A DNA stretch of 47,981 nt, taken from a virus. Taxonomy: Duplodnaviria; Heunggongvirae; Uroviricota; Caudoviricetes. Both the position numbers and the translations under genes were made by a program. A model generated the notes under the pieces. It was given only the letters and a program-made list of their open reading frames with translations. It searched no databases and was not told where the DNA came from. Of the stretch, positions 1-47,981 are shown piece by piece. The stretch is from IMG/VR virus record IMGVR_UViG_3300022468_000772, positions 150,224-198,204 of that record. One strand, 5' to 3'. How positions within the stretch are numbered: position 1 is the stretch's first letter; every line of letters starts with the position of its first letter.

Positions 1-23
1 GTTCTTTTTTGAATTCTTTAAAT

Positions 24-905
24 TTACCCATGATTTTCTTTGTATAGTGGAAGGTTTAAAACATAGTCGATAGCATTCTTTTCAGCAATCTTTTCGATGT
101 ATTTAACCGGAACTTCTCTTCCCAACAATCCCCATATAGAACCAGCAATAGCAGCAACCGAGTCGCTATCACCATCATGAGCAATAGAAAGCTCTAGAAG
201 CTCGTCAAACGTTTTTGCTTTGGTAACAGACCAGTGAGCCATTTTGACGCATTCTAGGGCTGTCCAGCCTTCTCCAATTTGATCTATGCGCGACACTGAT
301 AAAGGAAATTCTAAAAGAACGTCTTTTTTAGCAAAATAATACAAATCCATTAGATAGTGAACTGCTATTTTATTTTCGGCATGTTTATGAGTCATTTCAG
401 CAGATTCTATAGCCATAGAAGTAGCTAAAACTAAATCATCGAACCATGCAAAAGGTAAGATACGCATGACAGAGCCGCAACCCTTTGAGTCATTTTCTAC
501 CTGTTCGCCATTAACCATGTTGCGACATGCTTCCATGCAGGTGTCGCCCGGTGATTTTCTCTTCTGCATTTCTGGCATCATCTGCAATTCAGAAAATGAA
601 ATATCGCCTATGATCTGTACTCTCTGAGTTTTGTACCATGCCACATAAGCATCCATCATGGCATTTGAAAACGGGCTACCGTGTATAAGAAATTTATACA
701 ACGATGAAGTGTTGAGAAAATCAAGATGTTCGGCAATAAACAAAGCCATTTGTGTGTCGTCAGTAATCTCAATCACACTTTCATTTTGTGCATACGCAAC
801 AACATCAGACGGTTTAATGTCTGAATCAAATTCGAATGGATCACCCACAGCATCACAAACAGCCTGTGCGTAAAATGCATTCCTAAAACGTTCGATTTTG
901 TTCAC
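24..905 (-). CDS. ADP-ribosylglycohydrolase (ARH/DraG family)
   Basis: N-terminal A(V)CDAVGDPFEF, TDDTQMA and C-terminal HDGDSDSVAAIAGSIWG metal-binding motifs typical of the ARH fold. Confidence 0.9.
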   Translation of the reverse strand: MNKIERFRNAFYAQAVCDAVGDPFEFDSDIKPSDVVAYAQNESVIEITDDTQMALFIAEHLDFLNTSSLYKFLIHGSPFSNAMMDAYVAWYKTQRVQIIGDISFSELQMMPEMQKRKSPGDTCMEACRNMVNGEQVENDSKGCGSVMRILPFAWFDDLVLATSMAIESAEMTHKHAENKIAVHYLMDLYYFAKKDVLLEFPLSVSRIDQIGEGWTALECVKMAHWSVTKAKTFDELLELSIAHDGDSDSVAAIAGSIWGLLGREVPVKYIEKIAEKNAIDYVLNLPLYKENHG

Positions 906-1170
906 TTATAAATCCTGACTGTTTTACCATTTTATCGGATATTTCTTTAGCATATTGATTAATATGCTGCTTGACTGCAATTTTATCACCTTTGATATGG
1001 TGGATCAAATGCCAAGAATCTGACATATTAACCATCATTTGAGAAAAGTTTTCCCATTTGAAATTAGGGCCACGGTTATCTGGATTGCACATGGAAGAAA
1101 ACCACGATGAAACGTTTGCATAACATACGTTTGCAATTTCATAGCATTTGCTTTGACTCAGTTCTTTCAT
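883..1170 (-). CDS. hypothetical protein
   Basis: 95-aa ORF packed in the minus-strand operon; no recognisable motif. Confidence 0.6.
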   Translation of the reverse strand: MKELSQSKCYEIANVCYANVSSWFSSMCNPDNRGPNFKWENFSQMMVNMSDSWHLIHHIKGDKIAVKQHINQYAKEISDKMVKQSGFISEQNRTF

Positions 1171-1179
1171 TTTAATCCT

Positions 1180-1530
1180 TTAAGCCCAAGCCATGATCCA
1201 CGCATCCTCTTTTGAAAGATTTACATGCGGATGGCTACCGTAACACAAATCATCCAATTTATCAGCTTTCCGAATCACCAGATTCTTAACCAGTTCATCA
1301 TCACACATCCCCATATCTTGAAGATGTGCTTCGTATTCCAATGTGTTGTGAAAAACCTTCAATTTAATCCATGGGAAAAACTTTGACCAGAAATTGTGGC
1401 GCGAGATAATTTTAGCGTTTTCACACTCCATTTTCTCGCGCAATTTCTTTTGGTAGGCTTCTTCTTTCTGCTTGCGAAAATTTTCAATCGCAAATTGTAA
1501 TTCAGCTTTCCGAACCTTTATGTAACTCAT
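1180..1530 (-). CDS. hypothetical protein
   Basis: 116-aa ORF, tight packing with neighbours. Confidence 0.7.
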   Translation of the reverse strand: MSYIKVRKAELQFAIENFRKQKEEAYQKKLREKMECENAKIISRHNFWSKFFPWIKLKVFHNTLEYEAHLQDMGMCDDELVKNLVIRKADKLDDLCYGSHPHVNLSKEDAWIMAWA

Positions 1531-2545
1531 TCTCTTTTCTTTCTTTCAATCGCAAGATTGACTCATTGATTTTTTCCTGATCAGTCACATACAGCATGTA
1601 AGGTGAAAACAATTTGGAATTACTCTTGCAGTATTGCATAAATTCACCCAACTCTTTGTTTTCGTAGCCAGTCAAATCACGAACAATGTTACCATTGAAC
1701 TTGAGGCGACCCATTTCAAGCACTGCAGCCTTTGCAACCAGTTCTTTAAATTCTTCTTCCACCCGCATCGGAAAGTGATCAAATACCAACTCCATAGCGT
1801 CTGCTTTGCTCACAAAACCTTCATGCACAGGGCCAGTATAGCTCTTGTTGTATTCCAAGAACTTGTTGTATGTGGCACGTTTTTTGTCACGGATACGACT
1901 TACCGCATTCACATTCTCAAACAGGTAGATTGAGGGATTGAAGTATTTCGATTTAGAAACCCAATCGAACATTTCTTCCACGGTATCGAAACCAGCTTTG
2001 AATTGCTCCACGTTAAGACCCAAAAAGTATAGTGTCTCTTCGTAATCCAACGTCAAAACAATTTCACCTAACTCTTTGGTACCACTCCGCACAGGGATAA
2101 CAAGGCCACGATGACCATGCTTCATACCGAATTTGTGCGCCAGCCGACCTACCAAGTTTCCTTGGTCGTTGAATGAGAAATAAGAACGTGCGTATCCGTA
2201 AGATTTGGTGTCATTAAAGATCAGATCGACTTGCAAATCTTTGTAATTGAGACTATATACATCGCTGTTTTTAACACACTCGAACCCATACCCTAATTGA
2301 GTATTTACTTTTTCAAAAACAAACGATAAAGCATCACCCAAAAAGGATGAAGATTCATATTTCTTTTCGATCAGAACATCCATATCACCGAAAGAGTCTT
2401 TCAGCTTAACAGGCTGGATTGGGCCAAAACGACGATTGACGCCCAAAACATCAGTTATGATTTTGGATACTTCTTTGACAGCCAGTTCATATTCGTCTTT
2501 TTCGTACCGACGTGTAGGTACGTTACGAAGAGCGTTTCCACCCAT
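1502..2545 (-). CDS. putative Pol-beta-superfamily nucleotidyltransferase (phage 'MGGNA' family)
   Basis: 347 aa; SFGDMDVLI resembles the DxD motif of Pol-beta-like NTases, with a later DLIF strand; substrate unknown. Confidence 0.55.
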   Translation of the reverse strand: MGGNALRNVPTRRYEKDEYELAVKEVSKIITDVLGVNRRFGPIQPVKLKDSFGDMDVLIEKKYESSSFLGDALSFVFEKVNTQLGYGFECVKNSDVYSLNYKDLQVDLIFNDTKSYGYARSYFSFNDQGNLVGRLAHKFGMKHGHRGLVIPVRSGTKELGEIVLTLDYEETLYFLGLNVEQFKAGFDTVEEMFDWVSKSKYFNPSIYLFENVNAVSRIRDKKRATYNKFLEYNKSYTGPVHEGFVSKADAMELVFDHFPMRVEEEFKELVAKAAVLEMGRLKFNGNIVRDLTGYENKELGEFMQYCKSNSKLFSPYMLYVTDQEKINESILRLKERKENELHKGSES

Positions 2546-2552
2546 AGATTCC

Positions 2553-2759
2553 TCAATTCTTCAATTCACGGATTTCGGTGGCTGCAGCCCGTAGAACTGC
2601 ACTATCACCACCTTCAACGTCACTCAAATCAGCATTTTGCGCAATTCTAGCGCATTCTTCAATAATCAGCATTGCAAATGATTGAATCTCTGGGTTGTCG
2701 ATAAACCAGTCCTTGTGCAGACCAGCTTTGTTTGCGATTTGAGTAAGATTGTTTTTCAT
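2553..2759 (-). CDS. hypothetical protein (small phage family with FAxxIIxEC motif)
   Basis: 68 aa, GAGG RBS upstream; resembles 9273..9500. Confidence 0.7.
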   Translation of the reverse strand: MKNNLTQIANKAGLHKDWFIDNPEIQSFAMLIIEECARIAQNADLSDVEGGDSAVLRAAATEIRELKN

Positions 2760-2766
2760 GGCTTAA

Positions 2767-2970
2767 TTATACACCAATTTTGTTGTTGCAGTCAGGACAC
2801 TTAATAAATTCATAGATGTCTCTCCCACCACCATAATCTCCATGGATTTCTTTCTGCACATCCCTTGGTACATACTCAAGGGTAGCACCACAATTGCGGC
2901 ACAGACATTGCTTCACCAGACTTGGTGGCGGCACACGAGATACAACAGTGACCATGATTAATGCATCCAA
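2767..2970 (-). CDS. small zinc-ribbon protein
   Basis: CRNC...CPDC cysteine pairs. Confidence 0.65.
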   Translation of the reverse strand: MDALIMVTVVSRVPPPSLVKQCLCRNCGATLEYVPRDVQKEIHGDYGGGRDIYEFIKCPDCNNKIGV

Positions 2971-3233
2971 AAAATGGTTAGAACGATAGAACCGTCATGC
3001 CTATCCTGATCAACCAGAAAACCGAGTTCGCGTTCCAAAGTATAAATGATGTTCCGAATAAGCGTGTCAAACTCATTTCGATTCATAACAGTCAAAGAAG
3101 GTATACCGATAGTGTAATTAATTTTTTGTTGCTTTGATGCAACACTTTGACATATTTTCTTAATTTCATCGATATGCTTCACCACATCGGTATCGTTATA
3201 CATAAGACGTAGAGTTTTGGCGAATGATTGCAT
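2958..3233 (-). CDS. hypothetical protein
   Basis: 91-aa ORF in operon. Confidence 0.65.
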   Translation of the reverse strand: MQSFAKTLRLMYNDTDVVKHIDEIKKICQSVASKQQKINYTIGIPSLTVMNRNEFDTLIRNIIYTLERELGFLVDQDRHDGSIVLTIFWMH

Positions 3234-3234
3234 T

Positions 3235-3717
3235 TTATTTCCTTTTCTTTGTTACAGATCGCATACCAACAGTGTATGTAGCACCGTAGTATATCATGGA
3301 ATGTGTTTTTCGAGGGTTGAACAAAACAGAATCCCCGACTTTTAAAGTGGTTTCTTTCTTTTTACCAGTTTCGTCATAATAATGAAATACTGGTTCATAC
3401 TCAAAAAATTTATCTTTTACCTTTAAACCAGACAGTTGGACAAGAACCAACTGAAAAAATGTTGGAGCATCGATACCATCCGTATGTGGTTGAATTGATC
3501 TATTATGACGCTGTACATCAATACAGTGTGGTGCAATGTCAAACCCATAGCGACATTTAGCAGTTTTAATAGGCTCGAAATCATCAGGTATTTCTTTATT
3601 CATGTGTTTCCAAAGGTCAGGAAATTCTAACCAATGGAAATCACCATTATTGAAATTGTTTAGCTCTGCGTGTTGATTATTGAAAAGACTTCCAATTCCA
3701 CGTGCATTCAACTTCAT
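3235..3717 (-). CDS. putative 2OG-Fe(II) oxygenase (DSBH fold)
   Basis: HTD ... GDSVLFNPRKTH ... R pattern fits an HxD...H facial triad. Confidence 0.5.
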   Translation of the reverse strand: MKLNARGIGSLFNNQHAELNNFNNGDFHWLEFPDLWKHMNKEIPDDFEPIKTAKCRYGFDIAPHCIDVQRHNRSIQPHTDGIDAPTFFQLVLVQLSGLKVKDKFFEYEPVFHYYDETGKKKETTLKVGDSVLFNPRKTHSMIYYGATYTVGMRSVTKKRK

Positions 3718-3929
3718 TTCAGTGTCCCCAAAAGATAATCAATAGAGATATCGAGATATTCACTCATATAATCAAAAATAAATTTTAAAACCACCAGTGG
3801 AAAAATAAACACTACCCGGAAAGGTATGAAACACCACTGACGCACAGTTAAACCAGAAAATTCCATCCAGAGTTTTATACGTTCATTTTGCGGATAAAAT
3901 TTACCGACACGTTTATTCCAGAAGCTCAT
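3714..3929 (-). CDS. hypothetical membrane protein
   Basis: 71 aa with hydrophobic stretch FIPFRVVFIFPLVVLKFIF; ATGA overlap with the next gene. Confidence 0.6.
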   Translation of the reverse strand: MSFWNKRVGKFYPQNERIKLWMEFSGLTVRQWCFIPFRVVFIFPLVVLKFIFDYMSEYLDISIDYLLGTLK

Positions 3930-3932
3930 ATG

Positions 3933-5093
3933 TTACTCCAAAAAGAATTTCAACTTCGCATCTTCACGTGCGGTCTTCCATGCTTCGGCAACAGAAGAAT
4001 TGTTCTTACGGGCAGTGAACATGAATGACTTAGCAGGATGATCCTTGACAGCCAGAGCAAACTCTTTCTGATCTTCGATGTGAATCACCGACTGAAAAAA
4101 TTCAGTCATGTTATCAACAAAGATGTTGACTTCAATTGCAGCCAGTGTGAATTCGGGTGTGAATTCAGGGAAGTAGCTCAAGAATTCAGCTTGCTCGTTA
4201 GTCAGAACCAACTTGAAGATGTTCTTTTGAGTTGGCACAGTAGAATCACCACGGATAGAGTGAGCCACAACGTATTGCTTGCTCTTGAATTTCATCCGCT
4301 TACCTGAATTGTGATCATACACAACATAACCCTCTTCAAGACCCGGCAGCGCATCCGCAAGAGCCTGTAACTCCTGTGGAGTGCTTGGACATGTGATGAA
4401 ATCTGGAGCGCGTACATTCAGACCAAAAGAAGACATATGGTAAGCAATAGTTTTCAAAACTGCTGAACCAGCAAATTCAAAAGGTTGGGTATTCTTGTTG
4501 ATTGACAGCAAAACCATTTGATCTTCACTGTATGGGCGAACAATACGATTTTTCTTACCCACATATTCCATTACATAGGTTGTGTCTTTTTGAAATGATT
4601 CATTGAAAATATCCTGAAAATACTCTTCAGACACACCAAAAGCATTCAACACACCTTCGCGGAATGTACCACCAAGAGGATGGTTACCTTCGGCCTGTGC
4701 CATACCACGAGTGGAGATTTGCCACTTATTTTCGAAAGGATCAAACCACACACCAATCAAGGAACCATCTTCCTTGGATGCGACAGTGCAGGTGTCAGGC
4801 GAGAATGTAAAGTCTTCATAGAATTCTTGCATTTCACCGTGATTGAAGAAACGTGAAAACTTGCGAGACAGAACTTCAATATCATCAGGATTTTCTGTGA
4901 TGTTGATAATCAGAGAACGGCATTCACGCGCAATCGGATTGTCCTTGGGGCTGTCGATTTGGTCGTAGTCGAGCAGCACGTAGTTCTGGTAAACACGGTT
5001 CTTGATACCGAGTGTTTCCTTGAGAATATCCAAGCACTCGGTGAAGTTATATGTGTTCAGATTTTCTTTAAACCATTGGAGTGTAGGTGACAT
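3933..5093 (-). CDS. rnlA: RNA ligase 1 (T4 Rnl1/gp63 family)
   Basis: Motif I KEDGS, KFSRFFNHGE, EEGYVV and KFKSKQY ligase motifs; 386 aa. Confidence 0.88.
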   Translation of the reverse strand: MSPTLQWFKENLNTYNFTECLDILKETLGIKNRVYQNYVLLDYDQIDSPKDNPIARECRSLIINITENPDDIEVLSRKFSRFFNHGEMQEFYEDFTFSPDTCTVASKEDGSLIGVWFDPFENKWQISTRGMAQAEGNHPLGGTFREGVLNAFGVSEEYFQDIFNESFQKDTTYVMEYVGKKNRIVRPYSEDQMVLLSINKNTQPFEFAGSAVLKTIAYHMSSFGLNVRAPDFITCPSTPQELQALADALPGLEEGYVVYDHNSGKRMKFKSKQYVVAHSIRGDSTVPTQKNIFKLVLTNEQAEFLSYFPEFTPEFTLAAIEVNIFVDNMTEFFQSVIHIEDQKEFALAVKDHPAKSFMFTARKNNSSVAEAWKTAREDAKLKFFLE

Positions 5094-5121
5094 TTTATTT
5101 CTATCGTGTTTTGAAGACTAG

Positions 5122-5130
5122 ATTATATCA
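5122..5130 (-). promoter_or_regulatory. extended -10 (TGnTATAAT) early-type promoter for rnlA
   Basis: TGATATAAT in the 49-bp intergenic gap. Confidence 0.7.
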
Positions 5131-5142
5131 CAGAACGGCTAG

Positions 5143-5382
5143 TCAAACTTTCTTTAGAACCAAAATAGAATCTTTCCAGAGAAATAATTGCAAAGAATGT
5201 GGGTAATTTCCTATTTCCCAAACTTTATCCTCGTCAAATACATATGCAAACGTATTGATATCCGTTCCCGATACCTTATAGTTCCTGTAATGACCCTTTA
5301 CACCATCGATTATGGCTTGACCTGCAGATTCTGACAGTTCAGCAGCCATAAGGCCATTGTTGCGTAGCTGATAGTATCGCAT
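5143..5382 (-). CDS. hypothetical protein
   Basis: 79-aa ORF with AAGGA RBS. Confidence 0.6.
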   Translation of the reverse strand: MRYYQLRNNGLMAAELSESAGQAIIDGVKGHYRNYKVSGTDINTFAYVFDEDKVWEIGNYPHSLQLFLWKDSILVLKKV

Positions 5383-5391
5383 AGTTTTCCT

Positions 5392-6030
5392 TCAAACAGT
5401 TGCGGTGTAAGTCAAAGATGCACGACTCATGCTGGACAAGAAATCAGTTGCTTCTTTGCGGGTGAATGTCGAACCATTAACAGAGAAACGCAGACTACCG
5501 TTACGCTGGTAGAAAGGTTTAATTGTCAGCTTGGATTCTGGATTGATTCGACGAGAAACAGTGATTACAGGCGTCTTGTTTTCAGCAAAATCAGTCATCA
5601 TTTGTTTGATGTTAGCCTTAGCAATAACATCACCGATTTCTGGATCAGCTTTCAGCTTTTCTTCACGAATGCGATTTTGTTCATCTGCTGCTGCTATAGC
5701 AGCAGCAATATTGCGAACATATGCTTCTTCGATTTCATTCACACGCTTTTTCAACTCACGGCAGTATTCAGCAGCAGCAATGTTTGCCAAGCCGAAGTTG
5801 ATAGTTGCTTGCAAGTTGTCATAATCCTCGCTAAAGCCACCAGAAGAGTGAGAGACAGAAAATGTCCATTCGGAAGGCTTTTTGTAATCATAGCCAATAC
5901 GACGAATGGAAATATTAACCACATCAGACCAGAAACCTTCGACAGTCACTCGCAATGTGTTGTAATTGCCAACTTCACTCATGTTGAGTTCAGGGATGTT
6001 GTAAGGCAAAGTGGAAGTGGTTTGTGTCAT
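5392..6030 (-). CDS. hypothetical protein
   Basis: 212 aa, GAGGT RBS and own promoter. Confidence 0.8.
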   Translation of the reverse strand: MTQTTSTLPYNIPELNMSEVGNYNTLRVTVEGFWSDVVNISIRRIGYDYKKPSEWTFSVSHSSGGFSEDYDNLQATINFGLANIAAAEYCRELKKRVNEIEEAYVRNIAAAIAAADEQNRIREEKLKADPEIGDVIAKANIKQMMTDFAENKTPVITVSRRINPESKLTIKPFYQRNGSLRFSVNGSTFTRKEATDFLSSMSRASLTYTATV

Positions 6031-6062
6031 GTTAATTACCTCTTTTGTGTTTCGATGAATGA

Positions 6063-6071
6063 ATTATATCA
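6063..6071 (-). promoter_or_regulatory. extended -10 early-type promoter
   Basis: TGATATAAT followed by TCATTCATCGAAACAC and an AGAGGT RBS. Confidence 0.75.
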
Positions 6072-6074
6072 TAG

Positions 6075-6096
6075 AAAAAGGCCCCGAAGGGCCTTT
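6075..6096 (-). terminator. intrinsic terminator after nadV
   Basis: AAAGGCCC-TTCG-GGGCCTTTTT: perfect stem, C(UUCG)G loop, U tract. Confidence 0.9.
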
Positions 6097-6109
6097 GTTT
6101 GAATTTATT

Positions 6110-7432
6110 TTAGAAATTCAATGCACGTGCTTTCATTTCGTCCCATGTTGGCTTGTACAAGACTTCGCCACGGCTATAGTGTTTTACATACTGGTCACTG
6201 AACTGACGACCACCGCGAGACTTCTTACCTTGATCAGTGATAGGATTCTTCACAGTATCCACCCACAGACCACCGATTTTCATGGCAGAAGTCTTTTGTG
6301 CGAACTTCATTGTGTCGCGAGTCACCGATTGCAGCAAACCACCACCAGAACCCAAAACAACACACTCCGGTGCATAACCCAAGTCAATGACCTTTTGCAT
6401 GAGCATCATAGCACTGGTTGGATTGATACCGTCGCCTTGAATGATACCCACGTTGTTGATCACTTTCTTACCCTTGGAATTCATGGTGAATCCAAAAGCT
6501 GCTTCCTGCATTGCAAGCAGTCGTGGAACAACTTCAAACATGTCGCCGGAATCAGGACGGAAAACTACCTTTGCACCGGATGCAATGATCTGTTCTTTAA
6601 ATTCAGTACAGAGCAAGCCTGCTTCACGATACACATTATATCCATCAAGAACGATAGATACAATACCACCCTTTTTAGCATACTTGTCCAACATAGTCTT
6701 CAAATAAAGACGTTGACTGGCTTCACCGTATGAACATTGAACAGAGTGTTCAGATGCAGGGACACTGTAACCGGCAATATCAGCACCATAGTAGTGACGC
6801 GCACCCATCAAAGCAGAAACGTTGTCGGTACCATTGAAGTAAATTAAGTGACCCAGACCACCAGCAACTGCAGACTCATGAGAAGTTGCACCACGTTGTC
6901 CAAAATCATTCAGGGCAAAACCGAGATTACCAATATTGTCGGAGTATTTCTCATACATCCACTTCAAATTTTTGTAAAGCTCCAGTCCTTGAGAAGCAAT
7001 TGTGGTTGGATACCAAACGGAGCGTTGCATTGGTGTTTCGATAAACGAAGCCAACGTAAACATGCCCGGAATATCACACTCAACCGTTACCAGTGGTACA
7101 TCAGAATCAACAACTGTACCTTCAGGAACAGCATAGATTTCGATTGGAAGGTAACCACCATATTCATTGATAACACGATCCCACATACCACGATCAAATG
7201 GTTCACCATGGCTAGTGATAACGTATTCTGCTTCATCAACAATTTCCTTTGTGACTGGTGTAGTCAGGTATTCATCAATGAACATTGAAATACCGAGTGA
7301 TACGGCTTTCTGCCCCTTGACACGTGCCTGAATGTACGAAGACATTGCACTTGTGTCTTTTGGATACACATCTGGAACTTGTGAATATTTGTAACTGTCG
7401 GCTGCGGTTACGATAGATTTTTGCATTGGCAT
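6110..7432 (-). CDS. nadV: nicotinamide phosphoribosyltransferase (NAMPT)
   Basis: ADSYKYS, LNDFGQRG, SVPASEHS, SIVLDGY, VFRPDSGD, IIQGDGI, GSGGGLLQ: full NAMPT motif set. Confidence 0.96.
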   Translation of the reverse strand: MPMQKSIVTAADSYKYSQVPDVYPKDTSAMSSYIQARVKGQKAVSLGISMFIDEYLTTPVTKEIVDEAEYVITSHGEPFDRGMWDRVINEYGGYLPIEIYAVPEGTVVDSDVPLVTVECDIPGMFTLASFIETPMQRSVWYPTTIASQGLELYKNLKWMYEKYSDNIGNLGFALNDFGQRGATSHESAVAGGLGHLIYFNGTDNVSALMGARHYYGADIAGYSVPASEHSVQCSYGEASQRLYLKTMLDKYAKKGGIVSIVLDGYNVYREAGLLCTEFKEQIIASGAKVVFRPDSGDMFEVVPRLLAMQEAAFGFTMNSKGKKVINNVGIIQGDGINPTSAMMLMQKVIDLGYAPECVVLGSGGGLLQSVTRDTMKFAQKTSAMKIGGLWVDTVKNPITDQGKKSRGGRQFSDQYVKHYSRGEVLYKPTWDEMKARALNF

Positions 7433-7460
7433 AGTGAAACTCCTTCTTTATGCGTTGTTT

Positions 7461-7493
7461 TGAGTGCTTGACAAGAGGGCACTCATTCCTCTT
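7461..7493 (-). promoter_or_regulatory. candidate H-type RNA pseudoknot in the nadV 5' leader
   Basis: AAGAGG-AA-UGAGUGC-CCUCUU-GUCAA-GCACUCA: S1 6 bp and S2 7 bp, all Watson-Crick; L1=2, L2=0, L3=5. Confidence 0.6.
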
Positions 7494-7516
7494 TGGTTAA
7501 CTTTAGGCATATTTAC

Positions 7517-7930
7517 TCAGTTCAAAATTACTTCTTTTTTCTTGAAGAAGTGGAAAAGTGCCCGAACCCAATAATCATCTGCCGATTCCATATCACCAAT
7601 ATTTGAAAACCATTCGGTAAACGCCATTTCGATAGTGTCTTTGGCTTCTTTCAAACCCAAACCAGAAACAGTGCGCAGCCCACGAATCGCAGCCACTTTA
7701 TCACGACTTAAAACAGCCTGAATGATTTTTGAAAATGCTGCTTGACGATCTTTGATCATGTTTGTCTCGTAATGAGACGATTCTGGTTCTTTATCCACAA
7801 CTGTTACAGTTGGAATTTCAATGACAGGAATTCCTTCGAGGATGATGTAAGCTGCCTTGGTGGGAGCCGAATTGATTGCCAGTTCAACCAGCTTTGCCAG
7901 AGTTTCTTGAGAAAGATTGGAAATGTTCAT
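7517..7930 (-). CDS. ribosomal protein bL12 (L7/L12) C-terminal-domain-like protein
   Basis: [24 protein letters not shown] matches the bL12 CTD signature (E. coli [24 protein letters not shown]); flanks are not bL12-like. Confidence 0.75.
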   Translation of the reverse strand: [137 protein letters not shown]

Positions 7931-7959
7931 TTGAATTACCTTTGTGTTTGGATAAACGA

Positions 7960-7968
7960 ATTATAGCA
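7960..7968 (-). promoter_or_regulatory. extended -10 early-type promoter
   Basis: TGCTATAAT followed by TCGTTTATCCAAACACAAAGGT. Confidence 0.75.
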
Positions 7969-7985
7969 CAACTTTTAGCTCTGGA

Positions 7986-8159
7986 TCATTTATTTGTAGA
8001 CCGAATACGTTTATTGATTTCTGCAATTTTGGCATTGGTCAAGTCAACCCATTCAGCATAGCTTCGTACTTCCTGCATTTGCTGAATGGATTGCTTCATT
8101 TTAATAAGCTCTTGTTTGAACTTATTCGCATCCATGATTTGCTTTTTGTTTTTAATCAT
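7986..8159 (-). CDS. small hypothetical coiled-coil protein (57 aa, not in ORF track)
   Basis: ATG..TGA ORF MIKNKKQIMDANKFKQELIKMKQSIQQMQEVRSYAEWVDLTNAKIAEINKRIRSTNK with AAGGA RBS. Confidence 0.6.
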   Translation of the reverse strand: MIKNKKQIMDANKFKQELIKMKQSIQQMQEVRSYAEWVDLTNAKIAEINKRIRSTNK

Positions 8160-8202
8160 TGATCCAATCCTTTGTTGTTCTCAGAAAAATTAAGTGTTGT
8201 GA

Positions 8203-9225
8203 TTATACACGATAATACGAGTTTTTGTAAGCCGGAAGAGGCATCACACCAGTCATTTCCATAATGATGTGGGTGTGATCATCAAAACCAGCGTACTTGG
8301 GATTGTTCAGGGCTTCAGAAATCAATACCCATTCGCATTCCATCGCATCATCTGCAGGGCGGAATTCAGGCAAAGAACCATCAGGATTTGGTTCAATCTT
8401 GATGTGGATGACCTGAGTGATCCGAGGAATACCACAACCACGGTTTGGATCATCAAAGGTGCGCCGAGCAACCACGGAACCACGGAGTACCTTTTCGGGA
8501 ACGCGCAGATTGGTTTCTTCAGTCAGTTCACGGAAAACACATTCCTCGAATGTTTCATTGTTGTTTTTGTGACCACCAGCAATAGCCCATGTGCCACGGC
8601 CCGGCAAACCACCACGCTTCACCATCAGCACGTGACCAGCGCACTCTACGAGAGCATCACCAGTGCAGAACTGCAGGGTTTCTGGATAAGGGTATGACGC
8701 AAACTTTTGACGTTCAGAGACAAAGTAATTCCAATCATCGTATACTTCTTGAGTAACCAATGACGGTGTGTTTTCAAAAATGTTTCGACGGAAAGTTGTG
8801 CCGTTAATAGTGATGTTGGATTCAATCTCAACATACTTGTATTTTGGGAACCACTTGAGATATCCGGTATCTTCCTTCGAGTGACCAAACATCAACACTT
8901 CAACTTCTTCTTCGTAGTGCATGCTGGTTGTGTATTCGATATACGAAGTGATATCTGTAATCCACTGGCTGTTGTTGTAGCGATAGTCGTTCTGTGGCAC
9001 AAAAACCACATTGGTGATACCTTCATGATCAAGAAACAGTTTGATAGCCTGCACACGCTCTGCGTATGTCCATGGATTCTTGATTGTGCGAGGGGCGTTG
9101 GCTGAACCAACAAAGATCACGAGTTTGTCACAGCGCTTGCGTGACTCACGAATAAAGTGCCTGTGTCCAGTGTGCAAACCTGAAAACCGACCAACAATGT
9201 AACCTACACGGTACTTATTTTGCAT
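8203..9225 (-). CDS. nadM: bifunctional NMN adenylyltransferase / Nudix (ADP-ribose pyrophosphatase), NadM-Nudix/NatV type
   Basis: GRFSGLHTGH (HxGH), KNPWTYAER, and Nudix box GGHKNNNETFEECVFRELTEETN. Confidence 0.94.
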   Translation of the reverse strand: MQNKYRVGYIVGRFSGLHTGHRHFIRESRKRCDKLVIFVGSANAPRTIKNPWTYAERVQAIKLFLDHEGITNVVFVPQNDYRYNNSQWITDITSYIEYTTSMHYEEEVEVLMFGHSKEDTGYLKWFPKYKYVEIESNITINGTTFRRNIFENTPSLVTQEVYDDWNYFVSERQKFASYPYPETLQFCTGDALVECAGHVLMVKRGGLPGRGTWAIAGGHKNNNETFEECVFRELTEETNLRVPEKVLRGSVVARRTFDDPNRGCGIPRITQVIHIKIEPNPDGSLPEFRPADDAMECEWVLISEALNNPKYAGFDDHTHIIMEMTGVMPLPAYKNSYYRV

Positions 9226-9272
9226 TTGCGAAACTCCTTCTTTAATGCTTGTTTACGAAAGTATTTATCTAT

Positions 9273-9500
9273 TCAATTGATACCACCAAAATGATTTTTG
9301 ATTCGATACCAAATTTCATTGGCAGCTTGTTTTCCATGAGCAGTTCTTTGATTTTGCGATTCATTATCGGCAATCGTCATACACTCACGAATGATTGTGT
9401 CAGCAAAAGCCACCAACTCTTCTTTTCTGAGTTCTGCGCTTTGATGTGTATTATACCGCAAAGGCGAACGATCAATTATAGCAGCAATGTTTTTGTTCAT
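9273..9500 (-). CDS. hypothetical protein (FAxxIIxEC family)
   Basis: 75 aa; resembles 2553..2759. Confidence 0.7.
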   Translation of the reverse strand: MNKNIAAIIDRSPLRYNTHQSAELRKEELVAFADTIIRECMTIADNESQNQRTAHGKQAANEIWYRIKNHFGGIN

Positions 9501-9505
9501 TTAAA

Positions 9506-9751
9506 TCACCAAGTATTGGCATCCAAGATGATGACGGTGTGTTCTGGTCGATCACCGGTATCGTCATCAACAGGAAAGTTTTCATCCTGCCAATGGCTAC
9601 CGTCACGGCAGTTACCAAAATATGGCTGATCCAAGTATACATCATCGAGTGCCAACATGTAGTCGTCTTTTGCTCGAATTGCAAGTGGCTTATCGGTGGG
9701 AATGTCGTTTTCCTTGGCCCACTTAACCAGATCATCAATAGTAATACACAT
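9506..9751 (-). CDS. hypothetical protein
   Basis: Start moved to the ATG at 9751, just after the upstream TAA; 81 aa. Confidence 0.6.
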   Translation of the reverse strand: MCITIDDLVKWAKENDIPTDKPLAIRAKDDYMLALDDVYLDQPYFGNCRDGSHWQDENFPVDDDTGDRPEHTVIILDANTW

Positions 9752-9752
9752 T

Positions 9753-10079
9753 TTACTTACGCAGCCTTCCATAGGTTTCTTTTTTCCACTGTGCAACTTT
9801 CTTTCCAGAATCTGGATACCAATGTTGCGCCGGTACAGCTTCTTGAGGTTCGATCACAATAATTTGTTTGAAAGCCTCAATTAGACTGACACTATTATCC
9901 GAGGGAGTACCATCAACAAGAACAAGTGTCTTATCGTTTACCTTTACACCACTAGACAGCTTCAGACGCATAGCGATTTCAGCAGAAGATTGTTCCAAGG
10001 CAATCCACTCGACTACCTTTACATTTTCGTCATCGTAGTGACCGTCTTCATTTCCAATCGATTCGATATTGACTTCCAT
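9753..10079 (-). CDS. hypothetical protein
   Basis: 108-aa ORF, tight packing. Confidence 0.6.
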   Translation of the reverse strand: MEVNIESIGNEDGHYDDENVKVVEWIALEQSSAEIAMRLKLSSGVKVNDKTLVLVDGTPSDNSVSLIEAFKQIIVIEPQEAVPAQHWYPDSGKKVAQWKKETYGRLRK

Positions 10080-10080
10080 G

Positions 10081-10695
10081 TTACATCCTGTGTCTAAATG
10101 ACTGTTTCACATCAAAACCATGTGATACGGTCTTTTCTTTGTCAGACTGCATTGTACCAGAAATTTCCACCACTGGAGTCAAAACATTGCGCTTGTAGTC
10201 TTCAATCCGGTGATAGACTTTTTCAGGATCGGTTTCAATCTTATCAAAACCAATATCTTTGAGAGTTGGAATCCAGAATTCACCGGCACCCAAACCAGAA
10301 GTACATTGAAACACTGGTTCGTTGTACTTCATAGCAATTGCTTTTAGACGATCTACACTTCCAGTATATCTTTCGATACAGCTTCCCCATTTCCATTTAC
10401 CTCTACAGTGAAAACATTCACCGCAAGGTGTTGGGTCAACATATTTCACTACCTTGCCTTCATCCATCAGATATGCATCACCACAAAAAAAGAGCCAGTC
10501 ATACCAGCGTCTTGATTTAAATGGTAAATTAGGAACTTCAATGGAACGTGGAAATTCACCTTCTCCATTCATTATCTTTTTTGTATCGACCGACCGGTGA
10601 CGCAAGTAAACAAACTTGGGGTCACCGCCACCATATTGCCAAGCAATATAGTCATAGTAGTCTTTAAAATTTGACTGAATTCGAATTTTGGTCAC
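10081..10695 (-). CDS. hypothetical protein
   Basis: 204 aa, GTG start; N-terminal KDYYD and C-terminal HGFDVKQSFR; function unknown. Confidence 0.75.
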   Translation of the reverse strand: MTKIRIQSNFKDYYDYIAWQYGGGDPKFVYLRHRSVDTKKIMNGEGEFPRSIEVPNLPFKSRRWYDWLFFCGDAYLMDEGKVVKYVDPTPCGECFHCRGKWKWGSCIERYTGSVDRLKAIAMKYNEPVFQCTSGLGAGEFWIPTLKDIGFDKIETDPEKVYHRIEDYKRNVLTPVVEISGTMQSDKEKTVSHGFDVKQSFRHRM

Positions 10696-10707
10696 CTATT
10701 AATAAAA

Positions 10708-12024
10708 TTAAACCAATTCTAACATAGAACTGTACCGATCTTCCGGCTTTGTTGCCATAATAATCTTTAGGTCTGCATATTTCGCTAAGATGTCTTTTTT
10801 AAGCAATTCAACTTCATCGATAGTGCATGAATACAACGGTATACCAGCAAGGCGTCTTGCGTCAGCATCGTCAGATACATTTGAAACAATCCAGTCTTCC
10901 AGTTCTTTCTTTGACATACCACTTGGCACCAATTCTTTTTTGGTGATTGCCTGAATGAACTGAAGTCGCCAATTCATACGCTTGATGTTATCTTTGGCAG
11001 TCTTAATTTCCCATTCGATCTTATCACCGCATTTCTTAATGCGATATTTTACAAAGTAGTCGATCAGTTCATGCGGCCCCGAGAACTGCACCAGTTTGTG
11101 ATCCGTACCAATCAGGTTCCATTGTTCAGTCACAGGTTTTTGTAACTTGAAATACTTGATAGGGTCTTTGTCGATCAGTTCACGCGCAGACAGAGACACC
11201 TTCACGTGGAAACAGAAACCAGTCTTCGAGCATTCATCACTGAAGCCTTTGATCAATTCCTTTTCTTCCATTTCTGCCAGTATTTGAACGTAATCTGCAC
11301 GATCATAACCGATAGGTAGTTCACTCACTTCATAGGTGTATTTTCCAATGTATTTGACAATACCAGTTGTCGCATACTTGTTGCCTTCGATATGACTTAC
11401 CTCACCACGAAAATCTGGGAATGTGGGTAGGATTGGCTTTGCTTCGTTAAGAAACTTAGCAGGGTCTTTCAGATAGGTTCGAACAGCCTTTGTAACGTCT
11501 TTGATGCTACGGGGAAGCACAGTGTGCTTGTACCCCACGGCGATACCGTCAGACCCGTTTACAAGTGCCCATGGAATGATAGGCAGATAGTGTGCTGGCT
11601 CTGGATCATCAATAGATTTGTTTTGCGGCAGAACTTCTTCATCAGCAAAATACTTTTTGAAAATAGCACTCAGCGATGCGTAGATGTAACGTGGCGATGC
11701 AGACTCTTGCACCAGTCGAGAACCAAACGATCCATGGTGTTCAAACACTGCAGCATTGTTCTTATACGGTGCAGCCATATTGACACATGCAGATGCTGCA
11801 GATGCTTCGCCATGGGCATAGTTTACAGAGCTAAGAGAACCAGAAATTTCAGCAATCTTTACCTTGCCTGTCTTATGGTTCTTTAACATCGAATAGATTA
11901 GTTTTCGACCAACAATCTTCTGTCCATCAATAGCGGATGGTAACGCACGAGACTCCAACACATACATTGCGTATGACTTGAAATCCTTGTCGATAATATC
12001 TTTCAGCGAACGCTTAACAATCAT
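10708..12024 (-). CDS. gp52: DNA topoisomerase II medium subunit (GyrA/ParC-like)
   Basis: SRALPSAIDGQK, YAHGEAS, GSFGSR, SPRYI (catalytic Tyr), LVNGSDGIAVG. Confidence 0.96.
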   Translation of the reverse strand: MIVKRSLKDIIDKDFKSYAMYVLESRALPSAIDGQKIVGRKLIYSMLKNHKTGKVKIAEISGSLSSVNYAHGEASAASACVNMAAPYKNNAAVFEHHGSFGSRLVQESASPRYIYASLSAIFKKYFADEEVLPQNKSIDDPEPAHYLPIIPWALVNGSDGIAVGYKHTVLPRSIKDVTKAVRTYLKDPAKFLNEAKPILPTFPDFRGEVSHIEGNKYATTGIVKYIGKYTYEVSELPIGYDRADYVQILAEMEEKELIKGFSDECSKTGFCFHVKVSLSARELIDKDPIKYFKLQKPVTEQWNLIGTDHKLVQFSGPHELIDYFVKYRIKKCGDKIEWEIKTAKDNIKRMNWRLQFIQAITKKELVPSGMSKKELEDWIVSNVSDDADARRLAGIPLYSCTIDEVELLKKDILAKYADLKIIMATKPEDRYSSMLELV

Positions 12025-13833
12025 TTACTCACCCATCCATTCTTTACGACCATCGGCATCATCACCAAATGCCATTTCTAAAATTCTCGGATCAAACCCT
12101 GTCACACACTCAAGGTATGGATCGTTAACCACCTTCGAGTATACATCTTCAGGCATGGAACCCAGACCTTTGTAGTAGCTCACATCCCATCCAGTTGCAT
12201 CAAACTCTGCATACTCTTCATAGGTGTAAAAGAACTTGTCTGTCTTACCTTTTTTACAGTGGAAGAGTGGTGCCTTCAATCGATAGATACGCTCTTCCTC
12301 GTACAGTTCAGGCCACAATGAAAACAGGTTCAGCAGCAAGCAGAAGATGTGTGATCCATCGGTATCCGAGTCGGTAAACACTACGATCTTACCATAATTA
12401 AGATTCCTTGCAGGTTCACCGATCTTCAAACCGATAACACTCATAAGCTCACGAATCTCTACATTCTTCATGATTTCCAGAGGTCGCAAACCATTGATGT
12501 TCAATACCTTACCCTTGAGTGGATATCCACCGGTAGTTCTGGCATTGCGAACATTGATCAGGCTGGAGATAGCACTTAGACCTTCACATAAAAGTAGCAT
12601 ACGCTTTTCGATGATTGGGTCAGTAGCAGCAATGTGATTGATGACAATTTTCTTCTTACCATCTTTCTCTTTCTTCGCCAGTTCACGCGCCTCTTCTAGC
12701 TCTCGCTTGTAGAGAATAGCCTGAATGATTGGATCAATGATAGCAGGTGTGTCGATCAGCTTTTTGCCGATTTTATCGAAGTCTACATCCTTGAAGAAAG
12801 CAGAAATTTCCGCAGTCGTGTTTGTGATTCGCTCTTTTGATTGACTATCAAATTTGAGAGCAGGAAAGTCTTTGATCCACGAAGCAAACATGATGTTGGC
12901 TTTGATTGCGGCAGGCATCACATCAATCTTGTGCTTTTTCTTGATGAATGCGCGGATCGATTCTGCAACTTTATTCATCACAAAGTCAACATGAGCGCCA
13001 CCTTGTGATACCCGAATACCGTTTGCACATGCCAGTACATACGACTCTGTTTTACCCGCTGGAGCAAAGATAAAGAGGATGTTAGGATACTCGAACGAAA
13101 CCGCATCATTGCTAAAGTTTGCAGCAATCTCACGTGTGCTTTTTGCTCGAATCGGTTTACCGTTGAAGGTGTAAGTGATATCACGATAGGTGATAGCCAG
13201 ATTTACCAATCGATCCATAACCATAGATTCATGATCTGCATCGAATGTCGAAAGACCGAATCGCGCCAAGTCAGGAACAAAGGAAACAGTTGTTCCTTGT
13301 TGGCTGCTTTTCTTTTTGGTGAATTTGATATCACTCATGTTGTCGCGACAGGTAACTTCCATGGTGTTCTTACCATCGGATGTTGTACCAATAAATTCGA
13401 TTGAGAAAATATTGGTCAGTGCTGCACCCATACCGTTTGTTCCGGCACCAACACGTTTCGAGTCATCGAAATTGCTACCAGCACGGAGCGCTGTCCATGC
13501 TAAAACGGGTCTAGGCTTGTTATTTACCAATTCCTGTGGAATACCCCTACCGTTGTCAGAAATCGTCACCTGAGTGCCTTCTAGCGTTTCTGTGACGCTA
13601 ATATCGATCTTGTTGGCATACTTGCCACCAGTTCGGATGAATTCATCGGTGGAGTTATCAATAATTTCTGAAATTATCTTGAGCAGACCGGATGCCACGG
13701 TTTTGGTCTGTACGGTATAGTTGTAAATTCCGGTAACGGGTTCGGGTGTGCAGGAGCCGATGTACACGCCCGGCCGCAGCAACACATGTTCCCTGTCACT
13801 CAGTTCTTTAAATTCTTCTGTCATTGTTGTCAT
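12025..13833 (-). CDS. gp39: DNA topoisomerase II large subunit (gp39+gp60 fused, GyrB/ParE-like)
   Basis: EHVLLRPGVYIGS, EIIDNS, DNGRGIP, GTNGMGA ATPase motifs; TOPRIM EGLSA, DSDTDG, YYKGLGS; start at the TAATG overlap. Confidence 0.96.
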   Translation of the reverse strand: MTTMTEEFKELSDREHVLLRPGVYIGSCTPEPVTGIYNYTVQTKTVASGLLKIISEIIDNSTDEFIRTGGKYANKIDISVTETLEGTQVTISDNGRGIPQELVNNKPRPVLAWTALRAGSNFDDSKRVGAGTNGMGAALTNIFSIEFIGTTSDGKNTMEVTCRDNMSDIKFTKKKSSQQGTTVSFVPDLARFGLSTFDADHESMVMDRLVNLAITYRDITYTFNGKPIRAKSTREIAANFSNDAVSFEYPNILFIFAPAGKTESYVLACANGIRVSQGGAHVDFVMNKVAESIRAFIKKKHKIDVMPAAIKANIMFASWIKDFPALKFDSQSKERITNTTAEISAFFKDVDFDKIGKKLIDTPAIIDPIIQAILYKRELEEARELAKKEKDGKKKIVINHIAATDPIIEKRMLLLCEGLSAISSLINVRNARTTGGYPLKGKVLNINGLRPLEIMKNVEIRELMSVIGLKIGEPARNLNYGKIVVFTDSDTDGSHIFCLLLNLFSLWPELYEEERIYRLKAPLFHCKKGKTDKFFYTYEEYAEFDATGWDVSYYKGLGSMPEDVYSKVVNDPYLECVTGFDPRILEMAFGDDADGRKEWMGE

Positions 13834-14774
13834 TAACAAATTACCATTTCATCATCGATATCAATAAAATCTTCTGGCCTGTCTTTTGTTTCTGTTTTGA
13901 TCTTCCCACCAATCAGCTTCAAGCCATAGTTGTTGACCTTCGGTAATCCCGAAACATCAACAATCTTCTTTAATTTATTCTCACTCTTGAAGCGCGAGTA
14001 ATCCACGTGGTGATGCCAACGGTTAAACTTCCAGACCACCTTTGCAACGTCTGGATGCATGTCTTCCAACATCTGTGATTTGGGCAGTGTACCCTCATTC
14101 GCATAAAACTCTTCGGTGTTGCCACCTTTCATGCGCTGAGTTGTCACCTTACCCTGTAGGAATGCATTGAACTGGATTGTACAGTATCCGGCCTTGAGGA
14201 TTCGTAAGCTAAGGTCAGTATCTTCATTGTATCGACCACGCCAACGGAAAGGGATATCATTCTGGATAAACAGACATGAGTAGATGCGGGTATTGATTGT
14301 AAAGGGTGGAACTGCGTCAGTTGACTTGCAGAACGAATAGTAGTTCAAACCGGCAAGTGGCACATTCGAGTAACGAGCTACAAAGTCTTCTGCAGCCTTG
14401 AATATGACGCCACTTTTCACTTCCAGTTTCTGGTTGCGATTCAGGTAGTGGAATGCATCGATATTGTCATCCAAAACCCAATGGTGGGTGAATCCGAGGC
14501 TGATGGAGTGATCCCATGCGAAGTTACGAGCAGCGCCCGGCCCCTTACCCTTGGTGAACCCCAAATCATCAAACGTGTCGTATTCGTCTAAGTAACTCTG
14601 CGGCAACACAATCACTGTGCCACCCAAATTCGCATCTTCGTAAAGTTGTCGCTGTGATTCTTCAACCACAATGTAAAACGGCACATTCATATCTTGCAAT
14701 GCACGTGCCGTAATACATCTTTCCCAACGATTCTTCGATACGATATAAACTGGATATCGTGGATTGACTATCAT
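13833..14774 (-). CDS. TET-associated/GREB1-like glycosyltransferase (TAGT, GT-A fold)
   Basis: PVYIVSKNR, GPGAARN, WVLDDNI (DD motif), YSCLFI, RWRGRYNEDTDLSLR; start moved to the ATGA overlap at 14774. Confidence 0.75.
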   Translation of the reverse strand: MIVNPRYPVYIVSKNRWERCITARALQDMNVPFYIVVEESQRQLYEDANLGGTVIVLPQSYLDEYDTFDDLGFTKGKGPGAARNFAWDHSISLGFTHHWVLDDNIDAFHYLNRNQKLEVKSGVIFKAAEDFVARYSNVPLAGLNYYSFCKSTDAVPPFTINTRIYSCLFIQNDIPFRWRGRYNEDTDLSLRILKAGYCTIQFNAFLQGKVTTQRMKGGNTEEFYANEGTLPKSQMLEDMHPDVAKVVWKFNRWHHHVDYSRFKSENKLKKIVDVSGLPKVNNYGLKLIGGKIKTETKDRPEDFIDIDDEMVIC

Positions 14775-15004
14775 TCTACAATGTAGTGCCCTGTTGAATT
14801 TCCCCAATGTGATCTAAATGGAAACCATACAGATTTTGTTTTAGGGGTGAGTTTTTGACCCAAAAGAATCGCCAGCTTTTCTAGGTCTTCTTTTGAATCT
14901 ACTCGAACAATAATTTTCGCGTATGGTTCCTGCTTTTCCTGTACAAACTCAGGCATGGCTACCCATTCTGAGTCTGCATTGAAAATGTCAGTTTCTATTT
15001 CCAT
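14771..15004 (-). CDS. small protein typically found next to phage TAGT glycosyltransferases
   Basis: EWVAMPEFVQE...IIVRV...LGQKLTPKTKSVWFP; translationally coupled to the glycosyltransferase. Confidence 0.65.
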   Translation of the reverse strand: MEIETDIFNADSEWVAMPEFVQEKQEPYAKIIVRVDSKEDLEKLAILLGQKLTPKTKSVWFPFRSHWGNSTGHYIVE

Positions 15005-15006
15005 TT

Positions 15007-15453
15007 TCAGTAGGTTGCTGCCTTGTTGGTGTCATGAATGATTTCAAAAAGAACATTTGAAATGAATGCATGCTTGAAATCCATCAAAGTCATTTCATCC
15101 AACACATGGTCGCTGATCATGTCAGACAGAATATGTTTAAAGTTAGATGCAGGCAATACACCTACTTTAGCTTTGTCATTCCCATACCCAACAACACTTG
15201 TTCCGTTGGAAATTGGAGTCATATCAAATGCGACATGACTGTTGATATCACCCAGACCATTTTGGATGGCAGAAAGCAGACGAGTTGACGCAACATTACG
15301 TCCTTCAGACTTCACGTACAGATCAGTGTGATACAGGTTTGTCCATGCAAACACGATTTGGTCTTCATCACGATGATATGCAATCGTGAAGCGAGGGAAA
15401 AAAATGTCATCATGGTTACCATGGACAAAGCGGATTTTGTTTGAGAGTTGCAT
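15007..15453 (-). CDS. hypothetical protein
   Basis: 148-aa ORF. Confidence 0.7.
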   Translation of the reverse strand: MQLSNKIRFVHGNHDDIFFPRFTIAYHRDEDQIVFAWTNLYHTDLYVKSEGRNVASTRLLSAIQNGLGDINSHVAFDMTPISNGTSVVGYGNDKAKVGVLPASNFKHILSDMISDHVLDEMTLMDFKHAFISNVLFEIIHDTNKAATY

Positions 15454-15454
15454 G

Positions 15455-15691
15455 TTAATTTCCTTTTAGGTGTTTGTATTGAATTGAATCCACGAGTTTA
15501 GCATCATTTTTCAACAACGCAAGCTCTTTCAGGTTTTTAATTTGCTCTCGCAAATTTTTTATTGTCTTGTTGCGAAAATGTATCGCACCAATGGCAATTT
15601 CTAAGTTCACTTCTGCTGAATGAAACATAGAAGTAAACTCCCGTGTTACGCGCCGAAGTTCGTCATCTTCATTTGGGTCAATTGTAATCAT
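15455..15691 (-). CDS. hypothetical protein
   Basis: 78 aa, coupled to neighbours. Confidence 0.6.
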   Translation of the reverse strand: MITIDPNEDDELRRVTREFTSMFHSAEVNLEIAIGAIHFRNKTIKNLREQIKNLKELALLKNDAKLVDSIQYKHLKGN

Positions 15692-16041
15692 GGAAAACTC
15701 ACTTTCTTTTCGAAAATCACTTCACCAGTAAATCGATCAGTACACTTAACCGATGCTGTTCCTTCCCACTTCAATTCTTCTTCGCACATGAATAATGCTT
15801 TGGATTTTCGCTGCACGACAGCAGTGTCATTTTCACCATCGATAGAAGTGAATTCGAGTAGGTATCCAGTTTGTGATGAAGTCAAAATCTCAGTGAATCT
15901 TTCGATCCACTCGACAGGCACATCTTTACTGAGTGCATTAACCCATGGCACATACTTACCGGTTTTATCTGTTTTTCCAACAGATGCATTAAAACCGGCC
16001 TTCTTAGCCATGGCAATAATTTGTTCACGTTGAAATGTCAT
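15688..16041 (-). CDS. hypothetical protein
   Basis: 117 aa, ATGA overlaps at both ends. Confidence 0.7.
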   Translation of the reverse strand: MTFQREQIIAMAKKAGFNASVGKTDKTGKYVPWVNALSKDVPVEWIERFTEILTSSQTGYLLEFTSIDGENDTAVVQRKSKALFMCEEELKWEGTASVKCTDRFTGEVIFEKKVSFP

Positions 16042-16355
16042 TTTGCCCTCAATACAGGAACACAGACTGGTTCGATGTAGGTAGAAGCTGCAGACGCTCC
16101 AAATGCTTTATCAGCATCCTCTTTAGTGGCAAATACTAGAAAGAATGTCTTGTTGGCTACAACCCACACGTAATCTGGTGGATCGACAGGTTTGACAGGA
16201 GTAACCATCAGCGCATCAGTACACTGAAGAATTGCTTTGTAAACGGCGTCTTCATCAAAAGACATGCCACCATCTGCACCAACAGCGTCACTGTCAACTG
16301 TGCATGTGCCCAAGGCTGCTATAGCAGCCAATAATGCGTTTTTTTCTTTACTCAT
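16038..16355 (-). CDS. hypothetical protein
   Basis: 105-aa ORF. Confidence 0.65.
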   Translation of the reverse strand: MSKEKNALLAAIAALGTCTVDSDAVGADGGMSFDEDAVYKAILQCTDALMVTPVKPVDPPDYVWVVANKTFFLVFATKEDADKAFGASAASTYIEPVCVPVLRAK

Positions 16356-16358
16356 ATT

Positions 16359-16550
16359 TCATTCAAAAGATACCAAGTTACCAACAGCATCGAGAGTCAA
16401 AGTGCCAGTCAGACCACGAGAAGCCACACGGCTTTCCAGTGCGTACAAAGGATTTACACAATTCAGAATCTCAGCCAGCTTGCACATGGAGAACCAGTTC
16501 AGGTTCAGGTTTTTCAGTGCTGCGTTAGTTGTGATGTTGAAAGTTTGCAT
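16359..16550 (-). CDS. hypothetical protein
   Basis: Second ATG (16550) preferred because GGAG lies upstream of it; first gene after the promoter at 16577. Confidence 0.6.
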   Translation of the reverse strand: MQTFNITTNAALKNLNLNWFSMCKLAEILNCVNPLYALESRVASRGLTGTLTLDAVGNLVSFE

Positions 16551-16576
16551 TTGAATCTCCATGTTACGATGGATGA

Positions 16577-16605
16577 ATTATAACACAGAAAATTGTCTGT
16601 GTAGA
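16577..16605 (-). promoter_or_regulatory. early-type promoter (TCTACA-N17-TATAAT, extended -10)
   Basis: TCTACA...TGTTATAAT followed by TCATCCATCGTAAC. Confidence 0.75.
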
Positions 16606-16612
16606 TTTATTT

Positions 16613-16927
16613 TCAACTTTCTTCACTAAGTTTTTCAATAACCACTGGAAGCCTATACTGCATCCAAAGAAAGTCGTCAGTGTTGTTCCAGTTTTTCACT
16701 GTCTGCAACACATCCTGAAGTGTCTTTATAGCCAACTCAATCTTTTGGTCGCTACCAGTCTCTCGATAGAAAGGGCCTTGAATCCAATAAGGATTTCCTT
16801 TGCACCAGATGTCGTTTTCGCCATGGTCAGATGTCTCCACGACCTTTTTACACACTGGACAGAATAGGAACCCATCACCAAGTTCCTCGACTTCAATCTT
16901 CGCTGTATTTGTGTTTTCGTTTTCCAT
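16613..16927 (-). CDS. hypothetical protein with Cys pair (possible Zn-binding)
   Basis: Start moved to MENENT; FCPVCKK...WC. Confidence 0.6.
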   Translation of the reverse strand: MENENTNTAKIEVEELGDGFLFCPVCKKVVETSDHGENDIWCKGNPYWIQGPFYRETGSDQKIELAIKTLQDVLQTVKNWNNTDDFLWMQYRLPVVIEKLSEES

Positions 16928-17030
16928 GTTTGGCCTTGTGTTTCTTGGAGTTCTCAACCTTGTATTTGTTGAACTGCATAGCGTTTTTCGCAACAAGGTT
17001 TCGACGTTTTGGTTCTTTATTCTTTTTCAT
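16893..17030 (-). CDS. small basic protein (45 aa, not in ORF track)
   Basis: MKKNKEPKRRNLVAKNAMQFNKYKVENSKKHKAKHGKRKYKHSED; RNxVAK...KxK pattern common among small phage proteins. Confidence 0.6.
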   Translation of the reverse strand: MKKNKEPKRRNLVAKNAMQFNKYKVENSKKHKAKHGKRKHKYSED

Positions 17031-17412
17031 ACACGATTTCAACTTTTCCGCAGAACTTGTTAATAAAATTTGTGACTACCTTAAATCGACGCAGCACCCA
17101 TAGTGGGCCATAGTATACACCAATATCAAGGTACATATTCAAAATGATAGAAAAATAGATAAGGTAAACAAAGAACAAAAAGATGATAATCGGCGGTTGT
17201 GCAATGGGTGTTGTATACAAACTATAAAAAATGTAAGCCAACCCAAAATCAAGAATCAATGGTAGTACCCAACTAACAATCACCTTATCAAAGATACCGC
17301 AAATAGCACCACTAAAAATGTAAGCAATGTAATTACAAACTGTTGGATAGGGCATTTGCATACCGCCATACTGAGCAAGTTTGAAGTGCCAAGATTTTGA
17401 AGAGACTTTCAT
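17017..17412 (-). CDS. membrane protein (SWHxxLA family)
   Basis: SWHFKLAQYG...VCNYI then 2-3 hydrophobic segments. Confidence 0.7.
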   Translation of the reverse strand: MKVSSKSWHFKLAQYGGMQMPYPTVCNYIAYIFSGAICGIFDKVIVSWVLPLILDFGLAYIFYSLYTTPIAQPPIIIFLFFVYLIYFSIILNMYLDIGVYYGPLWVLRRFKVVTNFINKFCGKVEIVYEKE

Positions 17413-17424
17413 AGTTTGAATTCC

Positions 17425-17961
17425 TTAGTAAGTTACTGTTTGATGTGTGTATTGTAGCACAGTTCGGCACTCTCCGCAGCATCGAATCTGACCTTGTTGC
17501 GAAATTCTTTTATGAATCAAAGCAGAAAATTTATATGGCATGCAACCATGAATACATTCATAGACATAAAGCGTTTGTGGCTTCTTTTCCACAACGGAAG
17601 AAATATCATAGTTATGGTGGGTTTTGCCAGCTTCTGGAAAGCCTAGTTTCTTGCAGACCTCACGAAACTCTTTACCGTGTGCTTGTTTTGCATCAGGATA
17701 AAACTGTTTGGTCAAAAGGTGTGCTACTTCGTGTGGTATTGTGGTTGCCAAAAAGTCTTCAAAATTCTCTGCGAGAAGAGTTTCATTCAACTCGATATGA
17801 CGATCATCTGAATAGGCATAACCTGCAACGGCACCCAAATCATTGCGATAGTAGATATAGCAAGAAAAATTATAGCCCGGAAAAAACTTGTTGAAACATT
17901 CGCGTACACGAGCATCTACAATTTTTTTCTGGGCTTCTGTGATGGTTTTGAGTTTTAGCAT
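17425..17961 (-). CDS. SprT-like zinc metalloprotease
   Basis: AGYA, IELN, TIPHEVAH (HExxH), HGKEF, C-terminal C..C zinc ribbon. Confidence 0.88.
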   Translation of the reverse strand: MLKLKTITEAQKKIVDARVRECFNKFFPGYNFSCYIYYRNDLGAVAGYAYSDDRHIELNETLLAENFEDFLATTIPHEVAHLLTKQFYPDAKQAHGKEFREVCKKLGFPEAGKTHHNYDISSVVEKKPQTLYVYECIHGCMPYKFSALIHKRISQQGQIRCCGECRTVLQYTHQTVTY

Positions 17962-17986
17962 CTAAGTCTTCCGTGTTGATAATTCA

Positions 17987-17995
17987 ATTATAACA
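17987..17995 (-). promoter_or_regulatory. extended -10 early-type promoter inside a 28-bp inverted repeat
   Basis: TGTTATAAT within CCGTGTT-ATAATT-G-AATTAT-C-AACACGG. Confidence 0.7.
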
Positions 17996-18008
17996 CGGAG
18001 AACTGGAT

Positions 18009-18482
18009 TTACTCAACTGATTTTAGTCGGTAGCAAGTTTTTTCTTTAAATTTGCGATAAGCCAACTTCATAAAACTTGGTGTCTCTGGAATCACCTTTG
18101 CTACACCCGATGCCTGCGTTACTTTTTGAATGCCGTAGAACACCTTTCGATGGGTGTTGGATTCGAAGAACCAAAAAACCCCAATTATCGAAATAATTAC
18201 AAGTTCGAGAAGAATAAACACCAAGTATTCATCAAATGGCAAATGAACTCCAATTTCAAGAATTGATGCAGCAATGTAGATGACTGGTACTAAAATAAAA
18301 GCAAAGGAGGCCATAATACCAACGATGGTGATCAAGAGTGTGATCAGTAGACCAACAATCACACTACGAATGTATGAACAAAGATTGGCGTCACCATACT
18401 CCAGTTCGTATTTGCTTTGTGGCCCATATGTCGTAGCCAAGCGATAGTGCCAAGAATTCACGTTTACAGTTTCAGTTTTCAT
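18009..18482 (-). CDS. membrane protein (SWHxxLA family)
   Basis: NSWHYRLATTYG...LCSYI then hydrophobic helices. Confidence 0.75.
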   Translation of the reverse strand: MKTETVNVNSWHYRLATTYGPQSKYELEYGDANLCSYIRSVIVGLLITLLITIVGIMASFAFILVPVIYIAASILEIGVHLPFDEYLVFILLELVIISIIGVFWFFESNTHRKVFYGIQKVTQASGVAKVIPETPSFMKLAYRKFKEKTCYRLKSVE

Positions 18483-18485
18483 AGT

Positions 18486-18653
18486 TTATTCACCCCAACA
18501 AGAAATTTCATTATCAACAGCTTCAGATGGAGAATCATCTGTACCAAAAGATTCTATATAAGAATCAGCAATCATCCACGCAACGTCCCATGAAACCATT
18601 GCGGTGAACATCATTATAACTGCAAAACGCAGTTTCCACCAAAAAATTTTCAC
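18486..18653 (-). CDS. small membrane/exported protein (55 aa, not in ORF track)
   Basis: GTG start in a GTGA overlap; MKIFWWKLRFAVIMMFTAMVSWDVAWMIAD... Confidence 0.55.
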   Translation of the reverse strand: MKIFWWKLRFAVIMMFTAMVSWDVAWMIADSYIESFGTDDSPSEAVDNEISCWGE

Positions 18654-18838
18654 TTGATATACCTCGCATATTCTGCAGGATCGTAATCCAAGTCTTCGTC
18701 GTCATACTCACTCAGCAACCCTTCTTTTTCTTTCGGGGTTCGGATACCGACACGCTGATGTTCTGTTTTACGCTTCTTTGCAATGTGGTGTGCATTTTCG
18801 TGTTCAGCATCCAGATTGTTACGCAGTTGTTTCGTCAT
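18650..18838 (-). CDS. hypothetical protein
   Basis: 62 aa, basic N-half and acidic C-half. Confidence 0.65.
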   Translation of the reverse strand: MTKQLRNNLDAEHENAHHIAKKRKTEHQRVGIRTPKEKEGLLSEYDDEDLDYDPAEYARYIK

Positions 18839-19382
18839 GATTCTCTAAAATAGGTTTATATTTTGCAACAGGAATAAAATCCCTGTACTTGATCAGATTC
18901 AGAATCTTTGTGTGAGAGTACGAAAACTTTGGGTCTTTGTACGCATCATGCAACTCTCCAGAATCGAACAAACGTAGTATAACATATTCTGGGCTGATTT
19001 TACCACCGAAGCAGCGATTCAACACAGAAACAACAGAATGATTACCGTAGCAACTTTCTGTTGATATGTCAGACTTGATAATCCGCTCCAAAGATTCCCT
19101 ACGACTTTTCATCTTGTAGAAAGACTCTTTTACGGATTCTCTGTTCTCATATCGAACATCCTTGTTGTCAAGGATGTTCCCCAAAACGCAGTACACTAAA
19201 TCTTGGGTCTTTGGGAACTTATCAGCAAGCCAGTCATACACATACTTATTCCCCTGTGGAAGTTTGGTAAATGCATCTTTGGTTCGCTGGCTTGTTGTCC
19301 CATATTTTAACATGGAATAATCCAAACTTTTCATATGGAGTGTGATTCCTTGAACCAATCCAAATGCGCTAACAGGTGTCAT
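18819..19382 (-). CDS. gp59: gp59-like helicase loader
   Basis: LHMKSLDYSMLKYG N-terminal pattern; position next to gp33 as in the T4 59-33-rnh cluster. Confidence 0.65.
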   Translation of the reverse strand: MTPVSAFGLVQGITLHMKSLDYSMLKYGTTSQRTKDAFTKLPQGNKYVYDWLADKFPKTQDLVYCVLGNILDNKDVRYENRESVKESFYKMKSRRESLERIIKSDISTESCYGNHSVVSVLNRCFGGKISPEYVILRLFDSGELHDAYKDPKFSYSHTKILNLIKYRDFIPVAKYKPILENHDETTA

Positions 19383-19639
19383 TACAGACCTTCGATAGAC
19401 GGTACTTTATCGATCAATCCAGCATCACGTGCGCTTTGCTTAACCTTTTCCAGAATCGTAGGTGTCATCAGTTTAATAACATCTTCATACTCTTGATTAT
19501 TGTCTTCACAGAAAGCAATCACAGCCTGAAAATGATCAATACCCTCTTCCAGTACGATCTTCTCGATTGATTTGGCAAACGATTCTTTTGTTAAGAATGG
19601 CAGCGTTTCTTCATCAAAGATTAGATTTTCAACTTCCAT
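19382..19639 (-). CDS. gp33: late promoter transcription co-activator
   Basis: F(A)KSIEKIV...DHFQAVIAFCEDN..EYEDV.KL....LEKVK..A...GLI. Confidence 0.88.
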   Translation of the reverse strand: MEVENLIFDEETLPFLTKESFAKSIEKIVLEEGIDHFQAVIAFCEDNNQEYEDVIKLMTPTILEKVKQSARDAGLIDKVPSIEGL

Positions 19640-19832
19640 ATGAGAGTGCTTCCTTACGTACTTTGATAATGCGATTCATAGAACTAATGGCATAGCAGAA
19701 ATTTTCTTCAAAGATTTTTTCATCTGTGTCGATAATAACACTAACAGGCTCATGAAGGGGCATCAGGGTAGCCTTACGTGTGGTCAGTTGATCACGTTGT
19801 GCTGTTGTCAGAGAGGTGTTTACATGCATCAT
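19629..19832 (-). CDS. hypothetical protein
   Basis: 67 aa in core cluster. Confidence 0.55.
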   Translation of the reverse strand: MMHVNTSLTTAQRDQLTTRKATLMPLHEPVSVIIDTDEKIFEENFCYAISSMNRIIKVRKEALSYGS

Positions 19833-20251
19833 TTTCCAGTTTCCTTGTAGTAGCAGTAGATAGCTTTTTGCTTACGGGTTTCTTCGAGTTTAATTTTCAA
19901 CTCTTTGAAGATTGTCCAACCAATGGCATCCTTTTCATGCATGGGGAATTTGGATGCCAAAGATGGAACTGTCAGCAGTCGATCCAGAACAAACAAATAG
20001 GCGTTTTCAATTTCAACGTAATCATCAAAATCTAGTTTTTCCAGCTTGCTTGCAATGTGTCGAACATTATATGTCCAGTCATCATGCTTGTTTGTATATT
20101 CCCAACGATAAATTGGATCGACCTTCAGAAGGCTTTCTTCATCCAGCAATTCCTTATATGTTTTGTACAGGATGACAACTAGGTCTGAACTTGACTCACA
20201 ACCTAGTTGCTCCACTTTATCTTTAACTAGCTGTGATTCGGTCATCGGCAA
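19829..20251 (-). CDS. hypothetical protein
   Basis: 140 aa, coupled to neighbours. Confidence 0.65.
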   Translation of the reverse strand: MPMTESQLVKDKVEQLGCESSSDLVVILYKTYKELLDEESLLKVDPIYRWEYTNKHDDWTYNVRHIASKLEKLDFDDYVEIENAYLFVLDRLLTVPSLASKFPMHEKDAIGWTIFKELKIKLEETRKQKAIYCYYKETGK

Positions 20252-20657
20252 TATTCAATGCTTGGCAAATAAATTCGTGGGTCAGTGTCGGGAAGACTTC
20301 GGCAAAATTCTTGTTCAGTGCTGCAGTCAGAATCTTGGATTCACCAACATAAAGCATTTCCATGAGTGCCTTATATTGTTTGTGCTTCAGATTTTGTGAG
20401 GTCTTCGGTGTCAAGAAAACACTGGTGAAAATATTTGAAGATGGTCGGCTCAACAAATATGCGCCAGCTTGCCAGCGATCTTCGTTAGGCTGTCCGAGTT
20501 TGATATCCGCAGTTTCAAAATTAATAAAAGTATCATTCACTGCCTGCTCAATATAGATACGAGCATAATGCTGTTTTTTAATAATCTCAGCTAGATCGTT
20601 GACGGTTTTAACTTCAGCAAGAAGCTCGTCAAACATAGGGTTGTGTGTTGTAATCAT
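20223..20657 (-). CDS. conserved T4-like hypothetical protein (DUF6433-like)
   Basis: C-terminal KQYKALMEMLYVGESKIL pattern; position just after rnh. Confidence 0.6.
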   Translation of the reverse strand: MITTHNPMFDELLAEVKTVNDLAEIIKKQHYARIYIEQAVNDTFINFETADIKLGQPNEDRWQAGAYLLSRPSSNIFTSVFLTPKTSQNLKHKQYKALMEMLYVGESKILTAALNKNFAEVFPTLTHEFICQALNIADDRITAS

Positions 20658-21598
20658 AGGTAAAAGTCAGTAATGTTTCCGAGTAAGTTTGCCATTCTGT
20701 TGTTAGTGAAATACCCCATCAAAGCCATTTTGGATGCCTTCTTTGCGGCCTGTGTATTGTATACCGAAATAATGTCGCTTTTTAGAGATTCGGGGATATA
20801 TTCGTAGTCAACTAATGTTCTATTACGAATAAGGTTTTTCCGCTCTTCATCATTCTCACATGCTTCCAATAAATCCTTGACTGCATAAAATGCATCAAGT
20901 CGCTCTTGTTTAATGGGCTTCTGACGAACACCCTCAAGCAAGAATATATCATCAGCAGAACGAATATTTGGAATACTATCGGAACTGGCACCAGATTCAC
21001 CCTTGATAATCTTTTCAATCAGTGCTTGACGATAGTTATCAGGCTTGATGAATTTCTTATCACGTGGAGAATATTGGTACACATTCTTGTGTTTGTGTAA
21101 CTGAAAGTTATCGCGGTCAGAAGACAGAATCAGAATATCTTCAGGTTCTGTGTTTCCGAACATATCCTCTTCACCCATAAACCTAGGATCAGTTGCAGCC
21201 AGTTCGGTCAGAACAGCGATAATATCATCACCTTCTGCCTTTGCCACACGAATAACAGGGAATGGGAAGTATTTTTCAAGGTCGTTGATTGTTTCATCTA
21301 CGATTTCCATTACCCAAGGCCAGTCGATACCAGAGGTATCCAGTTTCTTTGCTGCTCGACGTTGACACTTGTAGTTTTCAAAAAAGTCGCGCCTCCAGTA
21401 TCCTTGTTTCGAATCTGTGGCGATAACCATTTGTCCGAACCTGCGTTTGTGCATAACAAAGTTAGCACGTACAGAATTCAACATAAAGTGCTTGATGAAG
21501 CCTTTATTTTCGTCAGATGGGTTTTTGGCAATGTCTTGCGCGGATGAATCCACATGGATCGCAGCAAGTGCGATCTGGGAAAAGTCTGTAATGATGAT
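20654..21598 (-). CDS. rnh: RNase H / 5'-3' exonuclease (T4 rnh, FEN family); probable non-canonical AUC start
   Basis: DFSQIALA (upstream of the ORF-track start), AEGDDIIA, SSDRDNFQL, KIIKGESGASSDSIPNI. Confidence 0.9.
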   Translation of the reverse strand: MIITDFSQIALAAIHVDSSAQDIAKNPSDENKGFIKHFMLNSVRANFVMHKRRFGQMVIATDSKQGYWRRDFFENYKCQRRAAKKLDTSGIDWPWVMEIVDETINDLEKYFPFPVIRVAKAEGDDIIAVLTELAATDPRFMGEEDMFGNTEPEDILILSSDRDNFQLHKHKNVYQYSPRDKKFIKPDNYRQALIEKIIKGESGASSDSIPNIRSADDIFLLEGVRQKPIKQERLDAFYAVKDLLEACENDEERKNLIRNRTLVDYEYIPESLKSDIISVYNTQAAKKASKMALMGYFTNNRMANLLGNITDFYL

Positions 21599-21609
21599 GG
21601 TAATTTCTC

Positions 21610-21822
21610 CTAAGCGGGTTGTGGCTCGATACTTTCGAAGATGGCGGCACCGTATTTACGGTAGTCTTCGACAAGTGCTTTATTGGCACTTTCGCTTTCG
21701 AGTTCGCTAAAGGCAAACTGTAGTATACCATCATTATTTTTACCAATGTATCGCTTCATGGTAATTTCATCACCTTGTTGCGAAATAACAACAAATTTAT
21801 TGTTCAGATTCATAGATTCCAT
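21610..21822 (-). CDS. hypothetical protein
   Basis: 70 aa between gp46 and rnh. Confidence 0.6.
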   Translation of the reverse strand: MESMNLNNKFVVISQQGDEITMKRYIGKNNDGILQFAFSELESESANKALVEDYRKYGAAIFESIEPQPA

Positions 21823-21830
21823 TATGTTGT

Positions 21831-23558
21831 TTAGTTTAAGACCAATTCATCTACTTGCGTGAAATCTCCACGCTTGTAGACGTTATATCTGACATTTGAA
21901 ATATCTTCAAACATTTCGGTATTTCTATGTGAAATAATGAAGAGGTTTGTTTGGTCGAATTCTGGTGATAACAGAATATCGACAATCATACCAACACCAG
22001 CACCATCTACAGCAGCATCTAACACTTCATCCGCACAAAGCAGATTACATGAGAAACTGTTACGCATCACCGACAATCGGCGCATAGTAAACATGATAGC
22101 CAAATCCAGTCTCGCCTTTTCACCCGCACTAAAAGAGTTGTAAGTGAAGTTATCGCGGTGTCTAGATTTAACCGATTCGTTAAACTGCGCATCCAGTTCA
22201 AACTTAACAAACAATTCCATTTTGTCAAGATATTCGTTGATCAGTTCGTTGATCACCGGAATGTACTGGTCTACGATCTTGGATTTGATACCTGTGTCTT
22301 TGAAAAGTTCAGTCAGAAGCGTATTGTACTCTTGTTCTACACGCAACGTAGCCAGTTCGTTGATACGAATTCTTCCCTCTGTCACCAGTTCGGCAAGTTT
22401 AGCCTTTTCATCATCAGAATTGGTAGCTGTCTCTTTGATTTCTTTGATCTTTCGCATCAACGACTTCGCTGTCATTTCCTTAGAAGAAATGATCTGGTTT
22501 TCCCTCGAAACCTCCAGTACGTAAGCATTTTTAGCTTCGGTTGCCTCGTTTTCTTTTTCCACAACGTCAGAGTATTGCTGCAGTTCTTTTGCAATCGCTT
22601 TTAGCTCCGTCATGTAGCTTGTATGTTCACACGTGTGAGTGTCCACAATACCTGCTACGTTGTTAGGGTCAATAGGCTGAGTGCATGTTGGACACACATC
22701 AGACTTGGTAAAGAAGTCAAGCGTTTTGGCTACAGACTCAACCTTTGTTTTAAGCTGCAAACCCTTACTCTTCAATTCATCCCTAGAACGGCGTTTAGCG
22801 CGCAATTCACTCAAGGTAGCGTCGAATGTACCAGACTGCTCTTGAAGTGTCTCCAAACGCGCTCTGGCAGCTTCCAATTCGATTTCTGTTTCCTTCAGTT
22901 CCTGCTCAAGTGATTCTGTGGAGTTGTTGTTCATCAGGTCGATCTTCTCGATAGCTGATTTCAACACTTCACCCTTGGCTTTGATACTGGCGACTTCACG
23001 CTCTGCTACAGCAATGCTTTCTTTGTTTTTCTTGACGGTTGACTTCACCAAACCATCCACGATAGAGAACACTTTGATATCCAAAATGTCTTCCACGAAT
23101 GCCCTACGCTCACTGGCTGTTAAGGCCATGAATGGCTTGTAGTTTTCAACAGAAAGAATACTGGTCTGCAAGAATGTGCGATAGGTGCAGTGCAGGATTT
23201 CATTCTCCAGATAGTCTTGATAGTCGCCAATCAAAGTCTGATCCAGTAACACTCCGTCTTCGAACACTTCGAAGACGTTAGGCTTGATACCACGGCGAAT
23301 CAGGTATTGCTTTCCAGCAGAAGCCAGTTCGATTTCTACCACACAGTTTTTGTTGTTGATAGAGTTGATAATCAAGGGCTTGTTGATCTGCTTGATGGTC
23401 TTACCAAAAAGGCCAAAGCAGATCATGTTGATCATGGTACTTTTACCTTGTCCGTTGACTCCGCTAATCAGGCTTCGGCGGTATTTTTCGATATCGATTT
23501 CCAAGAAATCATTTCCGATTGAAAAAAAATTCTTGGCACGTGCTTTTTTGATGATCAT
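21831..23558 (-). CDS. gp46: recombination endonuclease ATPase subunit (Rad50/SbcC-like)
   Basis: KNFFSIGN, Walker A GVNGQGKST, CPTC zinc hook, FSAGEKAR signature, DEVLD, IISH. Confidence 0.96.
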   Translation of the reverse strand: MIIKKARAKNFFSIGNDFLEIDIEKYRRSLISGVNGQGKSTMINMICFGLFGKTIKQINKPLIINSINNKNCVVEIELASAGKQYLIRRGIKPNVFEVFEDGVLLDQTLIGDYQDYLENEILHCTYRTFLQTSILSVENYKPFMALTASERRAFVEDILDIKVFSIVDGLVKSTVKKNKESIAVAEREVASIKAKGEVLKSAIEKIDLMNNNSTESLEQELKETEIELEAARARLETLQEQSGTFDATLSELRAKRRSRDELKSKGLQLKTKVESVAKTLDFFTKSDVCPTCTQPIDPNNVAGIVDTHTCEHTSYMTELKAIAKELQQYSDVVEKENEATEAKNAYVLEVSRENQIISSKEMTAKSLMRKIKEIKETATNSDDEKAKLAELVTEGRIRINELATLRVEQEYNTLLTELFKDTGIKSKIVDQYIPVINELINEYLDKMELFVKFELDAQFNESVKSRHRDNFTYNSFSAGEKARLDLAIMFTMRRLSVMRNSFSCNLLCADEVLDAAVDGAGVGMIVDILLSPEFDQTNLFIISHRNTEMFEDISNVRYNVYKRGDFTQVDELVLN

Positions 23559-24610
23559 AGTGTGTTTGAGATTGCTGCAGCCTCTTGCATCAAGGCCATA
23601 ATTTTGTTTTTGATGATAGATTTATCCAACTTGGTGTCAAGCTCTTCAACCACGTTTTCAATGATAGACATCGTGGATACAGCGTTAACTTGCTTGCCCA
23701 CAGCGTTCGACACTGCAGCAACATAGGATGACTCAATAACCTTCACATCATGTGGCGAAGATTCGTTGATTGTAGCAAGAAATTTATCAAACTTTTTCTG
23801 GTCATCCTTTTTCACTACGATGATTTTGACAAAGTGGTCTTTGACGCTATCGAAATCAAACTTCATGCCTTCAACGTAGTCGATTCGTTTGAAGATGGTG
23901 TACGGATTGCGCACAAACTCGTAATCAAGTGTCTCAGTGTCCAAGACCCAGAATCCCTTTGGATCGTCGCAGTCAACCCATGTTAGTTCATAGGGTGTTC
24001 CGGTGTATTGTACGTTGTCTTTCTTGGATTGGGTGTGGTAGTGACCACTGAAGACGGTTTTGTAGATGGAAAACTGTTTGTGATCCATGCCGCTCTCGGC
24101 TTCGTTGCCCGGGCTAAGTGGAAACAGCGCAAACTCAAAGTGACCAACTGCAATCTTCGATTTGGTATTCTTTGCATACGCAAGACATTCTTCCCTATTG
24201 CTCTGGTTAATCCATGGGTAGAAGTCAATATCCAAACCATCAATATTGATGGTTTTCACAGTTGAATCAATAATGTTAGCTTTTGTGTTTTTCAACAGTA
24301 ATCTAACGGAATTGATTTTATTAGTGTTTGTAAACAGGCTGTCATGGTTACCCGATAAGACATGAAGCACGTAACCGTTTTTCGGGTCAAAAACCTTATC
24401 GAAAAAATATTTGTTGGCTCGGTACAAGGTATTGAAATGAACCTCGCGCCGGTAATCAAATAAGTCACCAGTTTGTACGATATGTTCGATACTGTTAGAT
24501 TCAAAGTAGTCAAACATAAAATTGAATGACTTTTCAAAGTAGTCATGAAACTTGTCACTTGAACGGGTTGCTCCAAAATGGGTATCCCCGATTATTGCAA
24601 TTTTACTCAT
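23555..24610 (-). CDS. gp47: recombination endonuclease nuclease subunit (Mre11/SbcD-like)
   Basis: GDTHFG, GDLFD, GNHD, GHFE, SGHYH, GTPYELTWVD. Confidence 0.96.
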   Translation of the reverse strand: MSKIAIIGDTHFGATRSSDKFHDYFEKSFNFMFDYFESNSIEHIVQTGDLFDYRREVHFNTLYRANKYFFDKVFDPKNGYVLHVLSGNHDSLFTNTNKINSVRLLLKNTKANIIDSTVKTINIDGLDIDFYPWINQSNREECLAYAKNTKSKIAVGHFEFALFPLSPGNEAESGMDHKQFSIYKTVFSGHYHTQSKKDNVQYTGTPYELTWVDCDDPKGFWVLDTETLDYEFVRNPYTIFKRIDYVEGMKFDFDSVKDHFVKIIVVKKDDQKKFDKFLATINESSPHDVKVIESSYVAAVSNAVGKQVNAVSTMSIIENVVEELDTKLDKSIIKNKIMALMQEAAAISNTL

Positions 24611-25203
24611 AGGTCAAAAATATCCGTTTCAATATTCTTTTTAGGTACTTTAAGAACCTGTGCTTTTGCAACTGGATATGCAGTTTTATTACGATGTACC
24701 AGTGAGGGGTGAATCTTCTTTTTCTTTTCTTCGTAGTAGTCAGTCAGTGCATCATTTTCCTTGAGAAATTCTACAAATGCATTGCTAGTATCAGAATCAT
24801 CAATAGAATTAGCATGCTGCACAAATTCATGAGACATTTTTTCTCGAACTATTTTAGCCTTCACAGATGTTTGATGATTTTCTTTTTTGATTCTTTCAAC
24901 AGCACTATTCCATGCAATCTGACTAAAAAATGCAAATGGGTTGTCTGATTTTTCTTGATCAAAATTATGTGCCTTTGTAATGCACTTGACGATGGCATCC
25001 GAAATCATTTCATCACGATAGGTATAACCCACAAAATTGTAGTTGTTCATGAGATTGGTTGATATACGGAAAATAGCAGAGCCAATATCATGAGGTACAG
25101 ATGGTAACTCTGTACCTTTTTCTTTGGCATCCTTATATGCAGCAGAATATGCGGTGCATGCTACAAGTAGTTCTTTATTGGATACATAATGGTTTTTTGA
25201 CAT
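24607..25203 (-). CDS. gp55: late transcription sigma factor
   Basis: HYVSNKELL, NFVGYTYRDEMISDAI, NFDQEKSDNPFAFFSQIAWNS. Confidence 0.95.
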   Translation of the reverse strand: MSKNHYVSNKELLVACTAYSAAYKDAKEKGTELPSVPHDIGSAIFRISTNLMNNYNFVGYTYRDEMISDAIVKCITKAHNFDQEKSDNPFAFFSQIAWNSAVERIKKENHQTSVKAKIVREKMSHEFVQHANSIDDSDTSNAFVEFLKENDALTDYYEEKKKKIHPSLVHRNKTAYPVAKAQVLKVPKKNIETDIFDL

Positions 25204-25242
25204 ATGGATTGTATAGCCCTTTAATAGTTAGTTTCAATCACT

Positions 25243-25270
25243 ATTCTATAACTGATCACTGATTTGTCAA
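25243..25270 (-). promoter_or_regulatory. sigma70-type promoter for the gp55-gp47-gp46 operon
   Basis: TTGACA-N16-TAGAAT about 40 bp upstream of gp55. Confidence 0.75.
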
Positions 25271-25291
25271 CAAATCCATATATTCAGGCAA

Positions 25292-25756
25292 GCCGCAACC
25301 CGTAGGATGATAAAACAAAAGAATCAAAAACAACGGGGTTGCGGTTCTATGTGTTATCTATCCTACTTCGAAGAGATATTATTCTCTAGCTCTTGCTACT
25401 TTCCGTGTCTCCATAAATAGAGTCGTACTGATAACGCATTCCTATTTTCCTTATCGACCGAGTTTTCATCCCATATGTTGTGATGGGCACAGACTCCGTA
25501 AATCTATTCGTGTTCGATAGATTCAACTGTGTTGGGTATCATCCTTTTCAGGTGGTCGTTTACCAATCCATATGGAAGACATGGATTGCCTGCGGGTTGC
25601 GAGTTTACAGGGAATGAAGATTCTATATTCGGATGGGTGCTAACAATGCACCGTTTTTTAACGCCAACGTTTAGTCTTCGAACTTAAACGGCGACCCCTA
25701 CTTTTGACACGTGCCTAGGATTGGGCAAATTTGCTGATAAGTGTCACCAATCAGCC
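25292..25756 (-). ncRNA. candidate large structured non-coding RNA (unassigned family)
   Basis: No ORF; upstream TTGACA-N16-TAATAT; at least 9 hairpins including a GAAA tetraloop and nested long-range pairings. Confidence 0.5.
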
Positions 25757-25761
25757 ATGAA

Positions 25762-25789
25762 ATATTAGATCGTATTTGAAGAGTGTCAA
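25762..25789 (-). promoter_or_regulatory. sigma70-type promoter firing into the non-coding gap
   Basis: TTGACA (overlapping the gp4 stop)-N16-TAATAT; predicted +1 near 25755-25756, where the first hairpin begins. Confidence 0.6.
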
Positions 25790-26250
25790 GTTTTAGATGG
25801 TCGCTTTTTCAGACCAAGCTCGTATTCGGTCATGATGATAAAATCAATCCCTCTTTCTTTGCACCAAGCTCTTGCAGCTTTCCATTTTGACATATTTTTT
25901 ACGTATGTCAACACTGCTTCCTGATAGCGCTTTGTGTTTGGATTTTTGGGTGGAACCGGCATCTGTGTTTCGATGAATGGTTTGATTTCCACCAGAAAAG
26001 TCTTAATCTCACCAGTGCGTGTTTTCACCTTGATCAATGCATCTGGAAAGTACCGGTGCATACGCTGATCAGTCTCGCAAAGATATGGTATCACCAATTC
26101 TTCGTTTGCATAGTGCAGCACACTTGGGTTGTTGTCGCATTCATGAAAGAATCTTCGCTCCCAATTGCTTCTCAGCGTAATGTTGTTTGGGTCACCGGCA
26201 TATTTTTCGGGGTTCTTTGGTACCCACTTTTTAACAACTGGTCTAGCCAT
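25786..26250 (-). CDS. gp4: head completion protein (TnsA-like nuclease fold)
   Basis: PKNPEKYAGD, RSNWERRF, EELVIPY, HRYFPD, LVEIKP, KWKAA. Confidence 0.93.
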   Translation of the reverse strand: MARPVVKKWVPKNPEKYAGDPNNITLRSNWERRFFHECDNNPSVLHYANEELVIPYLCETDQRMHRYFPDALIKVKTRTGEIKTFLVEIKPFIETQMPVPPKNPNTKRYQEAVLTYVKNMSKWKAARAWCKERGIDFIIMTEYELGLKKRPSKT

Positions 26251-26428
26251 TATTTCTTAGTTCCTGCTCTCGTTTAAGCGATGATGCAATCATGTCCAAT
26301 TCAAGGGACATTTCCCATGGCATCATGTTCTCTATGCTCTCTGTACTGTAACTGTAGCGATACCTGAGTAGGTGGAGTGCTTTGTACAACTCCCCTAATG
26401 AAATCCTACTCAGGCTTAGAGGAAAAAA
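26243..26428 (-). CDS. gp51: gp51-like baseplate hub/tail assembly chaperone segment; no canonical start, in the -1 frame of gp26 (not in ORF track)
   Basis: FFPLSLSRISLGELYKALHLLRYRYSYSTESIENMMPWEMSLELDMIASSLKREQELRNNG*; YS..EIENM.PWE is the gp51-like signature. Confidence 0.75.
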   Translation of the reverse strand, partial: FFPLSLSRISLGELYKALHLLRYRYSYSTESIENMMPWEMSLELDMIASSLKREQELRNNG

Positions 26429-27093
26429 TTGGTAAATCCTGTGGTGGTTCTATTGTGATCCAGACCACATTTCTTGCACTTGTATTTGCTGTGCAATTGA
26501 ACCATAGGCATCTTTTTAAGGAATGCACTTACCAACTTCTGTTGCCGTGGCGTCATGCTCTCGACAAACTCAATTTTTTCTTCAAGTGACCAATCAAGTG
26601 TCTCTTCATCTGTGTAAACTGCAGTGATGCAATTAGCCACAACTTCAAACGATGCTTCTGCATTTGTCTTGATTAGTTTTGCAAAATCCAGAATGGATGG
26701 ATGCTCAAGTTTTACAGTGTACTGAGTACCTTCGATCTTGAACAAAGTATCCTTTGGTGGCTCTGGTAAAACAGTCGCTTCTGTCACATCAATTTCAAAT
26801 TCTGTTTTCGCGTCTTTGTCGCACGTGCATCCACCAATCATGTCAATCAATTCACCAATTGATTTAGAACGAATCTGGAGATAGATGTACTCCACATCAT
26901 AGTAAGGGATTTTCTTTGGGTCTAGATCGGTGCATGCTGCAATCACGTTGTTGATTGCGATAGCCACGGTATCGATATCAGACTCTTGCAGGGCCAACAA
27001 CAGTGCTTTTTCTTCCTTTACCGTAAAAGGTCTGAAAGTAATTTTCTTACCTGTTGATGGTTGCGTTGTCACATATGTTGGTTGAATGATCAT
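26416..27093 (-). CDS. gp26: baseplate hub assembly protein
   Basis: PSTGKKITFRPFTVKEEKALL, DVEYIYLQIRSKSIGE, C-terminal CKKCG...GFTNFF. Confidence 0.9.
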   Translation of the reverse strand: MIIQPTYVTTQPSTGKKITFRPFTVKEEKALLLALQESDIDTVAIAINNVIAACTDLDPKKIPYYDVEYIYLQIRSKSIGELIDMIGGCTCDKDAKTEFEIDVTEATVLPEPPKDTLFKIEGTQYTVKLEHPSILDFAKLIKTNAEASFEVVANCITAVYTDEETLDWSLEEKIEFVESMTPRQQKLVSAFLKKMPMVQLHSKYKCKKCGLDHNRTTTGFTNFFL

Positions 27094-27764
27094 ATTAATC
27101 TAATTCCTAAATCGGTATAAACTGGTGTTTCGAAATCATAATCGCTTTGCTGAATTTCGAGGTTCGCAGGTTTTGGTTTTGTAATAACTAACGGTTCGGG
27201 AACACTGGTTTTAGCATCCCCTTCAATATTATTCATAGATGTGTAGTAAACATCCTCAAATACAAACTCTACGTTTAAATCAAGAACCGATGCTGCCCCA
27301 GAGAAAGACAATTCTAAGTTGTTAATTGTTTTGGGGTAGACGTTCTTATATTCGTATTTATATGTCACTTCGTCTGCTTGGTTCAACAGATAAAGAGTCA
27401 GTGTAGGTGCAGTATAACTTTCTGGGTAATTAAACTTTCTGTTGTATGGGACAATTAACTGTTTCCATGCATCAAAAAACTGTTTAACCTCAAAATCTTG
27501 ATCAACATAGAAATTCAGAACCAAATTCTGGTAATCGATATCATACGCATATTTTCTCCGCACACCATTTTCTACAAAGTTATCATTGGTAGCCAAAAAC
27601 ATATGCGGTGTCTGTGCAGCATGGCACCACAGTGATGTTAATTCGCTATTAACCTTTCCAGCCAAACCCTCTGGTGGAGTGATAGTCACATAAAAAAGGT
27701 TTTGTCGCGCAATATTACGACTGCGCAGATGCGATGAAAATTCTGATAAGGTAGGTGCTGACAT
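27090..27764 (-). CDS. gp54: baseplate tail tube initiator
   Basis: ARQNLFYVTI, CHAAQTP, LNFYVDQDFEVKQFFDAW, YKNVYP; ATG at 27764 preferred over GTG at 27776. Confidence 0.8.
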   Translation of the reverse strand: MSAPTLSEFSSHLRSRNIARQNLFYVTITPPEGLAGKVNSELTSLWCHAAQTPHMFLATNDNFVENGVRRKYAYDIDYQNLVLNFYVDQDFEVKQFFDAWKQLIVPYNRKFNYPESYTAPTLTLYLLNQADEVTYKYEYKNVYPKTINNLELSFSGAASVLDLNVEFVFEDVYYTSMNNIEGDAKTSVPEPLVITKPKPANLEIQQSDYDFETPVYTDLGIRLI

Positions 27765-27777
27765 TTGTTGCTTCACA

Positions 27778-27799
27778 TTAAATACTTAGAACTATTTAA
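27778..27799. promoter_or_regulatory. overlapping divergent late promoters (TTAAATA on each strand) at the strand switch
   Basis: TTAAATA (27778-27784, +) and TATTTAA (27793-27799, -); resembles the T4 late -10 TATAAATA. Confidence 0.7.
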
Positions 27800-27808
27800 T
27801 GAAGTAAT

Positions 27809-28789
27809 ATGGCAAATACACTCTTACAAGGCAATAAGGTTCTCTCTTACCCACTCAATCTGGCAGCAAATGAGGTGGATGAAAGAGGTGCGCCTGTTCA
27901 ATACATGCTGTTTAAAATCAATGATTCGGTACGCTCACAGAAGTTGCGTGACGATACAGCCACTGGTGATGTCTTGGTTACTGACATGCGTGATGGTACC
28001 GGTATTGCATCTGAATTTGGCTCCGAGGGTGTAGCTTCAAAGAATGCTGATCCGGCGCTTAATATCATGTATGGCTCCGCAGCAGTACAAAAAGAACGTT
28101 GGCGCATCCAGAAGGGTATGAAGCGTCTTGATCGTGCGATTGCGCTCCCTATGCCCAATGAACATACTGTGGGTACTTCGGTTGAATATGATGTTGGTCG
28201 TGAGCAATCACTTTTGACTGCCGCAGTCGATAACCTTGGGCAGCTTAGTCAGGCAGATGGTGCATGGGGTGAACTGGCTAATCTGGGATTGAATAAAGGT
28301 ATTGGCGCTTTTCTTAGTTCAGTTAAGAGTGGGCTTACCAGTGAGCGTGATTTGCTTGCTGAAGAAAGACTGGCGCGGAATCCAAAGAAAGAAGTGATGT
28401 TCAAAGGTCTTGGATATCGACAGTTTTCATTCCGGTTTCAGTTTGCGCCAAAATCTGCTAAAGAATCAGCAGAAGTTACTCGTATTATTGAAACATTTCG
28501 GTATTATGCGTTGCCAGAAATCTCGCCTGGCAAGTTCTTCTACACATTCCCTGCCGAGTTTGAAGTGTCATTTATTCGTGGCACCGAAAACAATCCAAAT
28601 ATTCCAAAAATTGCAACATCGGTATTGAACCGTGTTGGTATTAACTACTCACCAAACTCCAGTTCATGGACAACTTTACCAAATGGCGCACCAGTTGCTA
28701 TTGATATGACTCTCGACTTTACAGAAGTGGTTGTTATCGATAGATCACGTGTTTGGAATAAAGACTCTGTGATCACTTCAGGATACTAA
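27809..28789 (+). CDS. gp48: baseplate tail tube cap
   Basis: LSYPL, AIALPMPN, NPKKEVMFKGLGYRQFSFRFQFAPKS, FPAEF. Confidence 0.9.
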   Translation: MANTLLQGNKVLSYPLNLAANEVDERGAPVQYMLFKINDSVRSQKLRDDTATGDVLVTDMRDGTGIASEFGSEGVASKNADPALNIMYGSAAVQKERWRIQKGMKRLDRAIALPMPNEHTVGTSVEYDVGREQSLLTAAVDNLGQLSQADGAWGELANLGLNKGIGAFLSSVKSGLTSERDLLAEERLARNPKKEVMFKGLGYRQFSFRFQFAPKSAKESAEVTRIIETFRYYALPEISPGKFFYTFPAEFEVSFIRGTENNPNIPKIATSVLNRVGINYSPNSSSWTTLPNGAPVAIDMTLDFTEVVVIDRSRVWNKDSVITSGY

Positions 28790-28790
28790 T

Positions 28791-29324
28791 ATGAGCTATT
28801 TTGAGCAATTTCCAAGCATAACATATGAGCTTGATGACAAGACATATGTTGTGAAAGACATATTCCGTCAAGCCACATTCATTTCGGAATATAAACCAGT
28901 CTCTGATCTGTATGAATCATATGTGATTGTGGATGGCGAAACGCCACATATGCTTGCGGAAAGATTCTATGGATCAGGTGATTATTTCTGGGTCATTCTG
29001 ATTTTCAATAACATTCAAAGTATGTATGTTGACTGGCCTCTCAGTACATATGCGCTTGAACAGTTTTGTCAGCAAAAATACGGTAACTACTGGCAAGGTG
29101 TAAAACACTATGAGAAAGATGGGATCATTGTTGGGGAGTACAAGGAGTTTCATGCTAATTGGGTTCCTCCGACAAATCCAGAACCATCAAATGGATTAAT
29201 CTATCCTGTTTCTTTTTACGATTATGAATCTCTGATTAATGATAAAAAGAGGGAAATAAATATCCTTCGACCTGAATTACTGTCAGAATTTGTATCACAA
29301 TTTAGAGTAGCAATTAATGGCTGA
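28791..29324 (+). CDS. gp53: baseplate wedge subunit
   Basis: MSYFEQFP, YVIVDGETPHMLAERFYG (LysM-like), WVILIFNNI, NDKKREINILRP. Confidence 0.92.
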   Translation: MSYFEQFPSITYELDDKTYVVKDIFRQATFISEYKPVSDLYESYVIVDGETPHMLAERFYGSGDYFWVILIFNNIQSMYVDWPLSTYALEQFCQQKYGNYWQGVKHYEKDGIIVGEYKEFHANWVPPTNPEPSNGLIYPVSFYDYESLINDKKREINILRPELLSEFVSQFRVAING

Positions 29325-30582
29325 AGCAGCAGAAACAATTTCCTTTGTAGGAGAAACGCTTGTAGAACGAGCAGAATTGATATCACATTCCGGCAGAGCA
29401 ATAAACATTACCGGATTGATTGGTACTATCACACTTTTCGAAGATATCTTCTCGCCTACCATGTCTGGTACCGTACTTATTGAAGATGCTCTTGATTTGG
29501 TTTCATCTTTACCTTTACTTGGTCAAGAAAAGATTCGATTTAAGCTGAGAACACCTACTCTAAAAACTGCCATCGAAAAGGAATTCTACGTTTACAAATT
29601 GTTCAATCGCAGCGCTAAGAAGCGTGTGCAATACTACGTATTGGGATTTTGTTCTGACGAATTGATTATCTCTCAAAACACAAAGGTTTCAAAGGCATAT
29701 AGCGGCAAGATTTCCGATACGGTAGCCAAAATTTTCACGGATGAAAAAGGTCTTAACTCTTCAAAACGTCTGTATGTCGATGAAACGAAAAATTCCTACA
29801 GTTTTATTAGCGCATACTGGACACCAATCGAAACCATTAATTGGCTGGCAAACCGTGCTATCAATAAAGATGGTGTACCAAACTACCTTTTCTTCGAGAC
29901 AAATCAAAGCTACGAATTCACTTCTGTGGATACTCTGATCAAGAGTAATCCGGTGCGTGACTACGTTTTCACTGATACCGATGCAAATACCGTATATGGT
30001 GAAAGTGGTAATTTAGAGCAAAAGTACAACGTTGTTCAATCTATCGATACTCACGTAACTTTTGATTATTTGCGTAATCTTTCAAGTGGCATGTATGCGT
30101 CAAGACTTGCCACATTTGATGTAACCAGTAAAACTGTTGATATAACAAATTTTGACTATATTGATGATTTTAACAAAAGTCAACATTTAGAGAAATTCCC
30201 ATTGGTTACCGATACTCTGGCGCGTCGGAAACTGGCATCACTTTATTTCCTAGAAAAGAATAGTTATCTAACTGGTAGTTTTGAGAAACAAAATCAAAAA
30301 GATTATTTCTTACAAAGAAACTCTTTACTTTCTCAATTGAGTGCATTCAAACTCAATTTGGTCGTTTCTGGTAGAACTGATATCAAAGTTGGATCAACTA
30401 TTAAATTAACATTACCGGTATTCCGTGAGATTGTTAAGGGTGAAATTAATACTGACGAAGCAATCTCTGATTACTATAGCGGAAAATATATCATCACTGC
30501 AATCAAACATCAGATCACATCAGGTCAGCACACGATGATGATGGAAGTGGTATCGGATTCTTTTATTAAGGCGTTAACGTGA
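29317..30582 (+). CDS. baseplate hub protein (gp27-like)
   Basis: FEDIFSPTMSG, LLGQEKI, SGKYIITAIKH; sits between gp53 and gp5. Confidence 0.7.
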   Translation: MAEAAETISFVGETLVERAELISHSGRAINITGLIGTITLFEDIFSPTMSGTVLIEDALDLVSSLPLLGQEKIRFKLRTPTLKTAIEKEFYVYKLFNRSAKKRVQYYVLGFCSDELIISQNTKVSKAYSGKISDTVAKIFTDEKGLNSSKRLYVDETKNSYSFISAYWTPIETINWLANRAINKDGVPNYLFFETNQSYEFTSVDTLIKSNPVRDYVFTDTDANTVYGESGNLEQKYNVVQSIDTHVTFDYLRNLSSGMYASRLATFDVTSKTVDITNFDYIDDFNKSQHLEKFPLVTDTLARRKLASLYFLEKNSYLTGSFEKQNQKDYFLQRNSLLSQLSAFKLNLVVSGRTDIKVGSTIKLTLPVFREIVKGEINTDEAISDYYSGKYIITAIKHQITSGQHTMMMEVVSDSFIKALT

Positions 30583-32936
30583 ACAATAATTTTTGGTTTG
30601 GTATTGTTGAATCAAGGGATGACCCGCAGAAGTTAGGTCGTGTACAGGTGCGCGTGTTTGGTGCATACAGTGAGTCTTTGGATAACGTGCCTATGGATAG
30701 TTTGCCATGGGCAATTTGTTTGCAGGGTGCAGATTCTGCAAGCATGTCGGGGATTGGTAAGAGTGCTGTCGGATATCTACCCGGCACCCTTGTCTTTGGC
30801 TATTTTCTTGATGGTGAATTTGCGCAAAATCCTGTCATCCTTGGCTCTGCCCATGGCATCCCTTATAGCAAAACACCATTCTCTCAAGTAAAGAGTGATG
30901 AAGTCGCTAACGCACAACTGGTTCTCAAAAATAACGGTGTCAAAACGACATCCACTGTCACTGCATCTACTACTAACTCACTTGCTGATACAAGTGGGGT
31001 AACCAGTGCCGAACCTACTACAAATATTGTAGCAACGAGTGATGTGAACGCGAAGTTAAAAGCTGCTCTGGGTAAGAAAGAATCGACCAACAATTACAAA
31101 GCAGTCAACCAGCTTGGATACATCGGAAAATACCAGATGGGTGCGCCTATGCTTACCGATTTGGGTTATGTTAAGAAGGGTACAACTAACAAGCAATTGA
31201 ACGATCCTAGTGTGTGGACAGGCAAGGATGGTATCACTTCTAAAGAAGCATTTTTGAATAGCGAAGCAGTGCAAGAAAAAGCTATGGATGCCGAGTTAGA
31301 AATGAACACAAATCGTCTAACCAAAATGGGTGTAATCGATAGTTCAACCACTGATCAAGAACGTGCAGGATTTTTAGCAACCTCCCATCTTTTGGGTACT
31401 GGTGGCGCACGTGATATGAAACGTGGTGTTGTCAAACAGGATGCGAATGGTGTCACTGGTAATGAATACTACAAACTTGGCTATGAGTCAGTCGCCGGTA
31501 AACTTCCTACCGTCGCACCAGATGCAGTAACACCTGATAACCCTGCTAGAACGGCTTCTCCGCTCTCTTCTAATGGTTCTGTATCCAATGTAGATACCCC
31601 AAGTAGTTTCGGCTTCTCAGACCCTTCTGGTAAGTATCCGCTCTACATTCATGAGCAAGACTTCAACCGTCTTGCAAGAAATCAAAATGTAAGCAAGACA
31701 ATCGTTGCTTACAAGGATGCTACACGTGAGAAAAATGTGCGTGGTGCCCATGGTACTTCATGGGAGCAAAGCGATGTTCCTTACAATGCAAAATACCCAT
31801 TCAACTATGTGTACGAGACTGAAGCTGGACATGTTTTTGAGATTGATAATACTCCAAAGAATGAACGTATTCACCAGTTCCATGCAGCAGGCACTTTTAC
31901 TGAAATTGATCGCAATGGTACACGTGTAAACAAGATCGTTGGTGATGATTATGAAATCATCGAACGCAATGGTCACGTGCTGATTAAGGGTAACTTGTCG
32001 GTCACTATCCATGGTGATGCAAACGTCTTGGTTGAGAATAATTGCAACCTCGAAGTCGATGGTAATTTTGACGCACGTGTGGGTGGTGATGCCACGTGGT
32101 CTGTTGGCGGTGATATCAAAATGAAGTCAAACAACTTCCATGTTTCTGCGTCTGAAGTTGCGATGGATTACGACATGATGTGGCTTGATTCCGGTAAGTC
32201 TACTGCAGGTGCTTTGGCGGGTGTTACCGCAGGTGCAAGTGGTGGCGTCAATCTCCCAGAACTGACATTGGAGCCACGTGAATTTGATGAAATTTCTGAC
32301 TTCGAAAGTGATGATGCCACAGACGAAGAAATTGCTGCCCATCGGGAAAAATTAAAGGCAGCGGGTCTTCTGGATGATAACCCTATTGATGCTACTATCG
32401 GTGAAAGCGAAGAGATAGCAAAAAACTATAATGACAGTACGGTTGTGGAGTGTGGTATGTTTGTAAGTGGTAAGTTAAATAATAGTGCATATATCTCGGA
32501 TAACTACCGTCTTGGTGATTTGACCAAGGGTAGAAAAATAGAACCTCAAGGTGGTTTGTCAGATACACAGATTGCATGTAATCTGAAGGCTGTTGCTGTC
32601 AATATCTTGGAAAAGGTGAAGGCAAAGTATCCGAATGTGATTGTTACAAGTGGATATCGTGAGTATTCATCTAATTCGAAGTCACAGCACCCGTTGGGTA
32701 TGGCGGTGGATATTCAGGTGCCGGGCGGTAACTACTTTGAGATTGCCAAGGCTCTTGCTGCTACTCTTGTTTTTGATCAACTCATTCTCGAATATGAAAC
32801 TGATCGCAGAGTGAACGGTGCCCCTGTAACTTGGATTCATATTTCATTCAACCAAAACGGTAATCGCAAGCAAGTGTTTACCATGAACAACCATAAGAGA
32901 ATTTCCGAGTTCGGAGTATTGAAGGTAGTAACTTAA
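30579..32936 (+). CDS. gp5: baseplate hub / tail spike with lysozyme-like and C-terminal M15 peptidase domains
   Basis: OB-fold GIVESRDDPQKLGRVQVR; KES.NNY...GYIGKYQMG; YPFNYVYETEAGH; VxG beta-helix repeats; TSGYR..SQHPLGMAVD..WIHISF. Confidence 0.9.
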   Translation: MNNNFWFGIVESRDDPQKLGRVQVRVFGAYSESLDNVPMDSLPWAICLQGADSASMSGIGKSAVGYLPGTLVFGYFLDGEFAQNPVILGSAHGIPYSKTPFSQVKSDEVANAQLVLKNNGVKTTSTVTASTTNSLADTSGVTSAEPTTNIVATSDVNAKLKAALGKKESTNNYKAVNQLGYIGKYQMGAPMLTDLGYVKKGTTNKQLNDPSVWTGKDGITSKEAFLNSEAVQEKAMDAELEMNTNRLTKMGVIDSSTTDQERAGFLATSHLLGTGGARDMKRGVVKQDANGVTGNEYYKLGYESVAGKLPTVAPDAVTPDNPARTASPLSSNGSVSNVDTPSSFGFSDPSGKYPLYIHEQDFNRLARNQNVSKTIVAYKDATREKNVRGAHGTSWEQSDVPYNAKYPFNYVYETEAGHVFEIDNTPKNERIHQFHAAGTFTEIDRNGTRVNKIVGDDYEIIERNGHVLIKGNLSVTIHGDANVLVENNCNLEVDGNFDARVGGDATWSVGGDIKMKSNNFHVSASEVAMDYDMMWLDSGKSTAGALAGVTAGASGGVNLPELTLEPREFDEISDFESDDATDEEIAAHREKLKAAGLLDDNPIDATIGESEEIAKNYNDSTVVECGMFVSGKLNNSAYISDNYRLGDLTKGRKIEPQGGLSDTQIACNLKAVAVNILEKVKAKYPNVIVTSGYREYSSNSKSQHPLGMAVDIQVPGGNYFEIAKALAATLVFDQLILEYETDRRVNGAPVTWIHISFNQNGNRKQVFTMNNHKRISEFGVLKVVT

Positions 32937-33334
32937 TGGCAACAATTAACGTCACGACAAGAGAATTTACAGATTTTGATCTAGGGTTTGCAATACACCC
33001 TATCAGCAAAAATCTGTCGCTCAAAAAGAATCAGAATGCGATTAAGCAATCTGTTCTTAATCTTTTGCGTATGAAAAAGGGTGATAAGCCACATCACCCA
33101 GAAATATATTCTCCAGTTGGTGACTATCTATTTGAAAACCTTTCTGCAGCAACGAAATTGGTACTTGAAGGTGAAATATACGACTTCCTTACTCTCTATG
33201 AGCCTCGAATTGATATCACTTCGGTGAAGGTTGCATATCCCGATCCAAACTCAATTGATGTTACCGTGAATGCCGTGATAGTCAACACAACTACACCTGT
33301 CACAATAAATACTCTAATAGAACGTTTACGCTAA
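32936..33334 (+). CDS. gp25: baseplate wedge subunit
   Basis: FTDFDLGF, AIKQSVLNL, GDKPHHPEI, YEPRI. Confidence 0.92.
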   Translation: MATINVTTREFTDFDLGFAIHPISKNLSLKKNQNAIKQSVLNLLRMKKGDKPHHPEIYSPVGDYLFENLSAATKLVLEGEIYDFLTLYEPRIDITSVKVAYPDPNSIDVTVNAVIVNTTTPVTINTLIERLR

Positions 33335-33340
33335 ATAAAA

Positions 33341-35161
33341 ATGACAACACCTTCCGCAAATTTAGACTTTGACAGTATTAAAAGCAATCTGATTGCTGCG
33401 ATTAAAGCCGACCCTACTTTCACTGATTACAATTTTGAAGGTTCTGCGTTAAATGCTCTGGTTGATATACTGGCTAATAACACATTCAACAATGCATTCT
33501 TAGCCAGTGCTGCCCATGCCGAAAACTTTCTTGACTCCGCACAGCGTAGGTCAAGTGTGGTGTCTCGTGCAACCGAAATGGGATATACACCACAATCTGC
33601 AGTATGCTCTACAGCCTACGTTGATATCGTTGCTGAGAACGTGTCTACATCTGAGGTATTGCCACGTGGATTAGCTTTCACCAGTACCAACGAAAACGGT
33701 ACATACACATTCAGCGTAGCCGAAGATATTAGCTCTGTAACAAATGGTGCCAATCAAGAATTCAAGAATGTGAAACTGGTTGAAGGTGTGTTGACTTCTA
33801 ACACTTTCACACTTGATCCATCAACAAATATTCGCTCTATTTTTACGATCCCTAATGCAGGGATTGACACATCTACACTGCGTGTTTTTGTTCGCTCTTC
33901 TATTAATGCGATTGACAGAACAGAATACAAACTTGCTGATCTGGAATATGGTCTGACTGGTGAGGATGAAGTATTCTTCTTACAAGAATCATATGCTGGC
34001 CTGTTCCAGATTTACTTTGGGAATAACGTTGTTGGTAAGCAACCTGCTACCGGCAGTATTATCGAAGTATCTTACTTTTTGACAAAGAATTTTTCAGCAC
34101 CAAACGGCTGTCGCCTGTTTACCTTTGATGGGAATATTGACTCCGCTACTGCAGTTAATGTGAACACTATTCAAGTTGCTGTTGGTGGTGATTTGAAAGA
34201 ATCTATCGAGTCTATCAAGCTGAATGCAAAGAAGTCAAATAGCGCTAAGAAGCGTTATGTGAAAGAGTCTGATTATGAATTGGCTCTGAAAGAGAATTTC
34301 GGCTTTATTAAGGCTGTTTCTGTCTGGGGTGGAGAAAAGAATGTTCCACCTGTATATGGTAAGGTATTCTTTTCGATTCAACCAAAATCCGGCTTCACTA
34401 TCTCTGACACAATCAAGAGGGATGTTTTGACTCCTGCTATTCGTGCGAATGCGGTCATCAATGCAATCCCTGAGTTTGTTGATCCTGAGTATTTGCTTAT
34501 CGAATTTTCGTCGTTGGTTAAATTCAATCAATCCAAGACAACCACTACAAAGTTGGCAGCAAAGGCGTTGGTGAAGAATAGTATTGATTCGTATGTTGGA
34601 TCGATTGCGACATTTAACAAGGATTACATTAATAGTCAGTTGATTAAGAGTGTGTCGAATGTTGACCCCGGCCTTGTCGGAGTGAGTATTTCCAAGCGTG
34701 TCGGCTTCCGTGTATCCCCACTGATTGCCGTTAAAACCTATTACACCCGCTCTATTCACAATACGATTAAAAACGGCACAATCAAGAGTACCAAATTCAA
34801 TGTACTTCATGAATCTTCCGCAACTCCAGTCGTTATCAAAGAAGTGGTTGGCTCTGATTCTGTGATTACCATTAAAGGTGTAACACAGACTATCAAAACA
34901 TTGGCTTTGTTTAATGATACTGGTGAACAAATTTCCACTATCGGTACAGTCAATTTGAATACTGGTAAATTTGAGTTTTATATCGATATCCTGTCATACA
35001 TTACATCAAACAGATTTGTTCAAATCATGTGTGAACTGGTATATGAAGATATCAATGCGGCTCAGAACCAGATCATTACACTGGATGAAACAGTTTCGGA
35101 AGATACCACAATCGGTTTAGCAACAAATAATTTTGTTGAAATTGAAAATTACGAACGTTAA
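33341..35161 (+). CDS. gp6: baseplate wedge subunit
   Basis: LDFDSIKSNL, FTDYNFEGSAL, FLDSAQRRSSVVSRA, VWGGEKNVPPVYGKVF. Confidence 0.95.
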   Translation: MTTPSANLDFDSIKSNLIAAIKADPTFTDYNFEGSALNALVDILANNTFNNAFLASAAHAENFLDSAQRRSSVVSRATEMGYTPQSAVCSTAYVDIVAENVSTSEVLPRGLAFTSTNENGTYTFSVAEDISSVTNGANQEFKNVKLVEGVLTSNTFTLDPSTNIRSIFTIPNAGIDTSTLRVFVRSSINAIDRTEYKLADLEYGLTGEDEVFFLQESYAGLFQIYFGNNVVGKQPATGSIIEVSYFLTKNFSAPNGCRLFTFDGNIDSATAVNVNTIQVAVGGDLKESIESIKLNAKKSNSAKKRYVKESDYELALKENFGFIKAVSVWGGEKNVPPVYGKVFFSIQPKSGFTISDTIKRDVLTPAIRANAVINAIPEFVDPEYLLIEFSSLVKFNQSKTTTTKLAAKALVKNSIDSYVGSIATFNKDYINSQLIKSVSNVDPGLVGVSISKRVGFRVSPLIAVKTYYTRSIHNTIKNGTIKSTKFNVLHESSATPVVIKEVVGSDSVITIKGVTQTIKTLALFNDTGEQISTIGTVNLNTGKFEFYIDILSYITSNRFVQIMCELVYEDINAAQNQIITLDETVSEDTTIGLATNNFVEIENYER

Positions 35162-36534
35162 TGAAAACTTCTGAAATTATTAAAACACAGATACCGGAAC
35201 ATATTGTTTCGGATGCCCCTCTGTTTGTTGCTTTTGTTGATGCATATTACAAATATGTTGATACGGCAACACAGGGGCATGGTCAAATTCAAAACTCGCT
35301 TGTAAATAGTGATGTTGACCTATGCGATGAATCATTTGTAAATGATTTTTATGCTATGTATGCAAGCAACTTACCGAGAGAAGTTGCTATGGATCGGCGC
35401 AATTTCATTAAGATTTTGCGGTCTATTCATGAGGCGTCTGGTACAGAAAAGGCGCTTCGTTTGGCGTTTCAGGCGATATTCAATGAAACTGTGAAGGTGT
35501 CGTTCCCGGGCGAGGCTCGACTGAAAACATCTGACGGTGTTTGGATTCGTGAAAAATATATTACCCTCGATACTAAATTCGGCTCTATCCCTGATGGCGC
35601 TATCAAAATGTCGTTTAGTAACAGCTTGGGTGATTTTTCGTTTGAAACTACTCGAACTGAAATTATTGGTACAACTGTTAGATGTTACTTTCAATCTTAC
35701 ACAAAAATTACATTTGATGAAGGTCAGCGTGTTTTCCATTACGATGCAAATGGAAATATGGTTTATGCGGGTGATTTGGTTAAATCTCCATCGTTTTTGA
35801 GTATTGTGTCTCCGGGCCGTGACTGGCAAGTCGGACAAGTGGTGGTTATTCCCGGCAGCAACCAAAACACTATCGCACGTGTCACCAGTATTAATGCTAT
35901 TGGTGGTATTACTGGTGTTGAAATTGTTGAATACGGTAATACACACATCGATGGTCAAGTTATTACCGTTTCACCATATCCTAATAGACCTGCATCGTCT
36001 GCTATCGTTGTAGATACAGTGTTGACACAAGTAACACCACCAATATACTCTCATACCATTAGTATTGCTGAATATATTGACAATCTATCAGAAAGTGTTG
36101 TTGGTATTTCTGATAGTCTGAGTGTTAATTCATATTTTCTTGAAGATTATGTTGAATCATATGTTGGTCATACTACGTTTTCTCAACAGATTAACAGCAC
36201 AGTTTATAGCACAACAGAAGATACTGGTAGCTTGACTATTGAAGAATGGTTAGCATCACGTGCAACTCTTTCATATCAATATGGTGATGTGGTGACACTG
36301 CGTGGTTATTATCTGAATGAGCAGGGTCAGATTTCTAATCAATCTATTAAACTGCAGGATAACTACTTCTATCAGGCATTCTCGTATTTGGTCGAGACTT
36401 CTCAGGACATTTCTCAGTATGAGTCTCTATTAAATATTACACATCCTGCCGGTAGCAAACAATTCTCAGATTTGTCAAAATCCGGTAATCTGGAAATTTC
36501 AATTACCCCAAGTAGAGAGATAACCTCTATCTGA
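35161..36534 (+). CDS. gp7: baseplate wedge subunit (gp7-like)
   Basis: QIPEHI...FVAFVDAYYKY, GTEKALRLAF, LKTSDGVW, LQDNYFYQAFSY, HPAG. Confidence 0.7.
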   Translation: MKTSEIIKTQIPEHIVSDAPLFVAFVDAYYKYVDTATQGHGQIQNSLVNSDVDLCDESFVNDFYAMYASNLPREVAMDRRNFIKILRSIHEASGTEKALRLAFQAIFNETVKVSFPGEARLKTSDGVWIREKYITLDTKFGSIPDGAIKMSFSNSLGDFSFETTRTEIIGTTVRCYFQSYTKITFDEGQRVFHYDANGNMVYAGDLVKSPSFLSIVSPGRDWQVGQVVVIPGSNQNTIARVTSINAIGGITGVEIVEYGNTHIDGQVITVSPYPNRPASSAIVVDTVLTQVTPPIYSHTISIAEYIDNLSESVVGISDSLSVNSYFLEDYVESYVGHTTFSQQINSTVYSTTEDTGSLTIEEWLASRATLSYQYGDVVTLRGYYLNEQGQISNQSIKLQDNYFYQAFSYLVETSQDISQYESLLNITHPAGSKQFSDLSKSGNLEISITPSREITSI

Positions 36535-36544
36535 ATCCAATAAT

Positions 36545-36991
36545 ATGATCACAGAACAAATAAAAATAGTCGGTACTCCGACATTTAAACTTTATGATGC
36601 GGATGGAAATCTGAAGCATGAGTTTACCAAGAAAAATATGATTGTTGCCACCGGTATCAATTGGATTGTTTCGCGTCTGAAATCAAACACTGCTGCGACT
36701 ATGACTCATATTGCAATTGGTGGTAATGCTACTGCACCTTCGCTTGGTAATACGGCACTGTTGTCTGAAATTTCAAGACAGATAATGACCCCTGCTGGTG
36801 GAACTTTGTCAGGTCAGTCGATTATCTATAATGCAGCATTTCCGCCGGGCGTCGGCACTGGTCTGATTTCTGAAGCAGGTGTTTTTAACTCCAATACTGG
36901 TGGAACCATGATGTCTCGGGTTGCGTTCCCAACTTTCACAAAAGCTGCTGCTGACACTCTGACTATCGAGTGGGCATTTACACAGGGTTAA
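36545..36991 (+). CDS. virion structural protein
   Basis: KNMIVATG, THIAIGG, EAGVFN pattern of phage baseplate/tail-fibre-associated proteins. Confidence 0.7.
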   Translation: MITEQIKIVGTPTFKLYDADGNLKHEFTKKNMIVATGINWIVSRLKSNTAATMTHIAIGGNATAPSLGNTALLSEISRQIMTPAGGTLSGQSIIYNAAFPPGVGTGLISEAGVFNSNTGGTMMSRVAFPTFTKAAADTLTIEWAFTQG

Positions 36992-36992
36992 T

Positions 36993-39038
36993 ATGAGTAT
37001 TTCTATTAGACGCGATTTTCACACAGATTTAGCAAATACTGTTGCTGAAGATATCCAATATCGTAGGGCTAACTATTTCTACTTTTTAGGTAAAGTCGAA
37101 ACTTGGGGTGGGACAGATACCGCACCTGTTGATATCGAAATTGATTCTGATTACGAGAATACAAAAATTCGCGCAAATCTTCTTTTTATCAAGAAAATAA
37201 CTGCAGGTGATATTTCTTTTGTGTCAAAGCGGTATAATTGGACAAGCGGCACAGTTTATAATGTATGGGATCATACCATCAATATGCAGAACTTACCTTT
37301 CTATGTGGTAACTTCTACAAACGATGTGTATAAATGTTTATCAAATAATGGTGGCGTGGCTTCTACGTCACAACCATCTGGTAAATCATATTATCACACG
37401 GCAACGGCTGATGGCTACATCTGGAAATTCATGTATACGATCCCTTCGTTTAAGGTATCGAAATTTATGACTTCTAGTTTTATTCCTGTGCAGAAATCTC
37501 TTTCCGATAGTTTCTATTCGCGTGGTGCTGCACAATTTGTCAGTATTGTGAATGGTGGTACTGGTTACACTGCTGGCCCTGCAACGTCAATTACAGTCTC
37601 GGGTGCTACAACTGGCTCCGGTGCTGTTGCTAGTGTCACAACAGGTATTGCAGGAACCATCACAAGCGCTACTGTGACAAATGGTGGTACTGGTTACACT
37701 GCTGGTGTAACACTGTCTGTTAGCTCTTCTGGCGGCTCTGGGGCAATATTGACTCCAGTGATTGTAGGCGGTGTGGTCACAGATATTACGGTCACATCAT
37801 CGGGTGTTGGATATAGTTCTGGTGAGTCGGTTCAGTTCAATACAGGCGGTGCCAGTCTTGTTGCTTCGGTAGATAGCGATGGTACTATTCAAAATGTTAT
37901 CATCAAAAATGCAGGTAGCGGTTACTCTGGTACCGTGACATTAACTGTAAACTCTGCTACTGGTACAGGAAAGTATGGTAACCCGACAGCGTTGTTGAGT
38001 GCAGTTGTTTATCAGGGTAGTATTAAGCATGTGAATATTGTTGACCCGGGCGTCGGTCTGGTATATCAATCCGCAACCACAATCACTGTCACTGGTGATG
38101 GTACTGGCGCATCTTTCACACCAATTGTTGATGGTGGTGAGATTATTGATGTGATTATTGAAAATGCCGGTACTGGTTACAGCACAATGAAACTGCAGGT
38201 TGTTGGTTCAGGTTCTGGCGCAGTGTTGGAAAGTGCTTTGACGACTTCTGATTACACATCAACACAGTCGATTGTGGAGCAGACTACAACGCCCGGCGCA
38301 ATCTACCACATCAATGTTGTAAATGGTGGCAATAACTACTCTCCATCCACTACCGTTTCTATCGACGGTGACGGTACCGGTGCCACTGCAGTTGCGACCA
38401 TTGTTTCTGGTGTGATTACAAAAATTACTATGACTTCGTTTGGTTCAAACTACACATATGCTAACGTAGTGGTCACAGACCCGCTTAGAACCCTCATAGG
38501 AAGCGTTATCAATGTGTCGGCATATGCTTGCCTACCTCCACTTAAAGGACACGGCTATGACGCTGTTAGTGAGCTTTACGGGGAAACTCTGGCTATCAAC
38601 TCTTCGTTGCGTCAAGAAACAACACTGAATGCTTTGCTTCAAGATTATCGTCAGTTCGGTATTATCAAAAATCCTAGCCAGCTATACATCAATAGCGTAT
38701 ATACCGGTGATGTTGATTTGATTGCATATGATGTTCAATTCAGTTCTGTTTTGAATCTGATTGTGGATGAAGTTTTGCTGCTGAATAACTCTCGATTCCG
38801 AGTAGTCGGCATTGATGGGAATAACGTTAAATTACAGGCGTTGGGTACAAAGTTGATCACACCTTTGGGTACTCTGGTTGCTGAGAGTAATGGAACACGT
38901 AGCTATAACGCAATTCGAGTTTTAGATTACCCTAATGTCAATAAATACTCAGGTAAGCTGCTTTATGTGGCTGATGAAAATCCTTTCTCGTTTACTGCAG
39001 AACAGGGTATCGCAATAAAAACATTCTTAAAGTTCTAA
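36993..39038 (+). CDS. gp8: baseplate wedge subunit with Gly-rich (NGGxGYT) repeat insertion
   Basis: RYNWTSGTVY, FYVVTS..VYKCLSN, TADGYIWKFMYTI, RQFGIIKNP, YSGKLLYV. Confidence 0.88.
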   Translation: MSISIRRDFHTDLANTVAEDIQYRRANYFYFLGKVETWGGTDTAPVDIEIDSDYENTKIRANLLFIKKITAGDISFVSKRYNWTSGTVYNVWDHTINMQNLPFYVVTSTNDVYKCLSNNGGVASTSQPSGKSYYHTATADGYIWKFMYTIPSFKVSKFMTSSFIPVQKSLSDSFYSRGAAQFVSIVNGGTGYTAGPATSITVSGATTGSGAVASVTTGIAGTITSATVTNGGTGYTAGVTLSVSSSGGSGAILTPVIVGGVVTDITVTSSGVGYSSGESVQFNTGGASLVASVDSDGTIQNVIIKNAGSGYSGTVTLTVNSATGTGKYGNPTALLSAVVYQGSIKHVNIVDPGVGLVYQSATTITVTGDGTGASFTPIVDGGEIIDVIIENAGTGYSTMKLQVVGSGSGAVLESALTTSDYTSTQSIVEQTTTPGAIYHINVVNGGNNYSPSTTVSIDGDGTGATAVATIVSGVITKITMTSFGSNYTYANVVVTDPLRTLIGSVINVSAYACLPPLKGHGYDAVSELYGETLAINSSLRQETTLNALLQDYRQFGIIKNPSQLYINSVYTGDVDLIAYDVQFSSVLNLIVDEVLLLNNSRFRVVGIDGNNVKLQALGTKLITPLGTLVAESNGTRSYNAIRVLDYPNVNKYSGKLLYVADENPFSFTAEQGIAIKTFLKF

Positions 39039-39041
39039 TAA

Positions 39042-42000
39042 ATGACTATTGATATCGCAGCACAACCATACTATGACGACTTTAATTCGTCTAATGGGTT
39101 TCATCAAATTTTGTTCAAGCCCGGCATGTCTGTACAGGCCCGTGAACTCACGCAAATTCAATCTATCATGCGTGATCAGGTGGCGAAATTTGGTGGACAT
39201 ATTTTCAAGCACGGTAGCGTGGTGTTGCCCGGCAACTCTAGCAGTGATTTGAACATTTGCTATGTAAAACTTGCATCGACTACAACCGATCCTACCACAC
39301 TAATCGGCAAAGAAGTTGTTGGTGGTACAACTGGCTTACGTGGTCTGATTCGTCACGCTGTTGCTCAAGGTGCAGAACCCGCAAAACTCTACGTTTCTTA
39401 CTACAACACAGGCTCTGCTGGACAGGCTCTTTTTGCTGATGGTGAACCACTGGTAGTGTCTGGTACGACTGCCACCTTTAACGTAGCTGCAACGGGTGCT
39501 ACTGGTGCAGCATCTATGGCTATGATCAATAAGGGTGTGTTCTTTGTTAATGGCACGTTTGTTGAAGTTGCAAAACAGTCAATTGTGATTGCTGATACGG
39601 CAACGCCTTCTGCACATGTGTTGTTGAAAATTGATGAAACTGTGGTCACTTCTGACACCGATGAAAGTTTGTTAGACCCTGCACAGGGATATAACAACTA
39701 TGCTGCGCCCGGCGCGGATCGATTGAAGATCAGCCTCACATTAACTACTCTCCCACTTGGGACAAGTTTTGGCAGCGATTACATCGAAATTATGCGTTTT
39801 GATGAAGGTGTTTTGCTCGAACACCTACGCTATGCAAAATACAATGAATTGGAAAAATCACTTGCTCGTGTGATTAGTGATGAATCTGGTGACTACGTTG
39901 TAAATGGTATGCGAACTACTGCACGTGAACATCTGAAAACTGATGTGAATGGTGGTAGATATTCCAATGGTGATGTTGCAAAAATGATTTACTCTGTTGG
40001 TTCGGGTAAAGCATATGTTAGTGGATTTGAAACTGAGATTTTATCTGTTGTTGAACTGATTGTTGATAAGGCTCGTACTGCACAGCATGTTGTGACAACG
40101 ACAACCAATTTGGTTCCATCATTTGGACAGTACATTTATGTGACCGACTTGGTTTCACTTCCAGATTTTCTTCGCCGTGAACAGATTTCTCTTTATTCGG
40201 CAAAAACTGGTGGCACTGTCATTGGAACAGCAAATGCAGTTGCAATTTCATATGTTGAATCCAATACAACAGATTCAAATGCGATTTTTAAATTGTTTGT
40301 TACTGATGTAAAATTTACATCTGGTTCTATTTCTGATGTTGGTCGTGTTACATATGCGAGTGGTTCCACTACGGTACTTCAGAAAATGACAGTATCTCCA
40401 ACATCTGCAGTTGATTTTGTTCTCAATGAAGTTGTAACTTCCGGTGTACGTGCATCTACGGTTCATAAATTTACACGTGCAAACGGATCGCTGTATCTTT
40501 TCAAACATGCTGCAGCGACTTCTACTGTTGTTGCTAATGACACGATTACTGCACCTTCAACTGCAGCGGGTAAAATCCTATCAAGTGAAATCTTGGGTAG
40601 AAACTCTCAAGATAATATGCTGGTTCAACTACCTTCATATTCTACATATAAGATCAAAAATGCTAGTGGTGTTTCTGATATTTTCTACAAGATTTATCAC
40701 AAAACATCGGTGAATATTACTGGTGGTGCAGGATCATTCTCCGTCACTGGTATGACAATTGATCCAAAAGCAACAGGAACTTTCTTGATTACTTCTGCTG
40801 CCGGTGTTCATCCACTTTCAACAGCTACTGTTTCGCCTGATGGTTTGTCCGTTACTTTTGCTGGTATCACTCCTGCAACAACTACACTTCAGGTTGTTTG
40901 TTCTGCGACAAAAACCGGCGCATCTGGCGCACCAAGAACTAAAACTCTTGTTAGCAATTTCTCGCAATCTGGATTAACACCGAGTGCAACAGTTGCACTT
41001 ACTATGGCTGATGTTATCAGAATCAAGTCTGTAGTTTCAACAGTTGATGGTGATGTGACTTCACGATTCAAATTGGATACAGGTCAGCGCGATTATGCAT
41101 ATCTGCGCGGTGCATTGATTCTTACAGGTACACTACCAACAGGAACTCTTACTGTTACGTATGATTACTTTAATCATAACTCTGGTTCCGGTGATTACTT
41201 CTCAGTTGATTCCTATGAATCTTCTGGAATGACTGACTATTTTGAATCAAGTACATTGAATTTTATTTCTCCTTCTACGAACAAATATTACGATTTGCGC
41301 GATTGTTTGGATTTCCGTCCACGAGTAGGTACTGATGGCACATTCTCTGGTACGGGTAATTCTGTGGTTCCAGTACCAATCATTGATTCGAGAATTACAA
41401 CAAGTTTGCAGCAATATGTAGGTAGAACTGATGTTATTGTTATTGCAAAGGGTGGAGAAATTTCTGTTATTTCCGGCACACCTGCACTAAAACCAGTTAA
41501 ACCATATGTGTCAAGTGAATTTTTACAACTTGCTACAATATCGGTTCCACCATATACATATGCAGCTAAAGATGTATCAATTACCAAAATTGATAATCGT
41601 GGTTATACCATGAAAGATATTGCTGCTATTGACAACAGAATTTCAAAAATTGAAGATTTGGTTTTACTTTCTCAAGCAGAATCAAGTGCTGTAAATTATG
41701 ACATTATTGATGCGACAACAGGTTTGTCTCGTTTCAAATCTGGATATTTGGTAGATTCATTTACTGATTCTGAAAAAATTGCAGACATTTATTCTCCACA
41801 ATTTCGTGTTGTTTATATGTCCGAGAAAATGATCCCATCATTTGAGACTATTGATATCCCATTAACTGTGACTTCAAATAGTGGTCAAGTAACTGGAAAT
41901 GTTGTTACTCTGCCATATACAAATACAGTTCTAGCAAAACAACCAATGTCTTCACGTGTTACAAATATTAACCCATTCTCGGTATTTTCGTGGAAGGGTG

Positions 42001-42179
42001 ATATGAATTTGGTTCCAAATAGTGATACGTGGGTTGAAGTGGTTGATTTACCGCCGAATTATACATCATCTGTTGAATTTGTGTCAGTTCCTCGTCCAAC
42101 TCGGGCATTCTTGACAAGTTCTTGGTCTTCTAACTCATTTTTAAATGGTCGGTTTTCTTCTGGTAGCAATAACAATTAA
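39042..42179 (+). CDS. VrlC/DUF4815-like large virion protein, N-terminal part
   Basis: PYYDDF...ILFKPG..VQARELTQIQS, APGADRLKISL, DFRPRV, RFKSGYLVDSF. Confidence 0.85.
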   Translation: MTIDIAAQPYYDDFNSSNGFHQILFKPGMSVQARELTQIQSIMRDQVAKFGGHIFKHGSVVLPGNSSSDLNICYVKLASTTTDPTTLIGKEVVGGTTGLRGLIRHAVAQGAEPAKLYVSYYNTGSAGQALFADGEPLVVSGTTATFNVAATGATGAASMAMINKGVFFVNGTFVEVAKQSIVIADTATPSAHVLLKIDETVVTSDTDESLLDPAQGYNNYAAPGADRLKISLTLTTLPLGTSFGSDYIEIMRFDEGVLLEHLRYAKYNELEKSLARVISDESGDYVVNGMRTTAREHLKTDVNGGRYSNGDVAKMIYSVGSGKAYVSGFETEILSVVELIVDKARTAQHVVTTTTNLVPSFGQYIYVTDLVSLPDFLRREQISLYSAKTGGTVIGTANAVAISYVESNTTDSNAIFKLFVTDVKFTSGSISDVGRVTYASGSTTVLQKMTVSPTSAVDFVLNEVVTSGVRASTVHKFTRANGSLYLFKHAAATSTVVANDTITAPSTAAGKILSSEILGRNSQDNMLVQLPSYSTYKIKNASGVSDIFYKIYHKTSVNITGGAGSFSVTGMTIDPKATGTFLITSAAGVHPLSTATVSPDGLSVTFAGITPATTTLQVVCSATKTGASGAPRTKTLVSNFSQSGLTPSATVALTMADVIRIKSVVSTVDGDVTSRFKLDTGQRDYAYLRGALILTGTLPTGTLTVTYDYFNHNSGSGDYFSVDSYESSGMTDYFESSTLNFISPSTNKYYDLRDCLDFRPRVGTDGTFSGTGNSVVPVPIIDSRITTSLQQYVGRTDVIVIAKGGEISVISGTPALKPVKPYVSSEFLQLATISVPPYTYAAKDVSITKIDNRGYTMKDIAAIDNRISKIEDLVLLSQAESSAVNYDIIDATTGLSRFKSGYLVDSFTDSEKIADIYSPQFRVVYMSEKMIPSFETIDIPLTVTSNSGQVTGNVVTLPYTNTVLAKQPMSSRVTNINPFSVFSWKGDMNLVPNSDTWVEVVDLPPNYTSSVEFVSVPRPTRAFLTSSWSSNSFLNGRFSSGSNNN

Positions 42180-42182
42180 ATA
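42176..42182 (+). promoter_or_regulatory. late promoter-like TTAAATA between the two DUF4815 ORFs
   Basis: Same heptamer as at 27778; overlaps the stop codon, 24 bp before the next ATG. Confidence 0.5.
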
Positions 42183-42205
42183 AACCATAAACTTAGAGAA
42201 AATTA

Positions 42206-44350
42206 ATGGCAACAAGACAAGTATCAACTAGAAATTTAGTGGGGTTGACCTCACTATCTTTTATTCGCCCACAGGTAATCACGTTTACTGTTTCAAATAG
42301 TAAACCAAATACTAGAATGTACCCATTCTTTGATGGGATCGATGTTAGCGCATATATCACCCCTACTGGTGGTAGCATGGGCGGTATTCTTACAACTGGT
42401 GCGGATGGTAGAGTATCGGGAACATTTTCAGTCCCTGCTATGACGTTCAATACTGGTGAGCGAGAGTTTAAGGTTCAGGATACCGCATCATATGATGCGT
42501 CGAGTATCCCTGGCTCAACTGTTGGTTCTGCTGTTGGTAAGTTTACTGCAGTTGGTATGAAGGAAACATACCAGACCACAATCAATACGATTACTACGAT
42601 TGAGGTTCAGGAGCCCGGCGAGGGTGGTGGTGGTGGTGACCCATTGGCACAATCATTTTTCACTTATGGTGTGACTGGTGGTTGCTTTATTACCGGAATT
42701 GATATTTTCTTTCAATCCAAGGATGCTTCACTTCCTGTTACTCTTGAATTGCGTGAAATGTCCAATGGATATCCATCAGCAAATCGAGTTGCAAAACAAT
42801 CCGTAGTTACACTTCCTCCAGCAAGTGTTTCTATTTCAAATAATGCATCGGCTGCAACACGCTTCACTTTCTCACAACCAATTTACTTGGAAGAAGATAA
42901 AGATTATTGTTTTGTTCTACTGACTAACTGTAATACATATCAGGTGTGGACAAGTAAACTGAGTGAAAAATCTGTTGAAACAGGTGGTACTATTTTTGAA
43001 CAACCATTTATTGGTTCATTGTTCAAATCGGAAAATAATATCACATGGTCAGCAGAGCAGACGGAAGATATCAAATTTACATTATATAAAGCCAATTTCA
43101 CTCAAACATCGGCTGATATTACTTTTAAAGCAACTTCACCCAAAGGATTACTTTACAGTGATTATATGAGTGTGGTGAGTGGTTCACCTGTTGTTACGCT
43201 GGCATTACCATTTCAGCATGCACATTCTACTGGAGAAAAAATCTATCTGGAAACTGGTGTTACTGGTGGAACATTCCGTGGTGTTTCAAATGCAACAATG
43301 ATTGATCCTGCTGGCTATAGCGTAACTGTGTTGGATCAATACACACTGACATTTTCTGTTGGTACAAATTTTACATCGTCTGGAAATCTGACTGCTTCCG
43401 GTGGTCTGGATCGAGTTGATGTTGATGCAACAGGTTCTGGTTATGTTTCTCCAACACTTAATTTCTCAGGTGGTGGCGGTACTGGTGCTGCAGCAACAGC
43501 AGTGGTTGTGGGTGGAAAAATTGTGGGTGTTACCGTAACAAATCGTGGTTCTGGTTATACATCTTCACCTACAGTAATTGTGACGGATGCATCCGGTTCT
43601 GGTGCAGTTCTGGTTCCAATTTCAGAAGGTACATTCATTACTTCTTTCAATAGAAAATTTCAGAATGTGACTCCGATCATTTATGCTGACACTGTTGGTG
43701 GAACTGCACTTGATGTTTCTATCCGAACAGCAAATGAAAATTACGTTGTTGGTACGCATAAGACAGTTGATAATTTGGGATTCAATTCAGTTGACAAAAA
43801 TGCTGTTTTGGTGACACCTCAAGTCGAAACAACTTCTTTTGGCTCAACAGACTCTACACAGGTGATTGCACGACTCTCCACAAATAATTCTAATATTTCC
43901 CCTATGATCAGTCTTGGAAACGCTCCAACGATCAAGGGTAGAAATTTCTTGGTGAATTCAAACTCAAATGCTGCTTCTGAGACATCACCAACAACTGGAA
44001 CTGCTTTGGCACGATATGTTTCAAAACCAGTAACAGTAGCAACTCAGTCGAAAGATATTCGAGTTTTGGTGAATGCGGCATCCATCGATACCACATCATT
44101 TGCTGTGTTTGTTAGAACATCTATTTCGAGTGCCTCGGTTGATCACAAAGCTGGTAATTGGGTTCAATTGGTGTGTAAAACTGCAACAAATCTTTCATCA
44201 ACTCTCACTGAGTTTAAGGATTATGAGTTTTTCACAACAAGTCAATTATCACCATTTGATGTTTATGATATCAAGATTGTTTTGTTCTCAGAGAATAAAT
44301 ACCAATATCCAGAAATTAAAAACTATCGTTCAATTATATTGGCAACATGA
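42206..44350 (+). CDS. VrlC/DUF4815-like large virion protein, C-terminal part
   Basis: KPNTRMYPFFDG, DPLAQSF, GSLFKSEN..TWSAEQTEDIKF, ARYVSK, IKIV, PEIKNYRSIILA. Confidence 0.85.
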   Translation: MATRQVSTRNLVGLTSLSFIRPQVITFTVSNSKPNTRMYPFFDGIDVSAYITPTGGSMGGILTTGADGRVSGTFSVPAMTFNTGEREFKVQDTASYDASSIPGSTVGSAVGKFTAVGMKETYQTTINTITTIEVQEPGEGGGGGDPLAQSFFTYGVTGGCFITGIDIFFQSKDASLPVTLELREMSNGYPSANRVAKQSVVTLPPASVSISNNASAATRFTFSQPIYLEEDKDYCFVLLTNCNTYQVWTSKLSEKSVETGGTIFEQPFIGSLFKSENNITWSAEQTEDIKFTLYKANFTQTSADITFKATSPKGLLYSDYMSVVSGSPVVTLALPFQHAHSTGEKIYLETGVTGGTFRGVSNATMIDPAGYSVTVLDQYTLTFSVGTNFTSSGNLTASGGLDRVDVDATGSGYVSPTLNFSGGGGTGAAATAVVVGGKIVGVTVTNRGSGYTSSPTVIVTDASGSGAVLVPISEGTFITSFNRKFQNVTPIIYADTVGGTALDVSIRTANENYVVGTHKTVDNLGFNSVDKNAVLVTPQVETTSFGSTDSTQVIARLSTNNSNISPMISLGNAPTIKGRNFLVNSNSNAASETSPTTGTALARYVSKPVTVATQSKDIRVLVNAASIDTTSFAVFVRTSISSASVDHKAGNWVQLVCKTATNLSSTLTEFKDYEFFTTSQLSPFDVYDIKIVLFSENKYQYPEIKNYRSIILAT

Positions 44351-44541
44351 GACAAGTCGTAAATTCAGATGGTACAGTAATTAAAGGCTTATTCCGCAGA
44401 GCAGATGACTCACTTGTAGTTGTCGATTCTGTGGAGTTTCAAAAGAATAAAATTTCGCATGACGCTTTTCAGGCACTGAATTCTGAAGTGCAGTCATTAA
44501 AACAACAAATAGCAAAAATACTAGAGCATATCCATGGCTGA
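44347..44541 (+). CDS. small hypothetical structural protein
   Basis: 64 aa, ATGA overlap, C-terminal coiled coil. Confidence 0.65.
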   Translation: MRQVVNSDGTVIKGLFRRADDSLVVVDSVEFQKNKISHDAFQALNSEVQSLKQQIAKILEHIHG

Positions 44542-44743
44542 AATTATATACAGAGAAACTGCAACTGGCCCAATTCCATCCACAACTACAGTTAAAAACG
44601 CAATGTTGACTAACGTAGAAATGGATGGAAACATTCGTTCTATTGTGTCTGATTTATCAACTAAAGCATCCACAACAGCGCTTAATGCAGGAGTTCAAGC
44701 TGCTGCTGATTCTGCTATTGCCATGGCTATTGCCCTTGGTTGA
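44534..44743 (+). CDS. small hypothetical structural protein
   Basis: 69 aa; LTNVEMDGNI and AIAMAIALG patterns of tail-fibre-associated proteins. Confidence 0.65.
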   Translation: MAEIIYRETATGPIPSTTTVKNAMLTNVEMDGNIRSIVSDLSTKASTTALNAGVQAAADSAIAMAIALG

Positions 44744-44753
44744 AAGATAATAT

Positions 44754-45158
44754 ATGGCTTCTTTATCAATTTCTCATATCAATAATGTAACTACATTATC
44801 ACATTCTGCTACAGATGTTGCAAAGTTTGCGGCAGGAACAACTCTGTGTATTTCACAGACATTAACTGATGGTGCAACTATCAATTGGAATACTGCACTT
44901 GGTCAAGTTGCTACTGTCACTTTGGGCGGAACTCGCACAGTTGCTGCACCAACCAATTTGATCCCAAATGCTTTCTATTCAATTGAAGTTTTACAAGATG
45001 CTATTGGTGGGCGCACATTGTCTTGGAATAGTATTTTCAAGTGGAATGCAGGTGCTGCACCAACATTGAGTACAGGTGCAAATGCGCGTGATTATTTCAC
45101 TTTCAGGTCAGACGGAACAAACTTATATGAACAAGGACGTTCACAGGGGGTTGCATGA
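44754..45158 (+). CDS. tail-fibre-associated structural protein
   Basis: TLTDGATINW, VLQDAIGGRTLSW, APTLSTGANARD. Confidence 0.7.
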   Translation: MASLSISHINNVTTLSHSATDVAKFAAGTTLCISQTLTDGATINWNTALGQVATVTLGGTRTVAAPTNLIPNAFYSIEVLQDAIGGRTLSWNSIFKWNAGAAPTLSTGANARDYFTFRSDGTNLYEQGRSQGVA

Positions 45159-47981
45159 TTATTCCTTCTGGTATTGGAAAAACAAATTATCAAATTCCTA
45201 GAAGTCTGAGATTTCGCGGATCAGCAACTGCTTATCTTAGCCGTACACCAACAACTAGCACAAGTTATCAAAAAGGTACTATTGCATTTTGGGTCAAGCG
45301 TGGTAATTTAACTTCAACAAACCGTGTACATATATACCAATCAAGTTATAACGTTTCACCATATCGCAGCAATGTTATTTGCTTTGAACCAACAACGGGT
45401 GAATTGGCTTGGCGATTTGAGTATCAAATAAGCGCCGGAAGTGGATGGAACACATCAATTGGTTTGACAACAAACGCAGTTTTTCGTGATACTTCTGCGT
45501 GGATGCATATTGTTTGTTCATGGGATACAACTCAAACATTAGCCAGTAATCGTGCAAAAATATGGATTAATGGTATCCAAGTAACGTCATTCAAAACTGA
45601 AATATACCCTGTTCTAAATGAGAATCTTCTTGTTGATACCAATGGGTATACCAACTTTATTGGTGATACCAATGGCAAGGGTGTGTTCACTCAGGGGACA
45701 CCATTCGATGGGTATCTTGCAGAATATTACAGAGTAGACGGACAAGCATTAGATGTTAGTTTATTTGGTGAATTTGATTCTATTTCTGGACAATGGGTTG
45801 CAAAGCCATATACAGGCACATATGGCGCAAATGGATTTTACTTGCCATTTTCAGATACATCAAGTGTTGCGGCATTAGGATACGATAAAAAGCCAAATGT
45901 TGCTTCAGCATATACATTTACTGACACTTTCGACACATTTACTGGTTGGGTAGTGACACAGAATTCCAACACATCTGGCGCAACTGCGGGTGTTTCTGGC
46001 GGTTCACTTGTTGCAACTTCTTATGGTACAGGCTCTGGCTGGCATGGTGCTACTGTATCCAAAACTTTACCAAATATTGGTGATTTTGATATCACATTCA
46101 ACAATGTTGTTGTTGGTAATACATCTGGTGATATACATGGTCTTTATATGATGCTTTATACCTCTGATGGCACAACTATCACATGGGGTTTTGAGGATGC
46201 TTGGAGTGATGATAATTCTGATACATTGGTGAATTCTTATGTCACTGTAAATGGCACAAAAGTTACCAGTGCAGTGATGCAATCATTCTCTGGTGATGTG
46301 AGACTTGTGAGAAGTGGGACATCATTATCATATTATCGTGGTGGAACATTTATTGGCACATATACTTGTAACAATTTGGCTCTTACAAGTATGTCTATTG
46401 TTTTTGATAACTATGCTGCAGCACCAGTACCAACTCAAAGTCTTGGTGGTGTGAGTATTTCTGGAACTCAGAATACAGGAGTAACACTCAATAACTGGAC
46501 ACCAAACAATATTAGTTTGGCAGTGACTAATGCATACAATTTGCCTGGGTATGACGTAATTAATGGGTCTGGTATGTTTGGAACATCATTACCACCTGTT
46601 GGTAATGGCACAAACTCTTTACATTTTCCAAGATCAAATACAACATATACATTCAATACAACTTTCACAGCCAATTCTAAAATTGAATTGTATTGTTATA
46701 CTGATAATTCGGCAAATACAAACCCATGTACTGTAACTGCCAATGGTGGTACTGCAAAAACAGTTCCTTCAAGCGCATCATCATATAATTGGGTAAAAGT
46801 TGATTTGGGTGTAACGAGTTTAACATCTATCACTGTAAGTAATTCAAGTTGGCCCGGCACAGATTTTTGGGTTGCTGGATTGATTATTGATGATGTTTAT
46901 GTAGCACAAAAATACTTTTCATCTACCACATATGATAGTATGCTTGATGCACCACTCGGTGGTGGAGGTTCTGAGCGTGGAAACTATGTGGTTTTGAATG
47001 CGCTTGATACAGCAACAACAATGACCATAAGTAATGCTGCTCTACGCGCTACAACTGCATATAATGCACAGCAGTTTGCTAAGACCATACCATTACCTAC
47101 AGGAAAATGGTATGCCGAATTTTCATATGAAAATATCTTTAGTGATACTGTTAATTATGTGGGTGCTGTTGCCTCCGGTGGCACTACTTTGACTCGTTTC
47201 TACTCATCAAGTGGTCAGCAATATAACGGTTCAGCGTGGAATACTTACGGTAGCGCATGGGCATATCCAAATACTATTGGTATTGCTGCGGATACGATAG
47301 CTGGCACGATTGAGTTTTTCCGTGACGGTATATCACAGGGTCAGTTATCCTTTGGTACTGGCGATATTTACCTATTTGTATCAGCTTATATTTCTGGTGG
47401 GTTGGCATATGTTGATGCCAACTTTGGTCAGCGACCTTTCAAGTACACTCCACCCACCGGTTTTAAACCTATACATACTGGTAATTTTCCTAACCCTACA
47501 ATTGCAAAGCCAAATAAACATTTTGATGTGCTTGCATACGTCGGAAATGGTGGGGCGCAGGCTGTCACTGGACTCGCATTCCAGCCAGATTTTGTATGGA
47601 TGAAAAACCGCAGTGCAGCGGCATCGCATCTGCTAAGTGACGCGGTTAGAGGCGGCGGGTTTGGCCTATCGTCAGATGCTACTGCCGCAGAATCCGCTAG
47701 TGGTTGGGTTTCGTCATTCAATTCAAACGGATGGACGTTGAATGTTGGTGGTAATGCGCAAGTAAACGCCAACGGCAATGCATACGCCGGGTGGTCGTGG
47801 AAAGCTGGCGGCGCTGCCGCCACCAACAACGCTGGCTCTATTTCATCACAGGTTTCTGCAAACCAGACTGCAGGGTTTAGTATTGTCACTTACACAGGAA
47901 CTGGTGCAAATGCTACTGTCGGACATGGGCTGGGTGTGGCTCCGAAGATGGTGATAACCCGTAACCGTGGGGCTGCGGGGC
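45155..47981 (+). CDS. tail fibre / receptor-binding protein (LamG-like + SPRY-like + C-terminal repeat domain), truncated by window end (not in ORF track)
   Basis: ATG at 45155 (ATGA overlap), same frame at the window end; RSLRF..AYLSRTP, WMHIVCSWDT, GKWYAEF, QPDFVWMKNRS, GFSIVTYTGTGANATVGHGLGVAP. Confidence 0.85.
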   Translation, partial: MIIPSGIGKTNYQIPRSLRFRGSATAYLSRTPTTSTSYQKGTIAFWVKRGNLTSTNRVHIYQSSYNVSPYRSNVICFEPTTGELAWRFEYQISAGSGWNTSIGLTTNAVFRDTSAWMHIVCSWDTTQTLASNRAKIWINGIQVTSFKTEIYPVLNENLLVDTNGYTNFIGDTNGKGVFTQGTPFDGYLAEYYRVDGQALDVSLFGEFDSISGQWVAKPYTGTYGANGFYLPFSDTSSVAALGYDKKPNVASAYTFTDTFDTFTGWVVTQNSNTSGATAGVSGGSLVATSYGTGSGWHGATVSKTLPNIGDFDITFNNVVVGNTSGDIHGLYMMLYTSDGTTITWGFEDAWSDDNSDTLVNSYVTVNGTKVTSAVMQSFSGDVRLVRSGTSLSYYRGGTFIGTYTCNNLALTSMSIVFDNYAAAPVPTQSLGGVSISGTQNTGVTLNNWTPNNISLAVTNAYNLPGYDVINGSGMFGTSLPPVGNGTNSLHFPRSNTTYTFNTTFTANSKIELYCYTDNSANTNPCTVTANGGTAKTVPSSASSYNWVKVDLGVTSLTSITVSNSSWPGTDFWVAGLIIDDVYVAQKYFSSTTYDSMLDAPLGGGGSERGNYVVLNALDTATTMTISNAALRATTAYNAQQFAKTIPLPTGKWYAEFSYENIFSDTVNYVGAVASGGTTLTRFYSSSGQQYNGSAWNTYGSAWAYPNTIGIAADTIAGTIEFFRDGISQGQLSFGTGDIYLFVSAYISGGLAYVDANFGQRPFKYTPPTGFKPIHTGNFPNPTIAKPNKHFDVLAYVGNGGAQAVTGLAFQPDFVWMKNRSAAASHLLSDAVRGGGFGLSSDATAAESASGWVSSFNSNGWTLNVGGNAQVNANGNAYAGWSWKAGGAAATNNAGSISSQVSANQTAGFSIVTYTGTGANATVGHGLGVAPKMVITRNRGAAG

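Follow-up and report, generated by a model that had tools for sequence, protein, structure and literature searches.

Does the short mRNA segment upstream of the phage gene nadV, which encodes NAMPT, fold into a pseudoknot, and what would such a fold do for the gene? The question arose from a stretch of 47,981 nucleotides (hereafter the window; positions are those of the window unless stated otherwise), in which two interleaved stems had been read as an H-type pseudoknot at the 5' end of the nadV leader and proposed to act as an NAD/NMN-responsive or protein-bound RNA switch. The window is part of an IMG/VR virus record, a complete genome of 198,204 bp. This phage encodes homologues of RegA and gp32 and is therefore T4-like. 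Together, nadV and natV constitute the NARP2 pathway, by which phages rebuild NAD+ against NAD-depleting bacterial immunity (bioRxiv 10.1101/2024.02.11.579819).

The interleaved stems upstream of nadV

On the minus strand, the stop codon of a 137-aa bL12-CTD-like gene is followed by a gap of 84 nt and then by nadV. The features of this junction, in the order of transcription of nadV, are as follows.

7517-7930, minus strand: bL12 C-terminal-like gene, 137 aa (Pfam Ribosomal_L12, 5.3e-6, residues 75-103), with a TGA stop 6 nt before the ATG of the mini-ORF
7510-7516, minus strand: GTAAATA, at the junction between the end of the upstream gene and the start of orfX (bL12-like stop/orfX start)
7510-7448, minus strand: 20-codon mini-ORF, a remnant of orfX, running through both stems and ending at the ancestral UAA (7450-7448)
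7493-7488, minus strand: 5' arm of S1, AAGAGG, with the core GAGG at 7491-7488; in relatives, codons AAA GAG GAA (K-E-E) of orfX
7486-7487, minus strand: loop L1, AA; in relatives AA, AAU, AAC or UAU
7485-7479, minus strand: 5' arm of S2, UGAGUGC, paired with 7467-7461 and covarying
7478-7473, minus strand: 3' arm of S1, CCUCUU, inside the S2 loop, with the core CCUC at 7478-7475; in relatives, codons (GC)C CUC
7468-7472, minus strand: loop L3, GUCAA, constant in length and different in sequence among relatives
7467-7461, minus strand: 3' arm of S2, GCACUCA, covarying
7460-7454, minus strand: A-rich single-stranded linker of 7 nt, AAAACAAC
6110-7432, minus strand: nadV (NAMPT; Pfam NAPRTase 4.6e-37, NAMPT_N 2e-15)

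Both stems were found with the sequences and at the coordinates given in the initial annotation; they are perfect, with an L1 of 2 nt and an L3 of 5 nt, and no nucleotide (L2 of 0 nt) separates them. When both strands of the 198,204-bp genome were scanned for perfect H-type sites (S1 of at least 6 bp, S2 of at least 7 bp, L1 of 1-4 nt, L2 of 0-1 nt, L3 of 2-10 nt), the nadV element was the single site recovered. The analytic chance expectation is about 0.4-0.6 site per genome, or about 0.1 per 48-kb window, so that the pseudoknot is not significant in a single sequence and the case for it rests on comparison. As a nested fold computed with RNAfold, the nadV leader was no better than its shuffles (z = 0.06).

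Relatives came from metagenomes. When the region was compared by blastn with 50,697 phage records, no match was obtained, and the best NAMPT found there by tblastn was 44% identical, with no close cultured phage. Metagenomic contigs whose NAMPT was 89-100% identical, or which were found via the neighbouring small gene, provided 10 further distinct versions, and the comparison set consisted of the window and these 10 variants (alignment A5, 11 rows). All relatives are uncultivated and their clade is small. Searching IMG/VR with a single NAMPT protein and with exact or degenerate patterns of the element yielded nothing, or one chance match (L007); a scan of JGI metagenomes with a pattern of the initiation region yielded only six unrelated chance matches; and orfX alignments run against IMG/VR found none at first and then one distant homologue (L109). 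A covariance model of the element (R1), applied to 80 distant nadV loci and to the whole genome, recovered only itself, natV and weak matches resembling initiation regions.

The comparison gave a clear result for S2. Double-sided changes were present in four of its seven pairs, and two pairs occurred as three pair types each. Between 97 and 99% of the S2 cells were paired (97.4% in A5), against about 40-50% in controls with a slid partner (35-47% in A5, for slides of 1-3 columns), and the covariation score obtained on A5 was reached by none of 500 shuffles. S2 alone was predicted by RNAalifold. At least six fully paired haplotypes were found, including UGAGUGC/GCACUCA, UGACUGC/GCAGUCA, UGGAUGC/GCAUCCA, UUGCUG/CAGCAA and UUGAGGC/GCCUCAA. 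The compensatory changes swap amino acids of the orfX protein (S/T, D/I, N/I, A/S and E/L at i/i+6), and it is therefore the RNA pairing that was kept, not the peptide. The G.U pairs found in S2 of L005, L003 and L013 are compatible with the sense strand of nadV only. On this comparative evidence, S2, with 7-8 bp, is a genuine and selected RNA hairpin on the nadV sense strand.

S1 behaved differently. Its core GAGG/CCUC is invariant in 11/11 variants, which is uninformative on its own, with zero covariation, so that the GAGG:CCUC pairing is putative, and the outer two of its 6 bp are lost in three or four variants. The H-type pseudoknot first proposed thus remains a reasonable model, one half of which is backed by covariation in the relatives (compensatory changes in 4/7 pairs of S2), whereas the other half has an invariant core. 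Several observations nevertheless single out the S1 arms. Among 17 codon columns of orfX that are 4- or 6-fold degenerate and invariant in amino acid, 15 vary at the nucleotide level; the adjacent GCC and CTC alone are frozen, and they are the 3' arm of S1 (seven coding lineages of orfX, 58-82% nucleotide identity). The codon GAG, which is non-preferred for Glu and carries two S1 guanines, is fixed in 7/7 of these lineages, while the other conserved Glu columns are all GAA. For the gene next to orfX, 2/21 comparable 4/6-fold columns are frozen. Two independent deletions of orfX, one common to the window and L003 and the other to L004 and L005, both retain the sequence from (A)GAGG onward. In a rough energy estimate (Turner stacks and a Dirks-Pierce pseudoknot penalty of 9.6 kcal/mol without coaxial bonus, with unfitted parameters), every variant was more stable as a pseudoknot than as its nested MFE fold, by 2-5 kcal/mol. 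An L1 of 2-3 nt over an S2 of 7-8 bp and an L3 of 5-7 nt over an S1 of 4-6 bp are sterically ordinary for H-type knots. We consider that S1 probably forms, giving a compact H-type pseudoknot with an S1 of 4-6 bp around the core GAGG:CCUC.

A more doubtful reading is that only S2 is real and that no pseudoknot exists, the S1 complementarity being a by-product of the K-E-E...A-L peptide and of local codon choice. The absent covariation of S1 and the loss of its outer pairs speak for this reading, a single perfect 6+7 arrangement in a genome is close to the number expected by chance, and the distant homologue L109 retains a hairpin without any S1. The motif KLT(K/P)EE..AL is conserved in about 30 orfX clusters; since K-E-E-L-x-A-L is a conserved protein motif across the wider orfX family, the conservation of GAGG/CCUC is partly coding. 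The frozen synonymous sites (GAG, GCC and CTC) could also serve something other than S1. Amino acid conservation does not explain these frozen third positions, however, when 15/15 comparable columns vary. S1 is retained in the two non-coding remnants, and the energy estimate prefers the pseudoknot.

orfX, the gene that housed the element

Where the element lies in the relatives bears on its origin. In L008-L020, L012 and L110 it forms the final 17 codons of an ORF of 95-98 aa, orfX, whose C-terminus reads …KLTKEEL-x-ALxxSxxxxA* and which in most relatives is located between the bL12-like gene and nadV. No family match was obtained for orfX in Pfam and PHROGs. A global alignment of the window with L012 showed that the start region of orfX, GAGTAAATATG, is retained in the window, and that the orfX tail is identical from AAGTTAACC onward except for one deleted T; the phage of the window thus carries an orfX deletion of about 240 nt plus a separate 1-nt deletion. 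The deletion in L004 and L005 is a different one, which removed orfX from its start to two bases before AGAGG, and no convincing ORF runs through the element in these two contigs. As judged from the alignments, orfX was lost twice independently and its structured tail was kept both times. The 1-nt deletion brings the mini-ORF to the ancestral stop, which is suggestive of selection for termination at this place, a point to which we attach little weight.

Taken on the same grounds, the element arose as the 3'-terminal coding segment of orfX and not as a leader aptamer. The position assigned to it in the initial annotation, the 5' end of a leader, had to be abandoned, as it lies inside the 3' end of orfX in most relatives and inside the 20-codon remnant ORF in the window. 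The sequence GUAAAUA, taken there for a late-promoter-like motif, is present, but it is the stop/start junction listed above and is common to the window and L012 only. The TAAATA within 7510-7516 is preceded by G, while A or T precedes 22/24 of the gene-proximal TAAATA sequences in the genome. Close to its genes, this phage seems to use a motif of the form (A/T)TAAATA, mostly 8-45 nt before the start codon; the T4 consensus TATAAATA has 6 occurrences in the whole genome, none of them near gene starts.

Other features of the locus were noted during the comparison. All relatives have the bL12-like gene (7517-7930) conserved upstream of either orfX or nadV. The wider orfX family comprises proteins of about 90 aa in about 31 clusters at 50% identity (P0131-P0165; L012:2698-2985), with the motifs MK.YE..F.AYE…DGGGMR at the N-terminus and KLT(K/P)EE..(A/L)LG-like at the C-terminus. 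No homology was found between orfX and the ORF upstream of nadV in L006. The distant orfX homologue, located on an unrelated IMG/VR contig (L109:1094-1119), has a perfect 7-bp hairpin, GAAUUGG/CCAAUUC, with a 9-nt loop. This hairpin occupies the same place at the 3' end as in orfX, but lacks GAGG/CCUC and precedes a different downstream gene, whose ATG lies 17 nt after it and overlaps the stop region without an SD. The presence of a hairpin in the orfX tail may be ancient.

The junction has also been rearranged. In L020 (1238-1560), an orfX tail of the L008 type is joined to a nadV N-terminus of the L013 type, which suggests recombination within the conserved initiation region. With the two orfX deletions, this chimera indicates that the junction is a hot spot of modular exchange. 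In one lineage, represented by L015 (1001-1772) and L017 (465-1236), a 45-aa ORF and a gene for a 229-aa HNH endonuclease (Pfam HNH 2.5e-5) are inserted after the first three codons of nadV; the insertion has captured the nadV initiation region, and nadV restarts with another leader and another N-terminus.

The start-codon hairpin and a model for its coupling to orfX

Between the element and nadV, a second structure was found, which recurs at natV.

7453-7429, minus strand: hairpin of the nadV translation initiation region, with outer pairs GCAUA (7453-7449)/UAUGC (7433-7429) and inner pairs GAA/UUC
7443-7440, minus strand: SD of nadV, GGAG, in the apical loop of this hairpin
7432-7430, minus strand: AUG of nadV, base-paired in this hairpin
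9222-9248, minus strand: paralogous hairpin of the natV initiation region, GCAUU...AAUGC, with the same core as nadV, GAAGGAGUUUC
8203-9225, minus strand: natV (NMNAT-Nudix)

The hairpin lies 10-16 nt downstream of the element. The GGAG lies within a 5-nt apical loop, the AUG is buried in the stem, and the stop codon of the mini-ORF or of orfX (UAA, 7450-7448) is located within the 5' arm. The A-rich unstructured spacer described earlier is accordingly only 7 nt long (7460-7454), because GCAUA at 7453-7449 pairs with the UAUGC that includes the start codon. The SD is indeed unpaired, as had been stated, but the conclusion that no sequestration mechanism is evident was wrong, since the hairpin pairs the AUG. 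For each of the 14 nadV/natV leaders examined, this hairpin was the MFE structure (-3.5 to -7.6 kcal/mol). Its stem is replaced by compensatory versions: GCAUU/AAUGC in natV, GCAU/AUGC with each arm one base shorter, GACAUA/UAUGUC in L006, GAACAU/AUGUUC in L027 and GUCAU/AUGAC in L110. In the window its stability at nadV is -5.3 kcal/mol, rank 11-12 among the 117 initiation regions of the genome. Among the initiation regions of the 198-kb genome, those of nadV and natV alone contain the identical 11-nt core GAAGGAGUUUC, which has not changed in relatives with a NAMPT identity of about 68%. An upstream stop codon is located inside the 5' arm in every orfX-bearing relative (L008-L020, L110). At natV, the start-codon hairpin is present but no upstream ORF ends in it, and there is no pseudoknot. 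The natV hairpin lies about 14 nt after a late-promoter-like GATAAATA (9269-9262, minus strand), which in L008 reads TATAAATA.

In classical translational coupling, as in RNA phages and T4 operons, hairpins that mask a start codon are opened by translation of the upstream gene. The nadV junction has the corresponding sequence features, a start codon in a conserved stem and an upstream ORF that terminates within it. The reading we favour, to which we give an even chance, is that the 33-nt element is a selected structure, probably a pseudoknot, which derives from the tail of orfX and works as a translational-coupling and structure module for nadV. The start-codon hairpin would damp free initiation on nadV. 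Ribosomes terminating on orfX or on the mini-ORF, 15 nt before the AUG, would melt this hairpin and pass to the strong nadV SD, which would amount to translational coupling. Behind these ribosomes the pseudoknot would refold, tying the SD-like GAGG to the anti-SD-like CCUC; in this way it may insulate the initiation region from upstream sequence and perhaps add to mRNA stability, a role as insulator and stabiliser that is conjectural. As no convincing ORF runs through the element in L004 and L005, coupling through the element could not be universal.

A far-reaching version of control at this locus, which we regard as distinctly improbable, is that the pseudoknot and the start-codon hairpins of nadV and natV make up a dedicated operator, through which a trans factor coordinates the translation of the two NARP2 anti-defence enzymes. 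Such a factor might be a protein of the phage; a small molecule that signals NAD+ status is the less likely option. If true, this would mean that a T4-like phage controls NAD+ reconstitution through a post-transcriptional regulon.

Alternative functions and related systems

Translational operators bound by proteins are known for T4 gp32 and RegA and for the pseudoknots of E. coli S15 and S4, and a phage or host protein could likewise bind the pseudoknot, the GAAGGAGUUUC hairpin, or both, and repress nadV together with natV. We consider this unlikely. The geometry is gene-32-like (6+7 bp with a short L1), the fold ends at -29, at the 5' edge of the 30S footprint, the phage encodes both RegA and gp32, and the 11-nt hairpin core is exclusive to the two NARP2 genes in 198 kb and fixed at about 68% NAMPT identity. 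On the other hand, L1 and L3 are not conserved, which leaves few sequence-specific contacts, there is no long unstructured A/U stretch to which gp32 could bind cooperatively, and natV lacks the pseudoknot; RegA recognises AU-rich sites without structure around the AUG, and the difference from the nadV element counts against RegA. Little credence is also given to the element being a signal for mRNA processing or stability, i.e. a ribonuclease barrier or guide, for example for an RNase E cut in the A-rich linker, that would set the half-life of the nadV segment in a polycistronic transcript. A stable structure directly before a single-stranded A-rich stretch is consistent with this, as are its retention after orfX loss in two lineages, the hairpin at the same place in the distant orfX gene of L109 with another downstream gene, and hairpins read by eye at the ends of the unrelated upstream ORFs of L006 and L027. 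The inside of an ORF, upstream of its stop, is nevertheless an odd place for a 3' protector, and the frozen GAGG and CCUC would be left unexplained.

The metabolite riboswitch suggested by the initial annotation, which would control nadV in response to NAD+, NMN, nicotinamide, ADPR or PRPP, appears extremely improbable. Its appeal lies in the NAD-salvage context of the gene and in the fact that compact pseudoknots can be aptamers. A cmscan of positions 7000-8000 on both strands (E<=10), with the NAD-I/II and preQ1 models covered, returned no Rfam family for the element and two unrelated chance matches outside it. The would-be pocket positions in L1 and L3 vary freely among the 11 variants, in which fixation is limited to GAGG, CCUC and the stem-closing pairs, so that there is no sign of a pocket. 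The element is moreover translated in most relatives, does not include the SD, and is lacking at natV and at nadV genes whose identity does not exceed 69% (L006, L027-L042). An intrinsic terminator on the plus (antisense) strand, or another DNA-level signal, seems hardly credible either. A consensus scan did flag TGAGTGC...GCACTCA followed by TTCCTCTTTG on the plus strand, with the conserved AAAGAGGAA as a would-be T-rich tail, but the scan returned three terminator-like sites where shuffled sequences would give 2.4, the loop has 11 nt and the tail is broken by a C. The neighbouring genes are all on the minus strand, G.U pairs become A.C on the plus strand, and the frozen CCUC is not accounted for.

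Other candidates were tried and rejected. For a sense-strand intrinsic terminator there is no U-tract, AAAACAAC being what comes after S2. A pseudoknot stimulating -1 frameshifting would need a slippery X XXY YYZ heptamer, which is not conserved in the upstream …AAGUUAACCAAA and its variants; the orfX stop is within 10-16 nt, and orfX and nadV keep no constant frame relation, being offset by 18 nt in the L012 type but by 16 nt in the L013 type. If CCUCUU were to pair with the SD as an OFF state, the best duplex in the window would have 2+4 bp and a mismatch, and only 2-3 bp would form in the L014/L018 types; in every case S1 is stronger. Transcription from a sigma-70 promoter within the element (TTGTCA-N16-CATAAA) would start inside the SD, and the promoter scan made no such call. 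Compensatory S2 changes that are non-synonymous and a poor start context speak against a leader peptide, and the frame relation required for stop-codon readthrough fusing orfX to nadV is not conserved.

Among known systems, the autoregulatory gene 32 operator of T4 and T2, which consists of a 5' pseudoknot, an unstructured A/U-rich tract and the RBS, resembles the nadV element in topology only. The compact H-type fold, probable for the nadV element, has stems of 6-7 bp and a very short L1, and it is located some tens of nt before the start codon of a gene in a T4-like phage. The likeness noted by the initial annotation stops there: the nadV linker is 7 nt long and runs into a conserved hairpin instead of a long unstructured tract with UUAAA-type repeats, the downstream gene is nadV, and the element is translated in most relatives. 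A gp32 homologue is encoded elsewhere in the genome and has a separate leader of its own. That leader (C1:112502-112531, minus strand; L108:2288-2317; outside the window) contains interleaved AAUACAU/CCGGU/AUGUAUU/ACCGG directly after CATAAATA, with a 2-nt L3 that looks too short for the 7-bp S1 as written; an A/U-rich tract of about 50 nt leads to the AUG, in a layout like that of the gene 32 operator.

Coupling hairpins resemble the nadV junction in the paired AUG, the upstream stop in the 5' arm 15 nt before it and the exposed strong SD. They differ in that nadV adds a conserved hairpin or pseudoknot inside the end of the upstream ORF, and in that natV has the same hairpin with no ORF terminating in it. 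In the rpsO/S15 and alpha-operon/S4 operators of E. coli, the pseudoknot includes the SD or the AUG and traps the 30S subunit; these are likewise pseudoknots near a ribosome-binding site, used in post-transcriptional control, but the nadV element ends at -29 and excludes the SD. The NAD+-II (pnuC motif), NAD+-I (nadA motif) and preQ1-I riboswitches are also small and of pseudoknot topology, and the NAD classes share the metabolic context, whereas the nadV element shows no covariance-model match to them, no conserved unpaired nucleotides and no sequestration of the SD by the pseudoknot.

Cassettes with promoter-early stem-loops (PeSLs) have reportedly been described by Arbiol et al. in 2010 in hyperplastic regions of T4-type phages. 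A PeSL consists of a sigma-70 promoter together with a terminator, and each genome contains many copies. Common to both is a stem-loop at a gene boundary with modular exchange, here the orfX deletions, the HNH insertion and the swapped nadV N-terminus. Unlike PeSLs, the nadV element is single-copy, without U-tract or convincing promoter; covariance-model and motif searches of the genome found it at nadV only, plus natV for the hairpin part.

Among the papers that could be searched, none joined nadV to a pseudoknot, and none dealt with the timing or dosing of NARP2 enzymes by phages. NARP2 itself is already published; the nadV element belongs to the cis-acting mRNA structures found where phage genes adjoin, and only a small uncultivated clade has it. 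The locus offers a small, testable RNA module with comparative support and a hairpin exclusive to the two genes of one pathway. It also provides a case in which an RNA structure evolved within a coding region and outlived its gene, and it calls for caution with 'leaders' read from a single genome.

The strongest initiation-region hairpin of the genome lies outside the window (C1:50786-50825, plus strand). It has a stability of -14.4 kcal/mol, pairs the AUG and begins directly after a GATAAATA motif, an arrangement reminiscent of those T4 genes in which early transcripts mask the RBS and late transcripts leave it free.

Follow-up and report, generated by a model that had tools for sequence, protein, structure and literature searches.

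Results

A structured RNA gene between gp4 and gp55

The window analysed here, 47,981 nt in full, is the final 48 kb of a 198,204-bp IMG/VR record from a T4-like phage. On its minus strand, a baseplate-hub gene (26416–27093) lies upstream of the head-completion gene gp4 (25786–26250), which directly precedes a gap at 25204–25785; the late-sigma gene gp55 (24607–25203) follows the gap, and then gp47 and gp46. The gap is 582 bp long and contains no ORF of at least 90 aa. In an earlier reading made without database searches (the sequence-only reading), it had been called the only large ORF-free gap, of about 580 bp. Although none in the window is larger, six further gaps without an ORF of at least 90 aa are present, of 272–446 bp each.

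That reading had placed in the gap an ornate non-coding RNA of about 465 nt, running on the minus strand from about 25755. This proposal was borne out by 14 homologous sequences with strong covariation and a conserved promoter. The strand and the start near 25755 stood, but the coordinates given to the candidate (25370–25789) cut off the 3′ part of the molecule, which reaches to about 25295. As judged from comparative sequence data, positions 25295–25755 of the minus strand are confirmed as encoding a real structured RNA gene of ~461 nt, measured from its predicted start through the last conserved pairing, the 3′ strand of the pseudoknot PK3.

The predicted promoter of the RNA is of the sigma-70 type and occupies 25762–25789 on the minus strand, with the −35 hexamer TTGACA at 25784–25789, a 16-nt spacer and the −10 hexamer TAATAT at 25762–25767, exactly as had been described. 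It matches the consensus at 10 of 12 positions, and the TGA stop codon of gp4 falls within its −35 hexamer. In eight of the nine homologues examined, an exact TTGACA was found with a −10 element at 16–19 nt, 13–37 nt ahead of the loop of helix P1, and the second copy in the source genome (copy 2, described below) has TTGACA-16-AATAAT. The gene gp55 has a sigma-70-type promoter of its own, TTGACA-16-TAGAAT (25243–25270, minus strand), which is a separate neighbour outside the RNA, 25 nt past its end. This promoter matches 11 of 12 consensus positions, is conserved in the relative L001 and is the stronger of the two. No minus-strand terminator was found after the RNA, either in the window copy up to the gp55 promoter or in copy 2, and at the loci of the copy-1 type transcription could continue from the RNA into gp55, which would make it the 5′ portion of a longer message. 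Since there are no expression data, the transcript, its ends and its stability are all inferred.

Homologues and their distribution

Contigs with the syntenic gap were collected starting from relatives of gp55, and a covariance model of the RNA core (R1) together with two further motif scans yielded more copies. The resulting family has 14 distinct sequences, the window copy (copy 1) included. Nine are located in the gp53/gp4/gp2/gp55 region (the window, L001, L183, L184, L187, L192, L068, L191 and L229), three are divergent from uvsY (copy 2, L228 and L237), and two, from three copies, lie in genomic islands of Ramlibacter. A further sequence, L196, brings the total to fifteen; it shares 98% identity with the window copy and carries a deletion of 33 nt. 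Besides the source phage and Ramlibacter, the carriers are about ten related uncultured T4-like phages.

Copy 2 was found by searching the phage's own genome. It lies at 43.5–44.1 kb, is 58% identical to copy 1 and has the same genomic orientation; it is flanked by a late SGNH-like gene and by uvsY-uvsW, both on the opposite strand. By both BLAST and the model, only one copy is present in G001, a complete relative of 178 kb bounded by terminal repeats; this search for second copies excludes the genomes of L183, L184 and L187.

Within the genus Ramlibacter, three of the 101 genomes searched carry a copy, two of them with a near-identical island, and the island copies score 67–70 bits. R1 found none in a further 150 genomes from the family to which Ramlibacter belongs, nor in 150 from the order. 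The same model detected no homologue in T4 and gave no match in RaK2 (NC_019526) or T5 (NC_005859), where the best E value was 0.14. When the gap was compared with 50,697 phage records by blastn in distant mode, nothing matched, and exact-motif scans of IMG/VR returned only members already found and chance matches. The eight matches of a metagenome scan were all due to chance and lay inside bacterial coding genes, seven of which are orthologues of one gene. Relatives of gp55 at 51–67% identity with a tight gp2-gp55 junction are without the element. A tree of the core, which rests on a short alignment and has modest support, places the Ramlibacter copies within the diversity of the phage copies and does not recover the uvsY-type copies as a single clade.

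Covariation supports the fold and its strand

A folding energy no better than that of shuffled controls would have counted against the RNA. It was better (z = −2.7, 1/100), but the score is modest and the opposite strand performs equally well (z = −2.8), so that folding energy alone is undecisive. The comparative evidence is of another kind. RNAalifold predicted 81 pairs from nine sequences, 58 of them with compensatory changes. For a 27-pair core across 14 sequences, 96.1% of the cells pair, compared with 72.3 ± 1.4% after shuffling, and none of 500 shuffles reached the observed value; when the partners were displaced by 1–3 columns, only 27–41% of the cells paired. Both sides change in 22 of these 27 pairs, and the core test on ten sequences gave 98.1% paired. 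The core alignment is biased in favour of the structure, having been fitted to the model. The full 93-pair model was assessed on a plain MAFFT full-length alignment, in which some distant rows are visibly misaligned, and here 90.2% of the cells pair as against 67.6% in shuffles. Compensatory changes occur in 69 of the 93 pairs, so that covariation in the homologous regions, which the sequence-only reading had left to be checked, proved strong. The four pseudoknots are 97.3% paired, with compensatory changes in 20 of their 22 pairs, and an unbiased scan of all column pairs recovered the helices and the pseudoknots.

The two strands can be told apart in several ways. G-U pairs outnumber A-C pairs by 81:33 overall and by 16:2 in the pseudoknots. 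The loop of helix P8 is GAAA or GUAA, and C(UUCG)G hairpins occur in the 3′ domain of most relatives, both kinds of loop only in the minus-strand sense. In addition, all promoters face the direction of the RNA sense. The loops, the G-U pairs, an invariant U-G pair in PK2 and the promoters together fix the sense strand.

Anatomy of the RNA

All elements described here are on the minus strand. The 5′ domain (25694–25755) is a double pseudoknot in which the four helices P1, PK1, P2 and PK2 interlock. P1 (GCUGAU/AUCAGC, 25750–25755 with 25733–25738) had been proposed as the first helix, and the proposal is supported by compensatory changes in the homologues. PK1 pairs the P1 loop GACAC (25741–25745) with GUGUC (25706–25710) in 13 of 14 sequences, with seven variants. 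P2 (25724–25727 with 25712–25715) also covaries, and its loop AUCCU (25717–25721) forms PK2 with GGGGU (25694–25698) in 12 of 14 sequences, with an invariant closing U-G. This domain is followed by a stretch (25636–25693) with P3 (25685–25693 with 25662–25673) and hairpin P4 (25648–25652 with 25636–25640), both covarying, and between them the conserved A-run UUAAAAAAC (25653–25661). On the plus strand, P4 and the A-run resemble an intrinsic terminator.

Next, at 25564–25611, are P5 and P6, the loops of which provide the 5′ strands of the two remaining pseudoknots. P5 (CCUG/CAGG, 25608–25611 with 25589–25592) has the loop GCAACCCG (25593–25600), the 5′ strand of PK3. The P6 hairpin (25579–25588 with 25564–25573), in which 9 of 10 pairs have compensatory changes among the nine sequences first analysed, has in its loop UUCC (25574–25577), the 5′ strand of PK4. 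A long-range helix between CAUUCC, which precedes P5, and GGAAUG was also considered, but PK4 was preferred to it: PK4 was recovered by the unbiased scan and pairs in 14 of 14 sequences.

The central multibranch domain (25451–25558) is closed by the long-range helix P7 (CGACC/GGUCG, 25554–25558 with 25455–25459); this pairing had been proposed in just this role, and compensatory changes in the homologues agree with it. Within the domain, covariation supports P8 (CCU-GAAA-AGG, 25543–25552), P10 (25501–25523) and P11 (25470–25487), while P9 (CACAG/CUGUG) is conserved. The domain also contains box X, AGGAUGAU (25538–25545), whose first three bases belong to P8 as well, the near-invariant conserved element GGAGUCUG (25490–25497) and the near-invariant AAAACUCGGUCGAUAA, which ends at 25451 and flanks the junction. 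In the test of the central domain, helices 1–3 were 97–99% paired, and 12 of 15 pairs had compensatory changes.

Downstream (25366–25442), the 3′ strand of PK4, GGAA (25439–25442), pairs with the P6 loop in all 14 sequences, with nine variants. P12 (GUUAU/GUAGC, 25431–25435 with 25395–25399) and P13 (25404–25425) come from the core alignment, and P14 (25372–25387) lies between conserved AAGAGC and, on its 3′ side, conserved UCGAAG (25366–25371). The 3′ closing region (25295–25366) consists of box Y, GUAGGAU (25360–25366), which is the 5′ strand of P15; a variable pyrimidine-rich spacer; strand Z, AUCAUCCUAC (25302–25311), the partner of both Y (in P15) and X (in the helix ALT); and the 3′ strand of PK3, CGGGUUGC (25295–25302), which is the 3′ end of the RNA and pairs with the P5 loop. 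All 8 bp of PK3 are Watson-Crick in 12 of 13 sequences, with eight variants, and the copy in L191 has one terminal mismatch. P15 encloses a variable region ~50–270 nt long. In the window lineage only, the spacer includes CCGCAACCCCG (25334–25344), a duplicate of the P5 loop and a possible competitor of PK3.

Thirteen helices had been claimed from the single sequence. Compensatory changes were found in 11 of them (P1–P8, P10, P11 and P14), but CAAC/GUUG and UAGC/GCUA are not conserved and are superseded by P9 and P12, respectively. The four covarying pseudoknots, the extension of the 3′ end to 25295 and the two mutually exclusive helices had been missed.

Two covarying helices compete for one strand

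The helix Y:Z (P15) has 7 bp and X:Z (ALT) has 8 bp; their registers are offset by three bases, and the two are mutually exclusive. X:Z is 97% paired in 13 sequences, the Ramlibacter copies included, and Y:Z is 95% paired in the nine alignable rows. Each helix has compensatory changes in the part unique to it, namely GAU/AUC, GAA/UUC and GGU/ACC for X:Z, and GU/AC and GC/GC for Y:Z. Positions 1–5 of X equal positions 3–7 of Y in 4 of 11 sequences, and 3–4 of the five letters are shared in the others; X and Y vary together because they have the common partner Z. Where the sequences of X and Y diverge, G-U pairs keep both complementary to Z. Given that both X:Z and Y:Z covary, we infer that the RNA probably alternates between two conformations or adopts one of them transiently during folding. 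Three interpretations fit the competition: the RNA may switch between two states, one pairing may be an intermediate of folding, or X and Y may each take half of Z in a coaxial split. In the last case, the competition could be resolved as a static coaxial stack and not a switch.

Genomic settings of the phage and Ramlibacter copies

Copy 1 occupies the gp4-gp55 intergenic site. In L068 the module lies between gp2 and gp55, in L191 the order is gp2, the element, a reversed DUF7487 gene and gp55, and in L229 it lies between a gp53-like baseplate gene and gp4. At the uvsY sites (copy 2, L228 and L237), the RNA points away from uvsY and is convergent with a late gene or a GIY-YIG gene, such GIY-YIG genes adjoining the copies of L228 and L237; here both neighbours are antisense to it, and no gene follows it in its own direction.

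The Ramlibacter islands have 52–60% G+C, a split tyrosine integrase and a few phage-family proteins, and the flanking DNA at one end of each stretch examined rises to 64–72% G+C. Two of the genomes share an island at 99.9% identity, and that of the third is 76–84% identical to it. One island ORF has a weak match to a homing-endonuclease family (phrog_655, E 5e-5). The island proteins have no credible homologue in the phage genome, the one match of 25–28 aa being judged spurious, and none matched the defence families searched. No gp55 is present with the Ramlibacter copies.

The sequence-only reading had described an RNA at the early/late module boundary. The boundary is indeed a late/early one, but the element has no tie to gp55, since it is also found before gp4, after gp2, divergent from uvsY and in the Ramlibacter islands. 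This variety of sites is evidence against a dedicated gp55 leader, and the RNA gene is shown to be independent of any one neighbour.

No match to known RNA families

A covariance search of the window with Rfam 15, whose families include GOLLD, ROOL, OLE, raiA, HEARO, RNase P, tmRNA, group I and II introns and small ribozymes, gave no match at the gathering score. When E values up to 10 were allowed on 25100–25900, two chance-level matches were obtained (20.7 and 16.8 bits), and even at this threshold the group I, group II and small-ribozyme models gave nothing. The Rfam search of the Ramlibacter and L068-type copies returned nothing relevant, and ARAGORN found no tRNA or tmRNA gene in the window. 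The sequence-only reading had not recognised the element as a tRNA, tmRNA, RNase P or intron, and this accords with these negative ARAGORN and Rfam results and with its intergenic position at every site. By membership tests, we rated the family as a new class, absent from Rfam.

Several specific identities were considered and rejected. A group I or group II intron does not suit an element that is intergenic everywhere, is preceded by a promoter of its own and, next to uvsY, lies antisense to the genes on either side. For RNase P, AAACGACC and AAAACUCGGUCGAUAA are superficially like CR-I and CR-V with P4, but spacing, flanks and Rfam disagree. A protein-coding gene was rejected given that the longest ORFs, of 36–121 aa, differ in frame, strand and place and that the indels are not multiples of three; the small ORFs in the gap have no PHROG match. 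A small ORF at AAGGAG-N8-AUG (25438–25447), a motif that resembles a start site, has 17 codons in the window, 7 in L001 and 1 in L183, and is absent in distant members. For a CsrA sponge, a hand count gave 8 GGA motifs in 470 nt, with ~7 expected by chance.

Discussion

A probable stand-alone RNA gene of T4-like phages

We consider it probable (roughly 0.6) that the element is transcribed early and abundantly into a stand-alone RNA whose fold enables it to act in trans, the competition of X and Y for Z serving as a switch; this is inferred without expression data. Host RNA polymerase would read the RNA early in infection from its near-consensus sigma-70 promoter, as inferred from sequence. The transcript would then fold compactly into the 5′ double pseudoknot, a central junction domain comprising P5–P11 and a 3′ domain comprising P12–P15. 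According to the pairings supported by covariation, PK4 would clamp the P6 loop to the junction after P7, and PK3 would clamp the 3′ tail to the P5 loop. With Z bound to Y, the 3′ domain would be closed and the GAAA-capped P8 intact; with Z bound to X, P8 would be opened. Early in infection, the RNA may act as a binding partner or decoy, as an RNA-only assembly or as a catalyst. Action in trans is suggested by the several intergenic sites, the antisense orientation at uvsY and the islands without a shared protein. With no partner, substrate or phenotype known, this action through the fold is inferred from anatomy and distribution. A further-reaching proposal, which we put forward only tentatively and think more doubtful than not, is that of a new large-RNA class with a two-state fold (ribozyme, RNA-only assembly or decoy), in which a promoter-plus-RNA module is traded between lytic T4-like phages and bacterial islands.

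To our knowledge, RNAs of more than 400 nt with such dense conserved tertiary pairing are few, and most of those with a known function are ribozymes or the cores of RNA-protein machines. The family described here is small but unusually well defined, with four covarying pseudoknots, a 3′ end locked into the middle of the molecule and two exclusive covarying helices, and the last, being so well defined, would make a concrete and testable switch. The fact that the RNA is common to lytic phages and bacterial islands without an accompanying protein points to a function borne by the RNA itself and to RNA genes as mobile cargo between phage and host. Though the phages are uncultured, experiments are possible because the carrier Ramlibacter rhizophilus CCTCC AB2015357 is a cultured strain; its copy is on the minus strand of NZ_SMLL01000005.1, at about 54.7–55.3 kb.

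Alternative explanations

The rival that survives best is an origin pre-primer; in the form of an origin with an R-loop transcript it was the main alternative of the sequence-only reading, and it has been neither demonstrated nor ruled out. Here the early transcript would fold like ColE1 RNA II, its 3′ part would stay hybridised to the template and prime the leading strand, and the two copies in the source genome would be two origins. We think this improbable and retain it as a live minority rival because the copies are located where T4 has oriE and oriF: copy 1 in the baseplate/head-completion cluster, the place of oriE, and copy 2, L228 and L237 directly upstream of uvsY-uvsW, the place of oriF. 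As in oriE, oriF and oriG of T4, a promoter-driven transcript without a terminator is predicted in these regions near a strand switch, although at uvsY the RNA points away from that gene, unlike the oriF transcript. About 2 kb separate copy 1 from the place where genes change from the minus to the plus strand, and the cumulative GC skew has a local minimum at the copy; active T4 origins are near transcriptional divergence and composition shifts, with oriE using an early promoter (PMC3016281). The skew, however, is confounded by gene orientation, the complete relative G001 has only one copy, and T4 is without a homologue.

ColE1 RNA II is an RNA of ~550 nt whose fold matters, and the window RNA is of similar size and has a conserved fold. 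We know of no requirement for a fold in the T4 origin RNAs. In the present family, ~90 bp and four pseudoknots are conserved and would hold the RNA, including its 3′ end, folded on itself; in contrast to T4 origins and ColE1, the 3′ end is locked intramolecularly, and no antisense regulator or RNase H site is visible. A pyrimidine-rich stretch of RNA is expected to give a weak RNA-DNA hybrid, and the stretch before strand Z is of this kind. In T4, a promoter together with an A+T-rich unwinding element is enough for an R-loop origin, and the R-loop forms independently of specific sequence (PMC3016281). The DNA downstream of the RNA is A+T-rich, but this is simply the gp55 promoter and leader. 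Were the origin explanation true, no folded pre-primer RNA would have been described in T4-like phages before this one.

Less probable still is a boundary element acting in cis, that is, a structured leader or processing site controlling gp55, or an insulator against late/early read-through. In most of the phages the RNA immediately precedes gp55-gp47-gp46, points in their direction and is not separated from them by a terminator, the element is always between a late cluster and early or middle genes, P4 with its A-run reads as an intrinsic terminator on the opposite strand, and alternative pairings are what a riboswitch-like leader would be expected to have. Against this, a strong promoter for gp55 lies downstream of the RNA, the L229 copy precedes gp4, and the L191 copy is separated from gp55 by a reversed gene. 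The uvsY-type copies, antisense to both neighbours, have nothing downstream to control, the Ramlibacter copies are without gp55, and the gp55 relatives at the tight junction manage without the element. In our assessment, the RNA is not a leader of gp55.

We give even less credence to a selfish mobile ribozyme-like element, such as a free-standing relic or relative of an intron or a self-cleaving RNA, perhaps aided by nearby homing endonucleases. The several insertion sites, the nesting of Ramlibacter copies among phage copies, the GIY-YIG genes by L228 and L237, the weak phrog_655 match in the island, and a size and pseudoknot number within the range of ribozymes would all suit it. Yet the intron and small-ribozyme models of Rfam were silent even at the permissive threshold, no gene is interrupted, the RNA has its own promoter, no target duplication or repeats were seen, and the two copies in the source genome, to judge from their low identity, are old. 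That there is no RNA function at all, and only a DNA-level element or chance hairpins, is suggested by nothing beyond the modest z-score equal on both strands and is contradicted by the covariation, the strand-specific G-U pairs and tetraloops and the conserved promoters, so we regard it as negligible.

Comparison with known large RNAs

The window RNA was compared with two kinds of known RNA. The first is Polynucleobacter-1 (RF01718), listed as a Burkholderiales/fresh-water motif (PMC2864571); the likeness is that the bacterial copies of our RNA are in Ramlibacter, likewise of the Burkholderiales. The RF01718 model found nothing in the source genome, its relatives or the Ramlibacter genomes: G000 (the source genome), G001, G404 and G026 were without a match, and G004 had a single chance-level one elsewhere (13 bits, E 4.3).

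The second comprises GOLLD and ROOL, and also OLE and raiA (cryo-EM in PMC12286853), which are likewise stand-alone RNA genes of several hundred nucleotides in phages and phage-derived islands. Like the window RNA, GOLLD and ROOL are noncoding, have many covarying helices and pseudoknots, are distributed sporadically and have no known function. The differences are that none of these RNAs matches the window RNA in sequence or structure and that they occur mainly in Firmicutes prophages, whereas the present family is found in lytic T4-like phages and Burkholderiales. The only established property of GOLLD and ROOL is oligomer formation, for which there are no data on the window RNA. With homology undetectable, GOLLD, ROOL and similar ornate RNAs are the systems closest in kind to the RNA described here.

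Variation of the RNA among its homologues

Near the 3' end of the RNA, we found that CCGCAACCCCG at window 25334-25344 is a copy of the P5 loop, the 5' strand of pseudoknot PK3, and is able to base-pair with the 3' strand of PK3. The segment is confined to the window lineage, including the near-identical phage contig L196, and is missing in every other homologue. The pairing of CCGCAACCCCG with the PK3 3' strand corresponds to the B:B' helix described separately in the sequence-only reading.

The RNA copy of L196 (a JGI contig; L196:1218-1388) is 98% identical to the window copy, minus 33 nt. The deletion takes out helix P13 together with the 3' strand of P12, and CAGU abuts AAGAGC. Either this is a natural variant, in which case the P12/P13 arm is dispensable, or it is an assembly artefact. 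In the phage homologue L184, four tandem copies of CAAAUACUU lie immediately 5' of P1 (L184:2230-2275), with the promoter, TTGCAT-16-TATACT, farther 5' than these repeats; an insertion of about 200 nt (L184:2700-2900) is located within the variable 3' domain.

Genomic surroundings of the RNA copies

The genes of the full phage genome are arranged in two large blocks of opposed orientation; the positions concerned are ~109 kb and ~177-178 kb, the latter corresponding to roughly window 27-28 kb. The cumulative GC skew curve is highest at ~109 kb and dips to a local minimum at ~174-180 kb, near RNA copy 1.

Two related phage lineages have a DUF7487 gene inserted in reverse orientation immediately 5' of gp55 (L191:732-2069; L194:1862-2812), and in L191 this gene stands between the RNA and gp55. 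Free-standing endonuclease genes of the GIY-YIG type adjoin the RNA copies divergent from uvsY in two phages (L228:9447-9944; L237:4708-5772).

The Ramlibacter RNA is located in a low-GC island (52-60%), represented in Ramlibacter rhizophilus by L241 (G004:C8:45001-65000), with further copies in L242 and L244. The island, whose tyrosine integrase is split into two parts (L241:11577-11894 and L241:11915-12676), is 99.9% identical between two Ramlibacter genomes and 76-84% identical to the third. Directly 5' of P1 these copies have a conserved terminator-like hairpin, and no obvious promoter was seen before P1.

On the plus strand of the window (25636-25661), the P4 hairpin followed by the conserved A-run has the classic form of an intrinsic terminator (GGTGC..GCACC, then T6). 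Such a terminator, on the strand opposite the RNA, would block read-through from the convergent late gene at the uvsY-type sites.

Follow-up and report, generated by a model that had tools for sequence, protein, structure and literature searches.

Locus organization and family assignment

The window, the whole 47,981-nt stretch of DNA that was analysed, belongs to an uncultured T4-like phage with a 198-kb genome, and on its minus strand a gene for gp26 runs into an open -1 frame that encodes a gp51-like segment (Table 1). The 3' end of gp26 reads ACC AAT TTT TTC CTC TAA, with the stop at 26418-26416, and the heptamer T_TTT_TTC lies in the X_XXY_YYZ phase (AAT TTT TTC), one sense codon ahead of this stop. 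Read from C26422, the -1 frame continues for 59 codons (PLSLSRISLGELYKALHLLRY...) to a stop at 26245-26243. Joined to gp26 residues 1-224, these 59 codons would give a predicted fusion of 283 aa with the junction ...TNFF/PLSLSR and the junction tryptic peptide TTTGFTNFFPLSLSR. The initial annotation of this DNA, made from its letters, had described an in-phase slippery heptamer near the end of gp26, an open -1 frame of 59 codons and a fusion of about 283 aa, and each of these is borne out by the sequence.

Table 1. Features of the gp26 locus in the 47,981-nt window
Feature	Coordinates	Strand	Remarks
Tail-tube-family protein (gp54/gp19-like), upstream neighbour	27776..27090	-	228 aa; phrog_45, E 5e-34; PF06841 weak
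gp26, putative short form of tail assembly chaperone (TAC-N)	27093..26416	-	225 aa; matches to PF12322 and phrog_150
AGGA, SD-like element	26440..26437	-	8 nt upstream of heptamer, over a conserved Gly codon
Slippery heptamer T_TTT_TTC	26428-26422	-	X_XXY_YYZ phase
-1 frame extension, gp51-like C-terminal module	26422..26243	-	59 codons + stop; phrog_634, T4 gp51 similarity
Stem-loop, putative frameshift stimulator	26415..26362	-	outer arms 26415-26405 and 26372-26362; inner hairpin 26393-26374
TTG	26389..26387	-	no other start-like codon precedes the conserved core; rejected as start
gp4-like head completion nuclease, downstream neighbour	26250..25786	-	phrog_218, E 2e-51; PF08722

Runs of the form TTTTTTY occur 24 times on the two strands of the window, and the heptamer by itself therefore means little. 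Only the run at 26428-26422, however, combines an in-phase position at the 3' end of a long ORF with a stop shortly after it and a -1 frame that stays open over a long distance. Dinucleotide-preserving shuffles predict 57 +/- 10 such runs, and their depletion is consistent with slippery runs being selected against in a genome densely packed with genes.

The extension offers little by way of a start of its own. The first ATG in its frame lies 96 nt past the slip site, which upholds the earlier claim that no ATG precedes the conserved core. The TTG, also correctly described as lacking a properly spaced Shine-Dalgarno (SD) sequence, is directly abutted by GGGGAG with zero spacer, and the corresponding codon is TTT in the three nearest relatives.

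Residues 5-224 of gp26 match PF12322 (T4_baseplate) with an E value of 4e-49 and 167.6 bits, against a curated cut-off of 24.5, and the protein also matches phrog_150 (E 1e-47). The -1 extension matches phrog_634 ('baseplate hub assembly catalyst'; E 2e-8) and aligns with residues 212-244 of T4 gp51 (BLASTP, E 0.001). It also matches positions 244-281 of phrog_150, the last 38 positions of that family, which means that some phrog_150 members carry the tail in frame. The source record, rated 100% complete, contains a single match to PF12322 and a single match to phrog_634, both at the gp26 locus, so that a long form could come only from recoding.

Upstream of gp26 and its extension lies the tail-tube-family gene, and downstream the gp4-like gene, whereas the homologs of gp48, gp53, gp5, gp25 and gp6 are divergently oriented relative to the locus. 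No tape measure gene was found adjoining the gp26 locus, nor anywhere in the genome by the phrog_1283 or phrog_790 profiles. Pelagibacter phage HTVC008M (L090, 1171-2994) shows the order tail tube, gp26, gp51 tail, small ORF and annotated tape measure, which is the classical chaperone position; this order is lost in the window's phage, where gp4 follows. The gp4-like gene starts with an ATG that lies over the final codons of the extension (AAT AAT GGC TAG; 26250-26243, minus strand), and the gene could, besides its own initiation, be translationally coupled to a minority of shifted ribosomes. Between gp4 and a gp55-like gene, the approximately 580 bp at 25204-25785 contain no ORF of at least 60 aa. 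When the 2.2-kb region was compared with GenBank phages at the DNA level, no matches were returned.

Conservation of the proposed slip site and arrangement of genes 26 and 51

Eighty IMG/VR loci were fetched, of which 65 are distinct at the junction and encode gp26 proteins with 29-56% identity to that of the window. All 65 have an in-phase T-run located 0-24 nt before the gp26 stop, and in all of them the -1 frame encodes a gp51-like tail of 55-81 aa, counts that overstate independence because the relatives are phylogenetically related. The heptamer is T_TTT_TTY or T_TTT_TTA in 63 of these relatives and G_TTT_TTY in the other two. The run has 6 T at 47 of the loci and 7 T at 16; one locus has 5 T, and one lineage 9 T. 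The first Phe codon of the slip site is invariably TTT (65/65, against a background of 73%), and the codon before it ends in T in 63/65, being AGT, AAT or GAT in 59 and AGC, AAC or GAC in none; the conserved Phe-Phe residues partly explain the T-run. This survey of gp26 3' ends agrees with the expectation, set out in the initial annotation, of a conserved heptamer with the gp51 tail in the -1 frame. Tails in variable frames, which would have spoken against the proposal, were not seen.

Conserved coding begins at the slip site, ahead of any ATG. In the largest group of relatives the first ATG stands 57 nt past the slip site, within the conserved motif ALMQHH. Over these 57 nt the synonymous share of codon differences is 0.43 in the -1 frame versus 0.18 and 0.07 in the other two, and close relatives exchange the Ser codons TCA and AGC in a stretch where gene callers predict nothing. 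Judged by its substitutions, the stretch evolves as coding sequence in the -1 frame.

Named phages extend the pattern. Among 12 GenBank phages with the frameshift layout that were checked, 11 have both the in-phase T-run and the -1 gp51 tail, the exception being Serratia phage phiMAM1, which has the -1 tail with only GTTTTC. The layout with a T6-7 heptamer is shared by S-RIM8, phiM7, Mosig, HTVC008M, OLIVR5, Astolliot, LPCS28, Ps15, AS-yj and Desulfovibrio phage 7757. In Ackermannviridae, represented by phiMAM1 and Vibrio phage VP-1, the tail is likewise in the -1 frame and the run is shorter, with 4-5 T (GTTTTC and GTTTTTC, respectively). An ATG in VP-1 overlaps the gp26 stop (TAATG) where the conserved tail begins. 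In this family coupling or re-initiation may replace or supplement frameshifting. GenBank records of relatives annotate the tail as a separate gene of 44-58 aa ('baseplate hub assembly catalyst') or not at all.

T4 itself is arranged differently. T4 gp51 (249 aa) comprises a PF12322 domain over residues 1-201 (E 4e-52) and a tail matching phrog_634, the same C-terminal module as the window's -1 extension, whereas T4 gp26 (208 aa) comprises the PF12322 domain only. Genes 26 and 51 are thus paralogs that encode the short and long forms. The earlier statement that the two are separate in T4 holds insofar as there are two genes; they are not two halves, since T4 gp51 is a full gp26-like domain plus extension, that is, a fusion. 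T4 gp26 aligns with the window's short form, ending in ...GLKEFF against ...GFTNFF. The two T4 paralogs are divergently transcribed, and gene 26 has no T-run (GAG TTC TTT) and a closed -1 frame, in contrast to the single gene of the window with its T-run and open -1 frame.

A separate gene 51 is also found in PhAPEC2, Klebsiella phage 15882-3-1, VR26, Melin, RB49 and ZHF. Vibrio phage phiKT1024 (OM249648.1; L098, 611-1953) carries tandem short (216 aa) and long (229 aa) gp26 paralogs, with GGT TTC TTC at the corresponding site, which adds a third arrangement to the frameshift and the divergent genes of T4. None of the eight phages that encode the long form separately, the seven with gene 51 and phiKT1024, has the T-run, whereas five of the eight keep Phe-Phe, coded as TTC TTT or TTC TTC. 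The T-run is therefore retained only where recoding would be needed. Two members of the Straboviridae outside the T4 group, Cronobacter phage LPCS28 (GAT TTT TTC) and Aeromonas phage AS-yj (AGT TTT TTC), keep the frameshift layout with the tail unannotated, and the two-gene state thus looks derived within this family.

Sequence elements flanking the heptamer

Six nucleotides after the heptamer, GCCUGAGUAGG (26415-26405) pairs with CCUACUCAGGU (26372-26362) to form the outer stem, of 11 bp, of a predicted stem-loop with a minimum free energy of -23.8 kcal/mol (z -2.9; none of 200 shuffles was as stable). The outer 10 bp are kept in 7/7 members of the clade, whose gp26 proteins are 59-100% identical, with one compensatory pair and one G-U pair; the stem in the clade begins 6-7 nt downstream of the heptamer and measures 10-11 bp. 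Among codons for invariant amino acids, four of seven in the stem arms never change, versus none of 14 elsewhere in the extension. The arms also encode the conserved residues LSR and HLLR, and the fully compensatory pair is the only one among the seven sequences. Taken together, the position and conservation of the stem-loop suggest that it is probably a frameshift stimulator in this clade. The hairpin proposed initially, CCUCUAA/UUAGGGG, was not upheld: neither the minimum-energy fold nor the centroid fold contains it, and it is in competition with the conserved long stem.

In relatives beyond about 60% identity the stem is not conserved and other or weak downstream folds take its place. A conserved downstream structure common to the whole family was considered and rejected, as shapes differ between clades and many are weak. 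Downstream folds across the relatives are, on average, more stable than controls (mean z -1.0 vs -0.2; Mann-Whitney p 1e-4).

On the upstream side, the Gly codon that overlies the SD-like element is GGA or GGG in 45/63 relatives versus 33% of the other Gly codons in these genes, a bias to be read with the conservation of the residue, which partly explains the GG-rich element. Such codons yield AGGA or GGAGG-like words. The AGGA of the window could possibly act as an internal SD stimulator.

Short and long forms of a putative tail assembly chaperone

An AlphaFold2 model of gp26 (pLDDT 92.7) allowed comparison with known folds. When the model was compared with 48,161 PDB chains, the top three, all matching residues 1-88, were 2ob9, which is the tail assembly chaperone of HK97 (Z 7.4, rmsd 3.5 A over 78 aligned residues), 3fgx (Z 7.4) and 3klu (Z 7.0), with the next at 4.7. 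These Z scores are moderate, and a Foldseek search of the PDB with the gp26 model gave no significant match and ranked 2ob9 11th, with a probability of 0.35. All three top chains are named as tail assembly chaperones, with citation of Pell et al. 2013, in PMC9603447. As modelled, the N-domain of gp26 has the chaperone fold, that of a HK97 gp13-like spiral subunit. The remainder of gp26, some 140 aa, forms an additional domain in which four Cys are conserved. Across 45 gp26 homologs Cys89, Cys206, Cys209 and His213 are invariant and Cys91 is nearly so, a set that suggests a zinc-ribbon-like site in the domain after the chaperone fold.

The explanation that best accommodates these observations, and which we consider very likely, is that one gene yields both a short and a long tail assembly chaperone through a -1 ribosomal slip on UUUUUUC. 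Most ribosomes would stop at the gp26 TAA and release the 225-aa short chaperone. A minority would slip back by one base, with two tRNA-Phe on U_UUU_UUC, and read the further 59 codons to give the long form, the C-terminal module of which would correspond to the C-terminus of T4 gp51. The pair would then serve this T4-like phage as tail assembly chaperone in the manner of lambda gpG/gpGT, with the stem-loop probably, and the AGGA possibly, raising the slip rate in this clade. The central proposal of the initial annotation, that gp26/gp51 are the G/GT equivalent of the T4 superfamily and are expressed by recoding, is accordingly supported by comparative, structural and genomic evidence. More tentative, and on balance somewhat doubtful, is the compound proposal that the slip in this clade, rather than being unaided and of low rate as in lambda, is driven by AGGA, heptamer and a conserved two-level stem-loop with frozen synonymous sites, which together would set a higher or tunable long:short ratio, and that the single-gene frameshift form is ancestral, genes 26 and 51 of the T4 group having been derived by duplication.

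The same 283-aa fusion would result if RNA polymerase added one U on the T-run in some transcripts. The conserved element is after all a homopolymer run, which in one lineage reaches 9 T. Efficient slippage by bacterial polymerases, however, needs about 8-9 or more T, and the runs are short, with 5-7 T in 64/65 relatives and 4-5 T in Ackermannviridae; they always keep the X_XXY_YYZ phase, and the conserved downstream stem-loop fits ribosomal pausing. Short runs together with a stem-loop at typical frameshift spacing favour ribosomal -1 frameshifting, and transcriptional slippage is considered improbable. The title of Vladimirov et al. speaks for it; in the passage of PMC10885494 that cites the work, that title is taken to refer to separate short and long genes.

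Were the gp51-like ORF translated by itself, with initiation at the TTG at 26389, at some non-standard codon or anew once gp26 has terminated, a free peptide of about 48-59 aa would result instead. GenBank annotations of 44-53-aa 'baseplate hub assembly catalyst' genes and the overlapping ATG of VP-1 at the start of the conserved tail are in keeping with such a product. Yet the TTG is not conserved among the nearest relatives and lacks an SD at a proper distance, the first ATG in most relatives falls 57 nt inside conserved coding sequence, and the frame is -1 in every one of the 65, whereas the frames of independent genes would vary. In addition, the T-run vanishes exactly where a full-length long form is separately encoded, and T4 gp51 and phiKT1024 show the tail working joined to a gp26-like domain. 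A free peptide is likewise considered improbable, slightly more so than transcriptional slippage. That there is no recoding at all, the -1 ORF being a relic and gp26 the sole product, is very improbable: the extension is under strong purifying selection across very distant phages and is the only gp51-like sequence in the complete genome, and gene 51 is essential in T4.

Frameshifting at gp26/gp51 is not a new idea. According to the passages of PMC10885494 and PMC12846349 that cite them, Vladimirov, Gautam and Davidson (Virology 2022) identified gp26/gp51 as the chaperones of T4-like phages. PMC10885494 describes T4-like phages in some of which a short gene and a longer fusion gene take the place of frameshifting, and PMC12846349, citing Vladimirov et al., refers to poly-T -1 slip signals in the TAC-N genes of T4-like phages. 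Both patterns are reproduced among the phages compared here. The window shares with that system, as so described, the family (PF12322, phrog_150, phrog_634) and the short/long logic, and carries a PF12322 match above the cut-off and a gp51-type C-terminal module on the predicted long form; with the frameshift reading published in 2022, its phage is a clear but ordinary instance, differing in being unannotated and uncultured.

If the frameshift reading is correct, GenBank and gene callers miss the extension or call a shortened 'gp51' of 44-53 aa where the actual long form is a fusion measuring about 280 aa, and T4-like phages would conform to the near-universal rule of short and long chaperones. 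Frameshift, tandem paralogs and divergent paralogs would then form a natural series on the replacement of recoding by gene duplication.

In lambda the heptamer, G_GGA_AAG, works without a stimulator, whereas that of the window is followed by the conserved stem-loop. In other respects the layout resembles lambda gpG/gpGT (Levin, Hendrix and Casjens 1993; Xu, Hendrix and Duda 2004), in that the short form ends just past an in-phase heptamer, the second ORF overlaps the end of the first in the -1 frame, the long form would consist of the common N-terminus and a -1 module without its own start, and the modelled N-domain matches solved chaperones. The two differ in that there is no sequence similarity, gp26 has its additional Cys-containing domain, and the window continues with gp4 in place of a tape measure gene. 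P2 E/E+E' likewise belongs to a contractile-tailed phage; its first ORF carries a T-rich heptamer, TTTTTTG, close to its end and continues into a -1 extension. By sequence, however, the P2 pair (Christie et al. 2002) is of another protein family, and it lies directly before the tape measure gene T.

With E. coli dnaX (gamma/tau) the window shares a three-part layout of upstream SD-like element (a candidate only in the window), heptamer and stem-loop a few nucleotides downstream. The 11-bp stem with its 6-nt spacer and z of -2.9 falls within the dnaX-type arrangement, in which a stable stem-loop lies 5-9 nt downstream, and its stimulatory role is a predicted one. The SD of dnaX lies 10 nt upstream of the heptamer as against 8 nt for the element here, the stimulatory role of which is putative, and the shifted product is shorter in dnaX and longer here.
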